Origin: a virus | Lineage: Duplodnaviria; Heunggongvirae; Uroviricota; Caudoviricetes | Reading direction: 5' to 3' (one strand) | Virus record (IMG/VR): IMGVR_UViG_2563366825_000026 | Span: 1-20,791 of that record | DNA: 20,791 nt | Part shown: positions 1 through 20,791 of the stretch, piece after piece | Position numbering within the stretch: position 1 is the stretch's first letter | How the letters are laid out: each line of letters opens with the position of its first letter | Program-made: the position numbers and the translations under genes | Notes under the pieces: generated by a model | Seen by the model: only the letters and a program-made list of their open reading frames with translations | What the model was told of the DNA's origin: nothing | Databases searched by the model: none

Positions 1-207
1 TAATTCCCTCGAGTATTTTGCATCGAGCGCAGCAACATCGCGCTGGCGCACCTGCATATCAGTAATGGTTGCGTTCGCCAGCTTCAGTTCACTGGCTTTG
101 TTATCGCGCTGCGCTTTGTAGGTAATCGCGTTATCACGGTAATGGTCTGTTGCCATCCACAGCGCTCCACAGGCCACCAGCAGAATAACGATAAACGCGG
201 AAAGCAT
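1..207 (-). CDS. Rz: i-spanin Rz, N-terminal part only (gene runs off the left edge of the window)
   Basis: Reverse-complement translation from ATG at 207: [70 protein letters not shown]-terminal TM segment plus the [14 protein letters not shown] and [15 protein letters not shown] blocks closely match lambda Rz as I remember it. Sits downstream of the endolysin. Confidence 0.8.
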
Positions 208-218
208 TCGGTTTATGT

Positions 219-350
219 TCACCCCAGCAGCCCCGACGAAGACAACATCATCCAGGCCATGGAAAGAAAAAGAGCAACCAGCATTAGTGAAAATGAAATG
301 CCGACAATTACACAGAGGATCTTCGCCAGCGTTATGAGTTTGTCTGACAT
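219..350 (-). CDS. small hydrophobic membrane protein (43 aa), unknown function
   Basis: ATG at 350 with GGAGG 7 nt upstream; [43 protein letters not shown] is essentially one TM helix. Stop lies 12 nt before the Rz ATG. The longer track ORF 219..440 starts at a GTG with an implausible Cys-rich N-terminus. Confidence 0.45.
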
Positions 351-364
351 GCTTAATCCTCCCT

Positions 365-547
365 TCACGATTTCAACGCAATGACCAGTTTTGCCAGCCC
401 ATACAGCATCGGGGACACAGCAACACCGACCGCCACCCACTTAATGGCAAAAGCCAGTGCTCTGCTGATGTCATCAGTTACAGGCGCTTTCAGTTCAAGG
501 CCGTTTTTCATAGTCAACCTCAACAGAATTCGTTTATACTTTTCCAT
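365..547 (-). CDS. small membrane protein (60 aa), unknown function
   Basis: ATG at 547 with AAGGGAGAA upstream; [60 protein letters not shown] has a C-terminal hydrophobic helix. The track's longer version starts at a GTG at 580. Confidence 0.45.
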
Positions 548-580
548 GTTCTCCCTTGCCTTATCCAAGGTCAGAAACAC

Positions 581-613
581 AAAACCCCGCTTGCAGCCAA
601 CAAACGGGGTTTT
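581..613. terminator. bidirectional intrinsic-terminator-like hairpin between endolysin and the small membrane genes
   Basis: 9-bp perfect stem AAAACCCCG (581-589) / CGGGGTTTT (605-613), 15-nt loop, U-rich tract following on both strands. Confidence 0.5.
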
Positions 614-703
614 TACTTTTATTCACTTAGTTTTTGTCAGTTCGCAGGATTTCGTGTTATCCGCCCGTGTGAGCAAACCGCATTTTTCAGCAAAATATTC
701 TGC

Positions 704-1237
704 TTATCTGTCAATTCCCCAGCACGCCAGCGCACTCTCCTGGTCGCGACGGGATACCTGACCGTAACAGTTGTTTGAGCGAATACGGCAGTCTCTGCCA
801 CCGTCCTTAATCCACCAGCGAATCGCTTCGCATGCTCCCCTGCGATCACCTGCATTAATTCGTCTGTAAAACGTCGACGGGAAACACTTACCGGGACCAA
901 TGTTGTACGGACAGAATGACGCGATCCCCGCTTTCTGGGGTTCGGTCAGCGGCACTCTGATATTTTTCTCCACCCACGCCAGCGCTTTATCACGCTCAAT
1001 GGCGTTAACCTGGTCGCATTTTTCCTTCGACAACTTCATGCCCGGAACGACAGGTTTGCCATCCACCATGATGGCACCACGGCAGATGGTCCAGATACCT
1101 GCACCATCACGGTATGCCGTGGTGTGGTTACCTTCCTTTTCATCCAGAAACTGGTCGAGAATTTCAGGCGCAGAAGCCCCTGCGGCAATCAGCGCCAGAA
1201 CGGCAGCCGACAGGCCGTATTTGATTTTTGCGTTCAT
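704..1237 (-). CDS. R: phage endolysin, lysozyme with N-terminal SAR (signal-anchor-release) segment, P21 R-like
   Basis: 177 aa. N-terminal YGLSAAVLALIAAGASA hydrophobic stretch, then lysozyme-like body (TAYRDGAGIWTICRG, CPYNIGPGKCFPSTFYRRINAGD, ACWGI) resembling the phage 21 endolysin as I recall it. Sits in a lysis cassette with a pinholin. No Shine-Dalgarno seen upstream of the ATG. Confidence 0.85.
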   Translation of the reverse strand: MNAKIKYGLSAAVLALIAAGASAPEILDQFLDEKEGNHTTAYRDGAGIWTICRGAIMVDGKPVVPGMKLSKEKCDQVNAIERDKALAWVEKNIRVPLTEPQKAGIASFCPYNIGPGKCFPSTFYRRINAGDRRGACEAIRWWIKDGGRDCRIRSNNCYGQVSRRDQESALACWGIDR

Positions 1238-1348
1238 GGATATTTATCAGGATTTATCGGTTCCGAATCCCTGGATATGTTAAGCCTTCACCCCGCCAGT
1301 GGTGGGCACTGGCCAGGGTATGTCAATCTGATAAACACAGAGGTGACT

Positions 1349-1609
1349 ATGGATTATCCAAATCTACCAAAACAAACTTTTGCTGATTTAATCGCACTCA
1401 GGCAAGCAGTCGTAGCTCTAATCAACGTGTTGCCGGATGAGGAAAAGGAATTAGTTAAAGCAATTCTTAACAGAACTGCCGCCGATTTTTCATCATTCCC
1501 ACTGACAGATGACCTTGCGGACCTTCCTGAATTAATTGCAGCGTCCGCCATTAAGCTTACTGAAGAGATTTACTCTCCTCAAAAGCCTTCACAAAATTCC
1601 TGCGAGTAA
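1349..1609 (+). CDS. hypothetical acidic protein (86 aa), convergent with and overlapping the 3' end of the 211-aa gene
   Basis: ATG at 1349 preceded by GAGGTG; MDYPNLPKQTFADLIALRQAVVALINVLPDEEKELV... has about twice as many acidic as basic residues. Fills an otherwise unexplained 320-bp gap upstream of the endolysin. The 53-nt antisense overlap with a confident gene keeps confidence low. Confidence 0.35.
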   Translation: MDYPNLPKQTFADLIALRQAVVALINVLPDEEKELVKAILNRTAADFSSFPLTDDLADLPELIAASAIKLTEEIYSPQKPSQNSCE

Positions 1610-2192
1610 CTTCAATGCAATAATCGTAAAACGCCGCGAACTGCTCATCGCGGCGTTTTTCTTCAGGCCGCTGAAGATGCTCTTTCAACCGTGAAGCGCA
1701 GCTTAGATGCGCCGCGCGATCAAGAATAGTTTCTTTCATTTCATCTGCTGCAAGCACCTCATTTTTTGTTGGGGTGCTTTTTTTCAATTCAGCGATATAG
1801 CACTCCAGTTTTTCAATGCGTGATTCAATATCATCGTTTTCTGACCGCAATGCCGTCGGTGGCGTCTTCAGAGAACCAGTAATTATTCCCGGTAGTTTTC
1901 CTCTGTAGGTTATCAACACATCCTGCGCCTCTAAAATTATGGGGCGCTTTTCCGGCGACTGCTCATCCCCTTCACATAAAGCGGCAGCAATATCCATGAA
2001 AAACTGCTTCGCCTGTTTTTTCGCCTCAGCCTCGTAAAATTCCAGCGTGGCACCTTCAGTACGGTCAAGACTAATCGCCACATTTGGCAACAACAGTGAC
2101 GGATACCCACCAATTTCCAGTGCCACAGTAACAGTAATCTTATCCGGGTAATTATTTATCCCTTTAACAACCAGTTTGTATTGTTTATTCAT
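1557..2192 (-). CDS. hypothetical protein (211 aa) inserted between holin and endolysin; globular N-terminal region plus charged, probably coiled-coil C-terminal half
   Basis: ATG at 2192 lies 4 nt after the holin stop, with GGGGAGAG inside the holin 3' end (translational coupling). Long clean ORF with protein-like composition. I recognise no family. Confidence 0.75.
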   Translation of the reverse strand: MNKQYKLVVKGINNYPDKITVTVALEIGGYPSLLLPNVAISLDRTEGATLEFYEAEAKKQAKQFFMDIAAALCEGDEQSPEKRPIILEAQDVLITYRGKLPGIITGSLKTPPTALRSENDDIESRIEKLECYIAELKKSTPTKNEVLAADEMKETILDRAAHLSCASRLKEHLQRPEEKRRDEQFAAFYDYCIEVTRRNFVKAFEESKSLQ

Positions 2193-2196
2193 CGCC

Positions 2197-2412
2197 TTAC
2201 TCTCCCCGCGCTGCCTTACGACGGTCCTCTCTGATTTTGAAATACAGGTTAGTCAGATATGTCAGCAGCCCAAACAGCAGACTCCCCAGCACGCCTATTG
2301 CCGCCCACTGAGACGGGGAAACCCTGTCCAGCAACTGCAGGAACCAGTAGCCCGTTCCCACCGCTGACGTGGTGTATGACACACCTGTTGTGATTTTTTC
2401 CATCTGGTACAT
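2197..2412 (-). CDS. S: pinholin / antiholin, class II holin S21-like with dual start
   Basis: [71 protein letters not shown] matches my memory of the phage 21 pinholin S21 almost residue for residue in the TM and C-terminal regions. Met1 (2412) and Met4 (2403) give the classic antiholin/holin dual start. GGGAG 9 nt upstream. Confidence 0.85.
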
Positions 2413-2487
2413 ACCCCGTCTCCCGTACTCGGAAGCTCACAACAACAAAAGGGCCACCAGCTCTTTACTGATGACCCTGACTCACCG

Positions 2488-2778
2488 TTACAGCATTGTG
2501 CCCGATTCTGGCTGTGTGTCTGTCATATCCGTCACCGGTGGCTCCGGCTGAATATCACCATTTTCCGTGGTGGCATCTTCCGCCTGTGGTTCCGGAAGCA
2601 GTTCCGGGGATGGTTCCGGCTGTGCACCAAGCAATTCATCCAGAATTGAATCCACTTCTGCATCAAGACGCGCCTCAAGGTTCTGCCGAAGTTGCTGTTT
2701 CAGTGCGCTCCGGACTTCTTCAGAGCGCAGGACTTCCTTCACTGCCTCAGCAGTGACCAGCGATTTTATTTCTGACAT
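2488..2778 (-). CDS. hypothetical acidic protein (96 aa)
   Basis: ATG at 2778; MSEIKSLVTAEAVKEVLRSEEVRSALKQQLRQNLEARLDAEVDSILDELL followed by a Pro/Glu-rich tail. Located between nanS-like gene and holin. Confidence 0.5.
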   Translation of the reverse strand: MSEIKSLVTAEAVKEVLRSEEVRSALKQQLRQNLEARLDAEVDSILDELLGAQPEPSPELLPEPQAEDATTENGDIQPEPPVTDMTDTQPESGTML

Positions 2779-2803
2779 AGGATTTTCTCGTTGAAAGGGG
2801 TTA

Positions 2804-2998
2804 TTAAGAAGGTTGTTCCGGAATGAGTGGGGCTTCTGTTTTTGCTCCGGCTGACTGACTGGCGCTGATTTTCTCTGCGGCCCTTTTATCAATCTGCCTG
2901 CGCCAGAAATCGCGCACTGCCCTGTACCCACCCGAAAGAAGATACAGCACGCATACCACCGTACAGAAGTACAGCATCACCTGATGAACAAATGTCAT
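2804..2998 (-). CDS. hypothetical small membrane protein (64 aa)
   Basis: ATG at 2998; N-terminal hydrophobic helix (VMLYFCTVVCVLYLLSGG) then a charged tail. Confidence 0.45.
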   Translation of the reverse strand: MTFVHQVMLYFCTVVCVLYLLSGGYRAVRDFWRRQIDKRAAEKISASQSAGAKTEAPLIPEQPS

Positions 2999-3101
2999 AG
3001 TTTCTTACCGTTATGGTTGACTCTGGAAGCAGTTTTCGTTTAAAAAATACCAGTGACGAAAGTGATATCATCTTTCCCTGATTCTCACCATGAATCTCAC
3101 A

Positions 3102-3137
3102 CCGCCAGGGGTTTCAGGCCAGCTGGCGGTTTTTTTT
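3102..3137 (+). terminator. intrinsic-terminator-like hairpin, plus-strand oriented (antisense to the late operon)
   Basis: 7-bp stem CCGCCAG (3102-3108) / CTGGCGG (3123-3129) followed by an 8-T run on the plus strand (3130-3137). On the minus strand no U-tract follows the stem. Confidence 0.4.
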
Positions 3138-3142
3138 GCCGG

Positions 3143-5125
3143 TTATGCTGATTCCCGGTTTTCGTTAACTTTGACTGTGACCGTATCAAGCAGTACCGGA
3201 TACGTCGCTTTTGCCCCCGTGATATCTGTCAGCGTCAGCGTATCTGCTGTAAAGCCATCATTTGTCCACATCACCAGGTCAAACGCAGACTGCTCTGCAT
3301 CATCAATCACCGGCACCACTTTTTCGCTGTTATTTCCCGCAAAGCGGAAAACAACTGTATGCCAGTTATGGTCAAATGCCCCAAATGTGCCCAGTTGCGC
3401 ATTCGACTCCCCCTTGTGGTACATCAGATTCAGATTTGATGCATCCGTCTGAAGGAAGAAGGACGCCAGCATGCTGTTTGCTGTCGCGCCTGACGCCCAC
3501 TGCGACACCGGCCAGTACAGACCAAAGACAAACTGACCGTTAACCAGTTCGACACCCTCCGGGATCTTAAACCGCACGGCAATTTCACCTCCCTTACTGA
3601 GAAGATTTTTTGCCTCCTCCACCGCAACAGTACGGAACATCTTCCAGGAGGTCAGTTTACCCGGCTGTTTTTCCAGTCGCAGCGCCTTCCTGCCACTGTC
3701 ATCCGTCACAGTGCCTTTACCACCGGACGCATTCCACTGCTGCTCTGTCCATACACCACTGCCACTGTTCGCATCATATCCGGCCACCATTCTTGTTACG
3801 GCTTCAGTATGACCGCCTGCAGAAATACCTGCACCCTGCTGTTGCGTCGGACCCGCAGAGCCAGACTGTGCATCCCCCGTGGAGGCTGGCGTGGTCGCCA
3901 GCGGTGCAGACTGCCCGCTCAGGAACGGCAGCAAACGCCCGGCTCGCACCAGTATCTCTCCTGCCAGCCGATCTGAAACAATGCCTCTTCGCGCCCAGGA
4001 GCTGAAGTGCGTTTTACGAGCGGCTGTCGTCCAGTTACCATTACTGCGTGACGCGGCACCATAGTATCCCGCCGTGATAATGTCCGGATCTTCTGACGGC
4101 TCGTTTGTCGGCACATTCGCACCATGCTCATCCGTCATCAACGGCACAAAGTGAATATTCTGCGCCGCCTTGCCTTTATAGCCTCCGTAAACCGCCTCAT
4201 ACTGCACTGCATACTTCGCCTTCCAGTCGTACGTGGTGTCACCGCAAATCCACGGGACGCCGGACGTTGTCCCGCCAATACACTGGTCTGCAATATCTGC
4301 CAGGTCTGCACGGTATTTATTTACCATGGCAAGAAAAAGTGCATTGTGCTCTGCATGTCTCCCCGAACTGACATCTTTTTCCCCCTGCATCCAGATCACC
4401 GACAACAGCACGTTTTTCGGATTTTTCTTCAGGGCTGCACGCGTTCTGCTGACCAGGTCACGATACAACGGTTTATCCACCCCCCACAGGGAAGAGCCCG
4501 CTGTCGCACCCGACGCCTCATTAAACGCGCCCTCTGCTCCCGCAGTAAATCCCGAATCGCCACGTCCACACGGGACAAGAAGGATCCCCGCACGGGCAGG
4601 CATAAACGGCAGCAGTTTTTTGGCCACATGCAGGGCATGCCCCACACAGCCATACTGCCCTTTATTGAGGTCTGCTTTCGGGTGATTCAGATTACTCACG
4701 TCCTGCACATCATGCAGACAATGGTCTGCAGGAATAATGTCGTTATATGCACAGGCCGCACCGCCCGGTGTCACCGTGCTGCGACGCGCCAGTTGCTTAA
4801 TACGCGGGTCAGGACGATCATACGTATCCGGCAGCGGCAGCCCCTCGCCAAAAGACATCGAGTTGGACTGCCCGGCCAGCGCAATGACAAAGTAATATTC
4901 CGGTTCGCTGGTGGTGCTGATAACAGCGCCACCATCACCCGACGGTTGCACCACCACCGGTGTGGTGACATCACCTTCCGCCGCAATGGCCTGCATCAGG
5001 GTATAGGGCGTGATGGCGACAGGGCTGCCAAATGGCTGCCACCCCTCCTTCAGTTTTTGAGTCAGTCGCTCCGCAAGGTCTGACGGCGACGCCGCCCTGA
5101 CCACGTCATAGTGTTTAAATGTCAT
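3143..5125 (-). CDS. nanS: prophage-encoded sialate O-acetylesterase, NanS-p-like (N-terminal DUF1737-like region + SASA/SGNH esterase domain + C-terminal domain)
   Basis: 660 aa; ATG at 5125 with GGGAGG upstream. The FVIALAGQSNSMSFGEG block is the esterase-type GQSN motif. Size and architecture match the NanS-p proteins found just upstream of the lysis genes in Stx-type lambdoid prophages. Confidence 0.8.
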   Translation of the reverse strand: MTFKHYDVVRAASPSDLAERLTQKLKEGWQPFGSPVAITPYTLMQAIAAEGDVTTPVVVQPSGDGGAVISTTSEPEYYFVIALAGQSNSMSFGEGLPLPDTYDRPDPRIKQLARRSTVTPGGAACAYNDIIPADHCLHDVQDVSNLNHPKADLNKGQYGCVGHALHVAKKLLPFMPARAGILLVPCGRGDSGFTAGAEGAFNEASGATAGSSLWGVDKPLYRDLVSRTRAALKKNPKNVLLSVIWMQGEKDVSSGRHAEHNALFLAMVNKYRADLADIADQCIGGTTSGVPWICGDTTYDWKAKYAVQYEAVYGGYKGKAAQNIHFVPLMTDEHGANVPTNEPSEDPDIITAGYYGAASRSNGNWTTAARKTHFSSWARRGIVSDRLAGEILVRAGRLLPFLSGQSAPLATTPASTGDAQSGSAGPTQQQGAGISAGGHTEAVTRMVAGYDANSGSGVWTEQQWNASGGKGTVTDDSGRKALRLEKQPGKLTSWKMFRTVAVEEAKNLLSKGGEIAVRFKIPEGVELVNGQFVFGLYWPVSQWASGATANSMLASFFLQTDASNLNLMYHKGESNAQLGTFGAFDHNWHTVVFRFAGNNSEKVVPVIDDAEQSAFDLVMWTNDGFTADTLTLTDITGAKATYPVLLDTVTVKVNENRESA

Positions 5126-5319
5126 GAATCCTCCCGGTCGGGATAATGTTGTGAGTCAGATGAGGGAACGGGCTGAAGTCCGGAAGTTACAGGACAATGG
5201 CAGGAGGAAGACTACAGCCCGCAATACGAAAAAGGCCGCGCTATTGCGCAGAGTGATTACTGTCGGATATTATTCGCCAGCTGAAATATTACTTCACGTT
5301 TTGTTGTTTATTCCTTGCC

Positions 5320-5348
5320 GCCCGCGTCTCCCAGCGCGGGCTTTTTTT
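5320..5348 (+). terminator. intrinsic-terminator-like hairpin, plus-strand oriented
   Basis: Stem GCCCGCG (5320-5326) / CGCGGGC (5335-5341), then TTTTTTT (5342-5348). A second GC hairpin AGCCCCTC/GAGGGGCT lies at 5360-5379. Confidence 0.45.
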
Positions 5349-5696
5349 GTCCATAAGAAAGCCCCTCCGGAGAGGGGCTGGAGAGTGGCGCTATGTGCCA
5401 TTGCATGGTGCCGGGTGCCTCCCGGTGAGTTCAGTATCAGCACCTGAACCCGCACAGAAAGGATAAGGGTCGGTGACAAAACACCAGTTGCTGATTGCCC
5501 CTCCGCACAGGGGGATTCACCATGCCAGTTTCTTTTAACAAACTCCCCGCAAACCAGACAACAGTCAACCGCCTGAATTGTGAGGTATTTAAAAATTTCA
5601 ACGGGTAACTGATACCCTGCTAATCGCCTGATGCTTTCTTTTTCAGCAACGGGGAAGCAACAACCACCACACCCACCAGCCGCCCATTTACCACAA

Positions 5697-5722
5697 ATAA
5701 AAAAGCCTTCACTGCGGAAGGC
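5697..5722 (-). terminator. intrinsic terminator downstream of the small HTH-like gene
   Basis: Stem GCCTTC (5705-5710) / GAAGGC (5717-5722); on the minus strand it is followed by UUUUUU (complement of 5699-5704). Overlaps the gene's stop codon. Confidence 0.5.
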
Positions 5723-5906
5723 GTCTGTAACAACCGAACTGATAGTCTGCCAGACCCGCCATAACCAGCTGGGTCAGTATTAACTGGCAGCGTTCGCGTG
5801 AAAGGTAAGTATTCTGCGCAATCTCCCCGACTGTCGCCGGGTAGGTGACGCTTAATTCATTAAACACCACTCTGGCGGTTTCTGTCATATCCTGCTGTTT
5901 TAGCAT
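5709..5906 (-). CDS. small putative helix-turn-helix protein (65 aa)
   Basis: ATG at 5906 with GGGAAA-type SD. The TVGEIAQNTYLSRERCQLILTQLVMAGL block looks like an HTH. Bracketed by the tR'-like terminator upstream and its own terminator downstream. The track's longer version (to 5996) would run into the terminator region. Confidence 0.45.
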   Translation of the reverse strand: MLKQQDMTETARVVFNELSVTYPATVGEIAQNTYLSRERCQLILTQLVMAGLADYQFGCYRRLPQ

Positions 5907-6023
5907 GTCTTTTTCCCTTTTCCGGTTAACGTGACATACCAATAACTCTTGTCTAAAAAGCCAGCAAGCTGAAAGACAGGTATTCACCACCAGCACGTTT
6001 ACTGTACTGATGCGATTTCAGTC

Positions 6024-6112
6024 ATAAAAAACCCGCCAGGCGGCGGGTTTAAGTTGTGTGGCGTAGTAACCACTCTTAACATACTGACATACTTTTTGCG
6101 GACCGCGCTAAT
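6024..6112 (-). promoter_or_regulatory. late-promoter region: putative PR'-like promoter and qut region followed by a tR'-like intrinsic terminator
   Basis: Just downstream of the Q-like stop on the minus strand: stem CCCGCC/GGCGGG (6032-6047) followed by UUUUUUAU. About 35-60 nt upstream lie an A-rich tract and weak sigma70-like hexamers (TGATTA - 17 - TATGTC). Geometry matches the lambda PR'/6S RNA/tR' arrangement; the exact hexamers are uncertain. Confidence 0.5.
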
Positions 6113-6500
6113 CATTTTTTACTTTTTTGGGCAGCCAGTCGTCCATCTCCAGCCTTACACCCAGCATCGACAGACATCCGTCAATAAATCCTTCAGCAAT
6201 CTGCATCTCAATTCGTATTGCCTTTTCGCTCTTCTTTCTTGTTCTGGCAATCTGCCTTTTTGATATGCGCAGCAGATAATGAGCTACCAGCAGCGAATAC
6301 TCGTCCGGTTTTTTCTTCTTCAGGCGCGTAAGGCAGTTTTCGATGATAAGGCCGTCATCATCGCTGCAGGCCGGGCGAGGTTTAGCGGTGGATGGTAAAA
6401 GGCCTTTAAATCCAGCAGCTATCGGAGAATAGTCCACCCCGGTGTTACCACTTGCCGCCCATGCCCCCCAGCGTTCAAGAACCATCTGAATATCACGCAT
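6108..6500 (-). CDS. Q: late-gene antitermination protein Q-like (short Q family, about 130 aa)
   Basis: ATG at 6500 with GGAGA 6 nt upstream (the track ORF starts at a TTG at 6515). Position is diagnostic: last gene before the tR'-like terminator and the late genes, directly after the nin-region genes. Family identity is from memory of short Q proteins and is unverified. Confidence 0.6.
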   Translation of the reverse strand: MRDIQMVLERWGAWAASGNTGVDYSPIAAGFKGLLPSTAKPRPACSDDDGLIIENCLTRLKKKKPDEYSLLVAHYLLRISKRQIARTRKKSEKAIRIEMQIAEGFIDGCLSMLGVRLEMDDWLPKKVKND

Positions 6501-6517
6501 CAACTTTCTCCACAAAA

Positions 6518-7513
6518 TCAGGACAGCACACCAATCGCCAGTGCGCGATCGATAAAACGAAATATCAGCTCCAGTTGGGAACCATACTTCTCTTCAAATG
6601 CCACGGTATCCACATGCAGTTCGTCATGGTGTTTTCTGCACAAAGGCAACACAAAGAGATCATGCGCTTTTGTCCCCATACCACCCTGGCCGTGACCAAT
6701 CAGATGATGCGGATCATCAGCTGGCTTTCCACAACATGCACACGGCTGCGTCTTAACCCAGCGAGTGTACTTTTCATTAACCCAGCGACGACGTTTGGGG
6801 CGTAACATAAAAGACTCCGGCGACTCCGGATCCACTTTCAGCGCCAGCACCTTTTTCGCTTTATCCCGGATAATACTGGTGGCAGTAACCGAAGGTACAA
6901 GGTCACTCTCCCGGGTGACAGACGGCAAAACAGGCTTCGGTAATCTCAGGGCCTTACGGGCTGCACTTTCCGGTAAAGCATCCGCCAGGTCATTACGAAC
7001 CAGCCACCAGCACAGTTCCGGCATTGTCACAACGTGACTGTCATCAAAACCAAGATCACGGCGCACAACAGACAACACCCAGCGGGCACAGTTATCCGTT
7101 GCCATTGCTTCCAGCCGTTCCGTGAACTGGTCACGGAGAAGATTGTCACAGTGCCAGCACAGACGGATTGCGCCTGGCGCGTGCCGCATTGTGGTCATGT
7201 TCTCGCTGTGCCAGTCGGAATGAGGCCACTGACAGCCCTTTTCACGAAGTAACCAGCTCTCAAGGCATTCCACGCCACCAGCACGACGGATCACCGCCTC
7301 ATGGCGGAACACGGCCCGAACGGCAGGATCATCCGCCAGCGGTTGTGATGATGCCGGAACGGCACCACTGGCAAAAGATGAATAACGTTCCGGCTCAGGC
7401 TCCAGCAGGACACGCCCCTGCATAAACAGGGGCATCAGCTCTGAACCTGGCCTGAACAATACGATCCCCATACGCGGGGCGATTTCAGGGGTCAGTAGTG
7501 CTCTCACGGTCAC
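6518..7513 (-). CDS. DUF968-family phage protein (YdfU-like) with C-terminal HNH-like Cys/His motif
   Basis: 331 aa. The C-terminal CACCGKPADDPHHLIGHGQGG...LCRKHHDELH is an HNH/zinc-finger-like signature typical of DUF968 proteins found upstream of Q in lambdoid prophages. Start codon uncertain (GTG at 7513 or 7507, ATG at 7471). Confidence 0.65.
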   Translation of the reverse strand: MTVRALLTPEIAPRMGIVLFRPGSELMPLFMQGRVLLEPEPERYSSFASGAVPASSQPLADDPAVRAVFRHEAVIRRAGGVECLESWLLREKGCQWPHSDWHSENMTTMRHAPGAIRLCWHCDNLLRDQFTERLEAMATDNCARWVLSVVRRDLGFDDSHVVTMPELCWWLVRNDLADALPESAARKALRLPKPVLPSVTRESDLVPSVTATSIIRDKAKKVLALKVDPESPESFMLRPKRRRWVNEKYTRWVKTQPCACCGKPADDPHHLIGHGQGGMGTKAHDLFVLPLCRKHHDELHVDTVAFEEKYGSQLELIFRFIDRALAIGVLS

Positions 7514-7514
7514 C

Positions 7515-8330
7515 TCAATGAACGGTATCGAGCAGCTTTAACAGCTCAGGGAATCGGGATTCGAAGAAATGCGGCTGCGTCTCGCGCGGATTTGCAGGAC
7601 TGGTGATGTTCTTGCCGAACATGCAGCCTTTCGCTGTCAGCGACCAGAATTTTTTGATGTTGTTAATCGCGGTACGGCTGTATCGTTCGCGTTGTTCAAC
7701 GATCCCCAGCTTCGCCATCTGGTGATATGCCTGATTAGCCGTCAGGCGGATACCATACTGCTTCAGCAGTGCACTCAGCGACAGCGTAGGGCGGCTTGAA
7801 CCATCTGGCGCATCAGCAGGTGCATCAATGGCATAGATCGGCATAAGTTCAGGAAGACCAGCTACCTTTGATAATTTCTGGTATGCACCAAGTTTCGAGG
7901 AGTTTGACAGATTTAGAGTCTTTGCTGCTGATTCAAGCAGAATGACCCCGGATTTAATTTTGTCGGATGTGGTTTCTTCTGGTGATGAATTATGAAGCGC
8001 ATCAAAAGTACGTATCACTTTTAAGCTGAATGCCGGGCTGATCCACATTGCATATGCATAGACCAGCTCTTTACAGACATACGTCCCACCATTGCGCCCC
8101 TGAATGGTGATGACAGGAATACTACGGGAATCTCCCGTAGTTTCTTCTTCCAATAATTCCACAAGAGCCTTCGTTTCAGGACGACGCATAAACTCGTGAA
8201 CTTCCAGCGAACGGGAGGAGCGATTCTCACCAGCGGCAAGAAGAGCAGCTTTCTGAAGGTCGTTAAGACAGTAGTTAGATTCGAAGTACTGGCGCACAGA
8301 AACGCCATCAATTACAAGCAACTGATTCAT
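7515..8330 (-). CDS. KilA-N domain protein (antirepressor / Roi-like or BstA-like)
   Basis: ATG at 8330 with GGAGA 6 nt upstream. The N-terminal block VCKELVYAYAMWISPAFSLKVIRTFD is KilA-N/APSES-like; the C-terminal half is unassigned. It is the only gene in this operon with a long (about 150 bp) upstream intergenic region. Confidence 0.7.
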   Translation of the reverse strand: MNQLLVIDGVSVRQYFESNYCLNDLQKAALLAAGENRSSRSLEVHEFMRRPETKALVELLEEETTGDSRSIPVITIQGRNGGTYVCKELVYAYAMWISPAFSLKVIRTFDALHNSSPEETTSDKIKSGVILLESAAKTLNLSNSSKLGAYQKLSKVAGLPELMPIYAIDAPADAPDGSSRPTLSLSALLKQYGIRLTANQAYHQMAKLGIVEQRERYSRTAINNIKKFWSLTAKGCMFGKNITSPANPRETQPHFFESRFPELLKLLDTVH

Positions 8331-8393
8331 TGGTTTCTCCACAAATTTTTATCCACGAGCGGGACTGCACTCCCTTTTCGTTGATGCAGGATG

Positions 8394-8445
8394 AACTTAC
8401 TGCGATTTTTAATAGTTATCAAGGATACACTGTTCATAAATACAG
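8394..8445 (-). promoter_or_regulatory. promoter of the KilA-N gene with a LexA (SOS) box
   Basis: CTGT-N8-ACAG at 8430-8445 (cACTGTtcataaatACAGta), a near-consensus LexA box with AT-rich spacer. On the minus strand, candidate sigma70 elements are TTGATA (8422-8417) - 17 nt - TAAGTT (8399-8394), or alternatively TGAACA inside the box - 16 nt - TATTAA (8414-8409). Confidence 0.55.
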
Positions 8446-8492
8446 TATCTTTAACGAGGTAATACCCAAATTTAGGGTGTTGCTCAATTCCG

Positions 8493-8888
8493 TTACCGAG
8501 TTGCTAATTTGCAACTCGCTTTTTCGTACTTACTGATAGTGATCTCGACCTTCCCTTCCGGGATAACCGGTCCCCACTCCACCAGCATTCTTTTCACCTG
8601 GCTGTCGTCTTCCCACACACCCGCGTGGGTCAGGGCGTCAAACAGCGCCTTGTTATAGTTGTCCAGATCGCGGATCCGGTTATCCGGAGGAAACAACACG
8701 ATCTCCACTGAAGCAGGTGCCGACGTTGGTTTCGGCAGACGACGTAACTGCTCAACTATTGCTGCACACGCCGCGCTCTGGAATTTTCGCCCCGCCGCGC
8801 TTATCAGGCTCTTACCAGCAAACGCCCCTTTATTGGGGTGTCGCCAGTACGTGTTCACGCTGGGCGGAAAAGGCAGTATTAGCTTCAT
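8493..8888 (-). CDS. rusA: Holliday junction resolvase RusA (crossover junction endodeoxyribonuclease)
   Basis: 131 aa; LPFPPSVNTYWRH...DLDNYNKALFDALTHAGVWEDDSQV matches RusA family motifs as remembered from E. coli RusA (catalytic DLDN region). Start overlaps the upstream gene's stop (ATGA). Confidence 0.85.
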   Translation of the reverse strand: MKLILPFPPSVNTYWRHPNKGAFAGKSLISAAGRKFQSAACAAIVEQLRRLPKPTSAPASVEIVLFPPDNRIRDLDNYNKALFDALTHAGVWEDDSQVKRMLVEWGPVIPEGKVEITISKYEKASCKLATR

Positions 8889-9211
8889 ACTTTCAGGCCC
8901 CTCTCATGTAACCAGTGGGCTGCACGCAGCCTGGCGTTTGCCTCACCGGCAAGCAGGGCGCGGATAATCCCGACCGCCTCGCTGTCGTCGTCCTTCACCG
9001 CGGTATGAAGAGTGATACCCCGGGCCACGCCACGCTTTATCGTGATGACACCTTTTTTCTCCAGTGCGCGAAGATGCTCCACCGCTGCATTCACCGAACG
9101 GTATCCCAGCATGGTTGCCACCTCCTGATTGGTTGGCGGGAAGCCACGTTCTTTCTGATAAGAAATCAGCATATCCAGCACCTGCTGCTGGCATTGAGTT
9201 AATGTCGTCAT
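8885..9211 (-). CDS. LexA-like winged-helix DNA-binding protein (LexA N-terminal domain only, no S24 peptidase domain)
   Basis: 108 aa; LTQCQQQVLDMLISYQKERGFPPTNQEVATMLGYRSVNAAVEHLRALEKKGVI resembles the N-terminal domain of LexA (LTARQQEVFDLI...[34 protein letters not shown]). Translationally coupled to the genes on both sides. Confidence 0.7.
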   Translation of the reverse strand: MTTLTQCQQQVLDMLISYQKERGFPPTNQEVATMLGYRSVNAAVEHLRALEKKGVITIKRGVARGITLHTAVKDDDSEAVGIIRALLAGEANARLRAAHWLHERGLKV

Positions 9212-9861
9212 GCCGCCATCTCCCTGACCAGTTTTTCCGCCTGCTGGCGAACCTGCGCCAGAAATGCCTCACCACATGCCTCAAGTTCATCGCGCCCGAT
9301 GTAGCTGATTGCCGCTCCCTTCCAGGTCTTGTCGAAAACAGCAATAGCACCAGCGAAGAAAGCACCTGTTGGCACCTGCTTTTCGTCTTTCGGGATAAAC
9401 CAGGCTGGCAGTTCAAAACCAATACGCCCGCGAATAAAAGCAATATGATCTGCATCTTCCGGCCACCACACTTCGCTGGTGGCCGCTTTGATCAGGAAAA
9501 CATAGCGCCCGCCTTTATCACGCATGGCACTGGCATGCTTCATGATGTAACGCATGCCGGTGATGTATTGTCCCTCATGCTGACTGGCGCGGCTGTACGG
9601 GGGATTACCAAAGGCAGCACCTTTAAGCTCCGCAAGACGTTCTGACCAGTCATGTGCCAGCGCGTTGTCTTCCGCCGTGTAATACGCGGCACATTTGGCG
9701 TTATCACCGTCAGTAAACAGATCCAGAACAAACGGGCCAAACAGGGTGTTAATTCCCCAGAAAATGTTGTCCGGCGTGCGCCACTGATCGCCCACTTCCT
9801 TCAGTTCATGGGCTGGTTTGTTCCGTAGTTCCACCAGCGCCTGGCAATATTTATTACTCAT
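9208..9861 (-). CDS. phage DNA N6-adenine methyltransferase (Dam-like)
   Basis: ATG at 9861 overlaps the upstream stop (TAATG). FGNPPYS is an NPPY catalytic motif of N6-adenine methyltransferases. Position in the nin region is typical; corresponds to yfdM of CPS-53 by synteny. Confidence 0.8.
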   Translation of the reverse strand: MSNKYCQALVELRNKPAHELKEVGDQWRTPDNIFWGINTLFGPFVLDLFTDGDNAKCAAYYTAEDNALAHDWSERLAELKGAAFGNPPYSRASQHEGQYITGMRYIMKHASAMRDKGGRYVFLIKAATSEVWWPEDADHIAFIRGRIGFELPAWFIPKDEKQVPTGAFFAGAIAVFDKTWKGAAISYIGRDELEACGEAFLAQVRQQAEKLVREMAA

Positions 9862-10355
9862 TAAGCCCCCACGTAATTCCCTGACAGATACCACTCATCA
9901 CCCGCTACAGCGCGCTTTCTGCTTTTCCGTAAGCACCGCTCACGACGCGCCAGAAAATTGTTTCGTTCTGGCTGGGAGTGGCTTTCACGGAATGCCGCCA
10001 TCCACACGGTTGCAGCACGACGGTATAAGCCCCTGGACTCCAGTTCTTCCGCCTGGCGGGTCAGGCACAAAATCACCCGGGGATCGTTAGTGCCGACATA
10101 GAAATTGCGCACAGGTATGGTTTCAAGAACAGGTTGCAGTTTCTCCTCCTGCGATATCTCAGCCTGGTGTGGGAAATGTCTGCGTGTTTTCCCTTCACAA
10201 CAGTGAGCCACACGGCCACTCTGACGTAACTTGCTTGCTGACTGCAGAACGCACTGTCGTGAGTAACCAGCAAAAGCATCCGCAATGTCACCTGAAGTAC
10301 ACCCCGGATGGGCTTCAATGAATTTCTGTACATCGTTCATCAGACTCATGATCAC
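9861..10355 (-). CDS. hypothetical protein (164 aa), possible PerC-like regulator; yfdN-like by synteny and length
   Basis: Start overlaps the O-like stop (ATGA). Contains an HTH-like segment and an ELESRGLYRRAATVWMAAF block reminiscent of PerC-family proteins. Assignment from memory only. Confidence 0.5.
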   Translation of the reverse strand: MIMSLMNDVQKFIEAHPGCTSGDIADAFAGYSRQCVLQSASKLRQSGRVAHCCEGKTRRHFPHQAEISQEEKLQPVLETIPVRNFYVGTNDPRVILCLTRQAEELESRGLYRRAATVWMAAFRESHSQPERNNFLARRERCLRKSRKRAVAGDEWYLSGNYVGA

Positions 10356-11170
10356 CCCCTGAATCCTGTCGGGATCTGGCTGTAGTCCACGTTGTCGTAA
10401 CTGGCTTTGAAGTACGGGTCCTCGCGTCTGGCTGCAGATACCGCAGGAACTTCCCAGGATTCTTCGAAATGACGATCCGGACCAAAGAACGTGACAGCCT
10501 GTTTCACAAATTGTGTGCCGCTATTGCCCATCGCAGATACCCAGCCCGCGTAGCGTTTCACACCTTCCAGCATGGTTTCGGGGTTTACCCCCTCATTCAA
10601 ACGGGCTTTCCAGGCTTTGAAGGCTGCAGATTTTGAATTGCCACCAGCACGTTTGGGATAGGCCAGCCATGCCTGCTCAAACTCCGGAGAGTATTCCGGT
10701 CGGTTTGAACGAACTCGCACAGACTCATCAGCAGATGCACCAACAGCTATTGGTTCATTGACTGGTTCTTTGACTGGTTCAAAAGAGTGACTGGTTCTGG
10801 GTGAATCTCCTGCACTACCCCCTGGTGCAACTCCTGCACTACCTGGTGAATTTGCTGCACCAGATAGTGAATTATTTGCACTACCCCCTAGTGAATCTCC
10901 TGCACCATCAAGATGAAGGAGATAGATATTACTTGAGTTACCTTTTTCACCTTTCCGGGTGACTTTTTTTACCAGCCCGGACTCACAAAGGGCCGCAATA
11001 TGATTCATCACAGAACGTTTGCTAATCTCGCACTGGTCAGCAATATGCTGGTAGCTGGGCCAGCACTCACCCTGATCGCTGGCATTATCAGCCAGCTTAA
11101 TCAGAACCAGTTTTCGCAATGGATTTCCCACTCGAATTTTCATCGCTTTAACCATCAACTCCATACTCAT
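10352..11170 (-). CDS. replication initiator, lambda O-like (N-terminal HTH domain, low-complexity linker encoded by the iterons, C-terminal domain)
   Basis: 272 aa. N-terminal NPLRKLVLIKLADNASDQGECWPSYQHIADQCEISKRSVMNHIAALCESGLVKK is a replication-initiator-type HTH. The Gly/Ser/Ala-rich linker is encoded by tandem direct repeats, as with ori-lambda inside O. Corresponds to the defective yfdO of CPS-53 by synteny. Confidence 0.6.
   Translation of the reverse strand: MSMELMVKAMKIRVGNPLRKLVLIKLADNASDQGECWPSYQHIADQCEISKRSVMNHIAALCESGLVKKVTRKGEKGNSSNIYLLHLDGAGDSLGGSANNSLSGAANSPGSAGVAPGGSAGDSPRTSHSFEPVKEPVNEPIAVGASADESVRVRSNRPEYSPEFEQAWLAYPKRAGGNSKSAAFKAWKARLNEGVNPETMLEGVKRYAGWVSAMGNSGTQFVKQAVTFFGPDRHFEESWEVPAVSAARREDPYFKASYDNVDYSQIPTGFRG
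10755..10920. repeat. putative origin of replication: iteron-like direct repeats inside the O-like gene
   Basis: Three copies of TGACTGGTTC (10759-10768, 10771-10780, 10788-10797), then about five 21-25-bp repeats of the form GTGAA(T)-CTCCTGCAC(T/C)ACC between 10801 and 10915, next to an AT-richer stretch. Confidence 0.5.
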
Positions 11171-11391
11171 GCAGCACCTCCGAGATGCTTCATGTTTTTT
11201 CCGGAGCGAAAGGCTATAAGCGGCATACTGACGCGGTAATTACGGCCCAGCGGTTCACAAATCACCTTCTGACATTCACGGTCAACCAGGCTAACACGTA
11301 GAACATGCCCTGCAGGCGTGGTGTACCACTGACCCGGACGAGGACAACGGAAAGTATGATTGGTAAACCGTTTGAAAATATTCCGGATCAT
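11167..11391 (-). CDS. hypothetical protein (74 aa)
   Basis: ATG overlaps the Rha-protein stop (ATGA) and its stop overlaps the O-like start (ATGA), so it is translationally coupled on both sides. No family recognised. Confidence 0.4.
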   Translation of the reverse strand: MIRNIFKRFTNHTFRCPRPGQWYTTPAGHVLRVSLVDRECQKVICEPLGRNYRVSMPLIAFRSGKNMKHLGGAA

Positions 11392-12539
11392 TTGCGCCCC
11401 CTTACCTCTGAAGGGTTCAGCGACAAATTTATGAGACTGGCCAGTAGCGCCGCGTCGTTGATGCGGTCATACAGACTTACAGCCAGCGGGGATTCGGCTT
11501 TTGCCAACATGGGATAAAGCTGCTGCAGCCAGACCTGATGAATTGATGAAATGTAGGAATAGAGAACGCTGGCGTTATATGCAACGTCGCTCAGTACAGA
11601 GGGATTTGAAAGCTGTTTCTCCATCTGGTTAAAGGCATTGATGTATGCCTCTTTGAACCGGGCAGCACGTTTACCCGTGAAGCCCATGGCAAGAAACGCA
11701 AAACCGTCGCGGGTGATTTGGTAACAAGGGAGTTTGCGGCCTGATGCGTCGGTGTATTCACTTAACACAAAATTGTGTTCAGTAAATTCAGCGGAACATT
11801 CGAGGTTTCTAATTCTATCTAAAACCCGCTCATGCCGTTTAGTAAAGTAATTAGCTACTGCAAGAGATGTGGTGACAACGCGACCATTGATAATCGTGAT
11901 TTCAGGGTGAGATTGGGTTGGGAGAGTAGTCATGGTGACAGCCCCTATGTTGAATTCAATGAACTCACCACCAAGGCTTTCCACGACCATATAGGTGGTG
12001 AGACGTACAGGGGTGGAAATACCGGTCAACATAGAACCCGGCCCAACCGAAGTTGGCCCTGCACGCCCCACCATAATTTGGGCGTAACGATGCTCATGAC
12101 ACGAAAAAACCGCATGAGCGCGGTTGTGCTCTATATTGAATTTCGGGTTTCCACGCCCGGCACCCGCTTTATAAGGTGCCTGAACAGTGTAACGTCCCGG
12201 AATTGCAGAATCAATATGCTGGTGGTCCTTCACACTCAACAAAATCACGCCTGAATTTCCACAAAGGACTAAAGCACTCATGCGGGTAGTCTTTGCGAAG
12301 ATAGATAACGCGCTGTGTTTCTGGCTCCCAACGAATAACATGGACATAAAGCCCTCTTCCGTCACGAAACCAGCGGTTAAGTTCCTGCACAACTCGCCCC
12401 CCACAGTCAGGTAAAGTTCTCTGTGGTTACTTACAGCCAGGTGATTTGGTAATCTGCATTCATGCCGTAACAACAGGTGTTCAGCGACGCTGACCACCAG
12501 CTGTTGCGACAAACGGTTATTTGCCGTTAAACTATTCAT
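11388..12539 (-). CDS. Rha-domain phage regulatory protein with an N-terminal extension of about 200 aa of unknown function
   Basis: Residues from about 203 (MTTLPTQSHPEITIINGRVVTTSLAVANYFTKRHERVLDRIRNLECSAEF...DGFAFLAMGFTGKRAARFKEAYINAFNQME) match the Rha domain, which is usually N-terminal. An internal ATG at 11933 with an AGGGG SD could give a 181-aa Rha-only product. The 12539 ATG overlaps the upstream stop (ATGA), supporting the long form. Confidence 0.6.
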   Translation of the reverse strand: MNSLTANNRLSQQLVVSVAEHLLLRHECRLPNHLAVSNHRELYLTVGGELCRNLTAGFVTEEGFMSMLFVGSQKHSALSIFAKTTRMSALVLCGNSGVILLSVKDHQHIDSAIPGRYTVQAPYKAGAGRGNPKFNIEHNRAHAVFSCHEHRYAQIMVGRAGPTSVGPGSMLTGISTPVRLTTYMVVESLGGEFIEFNIGAVTMTTLPTQSHPEITIINGRVVTTSLAVANYFTKRHERVLDRIRNLECSAEFTEHNFVLSEYTDASGRKLPCYQITRDGFAFLAMGFTGKRAARFKEAYINAFNQMEKQLSNPSVLSDVAYNASVLYSYISSIHQVWLQQLYPMLAKAESPLAVSLYDRINDAALLASLINLSLNPSEVRGRK

Positions 12540-13105
12540 GCGTTAGTTTCTCCACAACCAGAAGCAATCGACGCCACGACGCCCGGAGCTGCACACTCGC
12601 GGGCGTTACTATTTTCTGGAGCGCAGAAGATTTTGTAGACCAGTGCTGCATGCTCCTGGAGCTTCGAAATTGAGAGGTACAGCTCGTCGTTAATTGCTGT
12701 CTTCTCATGCGGTTCCACTACACCGTCTTCGATTGCTGAACGAATCTGTCTGGAATAACTGCCGATCTGTTCAATGACTTCCAGCAGACGCTGGTTAATA
12801 TCGGCGTTGTCCACATCCTCGACGTCAGGAAGAGACACAAAGACGCCATTTGCAGACTGCGCCACAGCGTCAGCAATGAAGTGAGTTCCACCAGCACGTT
12901 GTAAAATCATTGCCCATCCCAGCGGGAAAATCTGATCGCCATCGGCACGAAGGCGATTGAATAAAGCGTTCTCTGTTACATCCAGCCACTCAGCAGCTTC
13001 AGCGTAACCCCCCGGCAACGCCGCGATAGTTTTTCTGACAGCTTTCACGTACCACTCAGGCTGTTTTTCTACTTTCCAGTGATGCTTACCCACGGTTAGC
13101 CTCAT
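12536..13105 (-). CDS. early regulatory protein at the cII position (possibly YdaT-family)
   Basis: 189 aa, immediately downstream of the cro-like gene; protein-like composition. YdaT-family assignment rests on synteny with YdaS-like Cro, not on recognised motifs. Confidence 0.45.
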   Translation of the reverse strand: MRLTVGKHHWKVEKQPEWYVKAVRKTIAALPGGYAEAAEWLDVTENALFNRLRADGDQIFPLGWAMILQRAGGTHFIADAVAQSANGVFVSLPDVEDVDNADINQRLLEVIEQIGSYSRQIRSAIEDGVVEPHEKTAINDELYLSISKLQEHAALVYKIFCAPENSNARECAAPGVVASIASGCGETNA

Positions 13106-13136
13106 CGTTCTGTGGTTAAAAATTGAAGGTGTTCTG

Positions 13137-13337
13137 TTAATCTTTCGGATAGATATCCGGTCTTAAGTCAGATTTCGTAATTGCACCTGACGTGCATTGC
13201 TCAAGTTTTTTAGCCAGCACAAAACTGGCTTTTTTATAACCATTGAAAACCAGCCGTAAGTAGCCTGGTGTTGAGCCAACTTTTCCGGCCAACTCGCCCT
13301 GCTGTTCTTTGGTTAAAGAGTCCCAATACGCTTTCAT
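13137..13337 (-). CDS. cro: Cro-like repressor (YdaS/Cro family HTH)
   Basis: ATG at 13337 with GGAGGT upstream; 66 aa. The GSTPGYLRLVFNGYKKASFVLAKKLEQCTSGAITKSDLRPDIY block resembles Cro/YdaS-type HTH proteins. Divergent from the cI-like repressor across an operator region. Confidence 0.7.
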   Translation of the reverse strand: MKAYWDSLTKEQQGELAGKVGSTPGYLRLVFNGYKKASFVLAKKLEQCTSGAITKSDLRPDIYPKD

Positions 13338-13427
13338 ACAATATGTACCTCCGATATACATATTACATGATTGAGATGAACCTTCAAGATACTTGTACCC
13401 TATCGGTACAAAGGTTTTAATTTCGTT
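13338..13427. promoter_or_regulatory. divergent PR/PRM-like promoter region with two 19-bp palindromic operators
   Basis: ATGTACCTCCGATATACAT (13343-13361) and TTGTACCCTATCGGTACAA (13393-13411), both with TGTAC-type half-sites. Minus-strand candidate PR: TTGAAG - 16 - TAATAT. The cI ATG lies 17 nt after the second operator, suggesting a very short or leaderless PRM transcript. Confidence 0.5.
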
Positions 13428-14102
13428 ATGAAAACAGTCCATGACATCCGGCGGTCTAACGCCAGAAAACTGAGAGATGGTGTTGGCGGGAATTCTTCCT
13501 TTGCCACCATGATTGATCGCGAGCCAACCCAGACCAGCAGGTTTATGGGAGATGGTGCTACTAAAAATATCGGTGACAGCATGGCACGGCACATCGAAAA
13601 ATGTTTCGACCTGCCTGTCGGATGGCTTGATCAAGAACACCAGACAACAAACATCACAAAAAAACCTGATGTTTCAATTACTAACAAACAAATAACGTTA
13701 GTCCCTGTCATATCATGGGTACAGGCCGGAGCATGGAAAGAAGTTGGCTATTCTGAGGTTGATTTGAGCACAGCAGAAACTTATCCCTGCCCTGTACCCT
13801 GTGGCGAAATGACTTATATCTTGCGGGTGATTGGTGATTCAATGATTGATGAGTACCGCCCGGGAGACATGATTTTTGTAGATCCTGAAGTCCCTGCCTG
13901 CCACGGTGACGACGTTATTGCATTGATGCACGATACAGGCGAAACCACCTTTAAGCGGTTGATAGAAGATGGAACACAGCGTTACCTCAAAGCATTAAAC
14001 CCAAACTGGCCTGAACCTTACATTAAGATCAACGGTAATTGCTCTATAATTGGCACAGTAATTTTCTCAGGAAAACCAAGAAGATACAAAATAAAGGCCT
14101 AA
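13428..14102 (+). CDS. cI: CI-like prophage repressor with N-terminal HTH and C-terminal LexA-like S24 peptidase (autocleavage) domain
   Basis: 224 aa. XRE-like HTH (SFATMIDREPTQTSRFMG) and C-terminal VIGDSMIDEY...TFKRL Ser/Lys dyad typical of LexA/cI-type self-cleaving repressors. Followed by a strong terminator. Confidence 0.85.
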   Translation: MKTVHDIRRSNARKLRDGVGGNSSFATMIDREPTQTSRFMGDGATKNIGDSMARHIEKCFDLPVGWLDQEHQTTNITKKPDVSITNKQITLVPVISWVQAGAWKEVGYSEVDLSTAETYPCPVPCGEMTYILRVIGDSMIDEYRPGDMIFVDPEVPACHGDDVIALMHDTGETTFKRLIEDGTQRYLKALNPNWPEPYIKINGNCSIIGTVIFSGKPRRYKIKA

Positions 14103-14113
14103 TCAATATTTAT

Positions 14114-14137
14114 AACCTGCTTCGGCAGGTTTTTTTA
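14114..14137 (+). terminator. intrinsic terminator after the repressor gene
   Basis: Stem AACCTGC (14114-14120), loop TTCG, stem GCAGGTT (14125-14131), then a T-run (14131-14137). Confidence 0.7.
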
Positions 14138-14140
14138 TAC

Positions 14141-14169
14141 TTGACAATGTACCCTTGAGATACATAATG
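14141..14169 (+). promoter_or_regulatory. PL-like early-left promoter with overlapping operator
   Basis: TTGACA (14141-14146) - 16 nt - CATAAT (14163-14168). The spacer carries ATGTACCCTTGAGATACAT (14147-14165), the same ATGTAC-N7-TACAT palindrome type as the operators next to cro. Confidence 0.6.
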
Positions 14170-14582
14170 TATCTAAAAGAAACATGTCACAGGCAAGATT
14201 AAACAAAATTTGGTTGTAACACGGCGTATGGCACATGCGTCGTTAGCGGTCTGGGGACGTTAAAGGGGACAATCCACTCCTTGCTCGGGCAAACAAACCA
14301 GGTAGCCGGAATGTGCAAGTCAATGAGGATGCTGATAAGACGCCTAACCAGCGTGGCGATTCGGTTTGACGCCTGGGAAGAGACCAGGACGCAACGATGA
14401 GAGCATTTATGGAGCCGCGACAAAGTGTGGTGCCGTAACTGGCTAAGTGCTCTCAGCGTTGTGGTGAATGCGCAGGCTGATGCGCGAAAGACATTGCAGC
14501 TATTGCGGAAAAGAGCTGTTCGGCGGGGCAATTAAACGCCCGTGAGAGTCTGAAATAACCGCAAGCCGGAGATCAGCACCGG

Positions 14583-14651
14583 TCACCACAACAGCCACTG
14601 CTTTGGCGGTACCAGTTTGTACACTTGCTTCCGGCTGGTACCGCTCTTTTT
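14583..14651 (+). ncRNA. candidate DicF-like small RNA 3' element / intrinsic terminator at the end of an ORF-free PL leader
   Basis: Perfect 10-bp stem GCGGTACCAG (14606-14615) / CTGGTACCGC (14635-14644), 19-nt loop, then TCTTTTT. The 5' arm with flank (GGTCAC...TTTGGCGGTACCAGTTTGTAC) resembles my memory of E. coli DicF (GGTGACGTTTGGCGGTATCAGTTTTAC). Identity unverified. Confidence 0.35.
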
Positions 14652-14652
14652 A

Positions 14653-14739
14653 CAAAACAGAGAAGAGCATCACCGGACGACGGGCTCATAACCCAATCCA
14701 TCCGGGCGGCTGCCACCGCAGGTGTTCTTCTCTGTTTTG
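14653..14739. repeat. 14-bp perfect inverted repeat flanking a 59-bp GC-rich core
   Basis: CAAAACAGAGAAGA (14653-14666) and its exact reverse complement TCTTCTCTGTTTTG (14726-14739); inner hairpin CCGGA...TCCGG. Lies between the terminator and the first early-left gene. Confidence 0.55.
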
Positions 14740-14788
14740 TGGAGAAACCAACCGACCTTGCAGGGTCGATATGATGAGGAGCAGCAAA

Positions 14789-15151
14789 ATGGCTAGCGTA
14801 CGCAGTACTGATGTGCAGGTATTTATCGTAGAACTGGACGGCGGCGTATTTGAAACCAAACTCGGCGCAGTTCTCAGTGAAGTCGCTTCCGGTGTGATGA
14901 ACACGAAAAACAAAGGTAAAGTCTCGGTCAATCTGGACATCGAACCGTTTGATGAGAACCGTGTGAAAATCAAACACAAACTCTCATATGTTCGCCCGAC
15001 TAACCGCGGGAAAATTTCCGAAGAAGACACCACCGAAACGCCGATGTATGTCAATCGAGGTGGTCGCCTGACTATTCTGCAGGAAGACCAGGGACAATTA
15101 CTAACTCTTGCCGGTGAACCTGACGGAAAACTCCGCGCAGCAGGTCATTAA
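14789..15151 (+). CDS. hypothetical early-left protein (120 aa); yfdP-like by position and length
   Basis: ATG at 14789 with GAGGAG 7 nt upstream; MASVRSTDVQVFIVELDGGVFETKLGAVLSEV... First gene after the PL leader. The track's longer version (from 14603) runs through the hairpin region. Confidence 0.6.
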   Translation: MASVRSTDVQVFIVELDGGVFETKLGAVLSEVASGVMNTKNKGKVSVNLDIEPFDENRVKIKHKLSYVRPTNRGKISEEDTTETPMYVNRGGRLTILQEDQGQLLTLAGEPDGKLRAAGH

Positions 15152-15216
15152 TATCGTTCTTAATTAACTGATTATTTATCTCATCACTGAATATCTTAAT
15201 ATAGTGAGGACTTATT

Positions 15217-16041
15217 ATGTCTCAGAACTTAGACGCAACCGCAATTAATCAAATCCATGCCCTTATTTCTGCTCAGGGTGTTAATGAAATTATCAGTAAG
15301 ATTGGTGCCGATGCTGTGGCATTGCCTGAGAATTTCCGCATTCATGATCTGGAAAAATTTAATTTAAATCGCTTCCGTTTCCGTGGTGCGCTTTCCACTG
15401 CCAGCATCGATGACTTTACCCGTTATTCTAAAGATCTTGCAGATGAAGGCACCCGCTGCTTTATCGATGCCGATAATATGCGTGCCGTCAGTGTGCTTAA
15501 CCTGGGTACTATTGGTGAACCAGGTCACGCAGATAACACCGCCACACTCAAACTGAAAAAGACAGCACCGTTCTCTGCTCTGTTGTCTGTTAACGGCGAG
15601 CGTAACTCCCAGAAGTCACTGGCAGAATGGATTGAAGACTGGGCCGACTATCTTGTGGGCTTTGATGCTAATGGTGACGCTATTAAGGCAACAAAAGCGG
15701 CTGCGGCAGTCCGTAAAATCACGATTGAAGCAAACCAGACCGCTGATTTTGAAGATAATGACTTCAGCGGCAAACGCTCTTTGATGGAGTCTGTCGAAGC
15801 GAAGACCAAAGACATTATGCCAGTGGTATTTGAATTTAAATGCGTTCCGTTTGAAGGCCTGAAAGAACGTCCGTTTAAATTACGCCTCAGCATTATCACT
15901 GGCGATCGTCCTGTACTGGTTCTGCGCATTATTCAGCTGGAAGCAGTGCAGGAAGAAATGGCTAACGAATTTCGTGATCTGCTTGTTGAGAAATTTAAAG
16001 ACAGCAAAGTAGAAACCTTTATTGGTACTTTCACCGCCTGA
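15217..16041 (+). CDS. yfdQ: YfdQ-like protein (DUF2303 family), 274 aa
   Basis: Length (274 aa) and position immediately upstream of an HD-domain YfdR-like gene match the CPS-53/KpLE1 yfdQ-yfdR-yfdS block as I remember it. GTGAGGA SD. Family assignment from memory and synteny. Confidence 0.6.
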
Positions 16042-16053
16042 TTTCATTACTGC

Positions 16054-16075
16054 AAATGCCCCTGCGGGGGCATTT
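16054..16075. terminator. weak hairpin after the yfdQ-like gene
   Basis: 9-bp stem AAATGCCCC / GGGGCATTT with TGCG loop; only a short U-tract, so termination efficiency is doubtful. Confidence 0.3.
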
Positions 16076-16169
16076 ATGGAAACATAATTGACTCAATAAT
16101 CGCCTGATGGCGAGGGTTTTCTTTAACCAAAATTCAGCGCGGTGCAGCGCATATAAAGTGGAGAACAAA

Positions 16170-16706
16170 ATGTCATTTATTAAAACTTTTTCCGGGAAGC
16201 ATTTTTATTATGACAGGATAAATAAAGACGACATCGTGATTAACGATATCGCGGTTTCCCTTTCAAATATCTGTCGCTTTGCAGGACATCTTTCACACTT
16301 CTACAGCGTCGCCCAACATGCGGTGCTTTGCAGCCAGCTGGTACCGCAGGAATTTGCTTTTGAAGCGTTAATGCATGATGCAACAGAAGCGTATTGCCAG
16401 GACATCCCAGCTCCACTGAAACGCCTTCTTCCTGACTATAAACGGATGGAAGAAAAAATAGACGCCGTAATCCGTGAGAAATACGGGTTACCTCCTGTTA
16501 TGAGCACGCCTGTGAAATATGCCGATCTCATTATGCTGGCAACCGAACGTCGCGATCTCGGGCTTGATGATGGCTCTTTCTGGCCTGTACTGGAAGGTAT
16601 CCCGGCGACAGAGATGTTCAAAGTTATTCCACTGTCACCAGGCCATGCCTACGGGATGTTTATGGAACGTTTTAACGAGTTATCGGAGTTACGCAAATGC
16701 GCATGA
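16170..16706 (+). CDS. yfdR: HD-domain phosphohydrolase, YfdR-like 5'-deoxynucleotidase
   Basis: ATG at 16170 with GTGGAGAA SD gives 178 aa, the same length as E. coli YfdR. The LMHDATEAY block is an HD-domain His-Asp signature; further His/Asp residues downstream. Confidence 0.7.
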   Translation: MSFIKTFSGKHFYYDRINKDDIVINDIAVSLSNICRFAGHLSHFYSVAQHAVLCSQLVPQEFAFEALMHDATEAYCQDIPAPLKRLLPDYKRMEEKIDAVIREKYGLPPVMSTPVKYADLIMLATERRDLGLDDGSFWPVLEGIPATEMFKVIPLSPGHAYGMFMERFNELSELRKCA

Positions 16707-17059
16707 ATGTTTTCGAAATGGAAGGGTTTCTTCGCGGGAAATGTGTACCACGAGATCTGAAAGTGAATGAAACAAATGCTGAGTACCTGGTACGTAAATT
16801 CGATGCGCTTGAAGCTAAATGTGCGGCACTGGAAAACAAAATAATACCAGTGTCAGCTGAACTGCCGCCAGCAAATGAAAGTGTTCTGTTATTTGATGCT
16901 AACGGAGAAGGCTGGCTAATTGGCTGGCGTTCTCTCTGGTACACCTGGGGACAAAAAGAAACCGGAGAATGGCAGTGGACATTTCAGGTCGGGGACCTTG
17001 AAAACGTCAATATCACTCACTGGGCAGTAATGCCGAAAGCACCGAAGAATAAAAAATGA
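16697..17059 (+). CDS. yfdS: YfdS-like protein (DUF551 family), 120 aa
   Basis: Overlaps the YfdR-like stop; 120 aa matches YfdS length. WLIGWRSLWYTWGQ is a Trp-rich block I associate with DUF551. From memory and synteny. Confidence 0.55.
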   Translation: MRMNVFEMEGFLRGKCVPRDLKVNETNAEYLVRKFDALEAKCAALENKIIPVSAELPPANESVLLFDANGEGWLIGWRSLWYTWGQKETGEWQWTFQVGDLENVNITHWAVMPKAPKNKK

Positions 17060-17259
17060 GCGTGATAAAAACTCATACAGGAATTGTTATCACCCGAGAC
17101 GGTCCGCAGGTAAAAAAACTGCACCAGACAAAGCGGATGTGGGTCGTCGGAAAAAACGAGTTTTACCACAAAGAAACCGGACGCCGCCACTTTGCAGAAA
17201 ATACTCGCCGCCGACTGCTGATCGATACCATCAAGCCTATCGAGGTGAAGCATGTTTAA
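17056..17259 (+). CDS. hypothetical protein (67 aa)
   Basis: ATG overlaps the upstream stop (ATGA); basic small protein. No family recognised. Confidence 0.45.
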   Translation: MSVIKTHTGIVITRDGPQVKKLHQTKRMWVVGKNEFYHKETGRRHFAENTRRRLLIDTIKPIEVKHV

Positions 17260-17491
17260 ACAGAACGAAAAATCTATCGCTCAAATTGCTGAGTATATCC
17301 CGCGTGCGTGCCGGGATATGCAGTTGCAGGAAGCCAAAGCACGCCTGGAGAAAAAAATTGCGCTCTATATCGATGACGGCTGTGATGCCGCCGTTCTTAA
17401 CGCGGCGTTCGCGCCAGCTCTTAACAGTCATACGCGAAAGTCTTTTTTTTCGTGCATCGCAGCGCAGATCCGTAAAGGAGGCAACCAGTGA
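17252..17491 (+). CDS. hypothetical protein (79 aa)
   Basis: ATG at 17252 with GAGGTG SD; 8-nt overlap with the upstream gene. Confidence 0.45.
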   Translation: MFKQNEKSIAQIAEYIPRACRDMQLQEAKARLEKKIALYIDDGCDAAVLNAAFAPALNSHTRKSFFSCIAAQIRKGGNQ

Positions 17492-18270
17492 GCAACATTA
17501 ACTATCAGGTACTGCGTGAAAAGGCAGAGAAAGCAACTAAAGGAAGCTACATCGTAGGGCATACATCTGTTAACCAGCATGGCAATTTAACAGGAGTTTT
17601 TGTTTGTCAAAAATGGAAAGGAGAACCCGGTGGCGTGATTGCCGAATGTCATGTTAACTGCCTGATTGAATCAGATGCTCAGGCTTATGCAAACGCTGAA
17701 TTTATAGCAGATGCTAACCCAGCTACCGTACTGGCGCTACTGGATGAACGGGAAAGAAACCAGCAATACATCAAACGCCGCGACCAGGAGAACGAGGATA
17801 TTGCGCTTACGGTTGGGAAGCTGAGAGTTGAGCTTGAGGAGACAAAATCAAAACTCAACGAGCAGCGTGAGTATTACGAAGGTGTTATCTCGGATGGGAG
17901 TAAGCGTATTGCTGAACTGGAGAAAATCGCCACTGACTATGCACTGAAATTTCAGAAAGCCCAGGACGCATTAAAGTACGCTGTTTTGCTGCGCAAATCA
18001 GGGCAGGAAGCACGGGAAATAAAACCAGCCAAAGGCGAAGTTCTTGTCGTTGTATCTGGTTTTACTGGTTGCGGAAAAAGCGCCATCGCCGGGGAAATAG
18101 AAATCGCGATGAAGTCTATTGGTGTACCGGTTAAGTGGACTAATGGCGATGCGGAAAAGCGCATGACAGGAGCTGACTGGCTGACAGCGATTGAGATGTA
18201 CAAACCAACAGTGCGCATCGTGGAAGTTAATGTGCCACGCGCTGCTGGCATTCGCATCAAAGGAGAGTGA
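17488..18270 (+). CDS. Ead/Ea22-like early-left protein (260 aa) with central coiled coil
   Basis: GTG start with strong AAGGAGG SD 6 nt upstream, overlapping the upstream stop (GTGA). Central charged coiled-coil region. C-terminal GFTGCGKS is a Walker-A-like string. Ea22-like call is from memory of typical early-left genes. Confidence 0.5.
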   Translation: MSNINYQVLREKAEKATKGSYIVGHTSVNQHGNLTGVFVCQKWKGEPGGVIAECHVNCLIESDAQAYANAEFIADANPATVLALLDERERNQQYIKRRDQENEDIALTVGKLRVELEETKSKLNEQREYYEGVISDGSKRIAELEKIATDYALKFQKAQDALKYAVLLRKSGQEAREIKPAKGEVLVVVSGFTGCGKSAIAGEIEIAMKSIGVPVKWTNGDAEKRMTGADWLTAIEMYKPTVRIVEVNVPRAAGIRIKGE

Positions 18271-18271
18271 G

Positions 18272-18700
18272 ATGACCACTATTACCAATAAGAAACAGTA
18301 TCCCAGCGAGCAATATCTTAATGAGCTGATCACCAACATAGAGTTTGCTGCAAGGGCACCAGTTGAAGTCGTGAGAGCAATGGCAGCAGAGCTACAGAAG
18401 CGGCGCGAAGCTGATAGTGCAGAACCTGTAAGCCAAACTTACAGGTTGCCACAAACGCAGTTTGAACAGGTTGCTGACCTCTACGAAATGCAATTTGATG
18501 ACGGACGCACTTGCGCCTTTCACACTGATGCACAAAAGGCTGCGCAATGGCTTCAGGCATGCGACGGAAACAGGGTTCAGGAATACGTGAAACTGGAGCG
18601 ACTGCAGAACGCGCTATCGGACAACTATCCGGTAACTCCGGATGGTTGGATAAGCTGTAGTGATCGAATGCCGGACGACAGGCAGGAGGTGAATCAATGA
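18272..18700 (+). CDS. hypothetical phage protein (142 aa)
   Basis: ATG at 18272 with AAGGAGAG SD. The C-terminal DGWISCSDRMPDD resembles the start of DUF551-type domains. No confident family. Confidence 0.5.
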   Translation: MTTITNKKQYPSEQYLNELITNIEFAARAPVEVVRAMAAELQKRREADSAEPVSQTYRLPQTQFEQVADLYEMQFDDGRTCAFHTDAQKAAQWLQACDGNRVQEYVKLERLQNALSDNYPVTPDGWISCSDRMPDDRQEVNQ

Positions 18701-18780
18701 GCTGGCCTGATGCAATCGTAACTCTGGGGGTGGTATTCGCAGCAGCGTTTGTTGTGTTCTCGATTTGTCGATGGGGATAA
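18697..18780 (+). CDS. 27-aa hydrophobic peptide (single predicted TM helix)
   Basis: ATG at 18697 overlaps the upstream stop (ATGA), with GGAGGTG 5 nt upstream. MSWPDAIVTLGVVFAAAFVVFSICRWG. Below the 60-aa cutoff of the ORF track. Confidence 0.4.
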   Translation: MSWPDAIVTLGVVFAAAFVVFSICRWG

Positions 18781-18784
18781 CCAC

Positions 18785-19027
18785 ATGTTCGCTTTGATTC
18801 AACGCGGTCAGATATACACGGACAGAGCTGGATACCCCGTGGTGATTACTCGCATCACTGAGCACTCAGTGTTCTTTCGACGGATGGATGGGCGAACACA
18901 GTCAGTAAAAATAAACGATTTCAATGAACTGTTTGAACGGATTGATCACCAGGAATACCGACAAATTCTGGCAGAAACAGAGCAGGAAGCTCATCTGAAA
19001 AAATTACGGGCCATGAAAAGGAAGTAA
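18785..19027 (+). CDS. hypothetical protein (80 aa), DUF4222-like
   Basis: ATG at 18785; MFALIQRGQIYTDRAGYPVVITRITEHSVFFRRMDGRTQSVKINDFNELFE. Family assignment from memory, unverified. Confidence 0.45.
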   Translation: MFALIQRGQIYTDRAGYPVVITRITEHSVFFRRMDGRTQSVKINDFNELFERIDHQEYRQILAETEQEAHLKKLRAMKRK

Positions 19028-19030
19028 ACA

Positions 19031-19177
19031 ATGAATAAAGCATTTGAACAATGGGTCCACCAGCGTTACGGCAATCGCTATGACCTGACACGAGATGTTG
19101 ACGGTTTCTACTGTCGTGAAATTGTGAAACGAATGTTTGAAGTGTGGTGCCACTGCCGTGGGCTGAGTGTTGTGTGA
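19031..19177 (+). CDS. hypothetical small protein (48 aa)
   Basis: ATG at 19031 with AAGGAAG SD; MNKAFEQWVHQRYGNRYDLTRDVDGFYCREIVKRMFEVWCHCRGLSVV. Not in the ORF track because it is under 60 aa. Confidence 0.4.
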   Translation: MNKAFEQWVHQRYGNRYDLTRDVDGFYCREIVKRMFEVWCHCRGLSVV

Positions 19178-19185
19178 GGTAATGC

Positions 19186-19422
19186 ATGGGCAATGTGATT
19201 CAACTGGCTCCCAATGAATGGGTTTGTGAAAGCGTTCTAATCGCAATTACCGGGCTCAAACCAGGCACAATTCTTCGGGCCCGGAAAGAATGCTGGATGG
19301 TTGGAAGAGAGTATATTCACTTATCACCAGACGGTAATCCAAAGCCTTCCAGTGAATGTATGTATAACAGAAAAGCAATAGATGCCTGGGTCGCTTCAAT
19401 GAAAAACAAACAACCTGGGTGA
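19186..19422 (+). CDS. xis: excisionase-like protein (Xis, DUF1233-type)
   Basis: 78 aa, immediately upstream of the integrase; GAGGT SD. The ITGLKPGTILRARKECWMVGREYIHLSPDG block is typical of lambdoid excisionase-like proteins. Confidence 0.7.
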   Translation: MGNVIQLAPNEWVCESVLIAITGLKPGTILRARKECWMVGREYIHLSPDGNPKPSSECMYNRKAIDAWVASMKNKQPG

Positions 19423-19477
19423 TTTAATGCCATGAAGTATGTAAGCTCGTATCGCTCTTGGGCGTCTGGAGGTATCA

Positions 19478-20791
19478 ATGGATAAAGTCAAATATCCAAC
19501 AGGCGTCGAAAACCACGGCGGCACATTACGCATCTGGTTTAATTTTAAAGGTAAACGTGTCAGGGAAAATCTTGGTGTCCCTGACACTGCCAAGAACAGG
19601 AAGATCGCCGGGGAACTGCGGACATCGGTATGTTTTGCCATCCGCACAGGAAGCTTTGATTATGCTGCACAGTTCCCTGACTCCCCCAACCTTCAGGCTT
19701 TTGGGGTAAGTAAAAAAGAAATTACGGTGAAGGAACTTGAAGAAAAGTGGCTGGATCTGAAACGAATGGAAATCTCTGCAAATGCATTCAATCGCTATGA
19801 ATCCGTTGCAAGAACGATGGTTTCGAAAATTGGAGGCAGTAGACTGGTGTCATCGGTAACCAAAGAGGAATTGCTGTATATCAGGAAAGATTTGCTAACC
19901 GGGTATCAGAATTCAACGAAAAACAAAGCAGCAGCAAAAGGACGGAGCGTCGTTACTGTAAATTATTACATGACGACAATCGCTGGAATGTTTCAGTTTG
20001 CTGCAGATCACGGTTACTTAGAAGCAAATCCCTTCCAGGGAATTAAGCCTCTTAAAAGAGCCAGGGCAGAGCCAGATCCGCTAACTCGTGACGAATTTAT
20101 TCGCCTGATAGATGCTTGCCGACATCAGCAGACGAAAAACCTGTGGTCATTGGCTGTGTACACAGGAATGCGTCACGGTGAACTGGTCTCCCTGGCCTGG
20201 GAAGATATCGATCTGAAGGCAGGAACAATTACCATCAGGCGCAATTATACGAAACTTGGTGAGTTCACTCTACCGAAAACTGAAGCAAGCACAAACAGGG
20301 TTGTGCACCTTATCCAGCCCGCTATCAGTGTCCTGAAAAATCAGGCTGAAATGACAAGACTGGGTAAGCAGTACAACATCAAGGTGCAACTACGTGAATA
20401 TGGACGTTCAGTGAACCATGAATGTACTTTCGTGTTTAACCCTCAAGTGGTTAGAAAAAGCGAACAGGTAGGTTTTGTCTACAAAGTCGATTCTGTAGGT
20501 GACTCATGGGAAACAGCCATTAAGCGTGCAGGGATCAGGCATCGAAAGGCATACCAGTCACGACACACTTATGCGTGCTGGTCATTATCTGCCGGAGCAA
20601 ACCCAAGCTTCATTGCCAGCCAGATGGGCCATGCAAGTGCCCAGATGGTATTCAATGTATACGGAGCATGGATGACTGACAGCAATGCAGAACAGATCGC
20701 AATGCTGAATCAGAAGCTGACAGATTATGTCCCAATGATGCCCCATAGTCACCAAAGTGACACCAGAGGCTTATTAAAATCAGTAAGTTAA
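19478..20791 (+). CDS. int: tyrosine site-specific integrase (lambda Int family)
   Basis: 437 aa with TGGAGGT SD. Catalytic-domain signatures (R...HxxR...Y: RHGELVSLAWEDID, SRHTYACWSL, MVFNVYGAWM). The stop codon is the last three bases of the window. Confidence 0.9.
   Translation: MDKVKYPTGVENHGGTLRIWFNFKGKRVRENLGVPDTAKNRKIAGELRTSVCFAIRTGSFDYAAQFPDSPNLQAFGVSKKEITVKELEEKWLDLKRMEISANAFNRYESVARTMVSKIGGSRLVSSVTKEELLYIRKDLLTGYQNSTKNKAAAKGRSVVTVNYYMTTIAGMFQFAADHGYLEANPFQGIKPLKRARAEPDPLTRDEFIRLIDACRHQQTKNLWSLAVYTGMRHGELVSLAWEDIDLKAGTITIRRNYTKLGEFTLPKTEASTNRVVHLIQPAISVLKNQAEMTRLGKQYNIKVQLREYGRSVNHECTFVFNPQVVRKSEQVGFVYKVDSVGDSWETAIKRAGIRHRKAYQSRHTYACWSLSAGANPSFIASQMGHASAQMVFNVYGAWMTDSNAEQIAMLNQKLTDYVPMMPHSHQSDTRGLLKSVS

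What the first reader, a model, noticed from the sequence alone, without database searches (positions are those of the whole stretch)
219..613. Two small membrane proteins and a hairpin terminator between endolysin and Rz
Canonical cassettes go endolysin then Rz/Rz1 directly. Here the endolysin is followed by a bidirectional terminator-like hairpin (581-613) and then two short ORFs with strong SDs (60 aa, C-terminal TM; 43 aa, single TM) before Rz. Neither looks like a lipoprotein, so they are not an Rz1 equivalent. They could be holin-like or antiholin-like lysis regulators, or an unrelated small-protein module.
Basis: partly seen in the sequence, partly recalled or inferred. Interest (0 to 1): 0.5.

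Follow-up and report, generated by a model that had tools for sequence, protein, structure and literature searches.

The report
Membrane-peptide module inside phage lysis cassette
Between the wall-degrading enzyme gene and the outer-membrane-disrupting gene of this E. coli prophage sit a terminator hairpin and two real, conserved genes for tiny membrane proteins; they recur in many E. coli genomes and in Shiga-toxin phages, but I found no study of them and no known function.

Summary
All genes are on the minus strand: lysozyme R (1237..704), a 14-bp hairpin (613..581) with T-runs on both strands, ORF-A (547..365, 60 aa), ORF-B (350..219, 43 aa), then Rz.

- **Both ORFs are real genes.** pN/pS is 0.11 for A and 0.39 for B in their own frames, against about 1 or more in the other sense frames.
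- **Both belong to PHROG families of unknown function.** They have no Pfam, NCBIfam, PADLOC or PDB relatives.
- **They are common.** Some part of the region occurs in 2112 of 5426 complete E. coli genomes. B occurs in 276 phage records, mostly Stx phages, where it is usually unannotated.
- **The hairpin belongs to the peptide array, not to R.** Structure-preserving variants precede A-family genes in several unrelated contexts.
- **The position is consistent.** In 163 of 166 fetched loci, A lies between an endolysin (three unrelated types) and Rz or a 60-aa lipoprotein.

The best reading is a mobile accessory module that depends on Q antitermination and encodes inner-membrane peptides acting at lysis. 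Their function is unproven. No homology to holins, releasin or spanins was detectable. A conserved antisense promoter-like site inside A suggests antisense-RNA control, but that evidence is weak.

The parts
1..222 (-). 5' part of the i-spanin gene Rz. Start is either GTG 222..220 or ATG 207..205. The rest of the gene lies off the window.
   Evidence: The translation matches Rz of related phages. The canonical Rz ATG is ATA here. GTG 222 overlaps the ORF-B stop as GTGA. Rz1 is embedded in Rz in the 98.9%-identical phage PhiR12_1.
219..350 (-). ORF-B: 43-aa single-pass membrane peptide ([43 protein letters not shown]). Predicted N-in with a 14-residue periplasmic tail.
   Evidence: phrog_4906, E=2e-23, unknown function. 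KD 2.89 at residues 11-29. pN/pS 0.39 in frame versus 0.98 and 1.64 between alleles with 67% nucleotide identity. Full-length in 276 phage records. It abuts the Rz or lipoprotein start.
358..364 (-). Shine-Dalgarno AGGGAGG of ORF-B, overlapping the ORF-A stop codon (367..365).
   Evidence: Read directly from the sequence.
365..547 (-). ORF-A: 60-aa tail-anchored membrane peptide. An internal in-frame Met13 (ATG 511..509) is preceded by GAGG, so a 48-aa product is also possible.
   Evidence: phrog_1115, E=1e-42, unknown function. pN/pS 0.11 versus 1.08 and 2.16. AF2 model has helices at 2-14 and 22-59, mean pLDDT 75.7. KD 1.88 at residues 38-56; net charge +4 on the N-side and +1 on the C-side. 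The 48-aa core MKNG...ALKS is the part conserved across Escherichia, Salmonella and Klebsiella.
552..558 (-). Shine-Dalgarno AAGGGAG of ORF-A.
   Evidence: Read directly from the sequence. Conserved in A modules that carry different hairpins.
581..613 (.). Bidirectional terminator-like hairpin forming the 5' boundary of the small-peptide array. Stem AAAACCCCGTTTGT / GCAAGCGGGGTTTT, loop TGGCT. T-runs at 584..572 (minus strand) and 610-620 (plus strand).
   Evidence: -25.1 kcal/mol, z = -3.0. Top terminator-like site. 23-24 sequence variants upstream of A-family genes fold at -15 to -22 kcal/mol. They keep an A-run upstream (mean 7 of 9) and a T-run downstream (mean 6.7 of 9). 4 of 8 consensus pairs show compensatory changes. 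No Rfam family reaches threshold.
511..540 (+). Antisense sigma-70 promoter-like site inside the 5' end of ORF-A: TAGTCA, 18 nt, TATACT. Hypothetical.
   Evidence: it is the only promoter-like site found in scans of four divergent loci, and it is present in all 76 unique A-module sequences. Control: 28-40% of synonymous recodings of the same peptides also give such a site. Support is therefore weak.
547..622 (+). Predicted cis-antisense RNA of about 75 nt, covering the SD and start codon of ORF-A and ending at the hairpin. Hypothetical, with no expression data.
   Evidence: Inferred from promoter position plus terminator. It folds into two stem-loops, -20.2 kcal/mol, z = -3.2. Its only Rfam match is a sub-threshold one (rimP leader, 27.5 bits against a gathering score of 47).
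704..1237 (-). Endolysin R (GH24 lysozyme with an N-terminal SAR-like segment).
   Evidence: PF00959, E=3e-24. phrog_7 endolysin.
2197..2412 (-). S21-type class II holin (pinholin family) with two in-frame Met codons (Met1 and Met4).
   Evidence: PF04971, E=9e-33.
6108..6515 (-). Late antiterminator Q, upstream of and co-oriented with the lysis cassette.
   Evidence: PF06530, E=3e-52. STnc100 RNA lies immediately downstream at 5554..5349.

Best explanation
The hairpin, ORF-A and ORF-B form a mobile accessory module of the late operon of lambdoid prophages.

**Shown**
- A and B are real genes for tiny inner-membrane peptides under purifying selection.
- Each has a strong SD. A's stop overlaps B's SD. 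B's stop overlaps or abuts the start of the spanin gene.
- No promoter or terminator lies between A, B and Rz.
- A stable terminator-type hairpin always precedes the array and evolves by structure-preserving changes.
- A Q-type antiterminator lies upstream in the same orientation.

**Inferred**
- The peptides are made only from Q-modified late transcription, which reads through terminators. They would therefore appear together with holin, endolysin and spanin.
- The hairpin insulates them from any other transcription. It may also stabilise the upstream S-R message.
- Predicted topology: A inserts N-in through a weakly hydrophobic Ala/Gly/Ser-rich C-terminal helix, possibly in two isoforms of 60 and 48 aa. 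B inserts N-in with a short periplasmic tail.

**Committed mechanism**
The peptides act in the inner membrane as non-essential modulators of the membrane steps of lysis. Candidate targets are the timing of holin triggering, SAR-endolysin release, and spanin activation.

I rate the structural and genetic part as near certain and the lysis-modulator function as plausible but unproven.
For: **Real genes**
- pN/pS for A is 0.11, against 1.08 and 2.16 in the other frames.
- pN/pS for B is 0.39, against 0.98 and 1.64, including Ser TCT to AGC switches.
- Both match PHROG families.
- Either ORF or the hairpin region occurs in 2112 of 5426 complete E. coli genomes, and 990 genomes hold at least 80% of the region.
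- B is full-length in 276 phage records.

**Position**
- In 163 of 166 fetched loci, A sits between an endolysin and Rz or a 60-aa lipoprotein.
- The endolysin can be GH24 lysozyme, GH108 with PG_binding_3, or an M15 peptidase, and the holins also differ: S21 type, HP1 type, or Phage_holin_8 with Phage_holin_3_7.
- The A-B order is kept in non-homologous cassettes.
- B stays glued to the next gene even when an antirepressor replaces A in Stx phages.

**Operon logic**
- Tight spacing and coupling.
- No sense-strand promoter in the region.
- Q is present.
- Another terminator-like hairpin lies within the same late operon at 2478..2450.

**Hairpin belongs to the array**
- It is present with A, with the alternative peptide D32, and in tail and baseplate contexts where another terminator already lies just upstream.
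- It is absent where R overlaps Rz directly.
- Variants covary.

**Membrane features**.
Against: - No expression, toxicity or lysis-timing data exist for any family member. Literature searches returned nothing.
- No homology to any characterised lysis protein.
- The module is dispensable. It is absent from K-12 DLP12 and Qin and, from my own knowledge, from lambda and phage 21.
- B carries a frameshifted C-terminus in 8 of 88 loci.
- A-family genes also occur next to baseplate, tail-fibre and esterase/DUF1353 genes. This argues that A does not need lysis partners.
- The same slot holds an antirepressor in Stx phages, so it may simply be a permissive insertion site.
- The 166 loci were retrieved by similarity and are not an unbiased sample.
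Confidence: 0.45

Rival explanations
1. Non-lysis cargo. A and B are late-expressed membrane peptides with a job unrelated to lysis, such as blocking superinfection or DNA entry, masking a receptor or transporter, or manipulating host membrane physiology. The R-Rz junction is just a tolerated insertion hot spot in the late operon.
For: - The same gap holds an unrelated antirepressor gene in Stx phages.
- It also holds a varying set of other tiny peptides: C28, D32 and a 49-aa ORF.
- A-family genes also lie after a baseplate-spike-like gene in Klebsiella, after tail-fibre/DUF4376 genes, and after SASA-esterase genes in Salmonella.
- The module is dispensable.
- GC content is slightly lower than in S, R and Rz: 0.47 against 0.51-0.54.
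Against: - No sense-strand promoter was found, and a terminator lies upstream, so expression in lysogens looks unlikely. Classic exclusion or conversion morons need such expression.
- 163 of 166 loci are between endolysin and the outer-membrane-step gene, across non-homologous cassettes where homologous recombination cannot explain the placement.
- No PADLOC match.
Confidence: 0.25
2. Antisense-guarded toxic peptide. The hairpin plus the 5' end of A form a cis-antisense control unit.
- A conserved plus-strand promoter inside codons 3-13 of A would drive an RNA of about 75 nt.
- That RNA would cover A's SD and start codon and stop at the bidirectional hairpin.
- It would silence any leaky A mRNA until massive Q-driven late transcription overrides it.

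The logic resembles type I toxin-antitoxin pairs, and the sar RNA that covers the ant ribosome-binding site in phage P22 (the P22 comparison is from my own knowledge). This would be a regulatory layer that is compatible with either function above.
For: - The antisense promoter-like site is the only promoter-like site found in scans of four divergent loci. It sits at the same relative position with different hexamers: TAGTCA-18-TATAAT, TGGACA-18-TATACT, TTGGCC-16-TATACT and TTGTCA-18-TATACT.
- It is present in all 76 unique sequences, with only one other promoter-like hit in those 210-nt segments.
- The hairpin keeps T-runs for both directions in all variants.
- The hairpin accompanies A even where another terminator already lies just upstream.
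- The predicted RNA is well folded, z = -3.2.
- Synonymous divergence of the 5' half of A is lower than that of the 3' half against the Salmonella allele: 0.27 against 0.54.
Against: - 28-40% of synonymous recodings of the same peptides also give a promoter-like site. The signal may therefore be a by-product of the conserved K-Y-K...L-T-M residues.
- The sequences are related by descent, not independent.
- The pS difference between halves is absent in the E. coli comparisons and rests on small counts.
- An A-run with a T-run is also a common feature of one-directional terminators.
- No Rfam family matches and no transcript data are available.
- No separate toxin promoter exists, unlike in type I systems.
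Confidence: 0.2
3. The ORFs have little or no protein function. They persist as translated spacers that deliver ribosomes to Rz by translational coupling, or they are decaying remnants. The hairpin is an ordinary intra-operon terminator or an mRNA-stability element.
For: - B's stop overlaps or abuts the next start codon in every architecture.
- B's C-terminal half is variable, and it is frameshifted in 8 of 88 loci.
- Many carrier prophages are probably defective.
Against: - Purifying selection acts on the amino-acid sequence of both ORFs.
- B's length is conserved at 43-44 codons across 65-100% identity in 276 phage records, including inducible Stx phages.
- The A core is conserved across three genera.
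- Cassettes without these ORFs express Rz without any such leader.
Confidence: 0.07

Closest known systems
Accessory membrane proteins of phage lysis cassettes: P2 LysA (between endolysin K and spanins LysB/LysC), antiholins such as lambda S107 and S21-71, T4 RI. These details are from my own knowledge.
   Same: - Small inner-membrane proteins encoded inside the lysis cassette and co-transcribed late.
- Not essential for lysis, but tune it.
- P2 LysA occupies the same endolysin-to-spanin position.
- A has two in-frame starts, like dual-start holin genes.
   Different: - No sequence relationship was detected.
- A and B are much smaller than LysA or RI and have a single transmembrane segment.
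- A's extension is 12 residues upstream of a cytoplasmic segment, not next to a flipping transmembrane segment.
- No functional data exist.
Mu gp25 releasin (DUF2730), PMC9239132
   Same: A single-pass membrane protein encoded near a SAR endolysin gene that assists the endolysin step. The window's R has a SAR-like N-terminus.
   Different: - Releasin is 99 aa, N-out/C-in, with an N-terminal transmembrane segment and a 73-aa acidic cytoplasmic domain.
- A is 60 aa with a C-terminal transmembrane segment and a basic N-terminus. B is 43 aa.
- No DUF2730 match.
- A and B also accompany M15 and GH108 endolysins, for which no SAR domain was tested.
Morons of lambdoid phages (bor, lom, HK97 gp15), in the sense used by Hendrix and co-workers. 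From my own knowledge.
   Same: Extra genes inserted between two genes that are adjacent in related phages. They are mosaic, mobile between genomes, and have slightly different base composition.
   Different: - Classic morons carry their own promoter upstream and terminator downstream, and are expressed in the lysogen.
- Here the terminator is upstream, no sense promoter is detectable, and the genes are translationally chained to the next late gene.
Cis-antisense control of phage and toxin genes: P22 sar RNA with ant, and type I toxin-antitoxin pairs such as hok/sok and symE/symR. From my own knowledge.
   Same: A small hydrophobic peptide gene whose ribosome-binding site would be covered by a short antisense RNA ending at a bidirectional terminator. 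The predicted RNA is about 75 nt.
   Different: - The antisense RNA is only predicted.
- The promoter signal may be a by-product of coding.
- There is no dedicated toxin promoter.
- No Rfam family matches.
PHROG families phrog_1115/4493/3246 (A), phrog_4906 (B), phrog_6632 (D32), phrog_7528 (60-aa lipoprotein)
   Same: Direct family membership by HMM: E=1e-42 for A and 2e-23 for B.
   Different: These families carry no functional annotation, so membership names the sequences but explains nothing.

Membership tests
Holin (including S21 pinholin family PF04971) | Sequence membership in a holin family | tested here: not met
   No holin Pfam or PHROG hit for A or B. A family against the window's S21 holin by hhalign gives probability 1.5%. 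BLASTP gives only a 16-residue transmembrane match, E=0.004 for a single comparison.
Holin (including S21 pinholin family PF04971) | At least one transmembrane segment plus a highly charged, hydrophilic C-terminal cytoplasmic tail | tested here: not met
   Transmembrane segments are present, but A ends ...ALKS and B ends ...SSSGLLG.
Holin (including S21 pinholin family PF04971) | Lethal, timed permeabilisation of the inner membrane | not testable with these tools
   Needs expression and proton-motive-force or lysis assays.
Antiholin (dual-start type) | Two in-frame start codons giving isoforms that differ by a charged N-terminal extension | tested here: inconclusive
   A has Met1 and Met13. 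Met13 is preceded by a conserved GAGG or GGAGG. The extension is basic (net +4). Use of both starts is unproven, and B has no second start.
Releasin (Mu gp25, DUF2730) | DUF2730 domain: N-terminal transmembrane segment (N-out/C-in) with an acidic cytoplasmic domain of about 70 aa | tested here: not met
   No Pfam hit. Size and topology are opposite to the description in PMC9239132.
o-spanin (Rz1) | Signal peptide with a lipobox Cys; gene embedded in, overlapping or following the i-spanin gene | tested here: not met
   No lipobox in A or B. A genuine Rz1 is embedded in Rz in the 98.9%-identical phage.
i-spanin (Rz) | N-terminal transmembrane segment followed by a long periplasmic coiled-coil domain | tested here: not met
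   B has only about 14 residues after its transmembrane segment. hhalign of B against Rz gives probability 0.2%.
Moron (classic definition) | Insertion between genes that are adjacent in related phages | tested here: met
   R overlaps Rz directly in K-12 DLP12 and Qin. The slot content is mosaic.
Moron (classic definition) | Own promoter upstream and terminator downstream, allowing expression from the prophage | tested here: not met
   No sense-strand promoter-like site was found. The terminator lies upstream, and none lies between B and Rz.
Intrinsic (Rho-independent) terminator | GC-rich stem, short loop and a following U-run; structure conserved in evolution | tested here: met
   Actual termination and read-through by Q-modified polymerase are not testable here.
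Type I toxin-antitoxin / cis-antisense RNA control | Small hydrophobic toxin peptide | tested here: inconclusive
   A is 48-60 aa with one transmembrane segment. Toxicity is untested.
Type I toxin-antitoxin / cis-antisense RNA control | Antisense RNA with its own promoter and terminator overlapping the toxin mRNA | tested here: inconclusive
   A conserved promoter-like site and a bidirectional terminator are present. The recoding control gives 28-40%, and no transcript evidence exists.
Type I toxin-antitoxin / cis-antisense RNA control | Dedicated promoter for the toxin mRNA | tested here: not met
   None found between the hairpin and the start codon or just upstream.
Known anti-phage defence proteins (PADLOC) | HMM match | tested here: not met
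   No hits for A, B, C28, D32 or the 60-aa lipoprotein at E up to 1.
PHROG phrog_1115 (A) and phrog_4906 (B) | HMM match over full length | tested here: met
   E=1.4e-42 and 2.1e-23. Both families are of unknown function.

The most novel reading that the evidence does not exclude
The hairpin and ORF-A form a self-contained mobile unit: a membrane-active peptide gene kept silent by a double lock. The first lock is an upstream terminator. The second is a constitutive cis-antisense RNA of about 75 nt that ends at that same bidirectional terminator.

Lambdoid phages would have recruited this unit into their lysis cassettes as a new kind of lysis-timing device, released only by Q antitermination. 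ORF-B would be a second, spanin-coupled membrane peptide.

Together they would be uncharacterised regulators of lysis that are present in Shiga-toxin phages, where lysis releases toxin.
Probability: 0.15. Interest if true: 0.75.

Novelty: new variant of a known kind. Interest (0 to 1): 0.55.

Why it matters
- **A gap in a well-studied system.** Lambdoid lysis cassettes are among the best-studied gene sets in virology. Yet these two peptide families are annotated only as 'hypothetical protein' or not annotated at all. They sit inside the cassette in many E. coli genomes (2112 of 5426 complete genomes match part of the region) and in 276 phage records, mostly Stx-converting phages.
- **Possible link to toxin release.** In Stx phages, lysis timing governs release of toxin and phage. 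A conserved modulator of that step would bear on pathogenesis and on the design of lysis modules.
- **An unusual gene layout.** The terminator-first, promoter-less arrangement is an instructive variant of the moron idea. Expression would be gated by antitermination rather than by a private promoter.
- **Directly testable.** The proposals can be checked with standard lysogen genetics and one Northern blot.

Tried and rejected
**Database searches with no result**
- Rfam: nothing at gathering score for the hairpin. The only match is a sub-threshold rimP-leader hit that reflects a generic terminator shape.
- Pfam, NCBIfam, PADLOC and PDB sequence searches: nothing for A or B.

**Homology ideas rejected**
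- A's transmembrane segment related to TMD2 of the S21 holin: hhalign probability 1.5%.
- B derived from the Rz N-terminus through the shared 'LCV' motif: probability 0.2%.
- A related to B: probability 0.8%.
- Releasin membership: rejected on size, topology and domain.

**Tests of the antisense-promoter idea**
- A synonymous-recoding control weakened the promoter argument: 28-40% of recodings keep a promoter-like site.
- Pairwise pS shows A is uniformly less diverged than B (0.16 against 0.57). There is no 5'-specific constraint in the E. coli comparisons. The low third-position diversity in the 5' half of A is therefore not firm evidence.
- A small 5'-UTR stem (CCTTG...CAAGG) that would occlude A's SD is not conserved in other variants.

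**Distribution**
- Two scans of species-representative genomes found no copy.
- The deep HMMER search found only 24 representative clusters, all short. The family is narrow and confined to accessory prophage DNA.

**Literature**
- Searches by protein accession, by peptide strings and for spanin inhibitors returned nothing relevant.
- A comparative paper on Stx phages describes the cassette only as S, R and Rz/Rz1.
- EHEC prophage sRNA papers place their RNAs elsewhere.
- One protein cluster (P0120) fuses the S21 holin N-terminus to A's C-terminus. It comes from a single 554-bp contig, and I treated it as a likely assembly or recombination artefact.
Full report
**1. What is in the sequence**

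The genes of this region lie on the minus strand. Reading in the direction of transcription, the window holds:
- a Q-type antiterminator at 6515..6108 (PF06530, E=3e-52);
- the STnc100 RNA at 5554..5349;
- a 660-aa esterase-like protein;
- a DUF826 protein;
- an S21-type holin at 2412..2197 (PF04971);
- a DUF1327 protein;
- one opposite-strand ORF;
- the lysozyme R at 1237..704 (PF00959).

This is the late operon of a lambdoid prophage.

After R comes a 90-nt spacer and then the hairpin at 613..581. The hairpin has a 14-bp stem and a 5-nt loop, folds at -25.1 kcal/mol in context, and has z = -3.0 against shuffles. T-runs follow it on both strands, and it is the top terminator-like site in the scan.

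ORF-A starts 33 nt downstream, at ATG 547, behind the SD AAGGGAG. It encodes 60 aa and stops at 367..365. The stop overlaps the SD (AGGGAGG) of ORF-B, which runs from ATG 350 to stop 221..219 and encodes 43 aa.

Rz follows at once. The codon where related phages have the Rz ATG is ATA here. Rz must therefore start either at GTG 222, which overlaps the B stop as GTGA, or at ATG 207.

**2. Are the ORFs genes?**

Yes, both are.
- **ORF-A.** Among 16 nucleotide alleles, pN/pS is 0.11 in the ORF's frame and 1.08 and 2.16 in the other two frames.
- **ORF-B, close alleles.** These gave an ambiguous result of 0.46-0.48.
- **ORF-B, diverged alleles.** A diverged B from another cassette type is 67% identical at the DNA level. 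It gives pS 0.545 and pN 0.214 (ratio 0.39) in frame, against 0.98 and 1.64 in the other sense frames. It shows many synonymous changes, including Ser TCT to AGC.

B keeps 43-44 codons in 276 phage records at 65-100% identity. Both ORFs match PHROG families of unknown function: phrog_1115 at E=1e-42 and phrog_4906 at E=2e-23. Neither has a match in Pfam, NCBIfam, PADLOC or PDB sequences.

**3. The proteins**

- **ORF-A.** It has a basic N-terminus (net +4). Its weakly hydrophobic Ala/Gly/Ser-rich segment at residues 38-56 has a Kyte-Doolittle (KD) mean hydropathy of 1.88, similar to the SAR-like segment of R at 1.78. Only four residues follow it. AlphaFold2 gives a helix at 2-14, a loop, and one long helix at 22-59, with mean pLDDT 75.7.
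- **Conserved core of A.** Across Escherichia, Salmonella and Klebsiella the conserved part is the 48-residue stretch starting at Met13 (MKNG.E..AP.T...). The N-terminal extension varies or is replaced. Met13 is preceded by a conserved GAGG or GGAGG, so 60-aa and 48-aa products are both plausible.
- **ORF-B.** It has one strongly hydrophobic segment (KD 2.89, residues 11-29), a slightly basic N-terminus and a 14-residue tail.
- **Topology.** By the positive-inside rule both would be N-in. This is an inference.

**4. Distribution and architecture**

Some part of window 200-640 matches 2112 of 5426 complete E. coli genomes, and 990 genomes hold at least 80% of it. The features are always annotated as hypothetical proteins.

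The R-Rz gap is a mosaic slot. I saw these arrangements:
- R-A-B-Rz, the commonest form and the one in this window;
- R-A-C28-Rz;
- R-A-B-A'-C28-Rz;
- R-D32-B-A'-C28-Rz, in EPEC E2348/69;
- R-D32-Rz;
- R-ant-B-Rz, in the Stx phages examined (Min27, BP-4795 and phi191), where B is often not annotated.

C28 is a short homologue of the C-terminal half of A. K-12 DLP12 and Qin have R overlapping Rz with nothing in between.

The A-B pair also occurs in non-homologous cassettes. These use Phage_holin_8 and Phage_holin_3_7 holins with a GH108 or an M15 endolysin. A 60-aa lipoprotein of unknown function (phrog_7528) stands where Rz would be.

Of 166 fetched loci, 163 have A between an endolysin and Rz or that lipoprotein. 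This sample was retrieved by similarity and is not unbiased.

A-family genes outside lysis cassettes occur in three settings:
- after a baseplate-spike-like gene in a Klebsiella prophage;
- after tail-fibre and DUF4376 genes in Salmonella;
- between an esterase gene and a DUF1353 gene in Salmonella.

The family is narrow. The deep search found only 24 representative clusters among 1.84 billion proteins. Two scans of species-representative genomes found no copy.

**5. The hairpin belongs to the peptide array**

Every A-family gene examined, in every context, is preceded within about 30-70 nt by a hairpin of the same design: an A-run, CCCCG, an inner stem and loop, CGGGG, then a T-run.
- The inner stem and loop differ between variants.
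- The 23-24 variants fold at -15 to -22 kcal/mol.
- They keep both the upstream A-run and the downstream T-run.
- Four of eight consensus pairs show compensatory changes.

In two Salmonella contexts another terminator already lies just upstream, yet the A-type hairpin is still present. The hairpin also precedes D32 where A is absent. It is missing where R overlaps Rz. No Rfam family matches it.

**6. Mechanism**

No sense-strand promoter-like site lies between R and Rz, and no terminator lies between A, B and Rz. The start and stop signals are chained.

With Q upstream, the simplest reading is that A and B are made only from Q-modified late transcription. By established knowledge of lambdoid phages, that transcription ignores terminators. 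The hairpin would then act as an insulator against all other transcription, and perhaps as a stabiliser of the upstream message.

The recurring position between the endolysin gene and the outer-membrane-step gene holds in cassettes that share no other genes. For that reason I favour a non-essential role at the membrane steps of lysis. The function is an inference with no direct evidence. The contexts outside lysis cassettes, and the antirepressor in the same slot, keep the 'unrelated cargo' rival alive.

**7. A possible antisense RNA**

A sigma-70-like site lies on the opposite strand inside codons 3-13 of A: TAGTCA, 18 nt, TATACT, at 511-540. It would start an RNA at about position 547. That RNA would cover A's start codon and SD and end at the hairpin. 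It would be about 75 nt long and folds at z = -3.2.

- **For.** The same site is the only promoter-like hit in scans of four divergent loci, with different -35 hexamers, and a fifth locus read by eye has the same arrangement. It is present in all 76 unique sequences.
- **Against.** When the peptides are recoded synonymously at random, 28-40% of the recodings still show such a site. The pS comparisons do not show a consistent 5'-specific constraint.

I therefore rate this as an interesting but weakly supported idea that one Northern blot could settle.

**8. Comparison with known systems**

The nearest functional analogues are:
- accessory membrane proteins of lysis cassettes, such as P2 LysA, the dual-start antiholins and Mu releasin;
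- morons;
- for the regulatory idea, P22 sar/ant and type I toxin-antitoxin pairs.

Membership in holin, releasin and spanin families was tested and not met. The classic moron layout is also not met, because the terminator is upstream and there is no private promoter.

Literature searches found no study of these proteins. A comparative analysis of 279 Stx phages lists only S, R and Rz/Rz1 in the cassette.

**9. Verdict**

- The feature is a real, widespread and uncharacterised module.
- Its sequences are already catalogued as families of unknown function.
- Its organisation and likely role make it a new variant of known kinds: accessory lysis proteins and morons.
- Interest is moderate to good. 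The module sits in a classic system and in Stx phages, and it is easy to test.

Noticed in passing
window 214-222: The codon that is the Rz start ATG in related phages (Min27, BP-4795: ATG AAC CGT) is ATA here. Rz must start at GTG 222, overlapping the ORF-B stop as GTGA, or at ATG 207. The ATG start would leave no positive charge before the transmembrane segment. The same variant occurs in phi191 and in strain W13-16.
   Followed up: partly
L102, L110, L112, L115 about 3322-3516; L094 2149-2331; L155 3149-3331: In cassettes with GH108 or M15 endolysins, A and B are followed not by Rz but by a 60-aa lipoprotein (MKRKHWTHRMPRTAAKWALVAILVPFFLVGC...). It has a mature part of about 30 aa with 3 Cys and belongs to phrog_7528 (unknown function, no Pfam match). 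No i-spanin was seen nearby. It may be an uncharacterised outer-membrane-step protein.
   Followed up: partly
window 1349-1609 (+), with terminator-like sites at 1660-1677 and 1752-1779 (+): An 86-aa ORF (phrog_2572, unknown function) lies on the opposite strand between the DUF1327 gene and R. Plus-strand terminator-like hairpins follow it. It looks like an opposite-strand moron inside the lysis cassette.
   Followed up: no
window 1557-2192 (-): A 211-aa DUF1327 protein is inserted between holin and endolysin. This is another departure from the S-R-Rz textbook order. Related phages have a YdfR-family gene there instead.
   Followed up: no
window 2450-2478 (-) and 2412-3143: A second terminator-like hairpin lies inside the late operon, between the DUF826 ORF and the holin gene. 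A 2026 preprint places the prophage sRNAs PasA and PasC between the sialic-acid esterase gene and the holin-lysozyme genes, which is this interval.
   Followed up: partly
window 5349-5554 (-), 11991-12078 (-), 12103-12179 (-): Three Rfam matches above gathering score: STnc100 just downstream of Q, C4 antisense RNA, and the isrK Hfq-binding RNA. The last two lie within a Rha/Ash-like gene region.
   Followed up: no
L028, L029, L032, L034 and others (8 loci), ORF-B: These are frameshifted B alleles with the same total length. They keep the N-terminal 26 residues but end ...[18 protein letters not shown]. The same alternative frame forms the N-terminus of a truncated A' in E2348/69 ([22 protein letters not shown]...).
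   Followed up: partly
L003 (E2348/69), L005 (pMY504-2), L106 3212-3361: Further tiny membrane-peptide genes occupy the same slot:
- D32 (MAEKLSTWKFILIWLVFVIMASGYFIGQIRWW, phrog_6632);
- C28 (MSAELIRAMAFAIRIVAIAVLVWAIRWW);
- a 49-aa ORF (MIKAETTPQGADDAAKIIVVCRG...).

Several share the C-terminal ...IRWW-stop junction with the next gene.
   Followed up: partly
protein cluster P0120 (ENA contig of 554 bp): A 59-aa protein joins the N-terminal 36 residues of the S21-type holin to the C-terminal 23 residues of A, at a shared W-(A/V)-A-(I/V)-G-V motif. It is either an assembly artefact or a natural recombinant between the two transmembrane segments.
   Followed up: no
L182 2736-2873: In one Salmonella locus a Hok/Gef-family toxin gene lies about 600 nt downstream of the A-family gene. 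This is probably coincidence.
   Followed up: no

What the first reader, a model, noticed from the sequence alone, without database searches (positions are those of the whole stretch)
1295..1609. Convergent acidic 86-aa ORF with its own SD and an upstream 7-bp palindrome, antisense to the late operon
The 320-bp gap upstream of the endolysin holds a plus-strand ORF (ATG 1349, GAGGTG SD) for an acidic 86-aa protein whose last 17 codons overlap the 3' end of the 211-aa gene on the opposite strand. Upstream lies the palindrome GCCAGTG-gtggg-CACTGGC (1295-1313). A gene transcribed against the late operon needs its own promoter and would be expressed in the lysogen. Together with the 211-aa gene it could be a two-gene module (toxin/immunity or effector/regulator).
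Basis: partly seen in the sequence, partly recalled or inferred. Interest (0 to 1): 0.55.

Follow-up and report, generated by a model that had tools for sequence, protein, structure and literature searches.

The report
Small antisense gene beside phage endolysin
The 86-codon reading frame is a real but uncharacterised small prophage gene with its own likely promoter and terminator, one of several interchangeable small genes found at this spot next to the lysis enzyme gene, and what it does is still unknown.

Summary
ORF 1349-1609 (+), the GAGGTG Shine-Dalgarno, the palindrome at 1295-1313 and the 53-nt convergent overlap with the 211-aa gene are all present.

The ORF is a genuine gene. It is PHROG 2572 and a RefSeq "hypothetical protein", found in about 294 of 5426 complete E. 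coli genomes. Three subfamilies at 40-50% identity are under purifying selection (dN/dS about 0.3).

It has the anatomy of a moron cassette lying antisense in the late operon:
- a conserved -35/-10 pair (TTTATC, 17 nt, TATGTT)
- a Shine-Dalgarno sequence
- an intrinsic terminator at 1629-1659 that sits inside the late-strand gene.

At least seven unrelated small ORFs follow this same promoter region in other prophages. The window still carries the 3' end and terminator of a displaced 91-aa cargo gene (1661-1779).

The "two-gene module" idea is partly supported. Every subfamily keeps a late-strand ORF reading through the terminator and 53-59 nt into the small gene. Only that ORF's last 36 or so codons are shared, however, and the DUF1327 part is dispensable.

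Transcription was not tested and the protein's function is unknown. The model is an acidic three-helix bundle with no informative relatives. I file it as a new member of a known kind, of moderate interest.

The parts
1243..1258 (+). Direct repeat TTTATC-aggA-TTTATC. The second copy (1253-1258) is the proposed -35 element and the A/T-rich first copy may act as an UP-like element. It starts 5 nt from the endolysin ATG on the other strand.
   Evidence: ATATTTATCAGGnTTTATCnG is conserved in all three ORF86 subfamilies, including subfamily B, where no endolysin start lies beside it. In 118 of 120 IMG/VR matches it abuts the endolysin ATG. The promoter role is inferred, not measured.
1276..1281 (+). 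Proposed -10 hexamer TATGTT, 17 nt after the -35. The predicted transcription start is near 1288.
   Evidence: TAT(G/T)(T/G)T at a 17-nt spacing is conserved in subfamilies A, B and C and upstream of all the alternative cargo ORFs. It is absent from loci that lack a cargo gene (GACAGGTT or other sequence instead). It scores 7 of 12 to consensus, so the 9-of-12 scan did not report it.
1295..1313 (+). Palindrome GCCAGTG-gtggg-CACTGGC, proposed to be a stem-loop near the 5' end of the leader RNA (about +8 to +26). It is also the left boundary of the exchangeable cargo.
   Evidence: Folds at -18.5 kcal/mol within 1285-1325. The same palindrome precedes five unrelated cargo ORFs (91, 95, 98, 104 and 190 aa). 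Other classes have a different hairpin at the same place: CAGCCUG/CAGGCUG, CCGAACCA/UGGUUCGG with CC/GG changed to AA/UU, and CCC.GCAGG. Similarity between the window and L107 stops exactly after CACTGGC.
1340..1345 (+). Shine-Dalgarno GAGGTG
   Evidence: Read. It is GAGGTG or GAGGCG in subfamily A and TAAGGA 7 nt before the start codon in subfamilies B and C.
1349..1609 (+). ORF86: an 86-aa acidic protein predicted to have three helices (H8-27, H30-48, H56-74) and a disordered C-terminal tail. PHROG 2572.
   Evidence: phrog_2572 at E 3.6e-50. RefSeq WP_001625288.1 and WP_001306174.1 "hypothetical protein". dN/dS is 0.22-0.39 for nearly all comparisons between subfamilies (up to 0.60 for L101 against subfamily C), with dS above 1 in most of them. 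Indels are in frame. Intact in 52 of 57 non-redundant loci. AlphaFold2 pLDDT 67-70.
1557..1609 (.). 53-nt convergent overlap between the 3' end of ORF86 and the 3' end of the 211-aa late-strand gene
   Evidence: The overlap is 53 nt in subfamily A and 59 nt in B and C. It covers mostly the low-confidence C-terminal tail of ORF86 (pLDDT below 50 from residue 76 or 78).
1629..1659 (+). Intrinsic terminator of ORF86: stem 1629-1638 pairs with 1647-1656, an 8-nt loop, and a T-tract at 1655-1659 (T8 in most relatives). It lies inside the late-strand ORF, where it encodes KRRDEQFAAF.
   Evidence: -20.1 kcal/mol, z -2.9. The hairpin is conserved in A, B and C, with 87.5% of cells paired against 30-60% when the partner columns are slid. 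There is one clean compensatory pair (G-C to A-U), a second at the loop end of the stem, and two wobbles that pair only in the + strand RNA.
1560..1664 (-). The last 35 codons of the 211-aa protein (EEKRRDEQFAAFYDYCIEVTRRNFVKAFEESKSLQ). This is the only part of the late-strand partner shared by all ORF86 subfamilies.
   Evidence: It is the only minus frame open across the hairpin and overlap in all subfamilies, while the same frame carries 5-9 stops further on. Between subfamilies dN/dS is about 0.7-1.3 with depressed dS, which cannot be interpreted because of the overlap and the hairpin.
1557..2192 (-). The 211-aa late gene: a DUF1327/YdfR domain (residues 1-112), a coiled segment, a stretch antisense to the relic cargo, and the 35-residue tail.
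   Evidence: PF07041 at E 1.4e-41; phrog_2091 and phrog_1085. It is a chimera: forms without ORF86 end ...KEH(L/F)QQP* at the junction (P0067, P0106).
1661..1729 (+). Relic 3' end (...AEDALSTVKRSLDAPRDQE*) of a different 91-aa cargo gene (phrog_18136), which ORF86 displaced
   Evidence: Window 1663-1960 is nearly identical to the region downstream of the intact 91-aa gene in L130, and similar to that in L107.
1752..1784 (+). Orphan intrinsic terminator of the displaced 91-aa gene (AAGCACCTC-10 nt-GGGGTGCTT, then a T-run)
   Evidence: Reported by the terminator scan. -18.6 kcal/mol, z -4.5. It follows the stop codon of the intact 91-aa gene in L130.
704..1237 (-). Endolysin (phage lysozyme). 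The cassette promoter region starts directly at its start codon.
   Evidence: PF00959 at E 3.3e-24. Annotated as lysozyme or R in relatives.
2197..2412 (-). Class II (phage 21 type) holin, which marks the late-operon strand
   Evidence: PF04971 at E 9e-33.

Best explanation
ORF86 is the protein-coding cargo of a self-contained moron cassette (about 1238-1665) that lies antisense in the late (lysis) operon of a lambdoid prophage, directly against the endolysin start codon.

The proposed parts, in order, are:
- a weak sigma-70 promoter (TTTATC, 17 nt, TATGTT, with an A/T-rich repeat upstream)
- a Shine-Dalgarno sequence and the 86 codons
- an intrinsic terminator 18 nt after the stop.

Because the cassette is convergent with late transcription, its terminator and last 17 codons are also read on the other strand, as the last 36 codons of the late gene. 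That frame is kept open.

The same promoter region carries at least seven unrelated small ORFs in other prophages. This is therefore an exchangeable accessory slot, and here ORF86 has replaced most of an earlier 91-aa cargo.

Inferred, not shown:
- The gene is transcribed from its own promoter whenever late transcription is off (in the lysogen, and at entry). Oncoming, Q-antiterminated late transcription then silences it.
- The leader hairpin protects the mRNA 5' end from decay.
- The product is a small acidic cytoplasmic three-helix protein that acts by binding another protein or nucleic acid in phage-host or phage-phage conflict (lysogenic conversion, exclusion or counter-defence).
For: It is a real gene.
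- dN/dS is 0.22-0.39 for nearly all comparisons between the three subfamilies (40-50% identity), with dS above 1 in most.
- Indels are in frame.
- It is intact in 52 of 57 non-redundant loci.
- It matches PHROG 2572 over its full length and is annotated by PGAP. It occurs in sequenced phage genome records such as PhiR5_1 and in about 294 of 5426 complete E. coli genomes.

It has its own expression signals.
- The -35, 17-nt spacer, -10 and Shine-Dalgarno are conserved in A, B and C although the leaders between them are unrelated.
- The -10 is present only where a cargo gene is present.
- Subfamily B keeps the upstream repeat with no endolysin start beside it.

The leader hairpin is conserved as a structure rather than a sequence, and begins within about 8 nt of the predicted start in nearly all classes.

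Terminator.

Cassette behaviour.
- The conserved block 1238-1665 ends just past the terminator in 76 of 85 loci.
- K-12 Qin lacks the cassette, while Qin in other strains has it.
- It sits at three different positions in late operons, always antisense.
- Alternative cargos and the relic of one are documented.

The late operon lies on the minus strand: holin, endolysin and an STnc100 match at 5349-5554.

From the literature: accessory or moron loci are often highly expressed during lysogeny (abstract of PMC7067206). From my own knowledge: morons carry their own promoter and terminator (Juhala et al. 2000), lambda bor is antisense to the late operon, and 5'-terminal stem-loops stabilise E. coli mRNAs (the ompA work of Emory, Bouvet and Belasco, 1992).
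Against: - There is no transcript, start-site or protein evidence at all.
- The promoter is only 7 of 12 to consensus and fell below the scan threshold.
- The upstream repeat abuts the endolysin ATG in most loci, so part of its conservation could serve endolysin translation.
- Among close relatives selection looks relaxed: dN/dS is 0.47-0.85 within subfamilies, and about 9% of non-redundant loci carry start-codon or frame lesions.
Confidence: 0.62

Rival explanations
1. ORF86 and the late-strand protein that overlaps it form a cognate two-protein module. One example would be an inhibitor made in the lysogen that neutralises a late protein made with the lysis genes (antitoxin-like, or regulator and effector). 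Convergent transcription would then flip the balance at induction.
For: - The pair co-occurs in all three diverged subfamilies with the same geometry, a 53-59 nt 3' overlap, and at three different positions in the late operon.
- The partner frame is the only one kept open across the hairpin and the overlap.
- Stand-alone 67- and 73-aa partners have their own start codons directly after the preceding late gene.
- Within subfamilies the non-overlapping part of the partner gives dN/dS of 0.1-0.4 in three of the closer pairs, although other pairs are near 1.
- Both genes are intact in about 50 of 57 non-redundant loci.
Against: - The two genes physically overlap, so co-occurrence is partly forced.
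- The shared part of the partner is only about 36 codons. Between subfamilies it shows dN/dS near 1, as expected if only its translation, or the DNA beneath it, matters.
- The N-terminal parts are unrelated to one another: DUF1327, none, and the 144- and 181-aa forms.
- Other cargos in the same slot do not overlap the late ORF at all. For the 98-aa cargo the late ORF stops before the terminator, as read by eye from the sequence printed.
- L111 keeps the partner beside a truncated ORF86.
- There is no match to any known toxin, antitoxin or defence family.
- The complex prediction could not be run.
Confidence: 0.2
2. The act of convergent transcription, or the antisense RNA, is the function. On this reading the + strand promoter, firing into the 3' end of the late gene just upstream of the endolysin, damps leaky late transcription or endolysin expression in the lysogen. 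The small ORFs would be interchangeable passengers.
For: - The promoter, -10 and leader hairpin are conserved, while the cargo is replaced by unrelated ORFs.
- In most loci the slot lies directly against the endolysin start.
- The endolysin has a hydrophobic N-terminus (LSAAVLALIAAGASA). This suggests a signal-anchor-release enzyme whose leaky expression would be harmful. That is my own inference.
- An analogous case is lambda OOP RNA, which is antisense to the 3' end of cII (own knowledge).
Against: - ORF86 is under purifying selection as a protein, and each cargo class has a good Shine-Dalgarno and keeps its reading frame.
- Subfamilies B and C sit at positions that are not next to an endolysin.
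- The terminator limits the antisense transcript to about 100 nt of the late gene's 3' end. It never covers the endolysin gene itself.
Confidence: 0.12
3. The ORF is a chance open frame in the spacer, and only the minus-strand gene and the endolysin upstream region are functional.
For: - Many spurious ORFs of similar length exist in the window.
- One RefSeq genome does not annotate it.
- Some loci have lost the start codon.
Against: - dN/dS is about 0.3 between subfamilies where dS is saturated.
- Indels are in frame.
- Homologues at 40-50% identity keep length, Shine-Dalgarno and terminator in different genomic positions.
- Most of the ORF (1349-1556) overlaps no minus-strand gene.
Confidence: 0.03

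Closest known systems
Morons of lambdoid phages, especially lambda bor (own promoter, antisense to the late operon, next to the lysis genes, expressed in the lysogen)
   Same: - A small accessory gene sits between conserved late genes and is absent from close relatives (K-12 Qin).
- It has its own promoter-like elements and an intrinsic terminator.
- It is oriented against late transcription and lies in the lysis region.
   Different: - Bor is a lipoprotein, whereas ORF86 is a soluble acidic helical protein with no signal peptide.
- The ORF86 terminator and 3' end lie inside a late-strand coding sequence rather than in a spacer.
- Expression in the lysogen is documented for bor and untested here.
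Exchangeable accessory or defence hotspots of prophages (for example the P2/P4 hotspots, or moron slots with conserved flanks and variable cargo)
   Same: - The flanks and promoter region are conserved, with at least seven unrelated cargo ORFs.
- Cargo has clearly been replaced, leaving a relic of the earlier gene.
   Different: - The cargos here are single small ORFs of 86-104 aa (one of 190 aa) with no match to known defence or anti-defence families.
- No defence phenotype is known.
Lambda OOP RNA and cII, and bidirectional terminators shared by convergent genes
   Same: The 3' ends of convergent transcripts overlap by tens of nucleotides, around a hairpin flanked by an A-run and a T-run.
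   Different: - ORF86 is a protein-coding mRNA, not a small RNA.
- The hairpin sits inside the late ORF.
- Wobble pairs indicate that the structure is selected on the + strand only.
- No effect on the late mRNA has been shown.
Type II toxin-antitoxin or toxin-immunity pairs
   Same: Two small genes that travel together, one of them acidic.
   Different: - They are convergent and overlap at their 3' ends, not co-transcribed.
- They match no known toxin or antitoxin family.
- The partner's N-terminal part is variable, and only a tail of about 36 residues is shared.
YdfR / DUF1327 (E. coli K-12 Qin)
   Same: Residues 1-112 of the 211-aa neighbour belong to this family. YdfR was reported to bind the catalytic N-terminal half of RNase E and to co-purify with RNA (PMC13232886).
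   Different: - This concerns the neighbour, not ORF86.
- K-12 YdfR (103 aa) has neither the tail nor ORF86 next to it.

Membership tests
Moron (phage accessory gene cassette) | Present between genes that are adjacent in related phages | tested here: met
   In K-12 Qin, ydfR abuts rrrQ with no insert. In Qin of strain 2013C-4282 and in the window, the cassette lies between them. The block 1238-1665 is shared by 76 of 85 loci with different flanks.
Moron (phage accessory gene cassette) | Own promoter | tested here: inconclusive
   A conserved -35 TTTATC, 17-nt spacer and -10 TAT(G/T)(T/G)T are found in all subfamilies and cargo classes, and the -10 is absent from loci without cargo. The match is only 7 of 12 to consensus (not reported), and there are no start-site data.
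Moron (phage accessory gene cassette) | Own terminator | tested here: met
   A hairpin followed by a T-tract lies 18 nt after the stop. It is conserved, with compensatory and + strand wobble changes. Termination itself was not measured.
Moron (phage accessory gene cassette) | Expressed from the repressed prophage | not testable with these tools
   No RNA-seq or TSS data were accessible, and literature searches found nothing on this gene.
PHROG 2572 | Full-length profile match | tested here: met
   E 3.6e-50 over residues 1-86 of 86. The distant homologues P0019 and P0020 also match. The family has no known function.
Pfam DUF1823 (the label used in the PhiR5_1 record) | Score at or above the gathering threshold (25 bits) | tested here: not met
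   15.3 bits, E 0.023, covering only 30 residues. Homologues P0019, P0020, P0025 and P0027 give no Pfam hit at all.
Type II toxin-antitoxin or known anti-phage defence system | Homology of either partner to a known toxin, antitoxin or defence protein | tested here: not met
   PADLOC gave no hit for ORF86, its homologues or the partners, apart from a Cmr5 match at E 0.018 on the 211-aa protein that I treat as noise. Pfam and NCBIfam gave none.
Type II toxin-antitoxin or known anti-phage defence system | Physical interaction, or neutralisation of one partner by the other | not testable with these tools
Conserved overlapping (dual-coding) gene pair | Both frames are kept open in diverged relatives, and each shows constraint | tested here: inconclusive
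   Both frames are open in A, B and C, and the partner frame is open only in the tail region. ORF86 is clearly constrained. The partner tail has dN/dS near 1 with depressed dS, which cannot be interpreted inside an overlap that also holds a hairpin.
Rho-independent terminator | A G+C-rich stem followed directly by a U-tract on the transcribed strand | tested here: met
   Six G-C pairs plus A-U pairs, then T5 in the window and T8 in most relatives. Subfamily C has a weaker tail (TTGTCGCTCATTT).

The most novel reading that the evidence does not exclude
The small gene and the late-strand protein that reads through its terminator are a co-evolving antagonistic pair linking lysogeny to lysis. The acidic three-helix protein, made from the quiescent prophage, would hold in check a late protein, often fused to the RNase E-binding DUF1327 domain. 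Convergent, antiterminated late transcription would switch the small gene off at induction. The slot next to the endolysin would then hold a family of such interchangeable switch cassettes.
Probability: 0.15. Interest if true: 0.65.

Novelty: new member of a known kind. Interest (0 to 1): 0.4.

Why it matters
If the anatomy is right, this is a clean and compact example of how temperate phages fit an independently expressed accessory gene into an essential operon. The terminator and the end of the gene double as coding sequence on the other strand, and the cargo can be swapped behind a fixed promoter and leader.

The slot next to the endolysin gene holds at least seven families of small proteins of unknown function in E. 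coli, Shigella and Salmonella prophages. About 5% of complete E. coli genomes carry the ORF86 version. These proteins are natural candidates for new lysogenic-conversion, exclusion or counter-defence factors, and their small size makes them easy to test.

It also corrects annotation. The long DUF1327 genes that overlap these cassettes are called pseudogenes by the NCBI pipeline, although at least one of them has an intact reading frame.

Tried and rejected
- Function by homology gave nothing useful. Pfam gave only a sub-threshold DUF1823 hit. NCBIfam and PADLOC gave none. PDB sequence search gave only noise, and Foldseek against PDB gave nothing below E 4.
- I tested whether ORF86 is distantly related to three of the other cargos in the slot (90, 91 and 104 aa). 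hhalign probabilities were below 1%, so I rejected this.
- I tried to predict an ORF86-partner complex as a linker fusion with a paired alignment.
- Literature searches for the accessions, the PHROG number and the phage names returned nothing relevant. A search on DUF1327 found one incidental mention.
- There is no Rfam family in 1238-1800.
- I considered the palindrome as an operator. I rejected this as the leading reading because the hairpin is conserved in position and structure, but not in sequence, across classes.
- I considered the hairpin at 1629-1656 as a late-strand structure. The two wobble variants pair only in the + strand RNA, so that is less likely.
- I considered the 36-codon tail of the late gene as accidental read-through. 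The frame is selectively open in all subfamilies, so that is also less likely.
Full report
**1. What is in the window.**

The window is a lambdoid prophage.
- The integrase (19478-20791) and an S24-type repressor (13428-14102) are on the + strand.
- The late operon is on the minus strand. It includes an STnc100 match at 5349-5554, which I take to be the late leader, a sialate esterase at 3143-5125, and DUF1378 and DUF826 genes.
- The late operon continues with a phage-21-type holin (2197-2412), a 211-aa DUF1327 protein (1557-2192) and a lysozyme (704-1237).

- the palindrome GCCAGTG-gtggg-CACTGGC at 1295-1313
- GAGGTG at 1340-1345
- an ATG at 1349 and an 86-codon frame ending at 1609, which overlaps the end of the 211-aa gene by 53 nt.

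The protein is acidic, with pI 4.3. By themselves these features are not beyond chance. Seven-base palindromes are common (29 in the window, about 9 expected), and so are ORFs of this length.

**2. It is a real gene, already catalogued but uncharacterised.**

- The stretch 1240-1660 occurs at 80% coverage or more in 294 of 5426 complete E. coli genomes.
- The NCBI pipeline calls the ORF a hypothetical protein, WP_001625288.1 or WP_001306174.1.
- It is PHROG 2572. It is present in sequenced phage genome records, where PhiR5_1 labels it "DUF1823 containing protein". That label fails Pfam's threshold.
- Database searches found three subfamilies:
  - A: 86 aa, in E. coli and Salmonella
  - B: 93 aa, GTG start, in Salmonella-type prophages
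  - C: 89-93 aa.
- Between subfamilies identity is 40-50%. Synonymous sites are mostly saturated (dS above 1 in most pairs) and dN/dS is 0.22-0.39 for nearly all pairs, reaching 0.60 for L101 against subfamily C. Length differences are in frame.
- Of 57 non-redundant loci, 52 have an intact gene. The rest have ATG changed to ACG or ATA, a 2-nt insertion or a truncation.

**3. It has its own expression signals.**

Upstream of all three subfamilies lies ATATTTATCAGGnTTTATCnG. Exactly 17 nt after the second TTTATC comes TAT(G/T)(T/G)T, and later a Shine-Dalgarno sequence (GAGGTG in A, TAAGGA in B and C). The sequence between these elements is unrelated among subfamilies.
- In the window, the -35 is 1253-1258 and the -10 is 1276-1281.
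- The pair is weak, 7 of 12 to consensus, which is why the scan did not list it.
- In most loci the repeat touches the endolysin ATG, so some of its conservation could serve the endolysin.
- Two facts argue for a promoter. Subfamily B keeps the repeat where there is no endolysin start. The -10 is present only in loci that carry a small gene.

The terminator lies 18 nt after the stop: AAAACGCCGCGA-actgctca-TCGCGGCGTTTTT (stem 1629-1638 with 1647-1656, -20 kcal/mol).
- Most relatives have a T8 tract.
- The stem is conserved in A, B and C, with 87.5% of cells paired against 30-60% for slid controls.
- There is one clean G-C to A-U exchange and a second exchange at the loop end of the stem. Two wobble variants pair only in the + strand RNA.
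- The sample is small: 8 distinct sequences, with 23 of 500 shuffles doing as well.

**4. The palindrome.**

With a start site about 7 nt after the -10, the palindrome occupies roughly +8 to +26 of a 60-nt leader. The same palindrome, with small variants, precedes five other, unrelated ORFs. One variant (GCCGGTG) keeps pairing through a G.U wobble.

Other classes have a different hairpin in the same place:
- CAGCCUG/CAGGCUG before a 90-aa ORF
- CCGAACCA/UGGUUCGG in subfamily B, with CC/GG changed to AA/UU between two members
- a third form in subfamily C.

Conservation of position and pairing, but not of sequence, fits an RNA stem-loop at the mRNA 5' end. Such stem-loops are a known stabilising device in E. 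coli (own knowledge). This fits better than an operator does. It is an inference that rests on the predicted start site.

**5. An exchangeable slot, and a relic in the window.**

A scan of IMG/VR for the upstream repeat returned 120 matches, of which 118 abut the endolysin ATG. Behind the shared -10 there are at least seven unrelated cargos:
- ORF86
- a 90-aa ORF (phrog_2411, the commonest)
- a 104-aa ORF (phrog_1853)
- a 91-aa ORF (phrog_18136)
- a 98-aa ORF (phrog_25324)
- a 95-aa ORF (phrog_10490)
- a 190-aa ORF.

None has a known function, and ORF86 shows no profile similarity to the three I tested. Some loci have no cargo and no -10.

The window is identical to 91-aa-cargo loci up to the last base of the palindrome. 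It then diverges, and becomes nearly identical again from about 1661. So 1661-1729 is the relic 3' end of the 91-aa gene, and the hairpin at 1752-1784 is its now orphan terminator. ORF86 and its terminator (1314-1660) replaced the first two-thirds of an earlier cargo.

**6. The relation to the 211-aa gene.**

The 211-aa protein is a chimera with four parts:
- a DUF1327 domain (residues 1-112)
- a coiled segment
- a stretch that is antisense to the relic
- 35 residues (EEKRRDEQ...SKSLQ) that are antisense to the ORF86 terminator and tail.

Forms without ORF86 end ...QQP* at the junction.

In every ORF86 subfamily a late-strand ORF reads through the terminator and 53 nt (A) or 59 nt (B, C) into the small gene. 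Its upstream part varies:
- DUF1327 fusions of 168-243 aa
- stand-alone proteins of 67 aa (P0084, in about 400 contig blocks) and 73 aa
- forms of 144 and 181 aa that have no DUF1327 match, and whose N-terminal halves do not resemble each other.

The pair sits at three positions in late operons: between holin and endolysin, after Rz, and shortly after the antiterminator gene. It is always antisense.

The partner frame is the only minus frame without stops across the hairpin and the overlap in all subfamilies. The same frame has 5-9 stops in the next 70 codons. The frame is therefore maintained.

Between subfamilies, however, the tail shows dN/dS of 0.7-1.3 with depressed dS. This is what overlap and hairpin constraints alone would produce. 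The data therefore do not tell whether the tail matters as protein, or only needs to be translated. Translation might, for example, keep the hairpin from forming in the late transcript. That last idea is my own speculation.

K-12 has YdfR without the cassette, and one locus keeps the partner beside a truncated ORF86.

**7. The protein.**

The gene is small, acidic, cytoplasmic, fast-evolving and interchangeable with unrelated small genes behind one promoter. That profile is typical of phage accessory genes involved in conflict with the host or with other phages. This is a class-level inference and not a demonstrated function.

**8. Verdict.**

Lysogen expression is untested, and the module idea needs redefining.
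- The closest known kind is the lambdoid moron, with lambda bor as the nearest analogue in position and orientation.
- The unusual points are the terminator and gene end embedded in a maintained late-strand reading frame, and the multi-cargo slot with a shared promoter and leader hairpin.
- I rate it a new member of a known kind, with interest 0.4.

Noticed in passing
window 1661-1784: The relic 3' end of a different small gene (91 aa, phrog_18136) and its intrinsic terminator lie just downstream of the ORF86 terminator. The 211-aa late gene therefore reads antisense through two + strand terminators in tandem.
   Followed up: yes
window 1238-1281; loci L115-L234: The region directly upstream of the endolysin ATG is a multi-cargo slot. 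The same repeat and -10 precede at least seven unrelated small ORFs (86-190 aa) in IMG/VR prophage contigs, all of unknown function.
   Followed up: partly
window 1243-1258: The direct repeat TTTATC-N4-TTTATC has one helical turn between copies, which resembles a binding site for a dimeric regulator. I could not assign any regulator to it.
   Followed up: no
L003 2820-3371; L002 and L004 equivalents: RefSeq annotates the long DUF1327 gene as an incomplete pseudogene ("missing C-terminus"). In L003 an intact 183-aa frame runs through to the shared tail, and 183-aa forms are abundant in the protein database (P0051, 681 members). This is probably an annotation artefact of the overlap. I read the frame in L003 only.
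   Followed up: partly
window 1857-2192 (-): The DUF1327 domain of the neighbouring gene belongs to the YdfR family. A 2026 paper reports that YdfR binds the catalytic half of RNase E and co-purifies with RNA (PMC13232886). A link to the hairpin-protected leader of the convergent gene would be pure speculation.
   Followed up: partly
window 5349-5554 (-): A full-length match to Rfam STnc100 (143 bits). I take it to be the short leader transcript of the late promoter, which places the start of late transcription upstream of the esterase gene.
   Followed up: no
window 583-613: A perfect hairpin AAAACCCCG...CGGGGTTTT, flanked by A and T runs, lies about 90 nt past the end of the endolysin gene. 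It looks like a bidirectional terminator inside the late operon. Rfam gives only a weak, sub-threshold rimP-leader hit there.
   Followed up: no
window 219-580 (-): Downstream of the endolysin there are two small overlapping ORFs (71 and 73 aa) where an Rz/Rz1 pair might be expected. Pfam had no match for the 71-aa ORF, and the 73-aa ORF was not scanned. The closest genome annotates short hypothetical proteins here and places a "lysis protein" further on.
   Followed up: no
L111 3497-3607: One E. coli prophage keeps the tail-bearing late protein (181 aa, with an N-terminus that has no Pfam match) next to a 5'-truncated ORF86 that retains only residues 50-86. This shows the pair can decay asymmetrically.
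   Followed up: partly

Follow-up and report, generated by a model that had tools for sequence, protein, structure and literature searches.

RNase E is targeted by several phage proteins, among them Srd of T4, gp0.7 of T7, and Dip of phiKZ (PDB 5ft0). Lysis can be adjusted by accessory regulators such as RIII of T4, a cytoplasmic antiholin cofactor, LydB of P1, and the endolysin-regulation genes of phage Mu, and the lambda bor gene is a moron carried on the opposite strand beside Rz among the late genes.

YdfR of E. coli K-12 was recovered in a bacterial two-hybrid screen as an RNase E binder, and its residues 1–72 were sufficient for binding the catalytic half of RNase E (PMC13232886). The protein co-purified with RNase E 1–598, as did RNA, its overexpression altered few transcripts without affecting growth, and a compact beta-beta-beta-alpha AlphaFold model was described for P76160 (PMC13232886). 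A literature search for functional studies of DUF1327/ydfR returned none besides this paper. The RNase E link comes from a single report on a 43%-identical homologue and consists entirely of two-hybrid and co-purification data.

Identity of the Gene and Its Junction with the Holin Gene

In the window (the whole stretch of phage DNA analyzed, 20,791 nt), the gene encoding the 211-aa protein is flanked on the same strand by the pinholin gene upstream and the endolysin gene downstream (Table 1). Direct reading of the endolysin sequence showed an N-terminus, GLSAAVLALIAAGASAP, that is SAR-like and rich in Gly/Ala, as well as E-x8-D-x5-T spacing.

Table 1. Features of the lysis region in the window and the basis of their assignment.
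Feature	Position	Strand	Basis
YdfR/DUF1327-family gene, 211 aa, ATG start	1557-2192	minus	Pfam DUF1327
S21-family pinholin, 71 aa, Met1/Met4 dual start	2197-2412	minus	PF04971 (E 9e-33), phrog holin families
SAR-type T4-lysozyme-family endolysin, 177 aa	704-1237	minus	PF00959 (E 3.3e-24)
77-bp segment directly upstream of endolysin start	1237-1313		blastn breakpoints, query positions 880-956
N-domain, aa 1-76	2192-1965	minus	alignment, DNA mosaic breakpoints, AF2
Linker B, aa 77-114	1964-1851	minus	alignment, mosaic breakpoints, AF2
Heptad coil C, aa 115-138	1850-1779	minus	alignment, mosaic breakpoints, AF2
Optional insert D, aa 139-175	1778-1668	minus	alignment, mosaic breakpoints, AF2
Module E 'PEEKRRDEQFAAFYDYC', aa 176-196	1667-1605	minus	alignment, mosaic breakpoints, AF2
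Amphipathic tail, aa 197-211	1604-1560	minus	alignment, mosaic breakpoints, AF2
Convergent acidic ORF, 86 aa, pI 4.3, GAGGTG Shine-Dalgarno	1349-1609	plus	phrog_2572, RefSeq WP_001625288.1
12-bp GC-rich hairpin with U-rich tract, terminator-like	1628-1659	plus	fold -20.1 kcal/mol, z -2.9
Second terminator-like hairpin, 10-bp stem then UUUUUUUCAAUU	1752-1791	plus	z -3.9

Residues 1–112 of the 211-aa protein matched Pfam DUF1327 (PF07041) at E 1.4e-41 and 141 bits, the gathering cutoff being 25 bits, and the protein also matched PHROGs 2091, 1085, and 406. All 201 homologues found through the word index carried PF07041, and the source-given names shown for them were YdfR family, DUF1327 domain-containing, or hypothetical protein. 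The invariant DUF1327 residues Y5, Y53, E54, and A57 and the helix start 'EGxxLEFYEAEA' were present in the alignments. NCBI already lists proteins of 97% identity under the name 'YdfR family protein', a deposited phage genome has a 97.6%-identical protein with the annotation 'DUF1327 containing protein', and DNA with 100% identity was found both in IMG/VR contigs and in an E. coli chromosome of RefSeq; the 90%-identity cluster of the 211-aa form has 644 member sequences. Hence the statement of the first-pass annotation that no family could be recognized does not hold. The protein is almost certainly a full-length, long-tailed YdfR/DUF1327 member of the lambdoid-phage late genes, at the usual E. 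coli position of the family. The gene and its position are already known, as a catalogued domain of unknown function at a standard site.

The junction comprises the holin stop codon TAA (2199–2197), the spacer GGCG (2196–2193), and the ATG (2192–2190), with the GGAG at 2205–2202, within the last codons of the holin gene, serving the 211-aa gene. Since the junction was read directly in the sequence, the 4-nt gap and the internal Shine-Dalgarno motif are real, as the first-pass annotation had stated. In all 85 related loci with visible upstream sequence, the distance to the holin gene was 3–4 nt, so the holin and the YdfR-family protein are made in step. The Pfam score, the 201 homologues, and the 85/85 junction indicate that the 211-aa ORF is not a chance one, and these junctions, together with the ORF and the neighbor matches, bear out its placement between a pinholin and a SAR-type endolysin gene. 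Of the translational coupling to the holin claimed earlier, the short gap and the internal motif stand, and from them we infer the coupling itself. The gene is set up for production together with the lysis proteins.

The 77-bp segment preceding the endolysin gene was common to nearly all cassette variants, irrespective of the DNA upstream of it. In an Rfam scan of positions 600–3200, all matches were sub-threshold noise, and the 320-nt gap before R therefore corresponds to no known RNA.

Domain Architecture of the 211-aa Protein

The AF2 model of the N-domain, built on a 30-sequence alignment, reached pLDDT 88 and pTM 0.76 and predicted a beta-beta-beta-alpha order (strands 5–14, 18–27, and 37–43, helix 50–74). 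A disordered linker separates it from the helical C-terminal half, for which helices 122–138, 143–173, and 177–210 were predicted at low confidence and in which an a/d heptad is formed by I122, I126, L129, I133, and L136. The suggestion of a globular N-terminal part and a charged helical C-terminal half was therefore upheld. The full-length model (pLDDT 54) was too poor for a fold search. A search of PDB chains with the family profile returned coiled-coil noise only (E >= 0.3), and Foldseek against BFVD gave no match at E 1e-3 or better.

The protein is soluble: no transmembrane segment or signal peptide was detected, the maximum 19-residue Kyte-Doolittle hydropathy being 1.18. Its pI is 5.5 and that of the N-domain is 5.0; direct RNA binding by so acidic an N-domain is unlikely.

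An exhaustive profile search of the N-domain yielded just 102 representatives, many of them stand-alone proteins of 72–76 aa, and the evolutionary unit is this 72–76 aa domain. The C-terminal half was observed without DUF1327 (proteins P0168 and P0181) or behind a different N-domain (P0146), and in one locus (L104) as a separate gene adjoining a stand-alone DUF1327 gene, a fusion/fission link. A distant DUF1327 member, P0219, has its own coiled-coil tail. In the alignments, the reading frame was kept across the replacement of insert D and the helix pattern of the tail was retained between forms with diverged DNA. The C-terminal half is an independent protein module, tied to DUF1327 through gene fusion/fission.

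Distribution and Genomic Contexts of the Family

The N-domain DNA was found at 5530 places in 2539 of the 5426 complete E. coli genomes (~47%), versus 8935 places for the pinholin allele of the window. Among phages, 101 records contained the YdfR family, many of them being Stx1a or Stx2c phages. A gene family made together with the lysis proteins is thus carried by about half of the complete E. coli genomes and by many Shiga-toxin phages. Because it is seen at the same spot in about half of the complete E. coli genomes, K-12 included, the holin–ydfR–endolysin arrangement is ordinary. These genomes, and essQ-ydfR-rrrQ of the K-12 Qin prophage, contradict the earlier premise of S and R as normal neighbors in such cassettes. 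Of the possibility raised earlier that the gene is a routine, characterized lysis-cassette component, the first half is correct and the second is not: it is a routine neighbor of the lysis genes, but not a characterized one.

It had also been asked whether the homologues always sit between holin and endolysin. The holin junction was found in each of the 85 related loci, but the distant members lie elsewhere. Some of the distant DUF1327 genes were located between the tail genes I and J, L and K, or M and L, and others upstream of lambda-S-type or 3TM holins accompanied by GH19 or lysozyme endolysins. About half of the distant contexts were tail-gene sites with no lysis gene nearby, the holin neighbors belonged to three unrelated classes, and no consistent linkage of the family to lysis genes of one type was found. 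The adjacency of distant members to tail genes or other holins argues against a dedicated or pinholin-specific role in lysis. The conserved 72–76 aa domain is not tied to lysis genes.

A Possible Role in Host RNA Decay

The explanation that we prefer, YdfR-family identity combined with an RNase E mechanism, is given a probability of about 0.4 as a whole. The 211-aa protein would be a soluble cytoplasmic accessory protein. Its gene would be transcribed with the rest of the Q-dependent late operon, and ribosomes would reach it from the 3' end of the holin gene. The 76-residue N-domain would serve as a host-factor-binding module which, by homology with K-12 YdfR, may dock on the catalytic N-terminal half of RNase E (and of RNase G), and the helical heptad C-terminal half may oligomerize the protein or recruit a partner. 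The outcome would be altered RNA decay late in infection, with no part played in the holin–endolysin machinery. Both the binding of RNase E by the window N-domain, at 43% identity, and the ensuing change in mRNA decay are extrapolated from the K-12 protein, and a late-expressed modulator of host RNA decay acting through RNase E docking is our best, still tentative, guess.

Several observations weigh against this explanation: the acidic N-domain, weak selection, the many truncated variants, and the RefSeq pseudogene calls. A lysis-related role still deserves consideration, given that the holin junction is perfectly conserved in E. coli and that the C-module is associated with lysis cassettes of three kinds.

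A Possible Role in Lysis Timing

Such a role might be that of a cytoplasmic lysis-timing regulator similar to T4 RIII: the protein, chiefly through its acidic and helical C-terminal half, would attach to the basic tail that the pinholin exposes in the cytoplasm, or it would tune pinholin triggering or SAR-endolysin release in another way. In favor of this role, the junction with the holin gene directly upstream is invariably short, and several distant DUF1327 genes also lie just upstream of holin genes. The lone C-module adjoins S21-type cassettes and a holin_8/holin_3_7/GH108 cassette. Moreover, PMC13232886 cites an envelope-integrity screen in which a K-12 ydfR mutant scored, but polarity on rrrQ could account for this result. 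Neither the TM nor the SAR segment expected of holins, antiholins, or membrane lysis regulators was found in the 211-aa protein, which has no hydrophobic stretch. The C-terminal part, to which the binding of the pinholin is ascribed, is hyper-variable, often truncated, and absent from the K-12 and the 116-aa Stx-phage forms. Considering also the tail-gene sites devoid of lysis genes and the three unrelated classes of holin neighbors, we regard a lysis-timing regulator as unlikely.

The Convergent 86-aa ORF and Its Exchangeable Counterparts

The ydfR-family gene is met at its 3' end by an ORF on the opposite strand, so that the two ends converge and the last 53 nt of the ydfR-family gene are overlapped. 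The 86-aa product matched phrog_2572 over 86/86 positions (E 3.6e-50) and is annotated by RefSeq. Its homologues formed only 18 protein clusters, 17 from E. coli and one a partial match from Salmonella enterica. The ORF sits in a discrete mosaic cassette with sharp breakpoints (window 1314–1616), which always accompanies the 183-aa and 211-aa forms, and it was intact in 38/38 loci having KSLQ-ending forms. Selection on it was mildly codon-like, with 11 of 20 variable sites at the third codon position in a test underpowered for this antisense ORF. The first hairpin in Table 1 resembles a terminator of the plus-strand transcript and lies 19 nt past the stop codon of the ORF, in the part of the ydfR-family CDS that encodes module E; the second lies 143 nt beyond the stop codon, at the start of insert D. 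A scan for a sigma-70-like promoter upstream of the ORF detected none, a weak TTATCG-16-TATGTT being visible by eye. For a putative type I-like convergent toxin–antitoxin or antisense-regulated pair, whose transcripts would overlap at their 3' ends, the ORF overlap and the positions of the hairpins stand alongside the missing promoter and the product, which is acidic and soluble and not a membrane peptide.

Similar pairs were observed elsewhere. In 11 of 14 distinct genomic contexts, a convergent ORF of 70–186 aa followed the DUF1327 gene within about 4–50 nt or overlapped it, and the same DUF1327–partner pairs recurred at different sites: partner family C was seen behind tail gene I as well as in front of holin genes, and partner family D at a tail I–J site as well as in an S–R cassette. 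That all these partners are one diverged family was rejected, as all-against-all BLASTP split them into 7 or more groups without relationship to one another. A small, variable gene usually converges on the DUF1327 gene and the two move as a cassette, which is a new lead.

These pairs raise the hypothesis of a mobile two-gene cassette in which the late-strand DUF1327 gene and the small gene on the opposite strand act together. As cargo expressed in the lysogen, the partner might for example serve conversion or exclusion or be toxin-like, and the onset of late transcription, with the arrival of the DUF1327 protein, would counteract or regulate its expression or activity. The discrete boundaries of the 86-aa cassette, its own Shine-Dalgarno motif, and the two plus-strand terminator-like hairpins inside the ydfR-family CDS fit such a unit, as does the 184-aa partner in locus L094, which has an Rx4H motif and faint HEPN matches. 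However, it is difficult to see how one conserved domain could specifically recognize partners from at least 7 unrelated families. No partner accompanies K-12 YdfR, the 296–330 aa forms, or the genes in loci L095/L096; the 86-aa ORF lacks a convincing promoter, and the selection on it is just mildly codon-like. Lysis timing, exclusion, and abortive infection had been proposed earlier as candidate roles of the 211-aa gene. In a scan with PADLOC-DB 2.0, the best match of the 211-aa protein was Cmr5 (E 0.018, noise) and no match was obtained for the 86-aa ORF and the remaining convergent partners, and an NCBIfam scan of the 211-aa and 86-aa proteins also gave nothing. Joint action of the two genes is, like a lysis-timing role, improbable.

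In a broader and still less probable version, DUF1327 would be the conserved half of an undescribed mobile cassette in lambdoid late operons with rapidly exchanged convergent cargo, hopping among the Q–S, S–R, I–J, and L–K gaps and neutralizing or controlling what it carries. If so, the DUF1327 protein, possibly via RNase E, would control lysogen-expressed cargo during late development. The cassette would then be a self-immunity or antisense-management device for prophage conversion or defense genes, with the 211-aa gene and its 86-aa partner as one instance.

Truncated Variants and RefSeq Annotation

Among the related loci, many truncated variants of 148–194 aa were found, the C-terminal ends differed widely, and the DNA of the locus was mosaic. 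The common 103-aa and 116-aa forms, the latter from Stx phages, have no tail. The pN/pS ratio was 0.4–0.9 in the N-domain (weak selection) and 1.9 in insert D, the codon-position and pN/pS tests being underpowered for the tail and the antisense ORF and indicative of weak constraint only. In four genomes, PGAP labels aa 1–114 as 'YdfR family, pseudo, missing C-terminus'.

These truncation calls, the missing tails, the varied ends in mosaic DNA, and insert D, with its high ratio and opening hairpin, next to module E, itself a hairpin, could suggest that only the N-domain matters and that the 211-aa ORF is a recombinational chimera or a decaying gene with a functionless C-terminal half, translation simply continuing across DNA modules such as terminator hairpins and cassette ends as far as the first stop codon; yet this is quite improbable, as the C-module is conserved at the protein level in different architectures and also as a gene of its own, the tail helix pattern and the frame across insert D are held, a distant member carries a coiled-coil tail independently, the 90%-identity cluster is large, and the ORF was intact in every 183-aa and 211-aa locus. 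The RefSeq annotation of truncated pseudogenes hides full-length proteins, a conflict that is exposed here.

With a lysis-independent 72–76 aa domain, an independent C-module, and a convergent variable partner, the question of the YdfR role has become more tractable. Together with the reported binding of RNase E by K-12 YdfR, these three results point to concrete, cheap experiments.

Comparison with Known Systems

The closest counterpart is YdfR of K-12 (b1555, P76160; Qin cryptic prophage), whose N-domain is 43% identical over aa 1–74. The order in Qin is the same, with the holin gene, a 4-nt gap, ydfR, and the lysozyme gene, and the Shine-Dalgarno motif again lies inside the last codons of the holin gene. 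K-12 YdfR differs in having 103 aa, of which the last 30 are unrelated, whereas the window protein has a 135-aa linker and helical extension. In K-12, the ydfR stop codon overlaps the lysozyme start, whereas the window gene is followed by the convergent 86-aa ORF and the 77-bp pre-R segment.

If the K-12 result transfers, the window protein would resemble T4 Srd as a phage-encoded binder of the N-terminal catalytic half of RNase E (PMC13232886). It has no sequence similarity to Srd, gp0.7, or Dip, and unlike these early proteins of virulent phages, it is encoded by a late gene in the lysis cassette of a temperate phage.

With RIII, LydB, and the Mu genes, it shares the character of a small accessory protein of the lysis cassette co-expressed with the holin, and like RIII, it is soluble and helical. 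It differs in the lack of homology to any of them and in having family members far from lysis genes.

Finally, the 86-aa ORF is comparable to lambda bor in being inserted into the late operon on the opposite strand, and it has a Shine-Dalgarno motif of its own, terminator-like hairpins, and sharp mosaic breakpoints. It is unrelated to bor in sequence, no promoter was found for it, and in contrast to lambdoid morons such as bor, it travels with a conserved sense-strand gene.

The 211-aa gene encodes a YdfR/DUF1327-family protein

Residues 1-112 of the 211-aa protein matched Pfam DUF1327 (E 1.4e-41; 141 bits, where the cutoff is 25), which overturned the view of the first-pass annotation that no family could be recognised. 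PHROGs 2091, 1085, and 406 also matched, all of them labelled as of unknown function. PF07041 was present in 201 of the 201 homologues retrieved by the word-index search; where a source gave a name, it was hypothetical protein or referred to the YdfR family or the DUF1327 domain. A cluster of 211-aa proteins, 97% identical to the window protein, contained 644 member sequences. DNA identical to the window gene was found in one RefSeq E. coli chromosome and in IMG/VR contigs, and the copy in phage PhiR5_1, annotated as "DUF1327 containing protein", was 97.6% identical. Among 5426 complete E. coli genomes, 2539 carried the N-domain DNA (5530 places in all) and 2450 the window holin allele (8935 places). 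A search of 50,697 phage records found the protein encoded in 101, including many Stx1a- and Stx2c-converting phages (116-aa form), phage 86, YYZ-2008, and mEp460.

The lysis cassette occupied the minus strand of the window. Direct reading of the junction placed the holin TAA at 2199-2197, a GGCG spacer at 2196-2193, the ATG at 2192-2190, and GGAG at 2205-2202 within the last holin codons, so that the earlier coordinates, 4-nt gap, and Shine-Dalgarno sequence inside the holin gene were borne out. We infer translational coupling from the holin to the 211-aa gene. The Met1/Met4 dual start is typical of pinholins, and the lysozyme N-terminus, rich in Gly/Ala, reads like a SAR signal. The 660-aa esterase is of the NanS-p type, which Stx phages are known to carry; together with the DUF1378 and DUF826 genes it makes up the usual region between the antiterminator Q and the holin S in Stx-like lambdoid prophages. 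The matching RefSeq prophage has no annotated stx gene, and the window yielded no tRNA genes. Just past the low-coordinate end of the window, the endolysin gene of an identical prophage (L001, 7984-8919) is separated from the Rz-like spanin gene by two tiny ORFs and a gene for a DNA methyltransferase, which is another moron site within the same lysis cassette.

Features of the window lysis region and modules of the 211-aa protein (module map from the alignment of 20 family members)
Feature	Position	Strand	Remarks
Esterase, 660 aa	3143-5125	-	DUF1737-like/SASA-family carbohydrate esterase; upstream of holin
DUF1378 gene	2804-2998	-	small gene upstream of holin
DUF826 gene	ORF 2488-2931, start probably 2778	-	small gene upstream of holin
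Terminator-like hairpin	2450-2478	-	late strand, between DUF826 gene and holin; 12-bp stem, T-rich tail
S21-family holin, 71 aa	2197-2412	-	PF04971, E 9e-33; Met1/Met4 dual start
YdfR/DUF1327-family gene, 211 aa	1557-2192	-	ORF
Terminator-like hairpin	1752-1779 + U7 tract (element 1752-1791)	+	z -3.9; inside ydfR-family CDS
Terminator-like hairpin	1628-1659	+	12-bp stem; z -2.9; inside ydfR-family CDS
86-aa ORF	1349-1609	+	convergent; overlaps last 53 nt of 211-aa gene
Lysozyme, 177 aa	704-1237	-	PF00959; E-x8-D-x5-T catalytic spacing
N-domain	aa 1-76		DUF1327 core
Linker B	aa 77-114		
Heptad coil C	aa 115-138		a/d positions I122, I126, L129, I133, L136
Insert D	aa 139-175		optional; 183-aa forms have 9 residues here instead, in frame
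Module E	aa 176-196		PEEKRRDEQFAAFYDYC
Amphipathic tail	aa 197-211		

Shorter family members ended after the N-domain (103 aa, K-12) or after linker B (116 aa), and the longer ones (263-333 aa) ran on into additional C-terminal domains, of which there were two alternatives. Profile searching, carried out exhaustively over 1.84 billion representatives, yielded only 102 relatives; the more distant of these were stand-alone proteins of 72-76 aa, hence the N-domain is the evolutionary unit. AF2 modelled the N-domain, with a 30-sequence alignment, confidently as beta-beta-beta-alpha (pLDDT 88, pTM 0.76). The full-length model was poor (pLDDT 54), with three helices and a disordered stretch at 74-120. 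Fold searches returned no significant analogue. Being acidic (pI 5.5) and devoid of any hydrophobic segment, the 211-aa protein should be cytoplasmic.

Putative function and convergent partners

Experimental information on the family was found, in the literature searched, only in a study of K-12 YdfR (PMC13232886, RNA Biol 2026). YdfR emerged when RNase G served as bait in a bacterial two-hybrid screen, bound RNase E 1-597 (residues 1-72 being sufficient), and co-purified with RNase E 1-598, as did RNA; its overexpression changed few transcripts and left growth unaffected (PMC13232886). The envelope-integrity screen cited there, in which ydfR was picked up, could reflect polarity on the lysozyme gene that follows. 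On the basis of the K-12 data we propose, with low confidence, that the 211-aa protein would be expressed late and would modulate host RNase E in the cytoplasm, its helical tail possibly serving in oligomerisation or partner recruitment.

The 211-aa gene might instead form a two-gene cassette together with a convergent partner, a reading for which the recurrence of such pairs speaks. A convergent ORF of 70-186 aa followed the DUF1327 gene in 11 of 14 distinct contexts, a few to ~50 nt away or overlapping (loci L088-L094 and L097-L104; e.g., L097 3001-3231 with 3245-3457, L100 3001-3231 with 3273-3821, and L104 924-1151 with 1156-1443). The partners fell into at least seven families without BLASTP relation, with PHROGs labelled unknown function or no PHROG match, and PADLOC gave no match for any of them. 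Partner family C was found both after tail gene I and upstream of holins, and family D both at a tail site and in a cassette of S and the endolysin gene R. Since the same pairs occupy different sites, the pair moves as a unit and behaves as a mobile two-gene cassette. The 184-aa partner of the 145-aa DUF1327 protein at L094 (4488-5042, minus strand) contains "IRNQFAH" (Rx4H motif) and matched HEPN models only faintly, at an E of about 0.08; the gene could be cargo that encodes a HEPN RNase-like protein. In the stand-alone DUF1327 genes ending in "KEAA", the final codons and stop lie inside a GC-rich hairpin, GCGGCC-TGAT/TAAT-GGCCGC, positioned exactly between both convergent genes (L097 3223-3238, L100 3221-3240).

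The window partner, the 86-aa ORF, has a GAGGTG Shine-Dalgarno sequence and an acidic product. DNA comparison showed that it fills a mosaic cassette with sharp boundaries (window 1314-1616), flanked by module E on one side and on the other by the 77-bp pre-R segment that nearly all variants share. Each of the 38 loci whose forms end in KSLQ had the ORF intact. It matched phrog_2572 end to end, with 11 of 20 variable sites at the third codon position. Both plus-strand terminator-like hairpins come after the ORF, for which no good promoter was found. No more than 18 clusters of homologues were found, 17 of them E. coli and one a partial Salmonella enterica match, and it is essentially an ORFan restricted to E. 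coli.

Stand-alone DUF1327 genes, still above the Pfam threshold, lay on the late strand between the Q antiterminator and the holin (L090-L092, L094), after tail gene I or between I and J (L088, L089, L093, L097, L098), from tail genes L to K (L100-L102), or before tail gene L (L095, L096), and the nearby holins were of three different classes. These varied sites and holin classes make an N-domain function specific to the pinholin/SAR system unlikely, which weighs against another alternative, that the 211-aa protein is a cytoplasmic lysis-timing regulator.

Evidence on the C-terminal half as protein

On identical or related DNA, RefSeq (PGAP) annotated only residues 1-112/114, as "YdfR family protein, pseudo, missing C-terminus", with an opposite-strand ORF in place of the C-terminal half. 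Intact ORFs of 183-268 aa exist at the loci of these pseudogene calls (L001 6005-6346, L004 1378-1713, L006 1558-1893, and L007 1378-1719), and the full 211 aa were annotated in the deposited phage genome PV340545; the annotations seem to conflict systematically. Values of pN/pS were ~0.4 for both N2 and C, 1.9 for insert D, and, from a very small number of changes, 0.1 for E; they gave weak support either way.

Architecture is the stronger evidence. The coil/E/tail module occurred without DUF1327 in the related proteins P0168 and P0181, and in P0146 behind a different N-domain, beside a holin_8/holin_3_7/GH108 cassette. In L104 (48-1443), the S21 holin is followed after 3 nt by the gene for a 209-aa protein, in which the coiled-coil/EKKRRDEQ-AAFYD module is joined to a long C-domain; after a further 27 nt come a stand-alone 75-aa DUF1327 gene and then a convergent 95-aa gene. 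The halves fused in the window protein are there separate adjacent genes in reversed order, a fusion/fission pair. Such independent occurrence of the module argues against a third alternative, that only the N-domain of the 211-aa protein is functional. The tail helix pattern was kept among forms with diverged DNA; a distant 145-aa family member had its own, unrelated coiled-coil tail. Altogether, we concluded that the 211-aa product is most probably real, and insert D may be little beyond an in-frame DNA module.

Comparison with the Qin prophage

No report of the convergent-partner cassette or of the DUF1327/C-module fusion-fission link was found in the literature searched, and the residual interest lies in that recurrent cassette, in that link, and in what a late gene so widespread among Stx phages and prophages does. 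Among 87 related loci, the holin lay 3-4 nt upstream in 85 of 85 with visible upstream sequence, and the lysozyme downstream wherever the contig reached that far (84 of 87). The holin/ydfR/lysozyme arrangement is canonical and not an insertion oddity. The observation made in the first-pass annotation stood, and its interpretation held in part. The gene is an already-catalogued YdfR/DUF1327 member at the standard position of the family, and so is not novel as described. Only residues 1-74 are common to K-12 YdfR (43% identity in the alignment). The E. coli K-12 Qin prophage has the same order as the window, essQ (holin), a 4-nt gap, ydfR, and rrrQ (lysozyme), and the same junction, GGAGAG-TAA-NNNN-ATG.

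Follow-up and report, generated by a model that had tools for sequence, protein, structure and literature searches.

A very probably collapsed cargo slot with two convergent small RNA genes between Q and nanS of an stx-negative lambdoid Escherichia coli prophage

Eight Sakai prophages carry convergent pairs of Hfq-binding small RNAs (sRNAs) in their moron site, located 3' of PR' (PMC4104026; PMC7873438). Tree et al. (2014, PMC4104026) describe related anti-sRNAs (AsxR) as primary transcripts of only 51-60 nt that have triphosphorylated 5' ends. Members of the STnc100 family have been detected as discrete Hfq-bound RNAs (PMC7873438, PMC8550237, PMC12370729), and relatives of PasD were found to be Hfq-dependent by Northern blot (PMC8550237). 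In O157 strains, STnc100 overlaps the Hfq-bound EcOnc27/sRNA103 (PMC12711010), as does the 933W/Sakai counterpart of the copy described below. Sp5, Sp15, and 933W produce StxS, a 258-nt pR'-tR' transcript with a stable 74-nt 3' part (PMC7547250). Here, we analysed a stretch of 20,791 nucleotides from the virus record IMGVR_UViG_2563366825_000026 (the window). Its Q-nanS interval, which lies in an stx-negative lambdoid E. coli prophage, is very probably a collapsed late-operon cargo ("moron") slot that includes such a convergent sRNA pair.

The Q-nanS interval and its missing cargo

All genes of the interval are located on the minus strand. In phage order, Q is followed by a promoter-proximal terminator, a gene for a 65-aa winged-helix protein with its own terminator, about 580 bp without a supported ORF, and a nanS-like esterase gene. 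The elements listed in the original prediction (Q, a hairpin after Q, the 65-aa ORF with its terminator, ORF-poor DNA, and nanS) are all present where they had been placed, and they lie on this strand; the several hairpins that it mentioned correspond to a real enrichment of terminator-like structures (6 vs. 1.8 +/- 1.3 in shuffles). The antiterminator gene Q (6108..6515, minus strand) is of the Q21/Q82 type according to its Pfam match (Phage_antitermQ PF06530, E=3.1e-52, 175.9 bits) and its place ahead of the late promoter and the lysis genes, and it distantly matches the Q21 structures 6jnx/6p18 (E=1.4e-7). The RefSeq annotation was taken from a Q-nanS locus (L003) that is identical to that of the window; there the protein is named "antiterminator Q family protein", and the start of Q would be at 6503. 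At the other end, the first gene after the slot (3143..5125, minus strand) encodes a nanS-p-like sialate O-acetylesterase with DUF1737, SASA, and DUF6645, which RefSeq names "SASA family carbohydrate esterase".

A pR'/qut-like block (6057..6115, minus strand), identified by homology only, is the putative late promoter region. Its core ATG-TAAGAGTGGTTAC---GCCAC is invariant relative to the putative pR' (20666-20693) and qut (20707-20714) of 933W. No consensus sigma-70 promoter for pR' emerged from a hexamer scan of the minus strand, and the promoter spacer contains three inserted nucleotides compared with the putative pR' of 933W, so that the exact -10 and -35 hexamers are not fixed. The promoter-proximal intrinsic terminator (6022..6056, minus strand; AAACCCGCCGCCUGGCGGGUUUUUU) consists of a 9-bp GC-rich hairpin and U6 at 6056..6028 (fold -22 kcal/mol, z -2.67). 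Its counterpart in 933W is the first "possible rho-independent terminator" (20726-20748), a homologous hairpin with different loop and stem bases. The original prediction had called the window hairpin tR', but it matches the first, promoter-proximal terminator of 933W, whereas the 258-nt StxS transcript ends at another one (PMC7547250). StxS was also rejected as the identity of the hairpin-rich DNA: only 57 nt (6082..6026, comprising promoter, qut, and first hairpin) align with the StxS region of 933W-type phages, the 74-nt 3' sequence of StxS is absent, and the winged-helix gene takes up the remainder of the StxS-equivalent stretch.

The proposal of a variable cargo slot between Q/pR' and nanS agrees well with sibling Stx2a phages, which place a methylase gene, three tRNA genes, and stx2AB exactly there, between the winged-helix terminator and STnc100. 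The DUF968-Q-winged-helix DNA of these phages is ~93% identical to that of the window. None of their cargo was recovered here. ARAGORN predicted 0 tRNAs in the whole window and Rfam gave no tRNA match, in line with the earlier impression that no tRNA was visible; the absence of stx-like sequence was likewise confirmed, because tblastn with Stx1A/B and Stx2A/B gave chance-level matches only (E of at least 0.2), of which a single one, with Stx2A at the nanS start codon (E=6.3), falls within 5126-6107. Searches with the phage methylase and the iraM-like protein (tblastn) and with tRNA regions (blastn-short) also gave chance-level matches only and none in 5126-6107. Fragments of stxA or stxB and tRNAs of the ileZ/argN/argO type, the hallmarks of Stx-converting cargo, are thus absent from the window.

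Comparison with the Q-stx-nanS regions of Stx phages, suggested at the outset as a means to define the boundaries, placed the edges to base level. In the Stx2a phage L002, 2.84 kb (methylase, three tRNAs, and stx2AB) stand in place of 85 bp of the window, with window 5669|5583 corresponding to L002 6582|9421. An Escherichia albertii prophage (L011) has the window layout plus 1,522 bp that contain the methylase gene, tRNA-Met, tRNA-Arg, and a truncated third tRNA. Window 5720..5669 equals L011 5129-5180 (100%) and window 5667..5575 equals L011 6703-6795 (97.8%). Since these two flanks adjoin in the window, it lacks the 1,522 bp of L011, and the deletion junction lies at 5667..5669 (minus strand); its left breakpoint is common to the comparisons with L011 and L002 (6582). 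L011 differs from the window by one base at the junction and is therefore not the exact parent. GT-rich microhomology (GGTGGGTGT / GGCGGGTGTGT) occurs on both parental flanks of the junction, beside a Chi site. However, Chi is very frequent over the whole window (16 sites), which weakens the case for a special role of this sequence at the junction. The 85-bp spacer from the junction to the STnc100 module (5584..5668, minus strand) matches L011 6703-6786 and has no match in L002; homology with PhiR12-type phages begins at 5633, and homology with 933W-like and Stx1c phages at 5600. The edges of the cargo slot are thereby known to base level, with the winged-helix terminator and a Chi-containing 21-mer on the left and a point ~30-45 nt upstream of STnc100 on the right, and may be useful for typing stx-loss or stx-gain events.

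An orphaned winged-helix gene

The gene at 5709..5906 (minus strand) had been described as HTH-like. Homologues, predicted fold, and Foldseek agree with this description and specify a winged-helix protein. Its 332 homologues come from Enterobacteriaceae and carry the names TrmB-family or DprA-like winged helix in their source records, and it matches phrog_331 (E=3e-37). The AlphaFold model (pLDDT 93) has the order H-H-H-beta-hairpin (H9-16, H26-33, H37-49, E53-56, E59-62), so that the predicted structure shows the three-helix bundle and beta-hairpin wing typical of the fold, and Foldseek retrieves OhrR (2pex, TMq 0.80) and IclR-type N-domains (0.77). At the sequence level, Pfam winged-helix matches were all sub-threshold (TrmB 15.9 bits with a cut-off of 25.6, HTH_Crp_2 13.6, DprA_WH 13.5) and a PDB search gave no match; among the structural comparisons, the fold search alone was informative. 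An intrinsic terminator (5695..5722, minus strand; GCCUUCCGCAGUGAAGGC + UUUUUUAUUU; z -3.07) with a hairpin and U6 at 5722..5705 covers the stop codon.

In all 18 winged-helix loci from other genomes, which span ~12 genera, an N6_N4_Mtase gene is located ~155 nt downstream, and for this reason the gene in the window is regarded as an orphan. Losses in the window are wider than stx and tRNAs, as the methylase partner is missing too. In intact loci, the leader of ~140 nt between the two genes is highly conserved, with a predicted 19-bp hairpin that carries Chi in its 5' arm. RNAalifold predicted this hairpin with a covariation term of 0.02, the sequences being too invariant for covariation. The 5' arm persists in the window as an invariant 21-mer (AAATGGGCGGCTGGTGGGTGT; 5669..5689, minus strand; Chi at 5680..5673), which is 100% identical in 16 of the 18 contig loci and in L001, L002, and L003, and the 3' arm is deleted. 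We tentatively consider, as a possibility that is open to considerable doubt, that winged-helix protein, leader, and N6/N4 methylase form a conserved late-operon module in many enterobacterial genera. The winged-helix protein might then control the methylase or late read-through via the leader, the Chi hairpin might be a preferred RecBCD-linked breakpoint for cargo loss or exchange, and the window would contain the orphaned regulator left behind. The link to a phage methylase via an unusually conserved leader is in any case a modest new lead on methylase regulation.

The same leader bears on the history of the interval. An alignment with the non-Stx phage PhiR5_1, a deposited complete phage genome (record host E. 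coli C) of identical layout, extends over the full interval (97.8%). Most of the interval, in the identical layout, also occurs in 25 complete E. coli genomes, in 13 of them at 96-100%. The original prediction had named an end-to-end match with a common non-Stx lambdoid backbone as a finding that would refute it. Such a match was found in part, with PhiR5_1 and these genomes, and the cargo-slot reading is kept. One could argue from this wide occurrence, and from the lack of cargo fragments in the window, that the interval is ancestral backbone that was never occupied, with methylase, tRNAs, and stx gained elsewhere by insertion and nothing deleted here. We consider this very unlikely, and it is already disfavoured by the constant succession of winged-helix gene, highly conserved leader, and methylase across genera, by the break exactly at the apex of the leader hairpin that leaves the 5' arm only, by the microhomology at both parental flanks, and by the half tRNA in L011, which represents a scar. 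From synteny and this truncated tRNA we infer that a deletion probably took place here rather than an insertion elsewhere, although these data do not prove the direction of the event.

The convergent sRNA genes upstream of nanS

The DNA between the winged-helix gene and nanS had been regarded as ~570 bp of ORF-poor sequence. It indeed lacks a Pfam-supported ORF (5126-5708, 583 bp) but is not featureless, as it consists of an STnc100 gene and a gene of the EcOnc42 family. The former (5349..5554, minus strand) is a full-length match to Rfam RF02076 (model 1-206) with 143.2 bits at a gathering score of 47. It lies in the lambdoid late region, downstream of the cargo slot and upstream of the nanS-like and lysis genes, and family members occupy this position also in 933W (75 nt after stx2B), Stx2a, Stx1c, phi296, and PhiR12_1. 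A promoter is predicted on the minus strand with the -35 box TTGTCT (5561..5556) and the -10 box TTAAAA (5538..5533). The pattern TTGyCT-17-TTAAAA is kept in 11 copies at the proper distance from the mapped 5' end of PasD2 (PMC8550237 Table S6), by analogy with which the 5' end in the window is likely at about 5525. The terminator is located at 5379..5360 (minus strand).

The STnc100-like DNA might also function in cis, as a structured part of the late transcript (a nanS leader or a decayed sRNA gene), instead of being an independent sRNA gene, and several features would be compatible with this. The hexamer scan did not reveal a consensus sigma-70 promoter for STnc100, the -10 (TTAAAA/TAAAAG) and the terminator U-tract (UUUCUUAU) are weaker than in the Stx-phage copies, and the folding z-score is only -2.1. 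However, the covariance match is full length and far over the threshold with its helices kept, the promoter boxes are conserved with the right spacing, relatives were seen as discrete Hfq-bound RNAs (PMC7873438, PMC8550237, PMC12370729), and the allele of the window is retained in identical form in PhiR12/PhiR5 phages. A cis element is thus unlikely, and an independent STnc100 gene is the preferred reading. Its product would be a discrete Hfq-associated RNA, as shown for relatives only (PMC7873438, PMC12711010, PMC12370729).

The second gene (5155..5348, plus strand; 5' end estimated at 5155-5167) belongs to the EcOnc42/21/08 family (EPEC "E2348C_1409.E2348C_1408.IGR"). Over 354 nt, its locus has 94.6% identity with that of EPEC PP6, at which a 182-nt Hfq-associated RNA has been mapped by RNA-seq/RIL-seq (PMC8550237 Table S6). 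Homology includes the seed CCUUGCC (5312-5318), whose complement is the published target motif GGCAAGG, the GU-rich tract (5297-5311), and the terminator (5320-5341 + U7). The published sRNA sequence is matched over the last 50 nt at the 3' end, and within the 3' 70 nt a single loop base distinguishes the window from EPEC. The two sRNA genes converge, with their 3' ends at the adjoining positions 5348 (plus-strand gene) and 5349 (STnc100). A promoter-like site (ATGTCA-17-GATAAT) lies at 5119-5147 (plus strand), and the estimated 5' end is 20 nt from the best -10. The same paired layout exists in 933W (L009), with STnc100 at 3278-3483 (plus) and AsxR at 3485-3537 (minus). AsxR, AgvB, and Esr41 were rejected as identities of the hairpin-rich DNA for want of an Rfam match. 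The models of AsxR (RF02703) and AgvB (RF02702) gave no covariance match in 4900-6400 even at E<=5, whereas 933W gives AsxR with 88 bits. The 5' two-thirds of the plus-strand sRNA are common to the AsxR side of 933W and the 3' 70 nt differ. An initial hypothesis, in which AsxR-type RNAs arise by processing of a ~200-nt transcript that begins close to the start codon of nanS, was dropped because the short anti-sRNAs have triphosphorylated 5' ends (PMC4104026); the shared 5' DNA may reflect the nanS RBS and leader instead.

According to RefSeq and several phage records, the same DNA encodes small proteins or a pseudogene. RefSeq has a pseudo-CDS at 5395-5535 (plus strand), phage records contain hypothetical proteins, and phrog_31368 matches the plus-strand ORF 5124-5447. 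Nevertheless, none of the four ORFs of at least 40 aa has a Pfam match, every frame is broken by indels between copies (those of STnc100 relative to the Stx2a copy are not multiples of 3), the plus-strand ORF stays open across its own terminator, the strand of the annotated ORFs varies between records, and two RNA genes account for the DNA. A protein-coding function of 5126-5708 is extremely improbable and was rejected based on the missing Pfam support and the frame-breaking indels. The annotation is thereby settled: the DNA recorded as "hypothetical protein" or pseudogene upstream of nanS comprises two regulatory RNA genes that were already known, both of which can be retained by an stx-negative prophage.

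From the relatives we infer how sRNA expression, Hfq dependence, targets, and Q read-through may be arranged in the slot. In the lysogen, pR' transcripts would stop at the first or second terminator, and each sRNA would be transcribed from a promoter of its own and target host mRNAs in trans; for the near-identical EPEC sRNA, the leaders of cfa and dppA were captured as partners. After induction, Q-modified RNA polymerase would pass all minus-strand terminators, three clear and one weak, leading to expression of nanS and the lysis genes. The weak one is a terminator-like hairpin in the nanS leader (5236..5251, minus strand; z only -1.59) and mirrors, on the opposite strand, a hairpin inside the plus-strand sRNA. 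The nanS leader of the late transcript would then be perfectly complementary to this sRNA.

Comparison with known systems

The architecture of the interval is already known, and the locus is ordinary because it very probably represents the usual Shiga-toxin cargo site after a deletion, with "empty" DNA that consists of two already-described sRNA genes. The orphaned winged-helix/methylase module is the sole mildly new point. It resembles, by analogy, the C proteins of restriction-modification systems in that every intact locus encodes a small HTH-type protein just ahead of its DNA methyltransferase. C proteins, however, have an Xre-type HTH and not a winged helix. Moreover, no restriction endonuclease gene was seen adjoining the methylase, and holin/lysozyme genes directly follow in several loci. 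No C-box was identified at the winged-helix/methylase loci, and the likeness is one of functional analogy alone.

Stx2a phages with the same Q allele (e.g., Stx2_EH2201, LC567829) share the 93% identical DNA from DUF968 to the winged-helix gene, and the block of pR' and first hairpin is conserved even in 933W. In contrast to these phages, the window lacks methylase, tRNAs, stx2AB, and the iraM-like gene. The convergent pairs of Sakai and 933W (e.g., EcOnc27/AsxR after stx2B in Sp5/933W; PMC4104026) have in common with the window the position between cargo and nanS, the abutting 3' ends, and STnc100 on the sense strand. They differ in that the antisense partner of the window is neither AsxR nor AgvB and has another 3' seed/terminator module, and in that no cargo gene is located upstream of the window pair. 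PasD1 and PasD2 of EPEC share with the window STnc100 the 5' core GCAUGGUGAAUCC...GAACUnAnCGGGAGGC, the strand, and the location between Q and esterase (bioRxiv 10.64898/2026.05.13.724894), whereas the window copy is of the STnc100 type, without the PasD 3' seed/terminator (CCUUGUGAG...). PasD2 itself scores below the RF02076 threshold. Closest to the plus-strand gene is the EPEC sRNA E2348C_1409.E2348C_1408.IGR (PMC8550237), with ~95% identity over gene and flanks and an identical GU-rich tract, CCUUGCC seed, and terminator stem; like the window gene, it is antisense to a nanS-like gene and lies immediately 5' of it. In EPEC PP6, however, tRNAs follow Q and the STnc100 partner is split by ISEc13, whereas the STnc100 gene of the window is intact.

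Layout and content of the Q-nanS interval

The interval between Q and nanS (window 5126-6107) is the known late-operon cargo slot of lambdoid and Stx phages in a collapsed, toxin-free form, in which a known pair of convergent sRNAs and an orphaned winged-helix gene are retained. Every gene in this region is on the minus strand, so that phage order runs from high to low coordinates. Q (6515..6108, minus; Pfam Phage_antitermQ, E=3e-52) is preceded by an ORF on the same strand annotated with a DUF968 domain and directly followed by a GC-rich 9-bp hairpin with U6 (6056..6028, minus). The 65-aa winged-helix ORF (5906..5709, minus) has its stop codon inside another hairpin with U6 (5722..5705, minus), and a NanS-p-type esterase with DUF1737, SASA and DUF6645 domains (5125..3143, minus) follows the interval. 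The terminator scan found six terminator-like hairpins in 4900-6600 versus 1.8 ± 1.3 in shuffles. ARAGORN detected no tRNA gene in the whole window, and only chance-level matches were obtained with Stx1A/B, Stx2A/B, the phage methylase and an iraM-like protein (tblastn) or with the tRNA blocks of two Stx phages (blastn-short); the sole such match touching the interval (Stx2A, E=6.3, tblastn) lies over the nanS start. On these results, the original prediction of Q, a hairpin, a small ORF with its own terminator and the esterase, with no tRNA-like or stx-like sequence, is accurate. Its reading as a variable cargo slot also holds, but the DNA described as ORF-poor is the known sRNA pair.

The hairpin after Q had been taken for tR'. 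A terminator hairpin is indeed present, and the stretch reaching from the end of Q to this hairpin inclusive is conserved with phage 933W; the record of 933W annotates a putative pR' and a qut site as well as two instances of a "possible terminator", the first at 20726-20748 and the second at 20929-20957. However, the window hairpin is the homologue of the first 933W terminator and not of the second, at which StxS (258 nt, Sp5/Sp15) ends (PMC7547250); the next terminator in the window is that of the winged-helix gene. As StxS extends to the second terminator, transcription in Sp5/Sp15 passes the first hairpin, at least in part. Sequence comparison found the StxS 3' sequence absent from the window.

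Two E. coli strains, SW070917 and JNEC-KY204, carry the interval at 100% identity in chromosomal prophages. Among 5,426 complete genomes, 3,441 contain parts of it and 25 hold at least 80% as one piece, 13 of these aligning over the full length at 96-100% identity. An end-to-end alignment with a common non-Stx lambdoid backbone had been regarded as speaking against a Stx-phage architecture; the interval does align end to end with the non-Stx phage PhiR5_1 (97.8%). Elsewhere in the window, a C4 antisense RNA (11991-12078, minus; Rfam 82 bits) adjoins isrK (12103-12179, minus; Rfam 62 bits), which corresponds to a P1/P7-type c4-antirepressor immunity module and is also found upstream of Rha/Ant genes in three related phages (L002, L006, and L008).

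Boundaries and history of the cargo slot

The DNA from the DUF968 ORF through Q and the small ORF is 93% identical in Stx2a phages such as Stx2_EH2201 (window 7528..5669 = 4720..6582 of the Stx2a phage locus L002). L002 positions 6583-9420 then encode a 352-aa N6_N4 DNA methylase, three tRNAs and stx2AB, the window equivalent being 85 bp, and homology restarts at STnc100. These breaks (window 5669/5583 = L002 6582/9421) supply the boundaries sought in the original prediction and place the slot between the small-ORF terminator and ~30 nt upstream of STnc100. Both window flanks also occur in an E. albertii prophage (L011), with 5720..5669 matching 5129-5180 (100%) and 5667..5575 matching 6703-6795 (97.8%). 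Thus, the window lacks 1,522 bp of L011, comprising the methylase, tRNA-Met, tRNA-Arg, and a truncated third tRNA. The parental flanks are both GT-rich (…GGCTGGTGGGTGT| and …GGTGGCGGGTGTGT|), with a short microhomology at the join; this base-level deletion junction is a modest new point. L011 is collinear with the Stx2a phage as far as the middle of the third tRNA; the truncated tRNA is a scar left when the segment that carries stx2AB in Stx2a phages was lost or replaced at an earlier stage. A late region with methylase, tRNAs, and perhaps stx may have passed through an L011-like stx-less state to the window state, a direction of change suggested by synteny and scars. 933W (L009 1470-1580) and phi296 (L008 4054-4152) retain a methylase gene remnant of just the final ~100 bp, immediately ahead of the tRNA promoter. 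The 933W-type Q-stx region thus also derives from the winged-helix-methylase layout, by deletion or replacement.

The 65-aa protein, initially called HTH-like, has 332 homologues in E. coli, Shigella, Salmonella, Klebsiella, Citrobacter, Buttiauxella, and others. Its AlphaFold model (pLDDT 93) has a helix-helix-helix-beta-hairpin topology and best matches the winged-helix domains of OhrR/MarR and IclR-type regulators (TMq 0.77-0.80); Pfam winged-helix families match below threshold only. When one genome per species was scanned, the methylase gene lay ~155 nt downstream in 18/18 loci from about a dozen genera, and the winged-helix gene of the window is therefore an orphan whose methylase partner is missing. 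The ~140-nt leader between both genes (L011 5160-5295; L002 6562-6698; ~5205-5347 in L012-L027, further loci) is 80-100% conserved over ~12 genera, above the flanking coding DNA, and may serve to regulate the methylase. A 21-mer within it (AAATGGGCGGCTGGTGGGTGT), identical in 16/18 loci, makes up the 5' arm of a hairpin predicted to have 19 bp; the leader sequences are too invariant to show covariation in this hairpin. The window retains the 21-mer (5689..5669) without the loop and 3' arm, the leader being missing beyond 5669. This strict linkage and the near-invariant leader are a modest new point. In one 73-aa protein (P0110), the first ~54 residues match the winged-helix N-terminus (98% identical) and are fused to a segment of DUF3927, a small ORF upstream of PasD2 in EPEC PP2; this suggests a further recombinant junction, within the winged-helix gene.

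There are 16 copies of the Chi octamer GCTGGTGG in the 20.8 kb (window 1-20791; 0.69 expected, shuffle maximum 3), with 13/16 on the phage sense (minus) strand, including two in the interval (5673-5680 and 5987-5994). This strong oriented enrichment fits phages relying on Chi against RecBCD.

The convergent sRNA pair and its published counterparts

The late strand carries a full-length STnc100 (RF02076; 5554..5349, minus; Rfam 143.2 bits, gathering score 47). The family occupies the equivalent site in 933W (75 nt after stx2B), one Stx2a phage, the stx-less, 933W-like phi296, PhiR12_1, and, as two tandem copies, a Stx1c phage. STnc100 as predicted in O157 strains overlaps with EcOnc27/sRNA103, an sRNA bound by Hfq (PMC12711010; PMC7873438); STnc100 was detected in STEC vesicles (PMC12370729) and related to PasD in a 2026 preprint (10.64898/2026.05.13.724894). 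In alignment, PasD2 and the window copy have a common 5' core but a different 3' seed and terminator, and the window copy is thus STnc100-type. Boxes (TTGyCT-17 nt-TTAAAA) kept across 11 copies are correctly spaced from the mapped PasD2 5' end, the G of GCAUGG (PMC8550237 Table S6), which suggests a transcript of ~175 nt from roughly 5525 to 5350. Tandem diverged copies exist in the Stx1c phage phiSTEC1589 (L007 4539-4750 and 4812-5025) and in L011 (6818-7005 and 7288-7469). Several E. coli genomes match the interval as two pieces with ~470 bp extra, probably the same duplication. In EPEC PP6 (L005 1008-1100, 2621-2797), an ISEc13 insertion splits STnc100 and leaves intact the convergent partner, the RNA seen by RIL-seq.

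On the plus strand, window 5110-5352 is ~95% identical to this EPEC E2348/69 PP6 locus, where a 182-nt RNA ("E2348C_1409.E2348C_1408.IGR") was mapped by RNA-seq/RIL-seq (PMC8550237); its EHEC homologues are EcOnc08/21/42 and its RIL-seq partners cfa, dppA, emrA, and tir. The window copy retains the GU-rich tract and the terminator (5320-5341 plus U7) as well as the seed CCUUGCC (5312-5318), which is the complement of GGCAAGG, the published target motif. Its 3' end (5348) abuts that of STnc100 (5349). Overlapping the nanS start codon is a promoter-like site (ATGTCA-17-GATAAT, 5119-5147, plus), and the estimated EPEC 5' end corresponds to window ~5167, so that the start of the partner is an estimate only. 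The Rfam models of AsxR and AgvB had no match in the window.

Hypothetical or pseudo CDSs are annotated across the sRNA DNA, on one strand or the other, in RefSeq and several phage records. None of the four ORFs of at least 40 aa in this region matches Pfam, and indels between copies are not multiples of three. One plus-strand ORF matches a 40-aa PHROG of unknown function; its frame changes in the EPEC copy, and it reaches the terminator without meeting a stop codon.

Convergent Hfq-binding sRNA pairs are known from at least eight Sakai prophages, between moron genes downstream of PR' and a conserved nanS-like ORF (Tree et al. PMC4104026; review PMC7873438). The sRNA layout of the window is thus already published, and the slot architecture and both RNAs are already described. 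In L002, which has the same Q allele as the window, an iraM-like gene (9672-9995, minus) fills the antisense position between STnc100 and nanS, instead of an AsxR- or EcOnc42-type sRNA; tblastn found this gene absent from the window. In 933W the antisense partner is AsxR, whereas that of the window is EcOnc42/21/08-type. In alignment, the nanS-proximal two-thirds are common to both and the 3' ~70 nt, with seed and terminator, differ; that the divergence of these antisense sRNA alleles is confined to the 3' module is a modest new point.

Follow-up and report, generated by a model that had tools for sequence, protein, structure and literature searches.

A near-consensus LexA box and a probably SOS-inducible internal promoter in front of a KilA-N gene in a lambdoid prophage

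In coliphage 186 and in N15, a LexA-repressed promoter located outside the immunity region serves as the SOS input of the prophage, and the proteins concerned, Tum and AntC, are small antirepressors. KilA of phage P1, the founding KilA-N protein, carries an N-terminal KilA-N domain, is around 270 aa long and belongs to a temperate phage, in which kilA is part of the C1-controlled lytic replicon operon; we liken it to the KilA-N gene studied here by description only. In Gifsy-1, -2, and -3, a LexA box found downstream of the replication genes, after a terminator-like palindrome, drives an SOS-controlled unit (PMC3121763). In the Bacillus tectivirus GIL01, a promoter for late functions carries LexA boxes, and the phage encodes gp6, a truncated LexA homologue reduced to the DNA-binding domain, which acts from a palindrome (centre at -43.5) to activate a late promoter (PMC6182141). 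BstA, finally, is a prophage protein with a KilA-N-type N-terminal domain and a second domain at the C terminus, and its gene has a cis element at its 5′ end (PMC8585504).

The window analyzed here (the whole stretch of 20,791 nucleotides, positions 1 to 20,791 of IMG/VR record IMGVR_UViG_2563366825_000026, Caudoviricetes) is likewise from a lambdoid prophage and resembles the Gifsy phages in that its LexA box, after a palindrome, is situated outside the immunity region and downstream of the replication genes, and is predicted to drive a transcription unit of its own within the rightward operon. The cargo differs. The Gifsy units encode a DinI homologue and a small antirepressor of a non-cleavable repressor (PMC3121763), whereas the unit predicted here would comprise a KilA-N gene, a DUF968 gene and probably the antiterminator gene Q, in a phage whose cI looks cleavable. 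The spacing is also different, with 19 bp between box and ATG in Gifsy as opposed to 99 bp between the box and the KilA-N ATG here, where the box lies upstream of the -35.

A sequence-only reading of this DNA had claimed a near-consensus LexA box at 8430-8445, within the only long intergenic region of the early-right operon, and both observations were confirmed. The 162-bp gap at 8331-8492 is the sole gap of more than ~30 bp among the minus-strand genes from 13105 to 6108, and CTGTTCATAAATACAG was found at 8430-8445, forming the CTGT-N8-ACAG core of a predicted LexA (SOS) box, the 20-mer TACTGTATTTATGAACAGTG (8447-8428, minus strand). This 20-mer agrees with the consensus TACTGTATATATATACAGTA in 16 of its 20 positions, all the CTGT and ACAG positions among them. 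The site was scored, as that reading had proposed, with a LexA matrix, using the Berg-von Hippel heterology index and a set of 29 E. coli SOS boxes compiled for this analysis, the absolute values being specific to this matrix. The box obtained an index of 5.59, ranking around 11th among the 29 E. coli boxes, and is the sole strong site in the window, the second best having an index of 11.2. Of 2000 first-order Markov windows, not one had a site as good as 5.59, and 0.6% had one reaching 8. The CTGT-N8-ACAG pattern is present four times in the window (0.42 expected), with the three other copies located within coding sequence and scoring poorly. With its palindrome, its AT-rich spacer, and a score in the range of proven boxes on this purpose-built matrix, the site has the attributes of a LexA box of Gammaproteobacteria. 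It is unchanged in three E. coli variants that are 90-95% identical, a weak test as copies inside E. coli are 90-100% identical. A literature search found no paper mentioning the box sequence and no experimental data on this locus, be it on LexA binding or on damage induction.

Alignment revealed that the gap is part of a mosaic segment (8522-7838, minus strand) composed of the last codons of rusA, the 162-bp gap and ~165 KilA-N codons. The rusA gene itself, encoding the RusA resolvase, occupies 8888-8493 on the minus strand, and its 3′ end adjoins the gap. The long-gap allele, defined as the gap with the first ~165 KilA-N codons, was present in 186 of the 5426 E. coli genomes. In the relatives Stx2 (Stx2a_1447), SfV, and mEp460, only 19 bp separate rusA from KilA-N, and the box is missing; in most relatives the KilA-N gene has neither box nor promoter and is a plain member of the delayed-early operon. 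The Stx phages among the matches listed matched only ~77-78% of the query, and no stx genes were found in the two inspected STEC prophages with the long allele. We propose that the 162-bp gap constitutes a self-contained regulatory cassette and that recombination inserted it between rusA and the KilA-N gene along with a variant N-terminal half of KilA-N.

LexA-like boxes recur at the same place in front of KilA-N orthologues, being present in 13 of 44 species-level loci when 0.13 were expected (index of 12 or less in the zone from -160 to -60 of KilA-N, with the expectation derived from the rest of the same loci). The CTG-N10-CAG pattern occurred in this zone in 7 loci, compared to 2.0 expected. 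In the orthologous loci L020, L022, and L042 the box overlaps the only good promoter. In Pantoea brenneri and Rosenbergiella, the box covers the -35 and the spacer of the sole promoter-like site (9/12), and in Erwinia it covers the -10 and the start of the sole promoter-like site (10/12), which for these predicted promoters is the classical geometry of repression. In half of the close relatives, one half-site reads GTG rather than CTG, and these versions would be poor LexA sites. One could argue that the palindrome is a mere relic of the mosaic insertion and regulates nothing, and the little variation present in E. coli offers few means of testing for selection. This is very improbable, as the score of the box is far beyond chance in the Markov windows and as LexA-like boxes are ~100-fold above background in the orthologous leaders of other genera.

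The sequence-only reading had also described sigma70-like hexamers reading into the KilA-N gene, and this was only partly borne out. A consensus promoter scan at 9/12 detected no promoter in the gap (8331-8492). The predicted sigma-70 promoter at 8422-8394 on the minus strand, with its -35 TTGATA (8422-8417), 17-bp spacer, and -10 TAAGTT (8399-8394), has 8/12 consensus matches and falls under this threshold. However, both hexamers are conserved in an alignment of 11 homologous leaders from 10 genera, and the T, A, and last T of the -10 (TAnnnT) are kept in at least 90% of the aligned sequences. Transcription is predicted to start near 8387, which would place the box core at around -58 to -43, some 5 bp upstream of the -35. 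This is an unusual location for LexA repression, and it is from there that we infer LexA to repress. A possible second promoter on the same strand (8469-8442) was read from the sequence, with TTGGGT at 8469-8464, a 16-bp spacer, and TACTGT at 8447-8442; its -10 corresponds to the left half of the box, and it is not conserved in other genera. It is a weak promoter candidate, as is TTGATA-17-TAAGTT. The ribosome-binding region GTGGAGAAACCA and the KilA-N ATG together occupy 8342-8328 (minus strand), with GTGGAG invariant in the leader alignment.

Folding of the leader identified a stem-loop at 8385-8351 (minus strand), with the core GGGA(GTGCAG)TCCC at 8374-8361 and outer pairs extending to 8385 and 8351. 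Among 28 distinct leaders, all 5 of 5 stem pairs change on both sides, giving a covariation score of 0.694; shuffles scored 0.246 and slid controls no more than 0.317. No family was matched when the leader hairpin and the gap were searched against Rfam, and the covariance model of the hairpin is too weak for reliable detection of further copies, its second match (14745-14777) having an E of 0.13. A nut/boxB role of the hairpin was considered and set aside: although the pL side has a second copy, terminators are annotated upstream of this copy in SfV, the 15-mer common to both sites is on opposite sides of the hairpins, and the product of the first ORF that follows the hairpin on the pL side does not resemble an N protein. 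The leader hairpin, the mosaic gap, the constant DUF968/HNH partner with Q, and the phage LexA-domain gene were all absent from the sequence-only reading.

The box might, alternatively, control a small plus-strand RNA running from ~8458 to 8526, antisense to the 3′ end of rusA. Such an RNA would start from GATACA-16-TATCTT, the 16-bp spacer of which is exactly the box core, and would end at a hairpin found in the last rusA codons (8497-8518, plus strand) that is followed by CTTTTTCG and is terminator-like on this strand, the minus strand having no T run. These hexamers, however, have only 7/12 matches, strain AZ187 has lost both the final T of the plus-strand -10 and one stem pair of the hairpin, and nothing comparable was seen in other genera nor matched in Rfam. 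We consider this reading very improbable.

The transcription unit predicted downstream of the box begins with the KilA-N gene, located on the minus strand from its ATG at 8330 to its stop at 7515. It is followed by a gene encoding a DUF968/HNH-type protein (YdfU-like; 7513-6518, minus strand; Pfam DUF968, E 3e-80), the start of which, as annotated in relatives, is the GTG at 7507, 7 nt past the KilA-N stop. In nearly all the enterobacterial loci, DUF968 comes directly after KilA-N. The antiterminator gene Q (6515-6108, minus strand) begins within ~20 nt of the DUF968 stop. No good minus-strand terminator was seen between 8400 and 6108, and the first one past Q is at 5722-5705.

The sequence-only reading had suggested SOS control of the KilA-N gene, and this is plausible given a genuine box that exceeds chance by far and that recurs in the orthologous loci. 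The KilA-N gene is probably preceded by an SOS-inducible internal promoter, and the model that we favor, with a probability of roughly 55%, is that of a cassette with a host-LexA-repressed internal promoter driving KilA-N, DUF968, and probably Q. In a lysogen, cI would shut pR, and a dimer of host LexA bound at 8447-8428 would silence the internal promoter TTGATA-17-TAAGTT, and possibly also TTGGGT-16-TACTGT. Upon DNA damage, active RecA would trigger the self-cleavage of LexA, and the internal promoter would fire. The transcript would carry a ~55-nt leader with the conserved TGCAG-loop hairpin, would code for KilA-N and, after the 7-nt gap, for the DUF968/HNH protein, and would probably run on into Q. 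During ordinary lytic growth, KilA-N, DUF968, and Q would be read from pR, as in the relatives that do not have the cassette. Turning on Q by SOS in an uninduced prophage would come at a high cost to the host, and this counts against the model.

A second, independent SOS input had been proposed on the ground that the cI-like repressor already has an S24 autocleavage domain. The domain is indeed present (13428-14102; Peptidase_S24, E 1.5e-26), together with the motifs QA/G, GDSM, and FKRL, and cI looks RecA-cleavable. The SOS control of the KilA-N unit would be a second input because cI looks cleavable.

The 271-aa product contains a KilA-N domain at aa 10-114 (PF04383, E 1.3e-15; 57.6 bits, above the gathering cut-off of 23.8), long helices at ~118-157 and a winged-helix-like C-terminal domain at ~182-270. 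It matched viral KilA-N proteins structurally, these being the only hits of Foldseek against viral models. With 20 family members, Pfam at E up to 5 gave only weak winged-helix matches for the C-terminal half; a PDB sequence profile search gave nothing, and Foldseek against the PDB gave nothing below E 0.6. The protein belongs to PHROG 129, labelled “transcriptional regulator,” and is a two-domain, probably DNA-binding, protein.

An SOS-controlled antirepressor had been suggested; it would act, like Tum, AntC, or GfoA, on the repressor of its own or of a co-resident prophage. The PHROG label would suit this role, and a LexA box outside the immunity region after a palindrome is the layout of Gifsy, 186, and N15. 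It is improbable, however, as no ANT/KilAC, Bro-N, or Rha match was detected even at E up to 5, no Tum or Gfo similarity was seen, and Pfam, PHROGs, and NCBI-style names yielded nothing beyond KilA-N and “transcriptional regulator”; no sequence or domain similarity between Tum or AntC and the KilA-N protein was found. The known LexA-controlled antirepressors serve non-cleavable repressors (PMC3121763), whereas the cI of this phage has the S24 domain and cleavage-type motifs. Elsewhere the phage has its own Rha/Ant-like ORF, accompanied by C4 and IsrK RNAs, and most KilA-N orthologues are box-less, sit in the delayed-early operon and are nearly always paired with a nuclease-type DUF968 protein.

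KilA-N, with or without DUF968, might also be an SOS-switched abortive-infection or exclusion function of the BstA type, a defence role having been proposed as well. BstA combines an N-terminal domain resembling KilA-N with a cis DNA element at its 5′ end, a predicted promoter of its own precedes the module, as is often so for prophage accessory genes, and the PADLOC candidate PDC-S22 matched aa 63-118 (E 7.5e-10). This match nevertheless covers the KilA-N core only (56 of 281 profile positions). The bstA gene of BTP1 was retrieved through the published aba sequence, and direct comparison detected no similarity over the two domains (BLASTP E 0.2; hhalign probability 1.9%). The location is different too: bstA genes are downstream of cI and share its promoter, while the KilA-N gene is between rusA and DUF968/Q, before Q and 5 kb from cI. 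BstA is encoded downstream of cI, and its aba element, made up of 63 bp of DNA (PMC8585504), bears no relation to the TGCAG hairpin. Most KilA-N orthologues, moreover, are promoterless members of a lytic operon. We find an exclusion role just as improbable as that of an antirepressor.

DUF968 has been described as combining an Orf-like domain with an HNH motif and as occurring in fusions with recombinases and with RusA (PMC4118853), and our literature search found no paper mentioning KilA-N together with DUF968. Our best guess is that the pair joins a DNA-binding subunit to a nuclease or a recombination mediator and works beside RusA in the recombination-related nin region.

Two genes upstream of KilA-N, the phage encodes a 108-aa protein (9211-8885, minus strand) with a LexA DNA-binding domain (PF01726, aa 1-65, E 2.9e-19) and no S24 domain, as is the case for truncated LexA homologues of the GIL01 gp6 type. 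It aligned with residues 2-70 (extending to 2-86) of the LexA structures 1lea and 3jso (E 6e-16), and its recognition helix, RSVNAAVEHL compared to RSPNAAEEHL in E. coli LexA, retains S39, N41, A42, A43, E45, and H46. The box could be chiefly the operator of this protein. Lacking the protease domain, the protein could not be inactivated by RecA, and from around -50 it would either activate the weak promoter in lytic growth, thereby raising KilA-N, DUF968, and Q, or re-repress it once host LexA has been destroyed. The location of the box upstream of the -35, where activators bind, would fit, and there is the precedent of GIL01 gp6, whose palindrome is centred at -43.5 (PMC6182141). All the close relatives with an upstream-type box and a known context carry the LexA-domain gene, and proteins with D in place of E45 tend to go with GTG half-sites, a weak hint. 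However, when the comparison was limited to close relatives, so that phylogeny was roughly controlled, the box and the LexA-like gene of the phage showed no association (odds ratio 1.2, p = 1). Boxes without the gene exist (L020, L022, L023, L026, and L042), and the gene without the box is common (Stx2a_1447, mEp460, SfV, L015, L016, and L019). The box of the window is also a near-perfect site for host LexA, and the domain may bind a palindrome poorly, as it does not include the LexA dimerization domain. This reading is doubtful, and the independence of the box from the phage gene points to host LexA as the common binder.

The two proteins might nonetheless be combined in a GIL01-like timing circuit, in which the box, the non-cleavable phage LexA-domain protein, and the promoter before Q would form a single switch; we hold this, too, to be rather unlikely. 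Host LexA would keep a cI-independent route to KilA-N, DUF968, and Q shut until SOS. From then on the phage paralogue, expressed from pR, would take control of the box, and possibly of host SOS boxes and the other LexA boxes seen in related prophages, serving either as an activator from around -50 or as a repressor immune to removal by RecA, with the TGCAG-loop hairpin as a novel cis-acting RNA element in the same module. The likeness to GIL01 lies in LexA boxes at a promoter for late functions together with a LexA homologue truncated to its DNA-binding domain, but GIL01 is a tectivirus without cI and the gp6 palindrome, at -43.5, differs from that of LexA (PMC6182141). GIL01 also has gp7, and no equivalent was identified here.

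To return to the favored model of an internal promoter repressed by host LexA: if the promoter is LexA-controlled, this prophage family would gain a direct SOS input that bypasses cI. Its targets would be a conserved, uncharacterized pair of genes and, probably, Q, which switches on the lysis genes. In related phages, Q also governs the Shiga toxin genes, but the aligned Stx2a_1447 has the box-less allele. The covarying TGCAG-loop hairpin adds an RNA element outside the described RNA families, and the LexA DNA-binding-domain proteins, widespread in Sf and Stx-type phages, would gain a concrete candidate target.

The KilA-N gene of this phage (minus strand, ATG 8330, stop 7515; 271 aa) is preceded by a gap of 162 bp (8331-8492) that contains a LexA-like site. 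Its core, CTGTTCATAAATACAG, picked out by the sequence-only reading, was found at 8430-8445, and the 20-mer on the gene's strand (minus, 8447-8428) is TACTGTATTTATGAACAGTG. The site was scored with a Berg-von Hippel heterology index, low values being closer to real SOS boxes; the index was compiled for this analysis from a set of 29 E. coli SOS boxes instead of a published matrix, and its absolute values are our own. On this matrix the box scores 5.59, within the range of the 29 real boxes and better than about 18 of them, a value reached in 0 of 2000 first-order Markov windows. The runner-up in the window, TACTGTAAATTATTACATGA (19954-19973), lies within a coding region and has an index of 11.2, which about 10% of the 2000 Markov windows attain by chance. 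CTGT-N8-ACAG occurs four times in the window against 0.42 expected; the remaining three fall within coding sequence, with indices above 15. The original observation of a LexA box is thus confirmed.

On the minus strand the genes run CII-like, Rha/Ant-like, replication (HTH/DnaD-like), PerC-like, Dam methylase, a 108-aa LexA_DNA_bind protein, RusA, the gap, KilA-N, DUF968/HNH and Q. As had been read from the sequence, 8331-8492 is the sole long gap in this operon, all remaining junctions overlapping or spanning a few bases. The genes that a promoter in the gap would drive are closely spaced: the start of DUF968, as annotated in relatives, is 7 nt past the KilA-N gene, and Q lies within about 20 nt of DUF968. 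No good minus-strand terminator was found between 8400 and 6108, the first being at 5722-5705, beyond Q. Almost every enterobacterial locus has DUF968 directly after KilA-N, and Q usually comes after that. Between Q and a NanS-p-like esterase gene, the interval that houses the stx genes in Stx phages, the window has no stx and carries a full-length match to the STnc100 sRNA family (143 bits, 5349-5554, minus).

To look at KilA-N orthologues, one genome per species was scanned with a 20-member protein alignment, giving 79 loci. Among the 44 loci with a full N-terminus, 13 had a site of index <=12 between -160 and -60 relative to the ATG, whereas the remaining sequence of these loci (277,000 positions) predicts 0.13 such loci. 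These sites vary in sequence (CTGTTCAAACATACAG, CTGGTTACATGACCAG, CTGGATGTTTGTTCAG, CTGTATGAATGATCAG and others) and have xTG-N10-CAG in common. The box covers the -35 and spacer of the sole promoter-like site found (9/12) in Pantoea brenneri and Rosenbergiella, and the -10 and start of the sole one found (10/12) in Erwinia. Because boxes recur and overlap promoters in orthologue loci, LexA-type control of the KilA-N gene has probably been kept, or gained more than once, across several genera.

Strong LexA-like boxes (index 4-5) were also seen over codons 3-9 of a late-region DNA methyltransferase gene, absent from the window, in several related prophages of different genera (SfV, 34170-34189; the E. 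coli O104:H4 C227-11 prophage, 13464-13483; loci L011 at 6156, L026 at 5951 and L047 at 5460). The O104:H4 prophage has a very strong LexA-like box, TACTGTTTTTACATACAGTA (index 3.3, 3855-3874), within the coding region of a cI-type repressor, and holds three strong LexA-like boxes inside 18 kb.

The promoter of the KilA-N unit is less clear-cut. Sigma70-like hexamers had been proposed next to the box; a consensus promoter scan of the gap at 9/12 found none, but aligning 11 leaders from 10 genera revealed a conserved TTGATA (8422-8417) separated by 17 bp from TAAGTT (8399-8394), a -10 whose T, A and final T are retained in at least 90% of the leaders. With the start predicted near 8387, the core of the box would span roughly -58 to -43, upstream of the -35 by some 5 bp, an unusual place for LexA repression. 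LexA bound there could block upstream contacts of RNA polymerase, or could alternatively act on a second weak candidate promoter, TTGGGT-16-TACTGT (8469-8442), whose -10 is the left half-site of the box. For the SOS model this geometry is the weakest point; with the box upstream of -35, an activator site stays alive as a rival explanation. The interpretation given in the sequence-only reading was partly right, in that SOS control of the KilA-N unit is likely.

The LexA_DNA_bind protein (8885-9211, minus, 108 aa), encoded two genes upstream of KilA-N, could be a second player at the box. It aligns with LexA residues 2-86 (E 6e-16), keeps most residues of the recognition helix (RSVNAAVEHL vs RSPNAAEEHL in LexA) and has an A-G-E motif at the cleavage-site position and no S24 protease domain. 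SPNAA is retained in its homologues from other genera, which have a helical tail in common, and phages of the Sf, Stx and mEp460 types widely carry the gene. No published function for it was found; a truncated LexA protein of this kind, GIL01 gp6, can activate a late promoter (PMC6182141). In the close set, box and gene showed no association (6/5/5/5, odds ratio 1.2, p = 1); some loci have the box without the gene, and the gene without the box is common. Host LexA is therefore taken as the probable main binder.

In Stx2a_1447, mEp460 and SfV only 19 bp, with no box, separate rusA from KilA-N. The window, SfIV and PhiR49_1 diverge from these three in one block that begins in the final rusA codons (about 8522) and reaches KilA-N codon about 165 (about 7838), with identity above 90% on either side. 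Judged from this alignment, the gap is a mosaic cassette. Of 5426 complete E. coli genomes, 186 have this long allele, in every case at the rusA/KilA-N junction. The 16-bp box core is identical in three E. coli variants at 90-95% identity, a weak test at about 10 substitutions per 160 bp. Only the long allele has, within its final rusA codons, a terminator-like plus-strand hairpin (8497-8518) followed by CTTTTTCG; no convincing plus-strand promoter was found for it.

Just 5' of the KilA-N ribosome-binding site the leader contains a hairpin, GGGA[GTGCAG]TCCC (8374-8361, minus; element 8351-8385), to which no Rfam family matched. The same loop on different stems was found in 31 of 49 leaders (the window and 48 loci), as a tandem pair in Pantoea and Erwinia loci, and in short alleles inside the last rusA codons. 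The loop reads (G/T)TGCAG throughout, in leaders from the L007-L065 series and in SfV (L088:30958-30973). In 28 distinct sequences anchored on the loop, where loop invariance is by construction and stem covariation is not, all 5/5 stem pairs were altered on both sides, with a covariation score of 0.694 vs 0.246 for shuffles and <=0.317 for slid partners. A second copy with a 7-bp stem, ACCGACC[TTGCAG]GGTCGAT (14751-14770, plus; element 14736-14770), was found on the pL side. Ahead of it stands the 15-mer TTTGTGGAGAAACCA, identical to the one that forms the KilA-N ribosome-binding region, and after it come ATGATGAGGAG and a 120-aa ORF; SfV and the O104:H4 prophage differ by a compensatory change in one pair of the stem. 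The likely pL itself (14135-14175, plus) comes after a plus-strand terminator-like hairpin past cI, and comprises TTGACA, a spacer, CATAAT/TAATGT and an ATGTA...TACAT palindrome, with a leader of about 600 nt to the first ORF.

As to what the KilA-N protein does, neither function proposed from the sequence alone, antirepressor or BstA-type defence, was supported. We found no ANT/KilAC, Bro-N, Rha or Tum-type signal in the protein, and the phage has a distinct 383-aa Rha/Ant-like ORF (11388-12539). In the N-terminal part of that ORF, Rfam gave gathering-level matches to C4 antisense RNA (82 bits) and IsrK (62 bits) at 11991-12179 (minus), an arrangement that resembles the antirepressor control modules of P1 or Gifsy, here placed in the early right operon. 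The antirepressors of Gifsy, 186 and N15 act for uncleaved repressors (PMC3121763), whereas the cI of the window does have the S24 autocleavage domain ascribed to it, with QA/G, GDSM and FKRL motifs. The BstA of BTP1, fetched via its aba element, was dissimilar (BLASTP E 0.2, hhalign 1.9%), and BstA adjoins cI (PMC8585504) whereas the KilA-N gene sits before Q. A PADLOC match to PDC-S22 covered just 56 residues of the KilA-N core.

The Pfam match to KilA-N spans aa 10-114 (E 1.3e-15), and Pfam found no domain in the C-terminal half. In the AlphaFold model (pLDDT 78) the KilA-N domain is followed by two long helices and then by a C-terminal alpha/beta domain whose sole matches, all weak, are winged-helix DNA binders (PadR, RTP, MarR). 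DUF968 has been described as combining an Orf(NinB)-like domain with an HNH motif, and as occurring in fusions with recombinases and RusA (PMC4118853). The literature search turned up no paper on either the box or the pairing of KilA-N with DUF968. Among known arrangements, the LexA-controlled unit of Gifsy comes closest; it occupies the same genome region and carries different cargo. In the window, KilA-N and DUF968 may represent a DNA-binding protein paired with a nuclease or mediator, in the recombination-related nin region.

Follow-up and report, generated by a model that had tools for sequence, protein, structure and literature searches.

The SOS response triggers prophage induction, and the locus described here raises the question of what a lambdoid prophage does with a LexA-like protein of its own, and which DNA this protein would bind. 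The window, by which we mean the whole 20,791-nucleotide stretch analyzed (IMG/VR record IMGVR_UViG_2563366825_000026), is part of a lambdoid prophage, and its rightward early operon lies on the minus strand. The gene of interest encodes a 108-aa protein and is located between dam and rusA. The genes around it are as follows.

19478 to the end, plus strand: integrase, accompanied by the leftward early genes
13428-14102, plus strand: CI-type repressor with S24 peptidase domain (profile match including PF00717)
12536-13105, rightward early operon: cro-like and CII-like genes
11388-12539, minus strand: Ash/Rha-type region
10352-11170, minus strand: O-like replication gene
9861-10355, minus strand: PerC/YfdN-like putative transcriptional activator (Pfam PerC, E=4.5e-9)
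9208-9894, minus strand: dam, phage Dam N6-adenine methyltransferase, upstream neighbor (PF05869, E=6e-45)
8885-9211, minus strand: gene for the LexA-type DNA-binding domain (LexA-DBD gene), 108-aa ORF with ATG start, stop codon included
8493-8888, minus strand: rusA, RusA Holliday-junction resolvase, downstream neighbor (PF05866)
8343-8492: spacer of 150 bp between rusA and the KilA-N gene, holding an SOS box
7515-8342, minus strand: KilA-N domain gene (PF04383), likely start ATG at 8330 (GGAG at 8337-8340)
6518-7513, rightward operon, after KilA-N: DUF968 gene (PF06147)
6108-6515, rightward operon, after DUF968: Q antiterminator gene (PF06530)

Genes for a NanS-like esterase, a holin and a lysozyme come after Q. 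The stop codon of dam and the start codon of the LexA-DBD gene overlap by 4 bp, and the stop codon of the LexA-DBD gene and the start codon of rusA also overlap by 4 bp. These overlaps indicate that the LexA-DBD gene is translationally coupled and belongs to the early rightward (delayed-early) operon. No promoter-like site was found just upstream of the gene. A preliminary description of this DNA proposed that the protein gives the prophage control over SOS-box promoters; during lysogeny such control is doubtful, because the gene sits in the early lytic operon. In phage SfV, the depositors annotated a dam promoter inside orf40 (29523-29549). A real promoter at this place might allow dam and the LexA-DBD gene to be expressed in lysogens. 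In the window, the corresponding sequence is a poorer match.

The same operon contains the PerC/YfdN-type gene, two genes upstream of the LexA-DBD gene, whose product belongs to the family of Pch/PerC virulence regulators. Three matches to Rfam exceed the gathering score, all on the minus strand: C4 antisense RNA (82 bits, 11991-12078), isrK (62 bits, 12103-12179) and STnc100 (143 bits, 5349-5554). Because the C4 and isrK RNAs lie within the 383-aa "ORF" at 11388-12539, this ORF is not one gene. It consists of a DUF4222-like small ORF (~12208-12390), the isrK/C4 RNAs and an Ash/Rha antirepressor-like gene, and it resembles the P1 immI or the Gifsy-1 isrK-type module. PADLOC returned no meaningful defence-system match.

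The first step is the identity of the 108-aa protein. It had been described as the DNA-binding domain of LexA lacking the peptidase domain, and this is borne out by profile, alignment and structure prediction. Residues 1–65 match positions 1–65 of the 65 positions of Pfam LexA_DNA_bind (PF01726) with E=2.9e-19 and 69 bits, where the gathering threshold is 23.7 bits. The best sequence matches in PDB by phmmer are E. coli LexA (1lea, 3jso and 1jhh; E~1e-15), and this alignment is ungapped over residues 2–70. In a BLASTP comparison with E. coli LexA, 91 residues align at 43% identity (E=1e-21). The AF2 model, for which an alignment of 20 sequences was the input, has a pLDDT of 85 and contains helices at residues 6–22, 28–35 and 40–52 and strands at 56–58 and 66–68. 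Its top Foldseek match is the LexA-DNA complex 3jso, on which it superposes with an rmsd of 1.0 Å over 67–68 residues at 50–51% identity.

The profile of full-length LexA, TIGR00498, gives 70.7 bits, which is below its equivalog cut-off of 110.95 bits, and only profile positions 1–91 of 203 are aligned. The 108-aa protein has no match to the S24 peptidase domain (PF00717), whereas the phage's own CI has one. PHROG 362 (phrog_362) covers the entire protein, residues 1–108 corresponding to profile positions 1–106 of 106 (E=4.2e-59); its name, "transcriptional repressor", is an annotation label. These facts identify the 108-aa protein as a LexA DNA-binding domain that lacks the protease. It has three parts that matter below.

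9008-9211, minus strand: LexA-type winged helix-turn-helix, residues 1–68 (AF2, Foldseek and alignment)
9056-9094, minus strand: recognition helix VNAAVEHLRALEK, residues 40–52, carrying N41, A42 and E45 (LexA alignment)
8903-8992, minus strand: two-helix hairpin, helices 74–88 and 93–103, putative dimerisation module (AF2)

The next step is the surface that would read DNA. In a review of the crystal structure, S39, N41, A42 and E45 are named as the main residues by which E. coli LexA reads CTGT (PMC11442139). Contact lists based on NMR add E44 (PMC3091678, PMC13416735). In the window protein, S39 directly precedes the recognition helix, and S39, N41, A42 and E45 are all present; a recognition helix differing from that of LexA, raised earlier as a possibility, is not what the alignment gives. 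Position 44 is V. Among 20 family members, otherwise 40–50% identical, S39 is seen in all 20, N41 in 19, E45 in 15 and A42 in 14 (S, T or G in the others), and the wing residues R64-G65-I66 are invariant. Such conservation amid 40–50% overall identity indicates selection on the LexA reading surface. E44, in contrast, is seen in none of the 20; the residue there is V, A, F, T, L or Y. Of the 11 retrieved LexA-type sequences in which the LexA linker and C-terminal region are or were formerly present, some of them truncated, 10 have E44. Positions 40 and 42–45 vary by subfamily or allele: NAAVE, NSAVE, NTITG, NAAAE and NGAFE. NTITG is a Citrobacter allele, which lies in the same synteny and has both A42 and E45 changed.

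Judging from these alignments, the reading surface is largely that of LexA, with one systematic change (E44) and some variable alleles, and binding of the 108-aa protein to SOS boxes is plausible. Affinity and half-site spacing do not follow from this, because the dimerisation module is unlike that of LexA. Zhang et al. in 2010 reportedly found that the 8-bp spacing of the SOS box is fixed by contacts between the wings of the two DNA-binding domains. If this is correct, a different dimerisation module need not alter the spacing.

The tail takes the place of the LexA protease domain. Linker residues 69–74 have low confidence (AF2 pLDDT <50 at 71–74), and the hairpin that follows has a pLDDT of ~90. 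The hairpin motif I82, I83, L86, L87, A97, W100 and L101 is kept in homologues at 40–52% identity, and its pattern across the family is I/L-I/L-R-x-L-L ... A ... W/F-L. A Pfam search with the tail gave no match. The hairpin most likely pairs two subunits. HMMER aligns A88-G89 with the scissile bond A84-G85 of LexA. As a cleavage site or pseudo-substrate this dipeptide was rejected, being AN or VG in close homologues and lying in a predicted helix (AF2). The expectation that RecA-stimulated self-cleavage cannot inactivate the protein holds, because the peptidase domain is absent; a conserved Ala-Gly is missing as well.

The protein is shorter than LexA, and its homology spans the linker and the cleavage-site region (profile positions 1–91), as in a truncation. 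It could thus be taken for a functionless, decaying remnant of a captured lexA. However, dN/dS relative to the Shigella and phiSTEC1575 copies is 0.07, the length does not vary, and conservation of the tail extends down to 40% identity. These values indicate a real gene under strong purifying selection, not a remnant. The confident hairpin fold, the intact frame and the translational coupling also speak against decay, as does the presence of the gene in 2233 of 5426 complete E. coli genomes (~41%), with 2855 copies in total and up to four per genome. We regard the remnant explanation as refuted by these selection and conservation data, with next to no probability left to it.

A search of 1.8 billion representative proteins found homologues of 106–135 aa at 40–52% identity, in which both the winged helix and the hairpin motif are retained. 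Phages with the gene include SfV (orf42), SfII, SfIV, cdtI, mEp460, 1720a-02, 2H10 and PhiR49_1, and also Stx2a, Stx2c and Stx2k phages. PGAP names the product "LexA family transcriptional regulator". The gene has been catalogued in genome papers, with pham tables in PMC8136144. In the full-text literature searched it appears in pangenome and annotation tables only, and no functional study of the enterobacterial family was found there. What is already known is the domain architecture and the existence of standalone LexA DNA-binding domains in phages, one of them characterized (gp6, see below). What is new is an enterobacterial family whose conserved hairpin tail is distinctive and whose distribution is unusually wide. 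In the proteins P0131, P0133 and P0151, two LexA DNA-binding domains follow each other in a single chain that has no protease. From their architecture, they could be built-in pseudo-dimers.

The position of the gene is also conserved. Divergent alleles in mEp390 and in IMG/VR prophages occupy the same position, just upstream of rusA. In contrast to these, an IMG/VR locus (L102, UViG_3300039332_000027, 7976-9021) has dam overlapping rusA directly, and the LexA-DBD gene is precisely absent. The context is otherwise identical, and both SOS boxes of this locus, one internal to cI and the other upstream of KilA-N, are retained. This precise absence indicates that the LexA-DBD gene is a discrete facultative cassette. 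L102 is a natural variant and a ready-made isogenic control for the absence of the gene.

The synteny suggests one other role. The protein might bind DNA as an accessory to RusA and/or to the HNH-like protein DUF968, which it would target or modulate on phage DNA, for example. The pair of LexA-DBD gene and rusA, with overlapping stop and start codons, is conserved in subfamilies at 44–48% identity (L020, L008 and mEp390). In a Klebsiella phage that lacks rusA at this place, the gene lies just upstream of DUF968-Q, and in P0159 (240 aa) a LexA DNA-binding domain of the window type is fused to the C-terminal HNH-like domain of DUF968. Synteny in the mosaic nin region is, however, weak evidence. 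Fusions to neighboring genes, such as one of Dam and the LexA DNA-binding domain, resemble frameshift or deletion artefacts, and P0159 may be another. Besides, rusA and DUF968 occur without the gene (L102 and L180), and a sequence-reading surface conserved from LexA is unnecessary for such a role. An accessory function is thus improbable in our estimation.

The question of the target leads to the spacer downstream of rusA, which contains the following site.

8428-8447, no strand assigned: host-type SOS box CACTGTTCATAAATACAGTA in the rusA/KilA-N spacer, candidate target

The preliminary description had pointed to a LexA box 450 bp downstream of the gene and supposed that the protein could bind it. 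The box is real: CTGTTCATAAATACAG at 8430-8445 is an exact CTGT-N8-ACAG. On a rough LexA weight matrix, made from 28 known SOS boxes of E. coli that themselves score 12.7–26.6 (median 19.9), the site at 8428-8447 reaches 21.5 bits and is the sole strong site in the window. Most simply, it would be an operator for host LexA. Immediately downstream of it comes a weak promoter candidate, read by eye, TTGATA (8417-8422)-17-TAAGTT (8394-8399), which would serve KilA-N-DUF968-Q. Through this arrangement host LexA may give an SOS-dependent, CI-independent expression of the Q antiterminator.

A dedicated pairing between the gene and this box, on the other hand, is not borne out by their distribution. 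Sequence identity with phiSTEC1575 stops within the last rusA codons, which is a module junction, and the box therefore belongs to a mosaic module separate from that of the LexA-DBD gene. In complete E. coli genomes, the spacer with the box is seen at 203 places in 185 genomes, versus the 2855 copies of the gene (~7%). The box is also present in L102, which lacks the gene. These facts indicate that the box is at most one of many possible targets. At the junction, inside the 3' end of rusA, a hairpin followed by a T-run is seen on the plus strand (8497-8526).

The window contains four CTGT-N8-ACAG matches versus 0.42 expected, and N8 is the only enriched spacing. The three other sites are GC-rich, score −1.3 to 6.4 bits and lie in coding or conserved regions; they were rejected as a phage-specific operator class. 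Across 80 loci the N8 excess is wholly accounted for by canonical AT-rich SOS boxes. Among 64 loci of the P0132 subfamily, no conserved CTGT-type palindrome with another spacing adjoins the gene. The conserved palindromes in these 64 loci are at fixed positions at least 1.2 kb upstream, apparently within genes.

SOS boxes are a feature of the lineage. Distinct near-consensus boxes are seen in the stretch of some cI alleles that codes for the linker, upstream of KilA-N, beyond Q (~2 kb downstream of the DUF968 start) and at the beginning of a late methyltransferase gene. The boxes of two of these places are listed here.

L002 3103-3122 (Shigella flexneri prophage), L041 1430-1449 and L001 12093-12112 (phiSTEC1575-Stx2k): SOS boxes internal to cI
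L004, L031, L033, L047, L064, L078 and many of L102-L181: further loci with SOS boxes internal to cI
L099 (SfV) 34170-34189, L100 (cdtI) 44083-44102 and many IMG/VR loci: SOS box of the late methyltransferase gene

The boxes inside the coding sequence of the CI-type (HTH+S24) repressor have 22–26 bits, for example TACTGTATATAAAAACAGTA. They lie in a poorly conserved linker, where they encode T-V-Y-[K/I]-N-S, and they recur in substantially different cI alleles. This recurrence suggests selection for a LexA operator within cI, and possibly an internal SOS-controlled promoter. The window's own cI does not contain this box. The late-region box is TACTGTAAAAATAAACAGTG; it overlaps the start of a gene for a DNA methyltransferase, which comes shortly after Q. 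In cdtI (L100), two boxes (26720-26767) precede a dinI-like gene.

The distribution of boxes was compared in 80 loci anchored on DUF968, which are phylogenetically non-independent. A strong box within ±10 kb is seen in 46 of 63 loci that have the gene and in 8 of the 14 that lack it, a small difference and no association. Boxes in the early region are seen in 26 of 51 loci with the gene versus 1 of 13 without it (Fisher p=0.005). The nominal association between early-region boxes and the gene in these related loci is no more than suggestive.

Taken together, our preferred, still tentative reading is that the protein is a LexA surrogate insensitive to RecA, made early in the lytic cycle and dimerised by its hairpin, which binds SOS-type operators after host LexA has been destroyed. 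Its message would be the delayed-early rightward (pR) transcript, which also encodes Dam and RusA. Each subunit would present a LexA-type winged helix with the residues that read CTGT, and the C-terminal hairpin, substituting for the protease/dimerisation domain of LexA, would pair two subunits. The most likely targets would be SOS-box-like operators, CTGT-N8-ACAG. After induction, when host LexA is cleaved, the phage product would re-occupy SOS boxes: those of SOS promoters across the phage lineage, and potentially those of the host SOS regulon. Here dimerisation, DNA target, direction of regulation and timing of expression are what we infer.

The LexA DNA-binding domain's identity and structure, the kept readout residues, the dN/dS value, the position in an early lytic operon and the richness of the lineage in near-consensus host-type SOS boxes are consistent with this reading. 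Several points argue against it. The E44 contact (PMC3091678) is replaced in every family member, and the NTITG allele of Citrobacter is hard to square with an invariant SOS-box target. The dimerisation domain of LexA itself is missing. SOS boxes occur independently of the gene, as in L102, which has both boxes and no gene. The fifth point is a precedent. The truncated LexA homologue gp6 of the Bacillus tectivirus GIL01, seen in Bam35 too (Fornelos et al. 2018, PMC6182141), is 44% identical to the host LexA DNA-binding domain, binds a different palindrome, GaCACAnnTGTGaC, and activates the late promoter P3. Fold and identity alone therefore do not fix the target.

In the manner of gp6, the window protein could be a phage-specific transcription factor with its own non-SOS operator, activating or repressing, for example, a late or nin-region promoter. 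The systematic loss of E44 and the variability at positions 40 and 42–45 would be expected for diversifying specificity. Compared with the neighboring rusA, the LexA-DBD gene has diverged much faster, and standalone LexA-DBD proteins are common in unrelated phages. However, the search for a conserved non-SOS palindrome, near the gene and across the gene-bearing loci, found none, and most members keep the four main readout residues, unlike the case of altered specificity. An operator of its own is the main rival reading for this protein, possible though in our view less likely than not.

The LexA surrogate can be given a wider scope. It can be speculated that the uncleavable protein re-imposes repression on the host SOS regulon and on the phage's own SOS-wired promoters after induction; we hold this extended version to be rather doubtful. 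If it is true, error-prone polymerases, SulA, SOS toxins, colicins and the LexA-controlled antirepressors of rival prophages would be silenced, and the induced phage would control the damage response of the cell. The SOS response triggers prophage induction and Shiga-toxin release, and it drives mutagenesis and antibiotic tolerance. A surrogate of LexA would alter the duration and strength of SOS gene expression in induced lysogens, and in polylysogens the choice of which co-resident prophages fire could depend on it. If the protein has its own operator instead, it would correspond, in enterobacteria, to GIL01 gp6. Annotation of the gene goes back to orf42 of SfV, and about two in five sequenced E. 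coli strains have it, which gives the question a wide reach.

Among known systems, E. coli LexA and its cleavage fragment (residues 1–84) share the fold and the readout residues with the window protein, at ~50% identity over residues 2–70. Like the window protein, the fragment is without the catalytic/dimerisation domain. The window protein differs from LexA in having no Ser119/Lys156 domain, no functional cleavage site, a helical tail of its own and V44. It ends in ...GLKV, whereas ...VAA is exposed on the LexA fragment. This ...VAA end is said, from the work of Neher et al. in 2003, to target the fragment to ClpXP.

BlaI/MecI and the short GntR (YtrA-type) repressors also combine a winged helix with a small C-terminal helical dimer module. 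The likeness is an architectural analogy only: there is no sequence homology, the helix count is different, and whole-chain Foldseek matches are weak (2g9w, 1sd7 and 6sbs; rmsd 8–11 Å). By analogy it supports dimerisation as a probable role of the hairpin, not membership in these families.

The closest parallels are in GIL01. Both gp6 and the window protein are phage-encoded winged-helix DNA-binding domains of LexA without the S24 protease, each ~44–50% identical to a host-type LexA DNA-binding domain, and both are early gene products of phages whose switch is wired to host LexA. The likeness is one of architecture, with no close sequence relationship established. gp6 ends just past the wing, whereas the window protein adds the conserved two-helix hairpin. 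The key contact of gp6 is K38, and its site is a non-SOS palindrome from which it activates a late promoter; in the window protein, S39, N41, A42 and E45 are kept. GIL01 is a tectivirus of another host phylum, and the window protein comes from a lambdoid siphovirus or myovirus. If the window protein does stand in for LexA, it would also resemble GIL01 gp7, since both would be phage means of holding SOS boxes covered although RecA is active. The small protein gp7 binds host LexA and stabilises it on DNA, whereas the window protein would replace LexA.

Follow-up and report, generated by a model that had tools for sequence, protein, structure and literature searches.

The replication initiator encoded in the window (the whole 20,791-nucleotide stretch of DNA analyzed here) ends in a short tail that, judging by sequence, is shared with DnaT of Escherichia coli and with YdaU of the Rac prophage, and the class of this tail co-varies with the loader gene found downstream of it. 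With moderate confidence, we explain the replication module as a single initiator with an origin of replication inside its own gene, whose tail would recruit the DnaB-DnaC complex of the host. The genes of the module and the parts of the initiator are as follows.

9208-9894, minus strand: phage Dam N6-adenine methyltransferase (PF05869, 6e-45; TIGR01712, 4e-76)
9861-10355, minus strand: PerC/YfdN-like protein of 164 aa (PF06069, 4.5e-9; phrog_1324, “transcriptional activator,” 4e-75)
10352-11170, minus strand: gene of the replication initiator, an intact ORF with an ATG start, encoding 272 aa
10355-10429, minus strand: C-terminal tail of the initiator, 25 aa, RREDPYFKASYDNVDYSQIPTGFRG (aa 248 to 272), DnaT-like putative docking motif
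10439-10705, minus strand: helical C-terminal domain (aa 156 to 244)
10706-10912, minus strand: low-complexity linker (aa 87 to 155), disordered in the predicted structure, whose coding DNA holds the putative origin
10913-11170, minus strand: N-terminal winged-helix DNA-binding domain (aa 1 to 86)
11167-11391, minus strand: 74-aa ORF whose stop codon overlaps the initiator start (phrog_1153, 4e-45)

The initiator matches the HTH_36 family of Pfam (1.8e-11) and the PHROGs family phrog_270 (“replication initiation protein”; 1e-88). An earlier note on this DNA described it as O-like, which holds for its layout but not for its sequence family. Pfam searches give no match to Phage_rep_O (PF04492), which detects lambda O, used as a control, at 5.7e-36; BLASTP finds no meaningful alignment with lambda O; and the weak similarity to DnaD_N (PF21984; 24.3 bits) lies below the 27-bit cutoff. 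The profile of the initiator family also matches DnaD-type structures (2vn2 at 9e-5 and 2v79 at 6e-4). In the structure model, residues 91 to 150 have no secondary structure and show block-mean pLDDT values of 41 to 67; the linker is rich in Gly, Ser, Ala, and Asn. The helical C-terminal domain carries the motif F..AW..YPKRAGGN.K...W.AR...G...GV.RY...VKQA.TFFGPD..F...W and belongs to a family of 4556 clusters, with the tail present on about 10% of the listed representatives. This family was revealed by an exhaustive search of representatives; when the last 135 aa of the protein were used in a word-indexed search, nearly all matches were short partial proteins. The genome scan was seeded with a 16-sequence alignment of the C-terminal domain, a full-length alignment of 120 sequences being too diverse to serve as a seed. 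The initiator, whose N terminus is a winged helix-turn-helix domain, shows no match to the three-helix DNA-binding domain of DnaT (PF17948), and neither the N-terminal oligomerization domain of DnaT nor its acidic PriB-binding linker was found in it. A literature search returned no experiment on this initiator.

The C termini of the initiator (...SQIPTGFRG) and of E. coli DnaT (...SQIPPGFRG) are identical in 8 of 9 residues. Among 120 DnaT orthologs, the tail KRD.N..S.PD..IPPGFRG is near-invariant. The similarity of the initiator tail to DnaT is strong only over the last 9 to 11 residues (E = 0.009 in a single comparison); its upstream half differs, with a short insertion apparent by inspection. 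A relative with a class-A tail (L097) aligns with DnaT residues 108 to 179 (E = 2e-9). Rac YdaU also aligns with DnaT (E = 9e-9), and the DnaC-like YdaV follows it. The same tail, with 1 or 2 residues different, terminates the lambda O-like initiator of phages SfII and SfIV. A DnaT-like tail is common, then, to DnaT and to three otherwise dissimilar types of phage initiators, whereas lambda O, whose partner is P, ends differently (...TDWIYGVDL). Some relatives are already annotated in databases as “primosomal protein I”; a literature search found no description of the tail motif in phage initiators.

Among the relatives, class-A tails are followed at a distance of 3 to 12 nt by a paralog of DnaC (45 to 50% identity to the E. 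coli protein) in 8 of 8 loci. Class-B tails have a different kind of AAA+ loader, of the 292-aa type, together with a DnaB-family helicase as the next genes in all 13 loci, and class-D tails have a 279-aa loader after them (3 of 3). The L099-type loci from IMG/VR carry a DnaC-like gene in 80 cases out of 80 and retain IP.GF(R/K)G in 79. The SfII initiator has a C-terminal domain like that of lambda O (E = 7e-26) yet a DnaT-like tail, and a P gene is absent there. A DnaT-like tail is always found beside a DnaC-type gene or else where a loader gene is absent altogether. Part of this co-variation could have arisen because neighboring stretches of DNA are inherited together, and not from physical contact. 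In addition, the partner of the tail could equally be host DnaB and not DnaC, since class-A phages encode no DnaB.

The occurrence of the tail in DnaT, a component of the preprimosome, and the annotation of relatives as “primosomal protein I” are also consistent with an alternative in which the initiator would act as a DnaT mimic in PriA-dependent restart. Its tail and C-terminal domain would bind PriA and/or PriB, and a preprimosome at the opened origin would load the helicase, with no direct contact between the initiator and DnaC or DnaB. The C-terminal domain of DnaT contacts PriA, and its linker contacts PriB (PMC13377028), which speaks for such a role. However, the published contacts with PriA and PriB lie in the linker and in the C-terminal domain as represented in the 2026 preprimosome structures, which was taken from the crystal structure of DnaT84-153 (4OU7; PMC13377028). 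The phage linker, rich in Gly, Ser, Ala, and Asn, offers no acidic PriB-binding segment, and the constant adjacency of the tail and a DnaC paralog in the relatives would be left unexplained. We therefore consider the DnaT mimic unlikely. According to the 2026 preprimosome paper, the recruitment of DnaB/DnaC “remains unknown,” and its authors favor the N-terminal domain of DnaT, not the tail, as the recruiter (PMC13377028).

The sole role reported for DnaT residues 154 to 179 is a modest part in cooperative binding of single-stranded DNA (ssDNA) (PMC4132743). Their removal raises the apparent Kd for dT30 two- to three-fold, to 27 µM, from 9.9 µM for DnaT84-179 and 12.9 µM for full-length DnaT, and also lowers the Hill coefficient (PMC4132743). 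These data favor a second alternative, in which the tail would aid ssDNA binding or oligomerization of the initiator at the opened origin, and the helicase would be recruited by another surface, such as the helical C-terminal domain, or by a host factor. That the helical domain is far commoner than the tail agrees with this. Such a generic role, however, predicts neither that tail classes and loader types should correspond strictly nor that the lambda O tail should be replaced by a DnaT-like one exactly where P is absent, and it appears just as doubtful as the DnaT mimic.

The earlier note had found no helicase or helicase-loader gene in the module, and the searches agree with it. Families of DnaB, DnaC/IstB, and lambda P have no match among the scanned early-region ORFs in Pfam, PHROGs, or NCBIfam. 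Loaders and helicases were also sought by six-frame tblastn, with 6 to 7 queries that comprised DnaC and DnaB of E. coli, P of lambda, and three loaders or helicases of phages. No alignment better than E = 1 was obtained, whether in the window, in the complete genome of mEp460, or in 80 related loci from IMG/VR. A loader homologue in the C-terminal part of the initiator, which the note had named as evidence against its view, did not appear as such: this part is neither an AAA+ loader nor a homolog of lambda P, although it ends in the tail of DnaT, a host adaptor that acts with DnaB-DnaC. The genes that follow the initiator encode a PerC-like protein of 164 aa and Dam, just as had been read from the sequence. 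The PerC-like gene lies directly downstream, with its start at the initiator stop codon, and is named yfdN in RefSeq, in line with the proposed affinity to CPS-53; its product is not a recognizable loader. On the other side, the 74-aa ORF is conserved in mEp460 and SfV.

A conserved mosaic block has the tail-coding sequence as its left edge and runs on into the PerC/yfdN gene. Of 5426 complete E. coli genomes, 2689 (about half) show some match to the initiator gene, and 897 carry the full gene. Many partial matches are confined to positions 10352 to 10427 of the window, and the tail-coding block sits beside yfdN in many of the 2689 genomes. The spread of this single block in E. coli genomes, its attachment to unrelated initiator bodies, the start of the PerC-like gene at the initiator stop codon, and the lack of a known function for the 74-aa ORF could all mean that one of the two small neighbors is an unrecognized adaptor or loader that docks on the tail in the role of lambda P. 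We find this quite improbable, as the PerC family is annotated as transcriptional activators, co-inheritance is explained by adjacency alone, and the tail in DnaT, YdaU, and class-A initiators lies beside a DnaC-like and not a PerC-like gene.

As judged from gene order and nucleotide identity, the replication module is that of a lambdoid prophage of the SfV/mEp460/CPS-53 type, known as Eru6 in Stx phages. Eru6 is defined by two proteins encoded directly upstream of cI, first one of the Rha family and then one of HTH_36, with Stx2a_WGPS2 as the reference phage (Fagerlund et al. 2022, PMC8951638). The gene order in the window is cI, cro, cII, Ash/Rha, the 74-aa ORF, and HTH_36, in agreement with that definition. 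The early region shows 94% nucleotide identity with mEp460, cdtI, PhiR40_1, and Stx2a_WGPS2; for the last of these (AP012537), the identity is 94.0% over 100% of the length of window positions 9000 to 12600. The initiator gene and the mEp460 gene for a “replication protein” differ at 11 nt and 2 aa, and no helicase or loader was found in the complete 44.5-kb mEp460 genome by annotation or tblastn. Since a near-identical gene occurs in a phage whose complete genome has neither, the module appears to be complete and working, not defective. Two alternatives had been offered in the note: either the module is intact and has another way of recruiting host DnaB/DnaC, or the prophage is replication defective. 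It is the former that fits, with the recruitment itself as a proposed step; a defect for lack of a loader is at odds with mEp460 and with the sister modules of SfII and SfIV, which also have no loader. SfIV is UV inducible and forms plaques (PMC3851460). The window contains int, cI, cro, cII, Q, and genes for lysis, and the context of the module is a prophage. A viral contig search with the initiator returned only loci that are 99 to 100% identical and thus too alike for an analysis of co-variation.

The putative origin of replication would occupy positions 10750 to 10975, within the initiator gene, and includes the following elements.

10759-10797, no strand: second repeat family beside the iterons, TGACTGGTTC, three exact copies starting at 10759, 10771, and 10788
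10801-10905, no strand: five iteron-like repeats with 15-bp cores, starting at 10801, 10825, 10846, 10867, and 10891 (spacing of 24, 21, 21, and 24 bp)
10914-10972, no strand: AT-rich stretch, hairpin, and T-run, a candidate unwinding element flanking the iterons

Each iteron core is an imperfect 15-bp palindrome, GTGCA-N5-T(T/G)CAC on the coding strand. The 15-mer GTGAATCTCCTGCAC is found with at most 2 mismatches at 10801, 10825, 10846, and 10891; the fifth copy, at 10867, is weaker (82% over 39 nt). TRF reports a 24-bp period with 4.6 copies at 10801 to 10905. With up to 3 mismatches allowed, the same 15-mer has 6 matches in the window versus 0.65 expected, a number reached in none of 100 shuffles. 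The respective values for TGACTGGTTC with up to 1 mismatch are 5 matches and 1.25 expected, and again 0 of 100 shuffles reach 5. The AT-rich part (10914 to 10946) has a GC content of about 31% by count of letters; next come the hairpin TCACCTTTCCGGGTGA at 10947 to 10962 and a T-run. The 60-nt windows at 10880 to 10979, with a GC content of 0.40 to 0.42, are among the lowest within 10000 to 11600. The repeats encode initiator residues from about 88 to 140, GDSLGGSANNSLSGAANSPGSAGVAPGGSAGDSP...EPVKEPVNEP, inside the low-confidence linker. The note had described iteron-like repeats at 10755 to 10920 encoding the low-complexity linker of the protein, and both the description and the span, to within a few bases, are confirmed by the two arrays.

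All five iteron copies share one reading frame, which at the peptide level gives a G-S-A-G-D-S-like repeat, so that selection on the peptide is possible when judged from the initiator gene alone. At the same position in the gene, relatives that include SfII and loci L084, L090, L091, L098, L103, L104, and L127 have 4 to 6 phased repeats of 20 to 25 bp. As these differ in sequence and are often spaced by lengths not divisible by 3, the repeat is best viewed as a feature of the DNA. The spacing of 21 to 24 bp seen here compares with 20 to 24 bp in lambda, whose four annotated iterons were recovered by the repeat script as a positive control. None of the 24 sites that vary among close relatives falls within gene positions 262 to 420; no part of the gene varies less among these relatives than the repeat block, even though a disordered linker is what it codes for. 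Shuffling of codons gave a null for the repeat counts that discriminates weakly, with a maximum of 3 to 4 copies, and it is therefore phasing, position, the lambda control, and the window-wide shuffle test that carry the argument. A DnaA-dependent, plasmid-like origin was ruled against, as the TTWTNCACA box is absent from the whole window. The module is very unlikely to be a decayed, nonfunctional remnant in which the DNA repeats merely follow from a peptide linker of low complexity. Although the CPS-53 prophage of K-12 is cryptic, no more than 20.8 kb of the prophage can be seen here, and the five repeats are in frame and spell a peptide repeat, the ORF is intact and 2 residues off the mEp460 protein, the integration, regulatory, and lysis genes listed above are in place, the repeat spacing in relatives departs from multiples of 3, and the repeat block varies least within the gene.

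In the preferred explanation, with one initiator and the origin in its own gene, dimers of the winged-helix domain would bind the five phased iterons at 10801 to 10905, with their palindromic 15-bp cores, and perhaps also the TGACTGGTTC repeats. The AT-rich stretch adjoining the iterons would open, and the helical C-terminal domain and the 25-aa tail, with its end ...IPTGFRG-COOH, would recruit the host DnaB-DnaC complex. Both the binding of the initiator to the iterons and a physical contact of the tail with DnaC or DnaB are presumed here; the contact would most likely be with DnaC. If the tail docks host DnaB-DnaC, a phage gene for a loader or helicase would be unnecessary.

A broader reading, which we advance tentatively and with less confidence, is that the tail might be a transferable peptide on which DnaC-type loaders or DnaB6-DnaC6 dock, that dnaT-dnaC might be a domesticated phage pair, and that recruitment during restart and the loader-less phages might both use the tail. 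If so, dnaT-dnaC would represent a domesticated initiator C terminus and loader of the Rac YdaU-YdaV kind, recruitment of DnaB-DnaC by the PriA-PriB-DnaT preprimosome would run through the tail, and the loader-less SfV, SfII, SfIV, mEp460, CPS-53, and Eru6 Stx phages would take the host loader directly via tail contact.

Lambdoid replication is usually taught as an initiator with a loader (O-P) or an initiator with a helicase (18-12 of P22). The module described here represents a third arrangement, which is very common, lacks both loader and helicase, and is found in isolated phages that include Shiga toxin-converting ones, in which toxin output is driven by replication. The comparative pattern singles out a motif of 9 to 20 residues as the probable link to host DnaB-DnaC and supports a phage origin of the dnaT-dnaC operon. 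The tail also offers a testable answer to a question posed in papers of 2024 and 2026, namely how DnaB-DnaC comes to be recruited by DnaT and the preprimosome.

Among known systems, lambda shares with this module an initiator gene just downstream of cII in the early-right operon and an origin inside that gene, with 4 to 5 direct repeats of dyad symmetry, 20 to 24 bp apart, in the linker-coding segment and an AT-rich stretch beside them. The differences are in the initiator, which is unlike lambda O in Pfam and BLAST searches and in its C-terminal domain, in the DnaT-like tail, and in the absence of a P gene. Iteron plasmids such as pSC101, R6K, F, and P1 combine a single Rep initiator and iterons with the helicase and loader of the host, usually with DnaA boxes. 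The module resembles them in its one initiator with iterons and in the borrowing of host helicase and loader that we propose, and differs in the absence of the TTWTNCACA box.

With E. coli DnaT, the initiator shares the C-terminal motif ...(S/D)xIPxGFRG-COOH, and relatives of the initiator have a DnaC paralog at +3 nt, as in dnaT-dnaC. DnaT, in contrast, has no sequence-specific DNA-binding domain or iterons and acts at forks via PriA and PriB; the initiator has neither the N-terminal domain of DnaT nor PF17948, and homology of its helical C-terminal domain to DnaT is at most putative. YdaU of the K-12 Rac prophage is likewise a protein of a prophage replication region with the end ...NTVSLPDSAIPPGFRG, but it has a DUF1376 N-terminal domain, another C-terminal domain, and its own DnaC-like ATPase, YdaV, of which the window module has no counterpart.

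DopC is an O-like protein with an HTH_36 N-terminal domain and a DnaT-related C-terminal element (Brezellec et al. 2017, PMC5509034), an arrangement also seen in the window initiator. However, DopC is a domesticated chromosomal gene with no iterons and with a P-like partner, DopE (PMC5509034), whereas in the window module iterons are present, a P-like partner is absent, and the setting is that of a phage. The initiator of SfII and SfIV, annotated as “primosomal protein” or “O protein family,” has the same position in the module, the same downstream genes (PerC, Dam, LexA-like, and RusA), the 25-aa tail with its 1 or 2 differences, and the same absence of a loader gene; it differs in the lambda O-like C-terminal domain (31% identity, E = 7e-26) and in the linker repeats.

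The initiator gene lies within a lambdoid early-right operon, in which cI is followed by genes for cro, a CII/YmfL-like protein, Ash+Rha, a 74-aa ORF, the initiator, a PerC/YfdN-like protein, Dam, a LexA-DNA-binding-domain protein, RusA, KilA-N, DUF968/HNH and Q; what remains of the window extends from lysis genes to integrase. The genes and protein regions discussed here are as follows.

13428-14102, plus strand: cI, first in the early-region gene order
11388-12539, minus strand: Ash+Rha ORF, 383 aa (Ash, residues 117-213; Rha, residues 223-308)
10352-11170, minus strand: initiator, ORF of 272 aa
9861-10355: PerC/yfdN gene
8885-9211, minus strand: 108-aa LexA-domain protein
3143-5125, minus strand: 660-aa protein downstream of Q
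Initiator residues 1-86: winged-helix domain, confident in the AlphaFold model
Initiator residues about 87-155: linker, low confidence
Initiator residues about 160-240: four-helix domain, confident
Initiator C terminus: tail, lower confidence

The Ash+Rha ORF is flanked by the CII-like gene and the 74-aa ORF; its match to phrog_821 leaves out the first ~60 residues, and translation may therefore start at an internal codon. The 108-aa protein consists of a LexA DNA-binding domain only (PF01726, 2.9e-19), without the S24 peptidase domain, and would be a non-cleavable LexA-like binder in a phage early operon. The 660-aa protein contains DUF1737, a SASA esterase domain and DUF6645, a composition like that of NanS-p-type sialate O-acetylesterases from lambdoid and Stx prophages.

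The AlphaFold model was built from 120 family members. The N-terminal domain matches HTH_36 in Pfam (1.8e-11) and, weakly and under the curated cutoff, DnaD_N; the family profile reaches DnaD N-domains in the PDB (2vn2 at 9e-5), and PHROGs assigns the whole protein to replication initiation proteins (1e-88). The initiator has no match to the Pfam family Phage_rep_O, where lambda O scores 5.7e-36, and BLAST gives no meaningful alignment with lambda O. The name "O-like" used in the earlier note is thus justified by architecture only. The C-terminal domain, with the motif F..AW..YPKRAGGN.K...W.AR...G...GV.RY...VKQA.TFFGPD, has no Pfam model and no significant solved-structure relative in Foldseek searches. 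It defines a family of great size (4556 clusters at E<=1e-3 in a search of 1.84 billion representatives), nearly always at the C terminus of 240-350-aa proteins.

The linker-coding part of the gene carries the iteron-like repeats that had been noted there. Five 15-bp cores (10801-10905) start at 10801, 10825, 10846, 10867 and 10891, a spacing of 24/21/21/24 bp, and four of the five differ from GTGAATCTCCTGCAC by at most 2 mismatches. The window contains 6 core matches against 0.65 expected, a count reached by no shuffle. On the coding strand the core reads GTGCA-N5-T(T/G)CAC, an imperfect palindrome of the kind that a dimeric winged-helix protein would be expected to use. Three exact copies of a second repeat, TGACTGGTTC, adjoin the cores (10759-10797); the other flank (10914-10946) has a GC content of about 31% and is followed by the hairpin TCACCTTTCCGGGTGA and a T-run. 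This layout resembles that of ori-lambda, with repeats, then AT-rich DNA, then a palindrome; in this comparison the iteron positions alone were checked against annotation, and the repeat script recovered exactly the 4 annotated lambda iterons. Neither strand of the 20.8-kb window contains a DnaA box (TTWTNCACA; 2.1 expected by chance).

The comparative evidence for iterons is stronger than that from counts. In many diverse relatives, among them L084, L090, L091, L098, L103, L104, L127 and SfII, the repeat script detects 4-6 direct repeats phased at 20-25 bp in the corresponding part of the gene. The repeat sequence varies between lineages and the spacing is frequently not divisible by three, which marks the repeats as a feature of the DNA and not of the peptide. 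Close relatives vary at 24 positions, none of them within the 159-bp repeat block, even though that block encodes a disordered linker. The window repeats are real and behave like iterons. In the SfII initiator (L131), phased repeats lie at gene positions 390, 411 and 435. Seven relatives with a class A tail (L096, L097, L099, L101, L102, L105 and L106) have an N-terminal part without a Pfam match and linkers with only 12-bp acidic-repeat DNA (ACAGGAACAGGA and similar), repeats phased at 21-24 bp being absent. The position or the organisation of their origins may differ.

The module contains no recognisable helicase or loader gene, as the earlier note had stated. None of the early-region ORFs scanned has a DnaB, DnaC/IstB or lambda P family assignment in Pfam, PHROGs or NCBIfam. 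No hit in six-frame tblastn, run with E. coli DnaC and DnaB, lambda P and three further phage proteins (loaders or helicases), improved on E=1, whether in the window, the entire 44.5-kb mEp460 genome, the SfII early region or 80 IMG/VR loci with the window gene.

The initiator ends in ...YDNVDYSQIPTGFRG and E. coli DnaT in ...NTVSEPDSQIPPGFRG, with 8 of 9 residues identical at the extreme C termini. Across 120 orthologs, DnaT keeps the tail KRD.N..S.PD..IPPGFRG with hardly any variation. In the C-domain family, tails are modular and fall into class A, class B and further classes; they were compared with the downstream loader in 47 species-dereplicated loci.

Tail classes and downstream genes
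Class A: ...RD.N.(I/L)S.PD..IPxGFRG, matching DnaT across some 19 residues; DnaC paralog at +3 to +12 nt and no DnaB, 8/8 loci
Class B/B': ...LPVSGFSEQDYG..CNW (class B: L083-L095, L123); distinct 292-aa-type AAA+ loader and DnaB-family helicase, 13/13 loci
Class D: L111, L117, L118; 279-aa loader, 3/3 loci

The class A DnaC paralogs share 45-50% identity with E. coli DnaC across 217-244 aa (that of L102 may be a truncated copy), and the four of the eight neighbours that were run against NCBIfam all score above the NF009043 cutoff and under the DnaC equivalog cutoff. In IMG/VR, L099-type loci have a DnaC-like gene in 80 of 80 cases, 79 of which keep IP.GF(R/K)G. The class A initiator of a Pantoea prophage (L097) aligns with DnaT 108-179 at E=2e-9. 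Besides the class B tail, the same C-domain carries ...HSGF..RDYG.T..P.W and ...YGTNDLELPAWARD; each non-A tail is tied to a different downstream loader type and may be a further docking peptide.

The DnaT-like tail also occurs on two further types of initiator. YdaU of the K-12 Rac prophage (DUF1376; L214:2120-3730) ends in ...NTVSLPDSAIPPGFRG and can be aligned with DnaT 111-179 (E=9e-9), with the DnaC-like YdaV as the next gene; in the host, dnaC comes after dnaT with a 2-nt gap. The ydaU-ydaV pair looks like the phage counterpart of dnaT-dnaC. Its end, ...RQVNTVSLPDSAIPPGFRG, is identical to the DnaT tail at 16 of 19 residues. The lambda-O-like SfII/SfIV initiator, whose C-domain is 31% identical to that of lambda O (E=7e-26), likewise ends in a DnaT-like tail, whereas lambda O ends in ...TDWIYGVDL. 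In the SfII "primosomal protein" (L131:4045-4986) this tail replaces the last ~29 residues of lambda O, and no P gene follows. The DnaT-like tail is thus found either beside a DnaC-type loader or in loader-less modules of DnaC-bearing hosts (the window, SfV, mEp460, SfII and SfIV).

Window-type and SfII-type genes are unrelated at the DNA level up to about position 10427; from there on they share ~95% identity, which takes in the 25 codons of the tail and reaches into PerC/yfdN. These codons (10352-10427) are conserved together with PerC/yfdN as a single mosaic block, which is attached to unrelated initiator bodies. Among complete E. coli genomes, 2689 of 5426 have some match to the window gene and only 897 have most of it, many partial matches being exactly the 76-nt piece 10352-10427. 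One E. coli protein, P0109 (143 aa), joins a KilA-N N terminus to the last ~50 residues of an SfII-type initiator, including the tail, and was presumably left by a deletion in a decayed prophage.

From these direct results on the gene, the repeats, the loader absence and the tail, we infer iteron binding, origin activity and tail contact. The winged-helix domain would bind the iterons and open the adjoining AT-rich DNA, and the C-domain and tail would recruit host DnaB-DnaC, with the tail as a docking peptide. Gene adjacency favours DnaC as the tail partner; the partner may instead be DnaB or the DnaB6-DnaC6 complex, since class A phages rely on host DnaB too.

A replication-defective prophage, one of two readings offered earlier, is rejected for the module, the window covering 20.8 kb of this particular prophage, because the window gene differs from that of mEp460 by 11 nt and 2 aa, the 3.6-kb module is ~94% identical in mEp460, cdtI, several PhiR phages and Stx2a_WGPS2, SfIV with its sister module is UV-inducible and plaque-forming (PMC3851460), and the full gene is present in 897 E. 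coli genomes. The other reading, an intact module that relies on the host, fits. The observation in the earlier note is thus confirmed, and its interpretation is partly supported, the module being O-like in layout only.

None of the literature searched describes this shared tail, and none reports that several initiator bodies, dissimilar in other respects, carry it or that it co-varies with the type of loader. In preprimosome structures the DnaT C-terminal domains come from the DnaT84-153 crystal structure (4OU7), DnaB/DnaC recruitment "remains unknown" and the authors prefer the DnaT N-domain (PMC13377028); loss of DnaT residues 154-179 has a single reported effect, a weakening of ssDNA binding together with reduced cooperativity (PMC4132743). 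The tail provides a specific, testable hypothesis at the level of a motif, one that bears on DnaT function too. The module type itself is catalogued as "Eru6", with Stx2a_WGPS2 as reference, a type defined without characterisation of its mechanism (PMC8951638). The HTH_36 and DnaT-C combination is known from the domesticated DopC, and the parallel between O-P, DopC-DopE and DnaT-DnaC has already been drawn (PMC5509034). The module reads as an iteron-initiator replicon inside a lambdoid phage that dispenses with a loader. Among plasmids it is ordinary for an iteron replicon to have a single initiator and to borrow helicase and loader from the host.

Follow-up and report, generated by a model that had tools for sequence, protein, structure and literature searches.

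The stretch between the PL-like promoter and yfdP in this 20,791-nt phage sequence (the window, meaning the whole stretch of DNA that was analysed) carries an ordered series of RNA structures, here called A, S1, B, T, and S2, which are conserved with compensatory changes and are in part homologous to the dicF precursor of the Qin prophage. The interpretation toward which we lean, with modest confidence, is that the stretch gives rise to a polycistronic precursor of noncoding RNAs that is made of exchangeable cassettes acting in trans and ends in a leaky terminator. Most RNAs of this leader array appear to be undescribed. Keyword and exact-string literature searches returned no description of the leader elements, a text search of open-access papers for core strings of A gave no match, and an Rfam scan that covered the window in full, its leader, and 20 related loci left A, S, B, and the alternative cassette C without a match; the scan recognised only tRNAs, DicF (in Qin), C4, IsrK, STnc100, and int-alpA. 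At least two conserved, covarying leader RNA structures are absent from Rfam 15. The features are listed in Table 1.

Table 1. Features of the PL-to-yfdP stretch and its surroundings, in window coordinates.
Feature	Position	Strand	Description and evidence
cI-like S24 repressor gene	13428-14102		just upstream of the PL-like promoter
Intrinsic terminator of the repressor gene	14114..14131	+	AACCTGCTTCGGCAGGTT, then T run; terminator scan, terminator annotation in phage Ayreon
PL-like sigma-70 promoter	14141..14168	+	11/12 consensus positions; promoter annotation in Ayreon
Module A	14219..14394	+	176-nt structured RNA, five helices including one pseudoknot; covariation, model R1
A, helix H1	14222-14242
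A, helix H2	14249-14253 with 14299-14303		encloses a variable hairpin
A, invariant segment	14301-14319		GGTAGCCGGAATGTGCAAG, then variable H3
A, helix H4	14340-14343 with 14351-14354
A, pseudoknot	14346-14349 with 14363-14366
A, helix H5	14372-14376 with 14384-14388
Mechanical ORF, 39 aa	14281-14400	+	TTG start
Mechanical ORF, 36 aa	14425-14535	+	GTG start
Mechanical ORF, 110 aa		-	TTG start; minus strand of the leader
S1	14390..14463	+	long spacer hairpin CGCAACGaUGAGAGCA ... UGCUCUCAgCGUUGUG, RNase III substrate type; fold and family variants
Module B	14458..14593	+	136-nt cloverleaf-like (tRNA-shaped) scaffold RNA; fold and covariation
B, closing stem, 5' hairpin, central arm			GUUGUGGUG/CACCACAAC; GCGCA-GGCUGA-UGCGC; long central arm
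B, 3' hairpin			GCCGG-AGAUCAGCA-CCGGU, abutting the closing stem
T	14597..14651	+	DicF-family terminator hairpin; short 5' tail, stem 14606-14615 / 14635-14644, U-tract 14645-14651
S2	14650..14742	+	22-bp uninterrupted stem enclosing two small hairpins; directly 3' of T, upstream of yfdP
yfdP	14789..15151	+	start of the protein-coding part of the early-left operon; annotated in RefSeq for a 99% identical prophage, PHROG 204

The PL-like promoter proposed in the initial annotation is well founded. It follows directly on the cI-like repressor gene and its terminator and, with TTGACA at 14141-14146, a 16-nt spacer, and CATAAT at 14163-14168, is of a strong sigma-70 type; the same promoter heads the alternative leaders of SfIV and of one further locus (L110). 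Transcription probably starts near 14175, and no further plus-strand promoter-like site was found between PL and 17587. The leader had been described as about 440 bp long and free of ORFs. The second part stands in the sense that no ORF is conserved, while the untranslated stretch is longer than stated, about 610 nt from ∼14175 to yfdP at 14789; S2, the second large structure, lies beyond the terminator and still inside it. The RefSeq/PGAP record of a 99% identical prophage has no annotated gene between the repressor and yfdP.

Taken literally, the statement that no plus frame contains an ORF of more than 30 codons is false, as the 39-aa and 36-aa ORFs in Table 1 attest. These, the 110-aa ORF on the minus strand, and the hypothetical proteins annotated here in some phage records are what speaks for a leader that encodes one or more small proteins, for instance a short N analogue, an explanation to which we give hardly any credence. 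A comparative check found no conserved frame in the leader: the frames are not open across homologues, several of which have stops in all six, and homologous leaders differ in length by indels that are not multiples of three. Pfam and PHROG matches are absent, PGAP dropped these ORF calls, and the pattern of substitutions preserves base pairs. A pseudogene of an HNH protein in B, suggested by the CxxC-like strings CSQRCGEC and CSYCGKEL, was rejected: the strings do not share a frame and are broken by stops, and RNA-type covariation and the hypervariable core of B speak against it as well.

Module A is defined by an alignment of 27 diverse sequences in which 97.9% of the cells are paired and 11 pairs have changed on both sides (72 cells), a level of pairing reached by none of 500 shuffles, with slid controls at 29-50%. 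The covariance model R1 matches A at 150.7 bits (E = 1e-40), its only match in the window. Between the helices run long invariant unpaired segments. Many of the pairs are G-U on the plus strand (columns 16:32, 19:29, 41:99, and 42:98, for example) and would turn into C-A mismatches if the opposite strand folded, from which it follows that A folds as a plus-sense transcript, that is, as RNA or at least in a plus-strand-only fold. A long-range pairing proposed by RNAalifold, GGCACAU:AUGUGC, was not adopted, since it involves invariant columns only, whereas the local H1 has compensatory support; it may be a tertiary or alternative contact. A is present, unannotated throughout, in a quarter of the complete E. 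coli genomes (1375 of 5426) and in 593 plasmids, as well as in the genomes of 23 Enterobacterales species. The carriers include otherwise unrelated phage types (lambdoid, P1, and epsilon15-like), and in unrelated phages A stands beside tRNA genes. A preprint on the Pas sRNA has no obvious connection to the leader elements.

Between A and B lies S1, which folds with a minimum free energy (MFE) of -37.2 kcal/mol (z = -4.45) through a stack of 7+9+6+6 pairs. It belongs to a family of CAAC...GUUG hairpins with numerous compensating stem variants, and the conserved bases of this motif coincide with the boundaries of the cassettes. S2 is more stable still (MFE -47.8 kcal/mol, z = -6.6, with 0 of 200 shuffles folding equally well) and is kept in other genera with compensating stem variants (ACGCAACACACAAGAGCA ... 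UGCUCUUUUGUGUUGUGU). Both hairpins offer the ∼20 bp or more of near-continuous double-stranded RNA that characterises RNase III substrates, and S2 is a probable RNase III site. In the Qin homologue, an RNase III cut makes a 190-nt DicF species (PMC10448788); we infer from lengths that this cut falls in the 3' strand of the hairpin equivalent to S1.

The MFE structure of B is a four-way junction. There is support for this junction and for three helices, with 97.9% of the scaffold paired, 7 pairs changed on both sides, and none of 500 shuffles doing as well. The scaffold is constant and surrounds a hypervariable core with at least 10 variants. The same element is also found 3' of tRNA-Asn/Thr in P1 and in intergenic regions of a Klebsiella siphophage. 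B is not called as a tRNA, ARAGORN reporting 0 tRNAs in the window and the Rfam tRNA family (RF00005) giving no match to it, and it has neither a T-loop consensus nor a 3' CCA. In shape it resembles the upper half of a tRNA, which it may mimic. Changes in the possible kissing-loop pairing GCUGA:UCAGC are wobble-compatible only and none is compensatory, and tRNA mimicry likewise gains no compensatory support.

The leader had been noted to end in a perfect 10-bp GC-rich hairpin with a U-tract and a 5' arm reminiscent of DicF, and both observations are confirmed at 14606-14651. The two arms, GCGGTACCAG and CTGGTACCGC, form 10 perfect pairs, 7 of them G-C, which become 13 bp with G-U pairs and are followed by TCTTTTT; the energy is -21.2 kcal/mol (z = -3.5 versus shuffles). 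A GC-rich stem passing at once into a U-tract is the signature of an intrinsic terminator, although the loop of 15-19 nt is atypical, and a simple terminator scan missed T for that reason. The 17-mer TTTGGCGGTACCAGTTT of the 5' arm agrees with TTTGGCGGTATCAGTTT of K-12 dicF at 16 of 17 positions. When a 59-nt DicF query (53 nt as annotated, extended by 6 nt of 3' flank) was aligned locally with T, its nt 13-59 were matched with 39 identities in 55 positions and a score of 43, versus 15.9 ± 3.1 for shuffles (maximum 32). Judged from this alignment, T and the terminator hairpin of DicF are homologous, and the match takes in the 3' two-thirds of K-12 DicF (nt 13-53). The DicF lead thus stands as regards a homologous hairpin in the position of DicF. 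It does not extend to the 5' 12 nt of DicF (UUUCUGGUGACG), which are absent, only ∼9-15 unrelated nt separating B from the T stem; nor does it extend to the Rfam DicF model (RF00039). That model, put forward earlier as a check, was run on the leader and was negative, both at the gathering score (48 bits) and at E ≤ 10 in 801-nt and 91-nt searches; the positive control, Qin, scored 76.7 bits.

The correspondence with Qin goes beyond this hairpin. In both lambdoid prophages the region lies in the early-left operon, beyond PL or its equivalent, and shares a unit made of a long CAAC...GUUG hairpin, a cloverleaf-like cassette, and a GGCGG...CCGCC hairpin with a U-tract: Qin has ydfC, an S hairpin, cassette C, and DicF in this order, the window has S1, B, and T, and Ayreon has S, C, and T. 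The S hairpin and cassette C of Qin are 87% identical over 135 nt to the leader of Ayreon, one of the sister phages of the window, in which C takes the place of B and is followed by the same terminal hairpin. Unlike Qin, the window has no ydfABC genes, carries cassette B instead of C, contains A (R1 has no match in Qin), and has S2 after T. Hairpins of the T family, UUGGCGGY...RCCGCC-CUUUUUAC, have inner stems that covary and close such arrays in phiV10, SPN1S, Tyrion, mEp390, Kosakonia, and Qin.

Exchange of the cassettes is seen directly among related phages. At fixed boundaries B is replaced by C, by a true tRNA-Arg (phiV10), or by B' (SfIV). A is optional: the arrangement PL-B-T-S2-yfdP, with neither A nor boxA, occurs in 10 loci, and PL-boxA-...-B-T occurs too. 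In the leaders of the SfIV type, a hairpin and a perfect rrn-type boxA (GCTCTTTAACAA, GCUCUUUAACAA) sit where A sits here, an element that the window does not have. The tRNA cluster of phage T4 encodes co-transcribed stable RNAs whose function is unknown (species 1 and 2, rnaC/rnaD) and which are released by host RNases. The likeness lies in structured RNAs placed among tRNA genes, as A and B adjoin true tRNAs in P1 and phiV10; the two differ in host range and in the punctuation of the arrays studied here by long hairpins of the RNase III type.

These findings support a model in which a transcript from PL would contain, in order, the pseudoknotted A, S1, B with its variable core, and T, which belongs to the DicF terminator family. 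The majority of transcripts would probably stop at T, giving the array a 3' end in a U-tailed hairpin like that of DicF, and a fraction would pass into S2 and yfdP-xis-int, so that T would be an attenuator rather than a barrier requiring N. RNase III would cleave the long S hairpins and RNase E would trim near T, which would leave separate stable A and B RNAs and a short T RNA. For the dicF precursor of Qin, RNase III yields the 190-nt species, RNase E the 53-nt species, and read-through of the DicF terminator into dicB is documented, with a transcript of 1,608 nt (PMC10448788); processing in the window and the leakiness of T are expected by analogy. The T hairpin is far stronger than that of DicF (10-13 perfect pairs, -21 kcal/mol), and T may leak less. 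The cassettes would work in trans on conserved host factors during early lytic growth. Such action is suggested by their being swapped or absent in sister phages, by the occurrence of A, with its long invariant unpaired segments, in unrelated phage types, and by the resemblance of B to the upper half of a tRNA; both this mode of action and the host partner are purely inferred.

That no N-like gene is present was also claimed before, and indeed none was recognised among the nine early-left ORFs scanned, most of which are of unknown function. Nothing of the lambda N/nut type was found in the window: no N-like family, and no boxA apart from CGCUCUUUUUACAA within the 3' arm and U-tract of T, which is not conserved across the T family and was treated as chance. 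The earlier conclusion that read-through needs a dedicated mechanism is not clearly borne out, since sister phages keep T with neither module A nor boxA upstream and the terminator of DicF itself is read through (PMC10448788). It is in this setting that A might be a cis-acting processive antiterminator RNA like HK022 put that replaces the missing N protein, folding as it emerges and binding RNA polymerase, which would then read through T while the array is protected from Rho. We regard both this identity and this mechanism as unlikely. The put sites of HK022 and HK639 resemble A in being structured RNAs just downstream of PL and upstream of terminators in lambdoid phages without N function. 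A begins ∼45-55 nt past the -10 element of PL in the window and in mEp390, 7 nt past the -10 in two Kosakonia prophages, and ∼45 nt past strong promoters in phages of the SPN1S type, and at least six independent contexts place A within ∼7-55 nt of a promoter, which would also suit a cis-acting role on RNA polymerase. yfdP-int is served by no other promoter, sisters of the SfIV type have their boxA module in the place of A behind the same PL, and unpaired segments that do not vary imply that the host partner is conserved. There is local similarity as well: put stem I and A share a short stretch (CGGCG...CAUGCGUCG), the outer five pairs of H1, CGGCG/CGUCG with G-U as the third, match C10-G14/C30-G34 of HK022 putL, the CAUG before the 3' strand of H1 matches the C26-G29 bulge, and GGCGAUUCGGUGUGAC resembles put GGCGGGUUCAGGAUGAAC. 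Yet the search of HK022 and HK639 with R1 was empty at E ≤ 10, blastn was negative for both phages, with chance words only when HK639 putL was compared with the window by blastn-short, and no significant sequence or covariance-model similarity links the two. A put site is ∼70 nt with two stems, as opposed to 176 nt and five helices including a pseudoknot, and the single copy in the window has no putR counterpart. The contexts of A also differ from those of put and tell against a dedicated antiterminator. It is missing from the ten loci named above, occurs together with the boxA module in one locus (L238), and stands mid-operon behind a tRNA in P1 and next to tRNAs in podoviruses; in phiV10, Erwinia, and Klebsiella types it lies between S hairpins on both sides, resembling an excised product, and in two Kosakonia loci a convergent gene follows directly after it.

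The initial annotation had favoured a degenerate ydfABC-dicF operon, with a DicF-like sRNA as the sole functional product and the remainder a non-functional spacer. T and the unit of S hairpin plus cassette are syntenic and homologous with Qin ydfC-dicF, as this would predict; what was found in the rest, however, are strongly conserved and covarying RNA structures, A, S1, B, and S2 being maintained with compensatory changes across genera and unrelated phage families. Since A is absent from Qin, it is not a remnant of ydfABC, and T, without the DicF 5' 12 nt, fails the DicF model. Already disfavoured by the covariation, decay of this kind is in our estimate very improbable. We also think it improbable that the elements serve at the DNA level (single-strand initiation signals, recombination linkers, and packaging signals are examples) or that A is a ligand-sensing riboswitch controlling the downstream array. 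The CAAC...GUUG bases could provide homology for shuffling at the cassette boundaries, and the covarying helices, invariant junctions, pseudoknot, and 5' leader position of A are typical of aptamers. Against a role in DNA, the G-U pairs are strand-specific, indicating RNA or at least a plus-strand-only fold, and the elements always have the same orientation as neighbouring tRNAs and promoters. Against a riboswitch, A is followed by no expression platform (a terminator or a helix sequestering a ribosome-binding site), lies 400 nt from the first ORF, and has a downstream context that varies with the phage type.

The homology with the dicF precursor puts DicF, an sRNA that has been studied for a long time, at the end of a wider family of modular noncoding RNA arrays in phages and explains the positions of the RNase III and RNase E cuts in that precursor. 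A more tentative proposal makes A and B two classes of phage RNA, so far undescribed, whose binding partner is conserved host machinery of the Enterobacterales. A would then be an RNA that modifies RNA polymerase or captures another host factor, with a fold unrelated to put; if it modifies RNA polymerase, RNA-only antitermination would gain a second example, structurally unrelated to the first. For the B family, the proposal is a scaffold like the top half of a tRNA on which a hypervariable domain is displayed, serving as decoy or guide where phage and host are in conflict; should the cassettes be decoys, a new class of phage RNAs for counter-defence or host takeover would result. With true tRNAs and DicF-like sRNAs added, A and B would constitute a widespread, cassette-shuffling "noncoding RNA operon" system, punctuated by RNase III sites, across lambdoid, P1-like, and epsilon15-like phages. 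In E. coli and Shigella, many lambdoid prophages (SfV, mEp460, cdtI, and Stx2c types) lack a recognisable N, and there is no known account of how their early-left genes are expressed; the leader described here occupies the place of N. Module A, for its part, is unannotated although P1-type phage-plasmids and a quarter of the complete E. coli genomes carry it. The CPS-53 prophage of K-12, where no RNA is annotated upstream of yfdP, keeps only the last ∼35 nt of the leader at that place.

The window is an SfV/mEp460/cdtI-type lambdoid prophage, and we read the untranslated leader between its PL-like promoter and yfdP as a polycistronic noncoding RNA precursor, comparable to the dicF precursor, which is itself a processed phage noncoding RNA operon. 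This overall picture is, in our judgment, somewhat on the probable side; the architecture and homology of the leader are much firmer than any trans-acting role and carry high confidence. Two structured RNA modules (A and B), two long RNase III-type hairpins (S1 and S2), and a terminator hairpin (T) succeed one another in the order A, S1, B, T, S2. On the minus strand, cro-like, CII-like, and Rha/Ash genes face the S24 repressor gene; past yfdP follow yfdQ, a 5'-deoxynucleotidase gene, several genes of unknown function, and the excisionase and integrase genes. No further plus-strand promoter-like site was found between PL and 17587, and the RefSeq annotation of a 99% identical prophage has nothing in the ∼690 nt separating repressor and yfdP.

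Features of the leader and its flanks in the window
Feature	Position	Strand	Remarks
LexA-like S24 repressor gene	13428-14102	+	
Repressor-gene terminator	14114-14131		downstream of repressor
PL, near-consensus promoter	TTGACA 14141-14146; CATAAT 14163-14168		16-nt spacing; 11/12 positions
Module A	14219-14394	+	
S1	14390-14463		after A; base CAAC...GUUG; z = -4.45
Module B	14458-14593		folds as four-way junction
T stem	14606-14615 / 14635-14644		GCGGTACCAG / CTGGTACCGC; 13 pairs when G-U counted
S2	14650-14742		14650-14671 pairs with 14721-14742; 22 uninterrupted pairs
yfdP	14789-15151		first conserved protein gene past PL
Integrase gene	19478 onward		

The initial annotation had described the leader as free of ORFs and of any N-like gene, and its observation stands with small corrections. 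Mechanical plus-strand ORFs of 39 and 36 codons do exist, beginning with TTG or GTG, and the minus strand holds one of 110 codons. None of these matches a protein family, and no reading frame is open across the leader homologues, whose length differences are non-multiples of three; small proteins encoded by the leader are accordingly a disfavoured explanation. An N-like protein was not recognised in the early-left region of the window.

The perfect hairpin with a U-tract reported at the end of the leader is present (TCTTTTT, 14645-14651, directly 3' of the stem; -21.2 kcal/mol, z = -3.5), and its resemblance to DicF, pointed out in the initial annotation, is real (K-12 dicF TTTGGCGGTATCAGTTT, window TTTGGCGGTACCAGTTT). 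Local alignment gives 39/55 identities from DicF nt 13 to the U-tract, with a score of 43 (shuffles, 15.9 ± 3.1); T has nothing in this alignment that corresponds to the first 12 nt of DicF. The proposed search with the Rfam DicF model (RF00039) returned no match in the window, even over 91 nt at E ≤ 10, while the same model scores 76.7 bits on the K-12 prophage Qin. Comparable arrays of phiV10, SPN1S, Tyrion, mEp390, Kosakonia prophages, and Qin end in hairpins of the type UUGGCGGY...RCCGCC-CUUUUUAC, whose inner stems covary. Weighing alignment, synteny, and these family forms against the negative Rfam model, we class T as a relative of the DicF terminator hairpin that lies outside Rfam's definition of the DicF family. 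In Qin, a long hairpin (UAACgCGaAAGCGCA...UGCGCUUcCGGUUG) precedes a cloverleaf-like element upstream of dicF; this element is 87% identical to one in Ayreon. Ayreon, otherwise co-linear with the window, has this Qin-type element exactly at the position of B. The 3' arm and U-tract of T (14642-14655, CGCTCTTTTTACAA) come close to the lambda and rrn boxA (CGCUCUUA / UGCUCUUUAACAA), probably by coincidence, since the string is not conserved among other T-family members. In P1, A is directly followed, ahead of ban, by TTTTCTGGTGATGAC (∼1690-1705), which resembles the DicF 5' segment TTTCTGGTGACG that T lacks.

The S hairpins occur in dozens of variants that keep the stem and differ in sequence (GAUGAGAGCA/UGCUCUCAGC, GGUAAGAGCA/UGCUCUUACC, AUGAAAGCGCA/UGCGCUUCCAG, GUUGAGAACA/UGUUCUCAAC). 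They stand between all array elements of other phages, true tRNAs included, and in some phages also upstream of A. A 190-nt DicF species is made in Qin by RNase III (PMC10448788); counting 190 nt back from the DicF 3' end would place the cut in the 3' strand of the Qin S hairpin. S2 (-47.8 kcal/mol, z = -6.6) starts within the U-tract of T, ends 47 nt before yfdP, and is kept with compensating stems in Kosakonia, Phytobacter, and other genera; it is a probable RNase III site for processing read-through transcripts.

Module A was aligned across 27 sequences from E. coli, Klebsiella, Citrobacter, Kosakonia, Kluyvera, Erwinia, Buttiauxella, and others, in which compensatory change preserves five helices, one of them a pseudoknot. 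Column pair 18:30 of H1 (CGGCGUAUG-GCA-CAUGCGUCG) is G-C in 17 sequences and A-U in 9, and pair 44:96 of H2 is C-G in 14 and U-A in 13. H4 varies as GGGAU/AUCCC, GCGAU/AUCGC, ACGC/GCGU, and UUGAU/AUCAA, its loop forming the pseudoknot with a downstream strand (CACC:GGUG in 22, AACC:GGUU in 5), and H5, with loop GAAGAGA, as CCUCG/CGAGG, CCUGG/CCAGG, and GCCGG/CCGGC. Pairing holds in 97.9% of all cells, with both sides altered at 11 pairs (72 cells), a level reached by 0/500 shuffles; slid partners pair at 29-50%. The strings UAGCGGUC, GGUAGCCGGAAUGUGCAAG, and UGGCGAUNCGGUGUGAC between helices are invariant. G-U pairs are conserved, which identifies the plus-sense strand as the one that folds; a DNA-level signal or a riboswitch is disfavoured, as is the view of the leader as a degenerate remnant, including the degenerate ydfABC-dicF operon once suggested, a lesser rival. 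With a covariance model the copy in the window reaches 150.7 bits, and no further copy turns up there. Module A is present in 1375/5426 complete E. coli genomes, with the annotation always "none", and in 593 plasmids, mostly of ∼90-100 kb, the size of P1-like phage-plasmids. In mEp390 (∼1345-1450) and in two Kosakonia and Phytobacter loci, A is followed by another conserved noncoding element, ATCAGCCAATCACGCTAAGCATC...GGGACTGGAAGAGTTACCACTTGGAGACGGTCC, which the window does not have.

Module B is closed by GUUGUGGUG/CACCACAAC and contains a 5' hairpin (GCGCA-GGCUGA-UGCGC), a long central arm, and a 3' hairpin (GCCGG-AGAUCAGCA-CCGGU) that adjoins the 3' strand of the closing stem, as the T arm does in tRNA. 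The scaffold is nearly constant in at least 10 variants whose central 50-150 nt are unrelated, and seven of its pairs are changed on both sides; double changes include GUGGUGA/UCACCAC to GUGAUGA/UCAUCAC in P1, GCGC/GCGC to GCCC/GGGC, and GCCGG/CCGGC to GCUGG/CCAGC or GUCGG/CCGAC. The two hairpin loops are complementary (GCUGAU:AUCAGC), and because their changes are wobble-compatible only, we offer mimicry of the tRNA elbow by this pairing as a suggestion. Neither ARAGORN nor Rfam identifies B as a tRNA. A cassette between two S hairpins in SPN1S (∼1345-1420) and L037, likewise no tRNA by ARAGORN-style logic or Rfam, has two T-arm-like hairpins (CTGGTTCAATTCCAG and GTCCGTTCGATTCGGAC), and at two other loci (L235, L227) the T arms of the cassettes are canonical (GGTTCGAnTCC); the family thus grades into tRNA-like sequences.

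BLAST finds pieces of the leader in unrelated phages; the DNA that holds them is unannotated in every case and frequently adjoins tRNA genes. Pattern scans of viral and genome collections gave many diverse copies. Module A lies directly past tRNA-Ile and ahead of ban in P1 and immediately 5' of tRNA-Arg in phiV10-type podoviruses, where tRNA-Arg occupies the B position in phiV10; B follows tRNA-Asn/tRNA-Thr in P1 and also occurs in Klebsiella siphophage intergenic DNA. Sister phages have the same repressor, PL, T, S2, and yfdP, and differ in the leader, the CAAC/GUUG bases of the S hairpins coinciding with the cassette boundaries. The window has A-S-B, and Ayreon and others A-S-C, C being a replacement for B. 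In SfIV (1408-2690), L110 (∼5025-6160), and L064, a hairpin with a perfect rrn-type boxA (GCTCTTTAACAA, 1548-1559 in SfIV) stands in A's place, followed by a small ORF (68 aa), an antisense insert, and S-B or its variant S-B'; the other parts are as in the window, except that SfIV has a variant T. Short words (GUAGCCG ... GAUUCGUUAGC) recur in both this module and A, and the module's replacement of A suggests host Nus-factor antitermination in the N-less SfIV-type phages. In L026 and nine similar viral contigs, B alone starts within ∼8 nt of the transcription start and leads to T, S2, and yfdP with no A, S1, or boxA, so A is not obligatory for the early-left operon.

In the proposed precursor, PL transcripts would traverse A, S1, and B, and most would stop at T. 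RNase III would open S1, and S2 too on read-through transcripts, and RNase E would trim near T, as in the dicF precursor, yielding separate A, B, and T RNAs; T would serve as the array 3' end and as an attenuator setting transcription into yfdP-xis-int. The initial annotation had argued that read-through without N would need a dedicated mechanism. The data do not require such a substitute, because transcripts that run past the homologous DicF terminator into dicB-ydfD have been observed (PMC10448788) and the 10 sister leaders keep T without A or boxA. Since the cassettes are optional and shuffled, and A is common to lambdoid siphoviruses, P1 myoviruses, and epsilon15-like podoviruses with few proteins in common, we infer that A and B may be trans-acting RNAs that work on conserved host components during early lytic growth; B would mimic the top half of tRNA.

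The main rival, that A is a cis-acting, put-like modifier of RNA polymerase, is unlikely in our view, even though A lies within ∼7-55 nt of a promoter in at least six independent contexts, no N was recognised in the window, and the boxA module takes A's position in SfIV-type leaders. H1 also resembles stem I of HK022 put (CGGCG/CGUCG, with the same G-U), and CAUG adjoins it as in put, where it is the polymerase-contacting bulge. Against this, the covariance model and BLAST give no relationship of A to put, A is dispensable in sister phages, A and boxA occur together in one locus, and several phages have A either flanked on both sides by S hairpins, as an excised product would be, or ahead of a convergent gene. 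HK639 has an annotated "M3-like RNA" in its right operon (37910-37969) besides a putL-like RNA; module A matches neither.

That RNase III and RNase E process the Qin precursor was already known, as was the kinship of T with DicF. Module A is absent from Rfam 15, and a text search of papers found no occurrence of its core strings; nor did we find in Rfam 15 or searchable papers any account of the family of B scaffolds, of punctuation by S hairpins, or of DicF as the last unit of a widespread array of cassettes. That A and/or B represent new functional RNA classes is a tentative possibility. On the minus strand of the window, Rfam detects STnc100 (5349-5554, 143.2 bits), C4 antisense RNA (11991-12078, 82.4 bits), and IsrK (12103-12179, 61.6 bits). 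The latter two fall inside a mechanical 383-aa Ash/Rha ORF (11388-12539, minus strand), so its true start is probably downstream of both.
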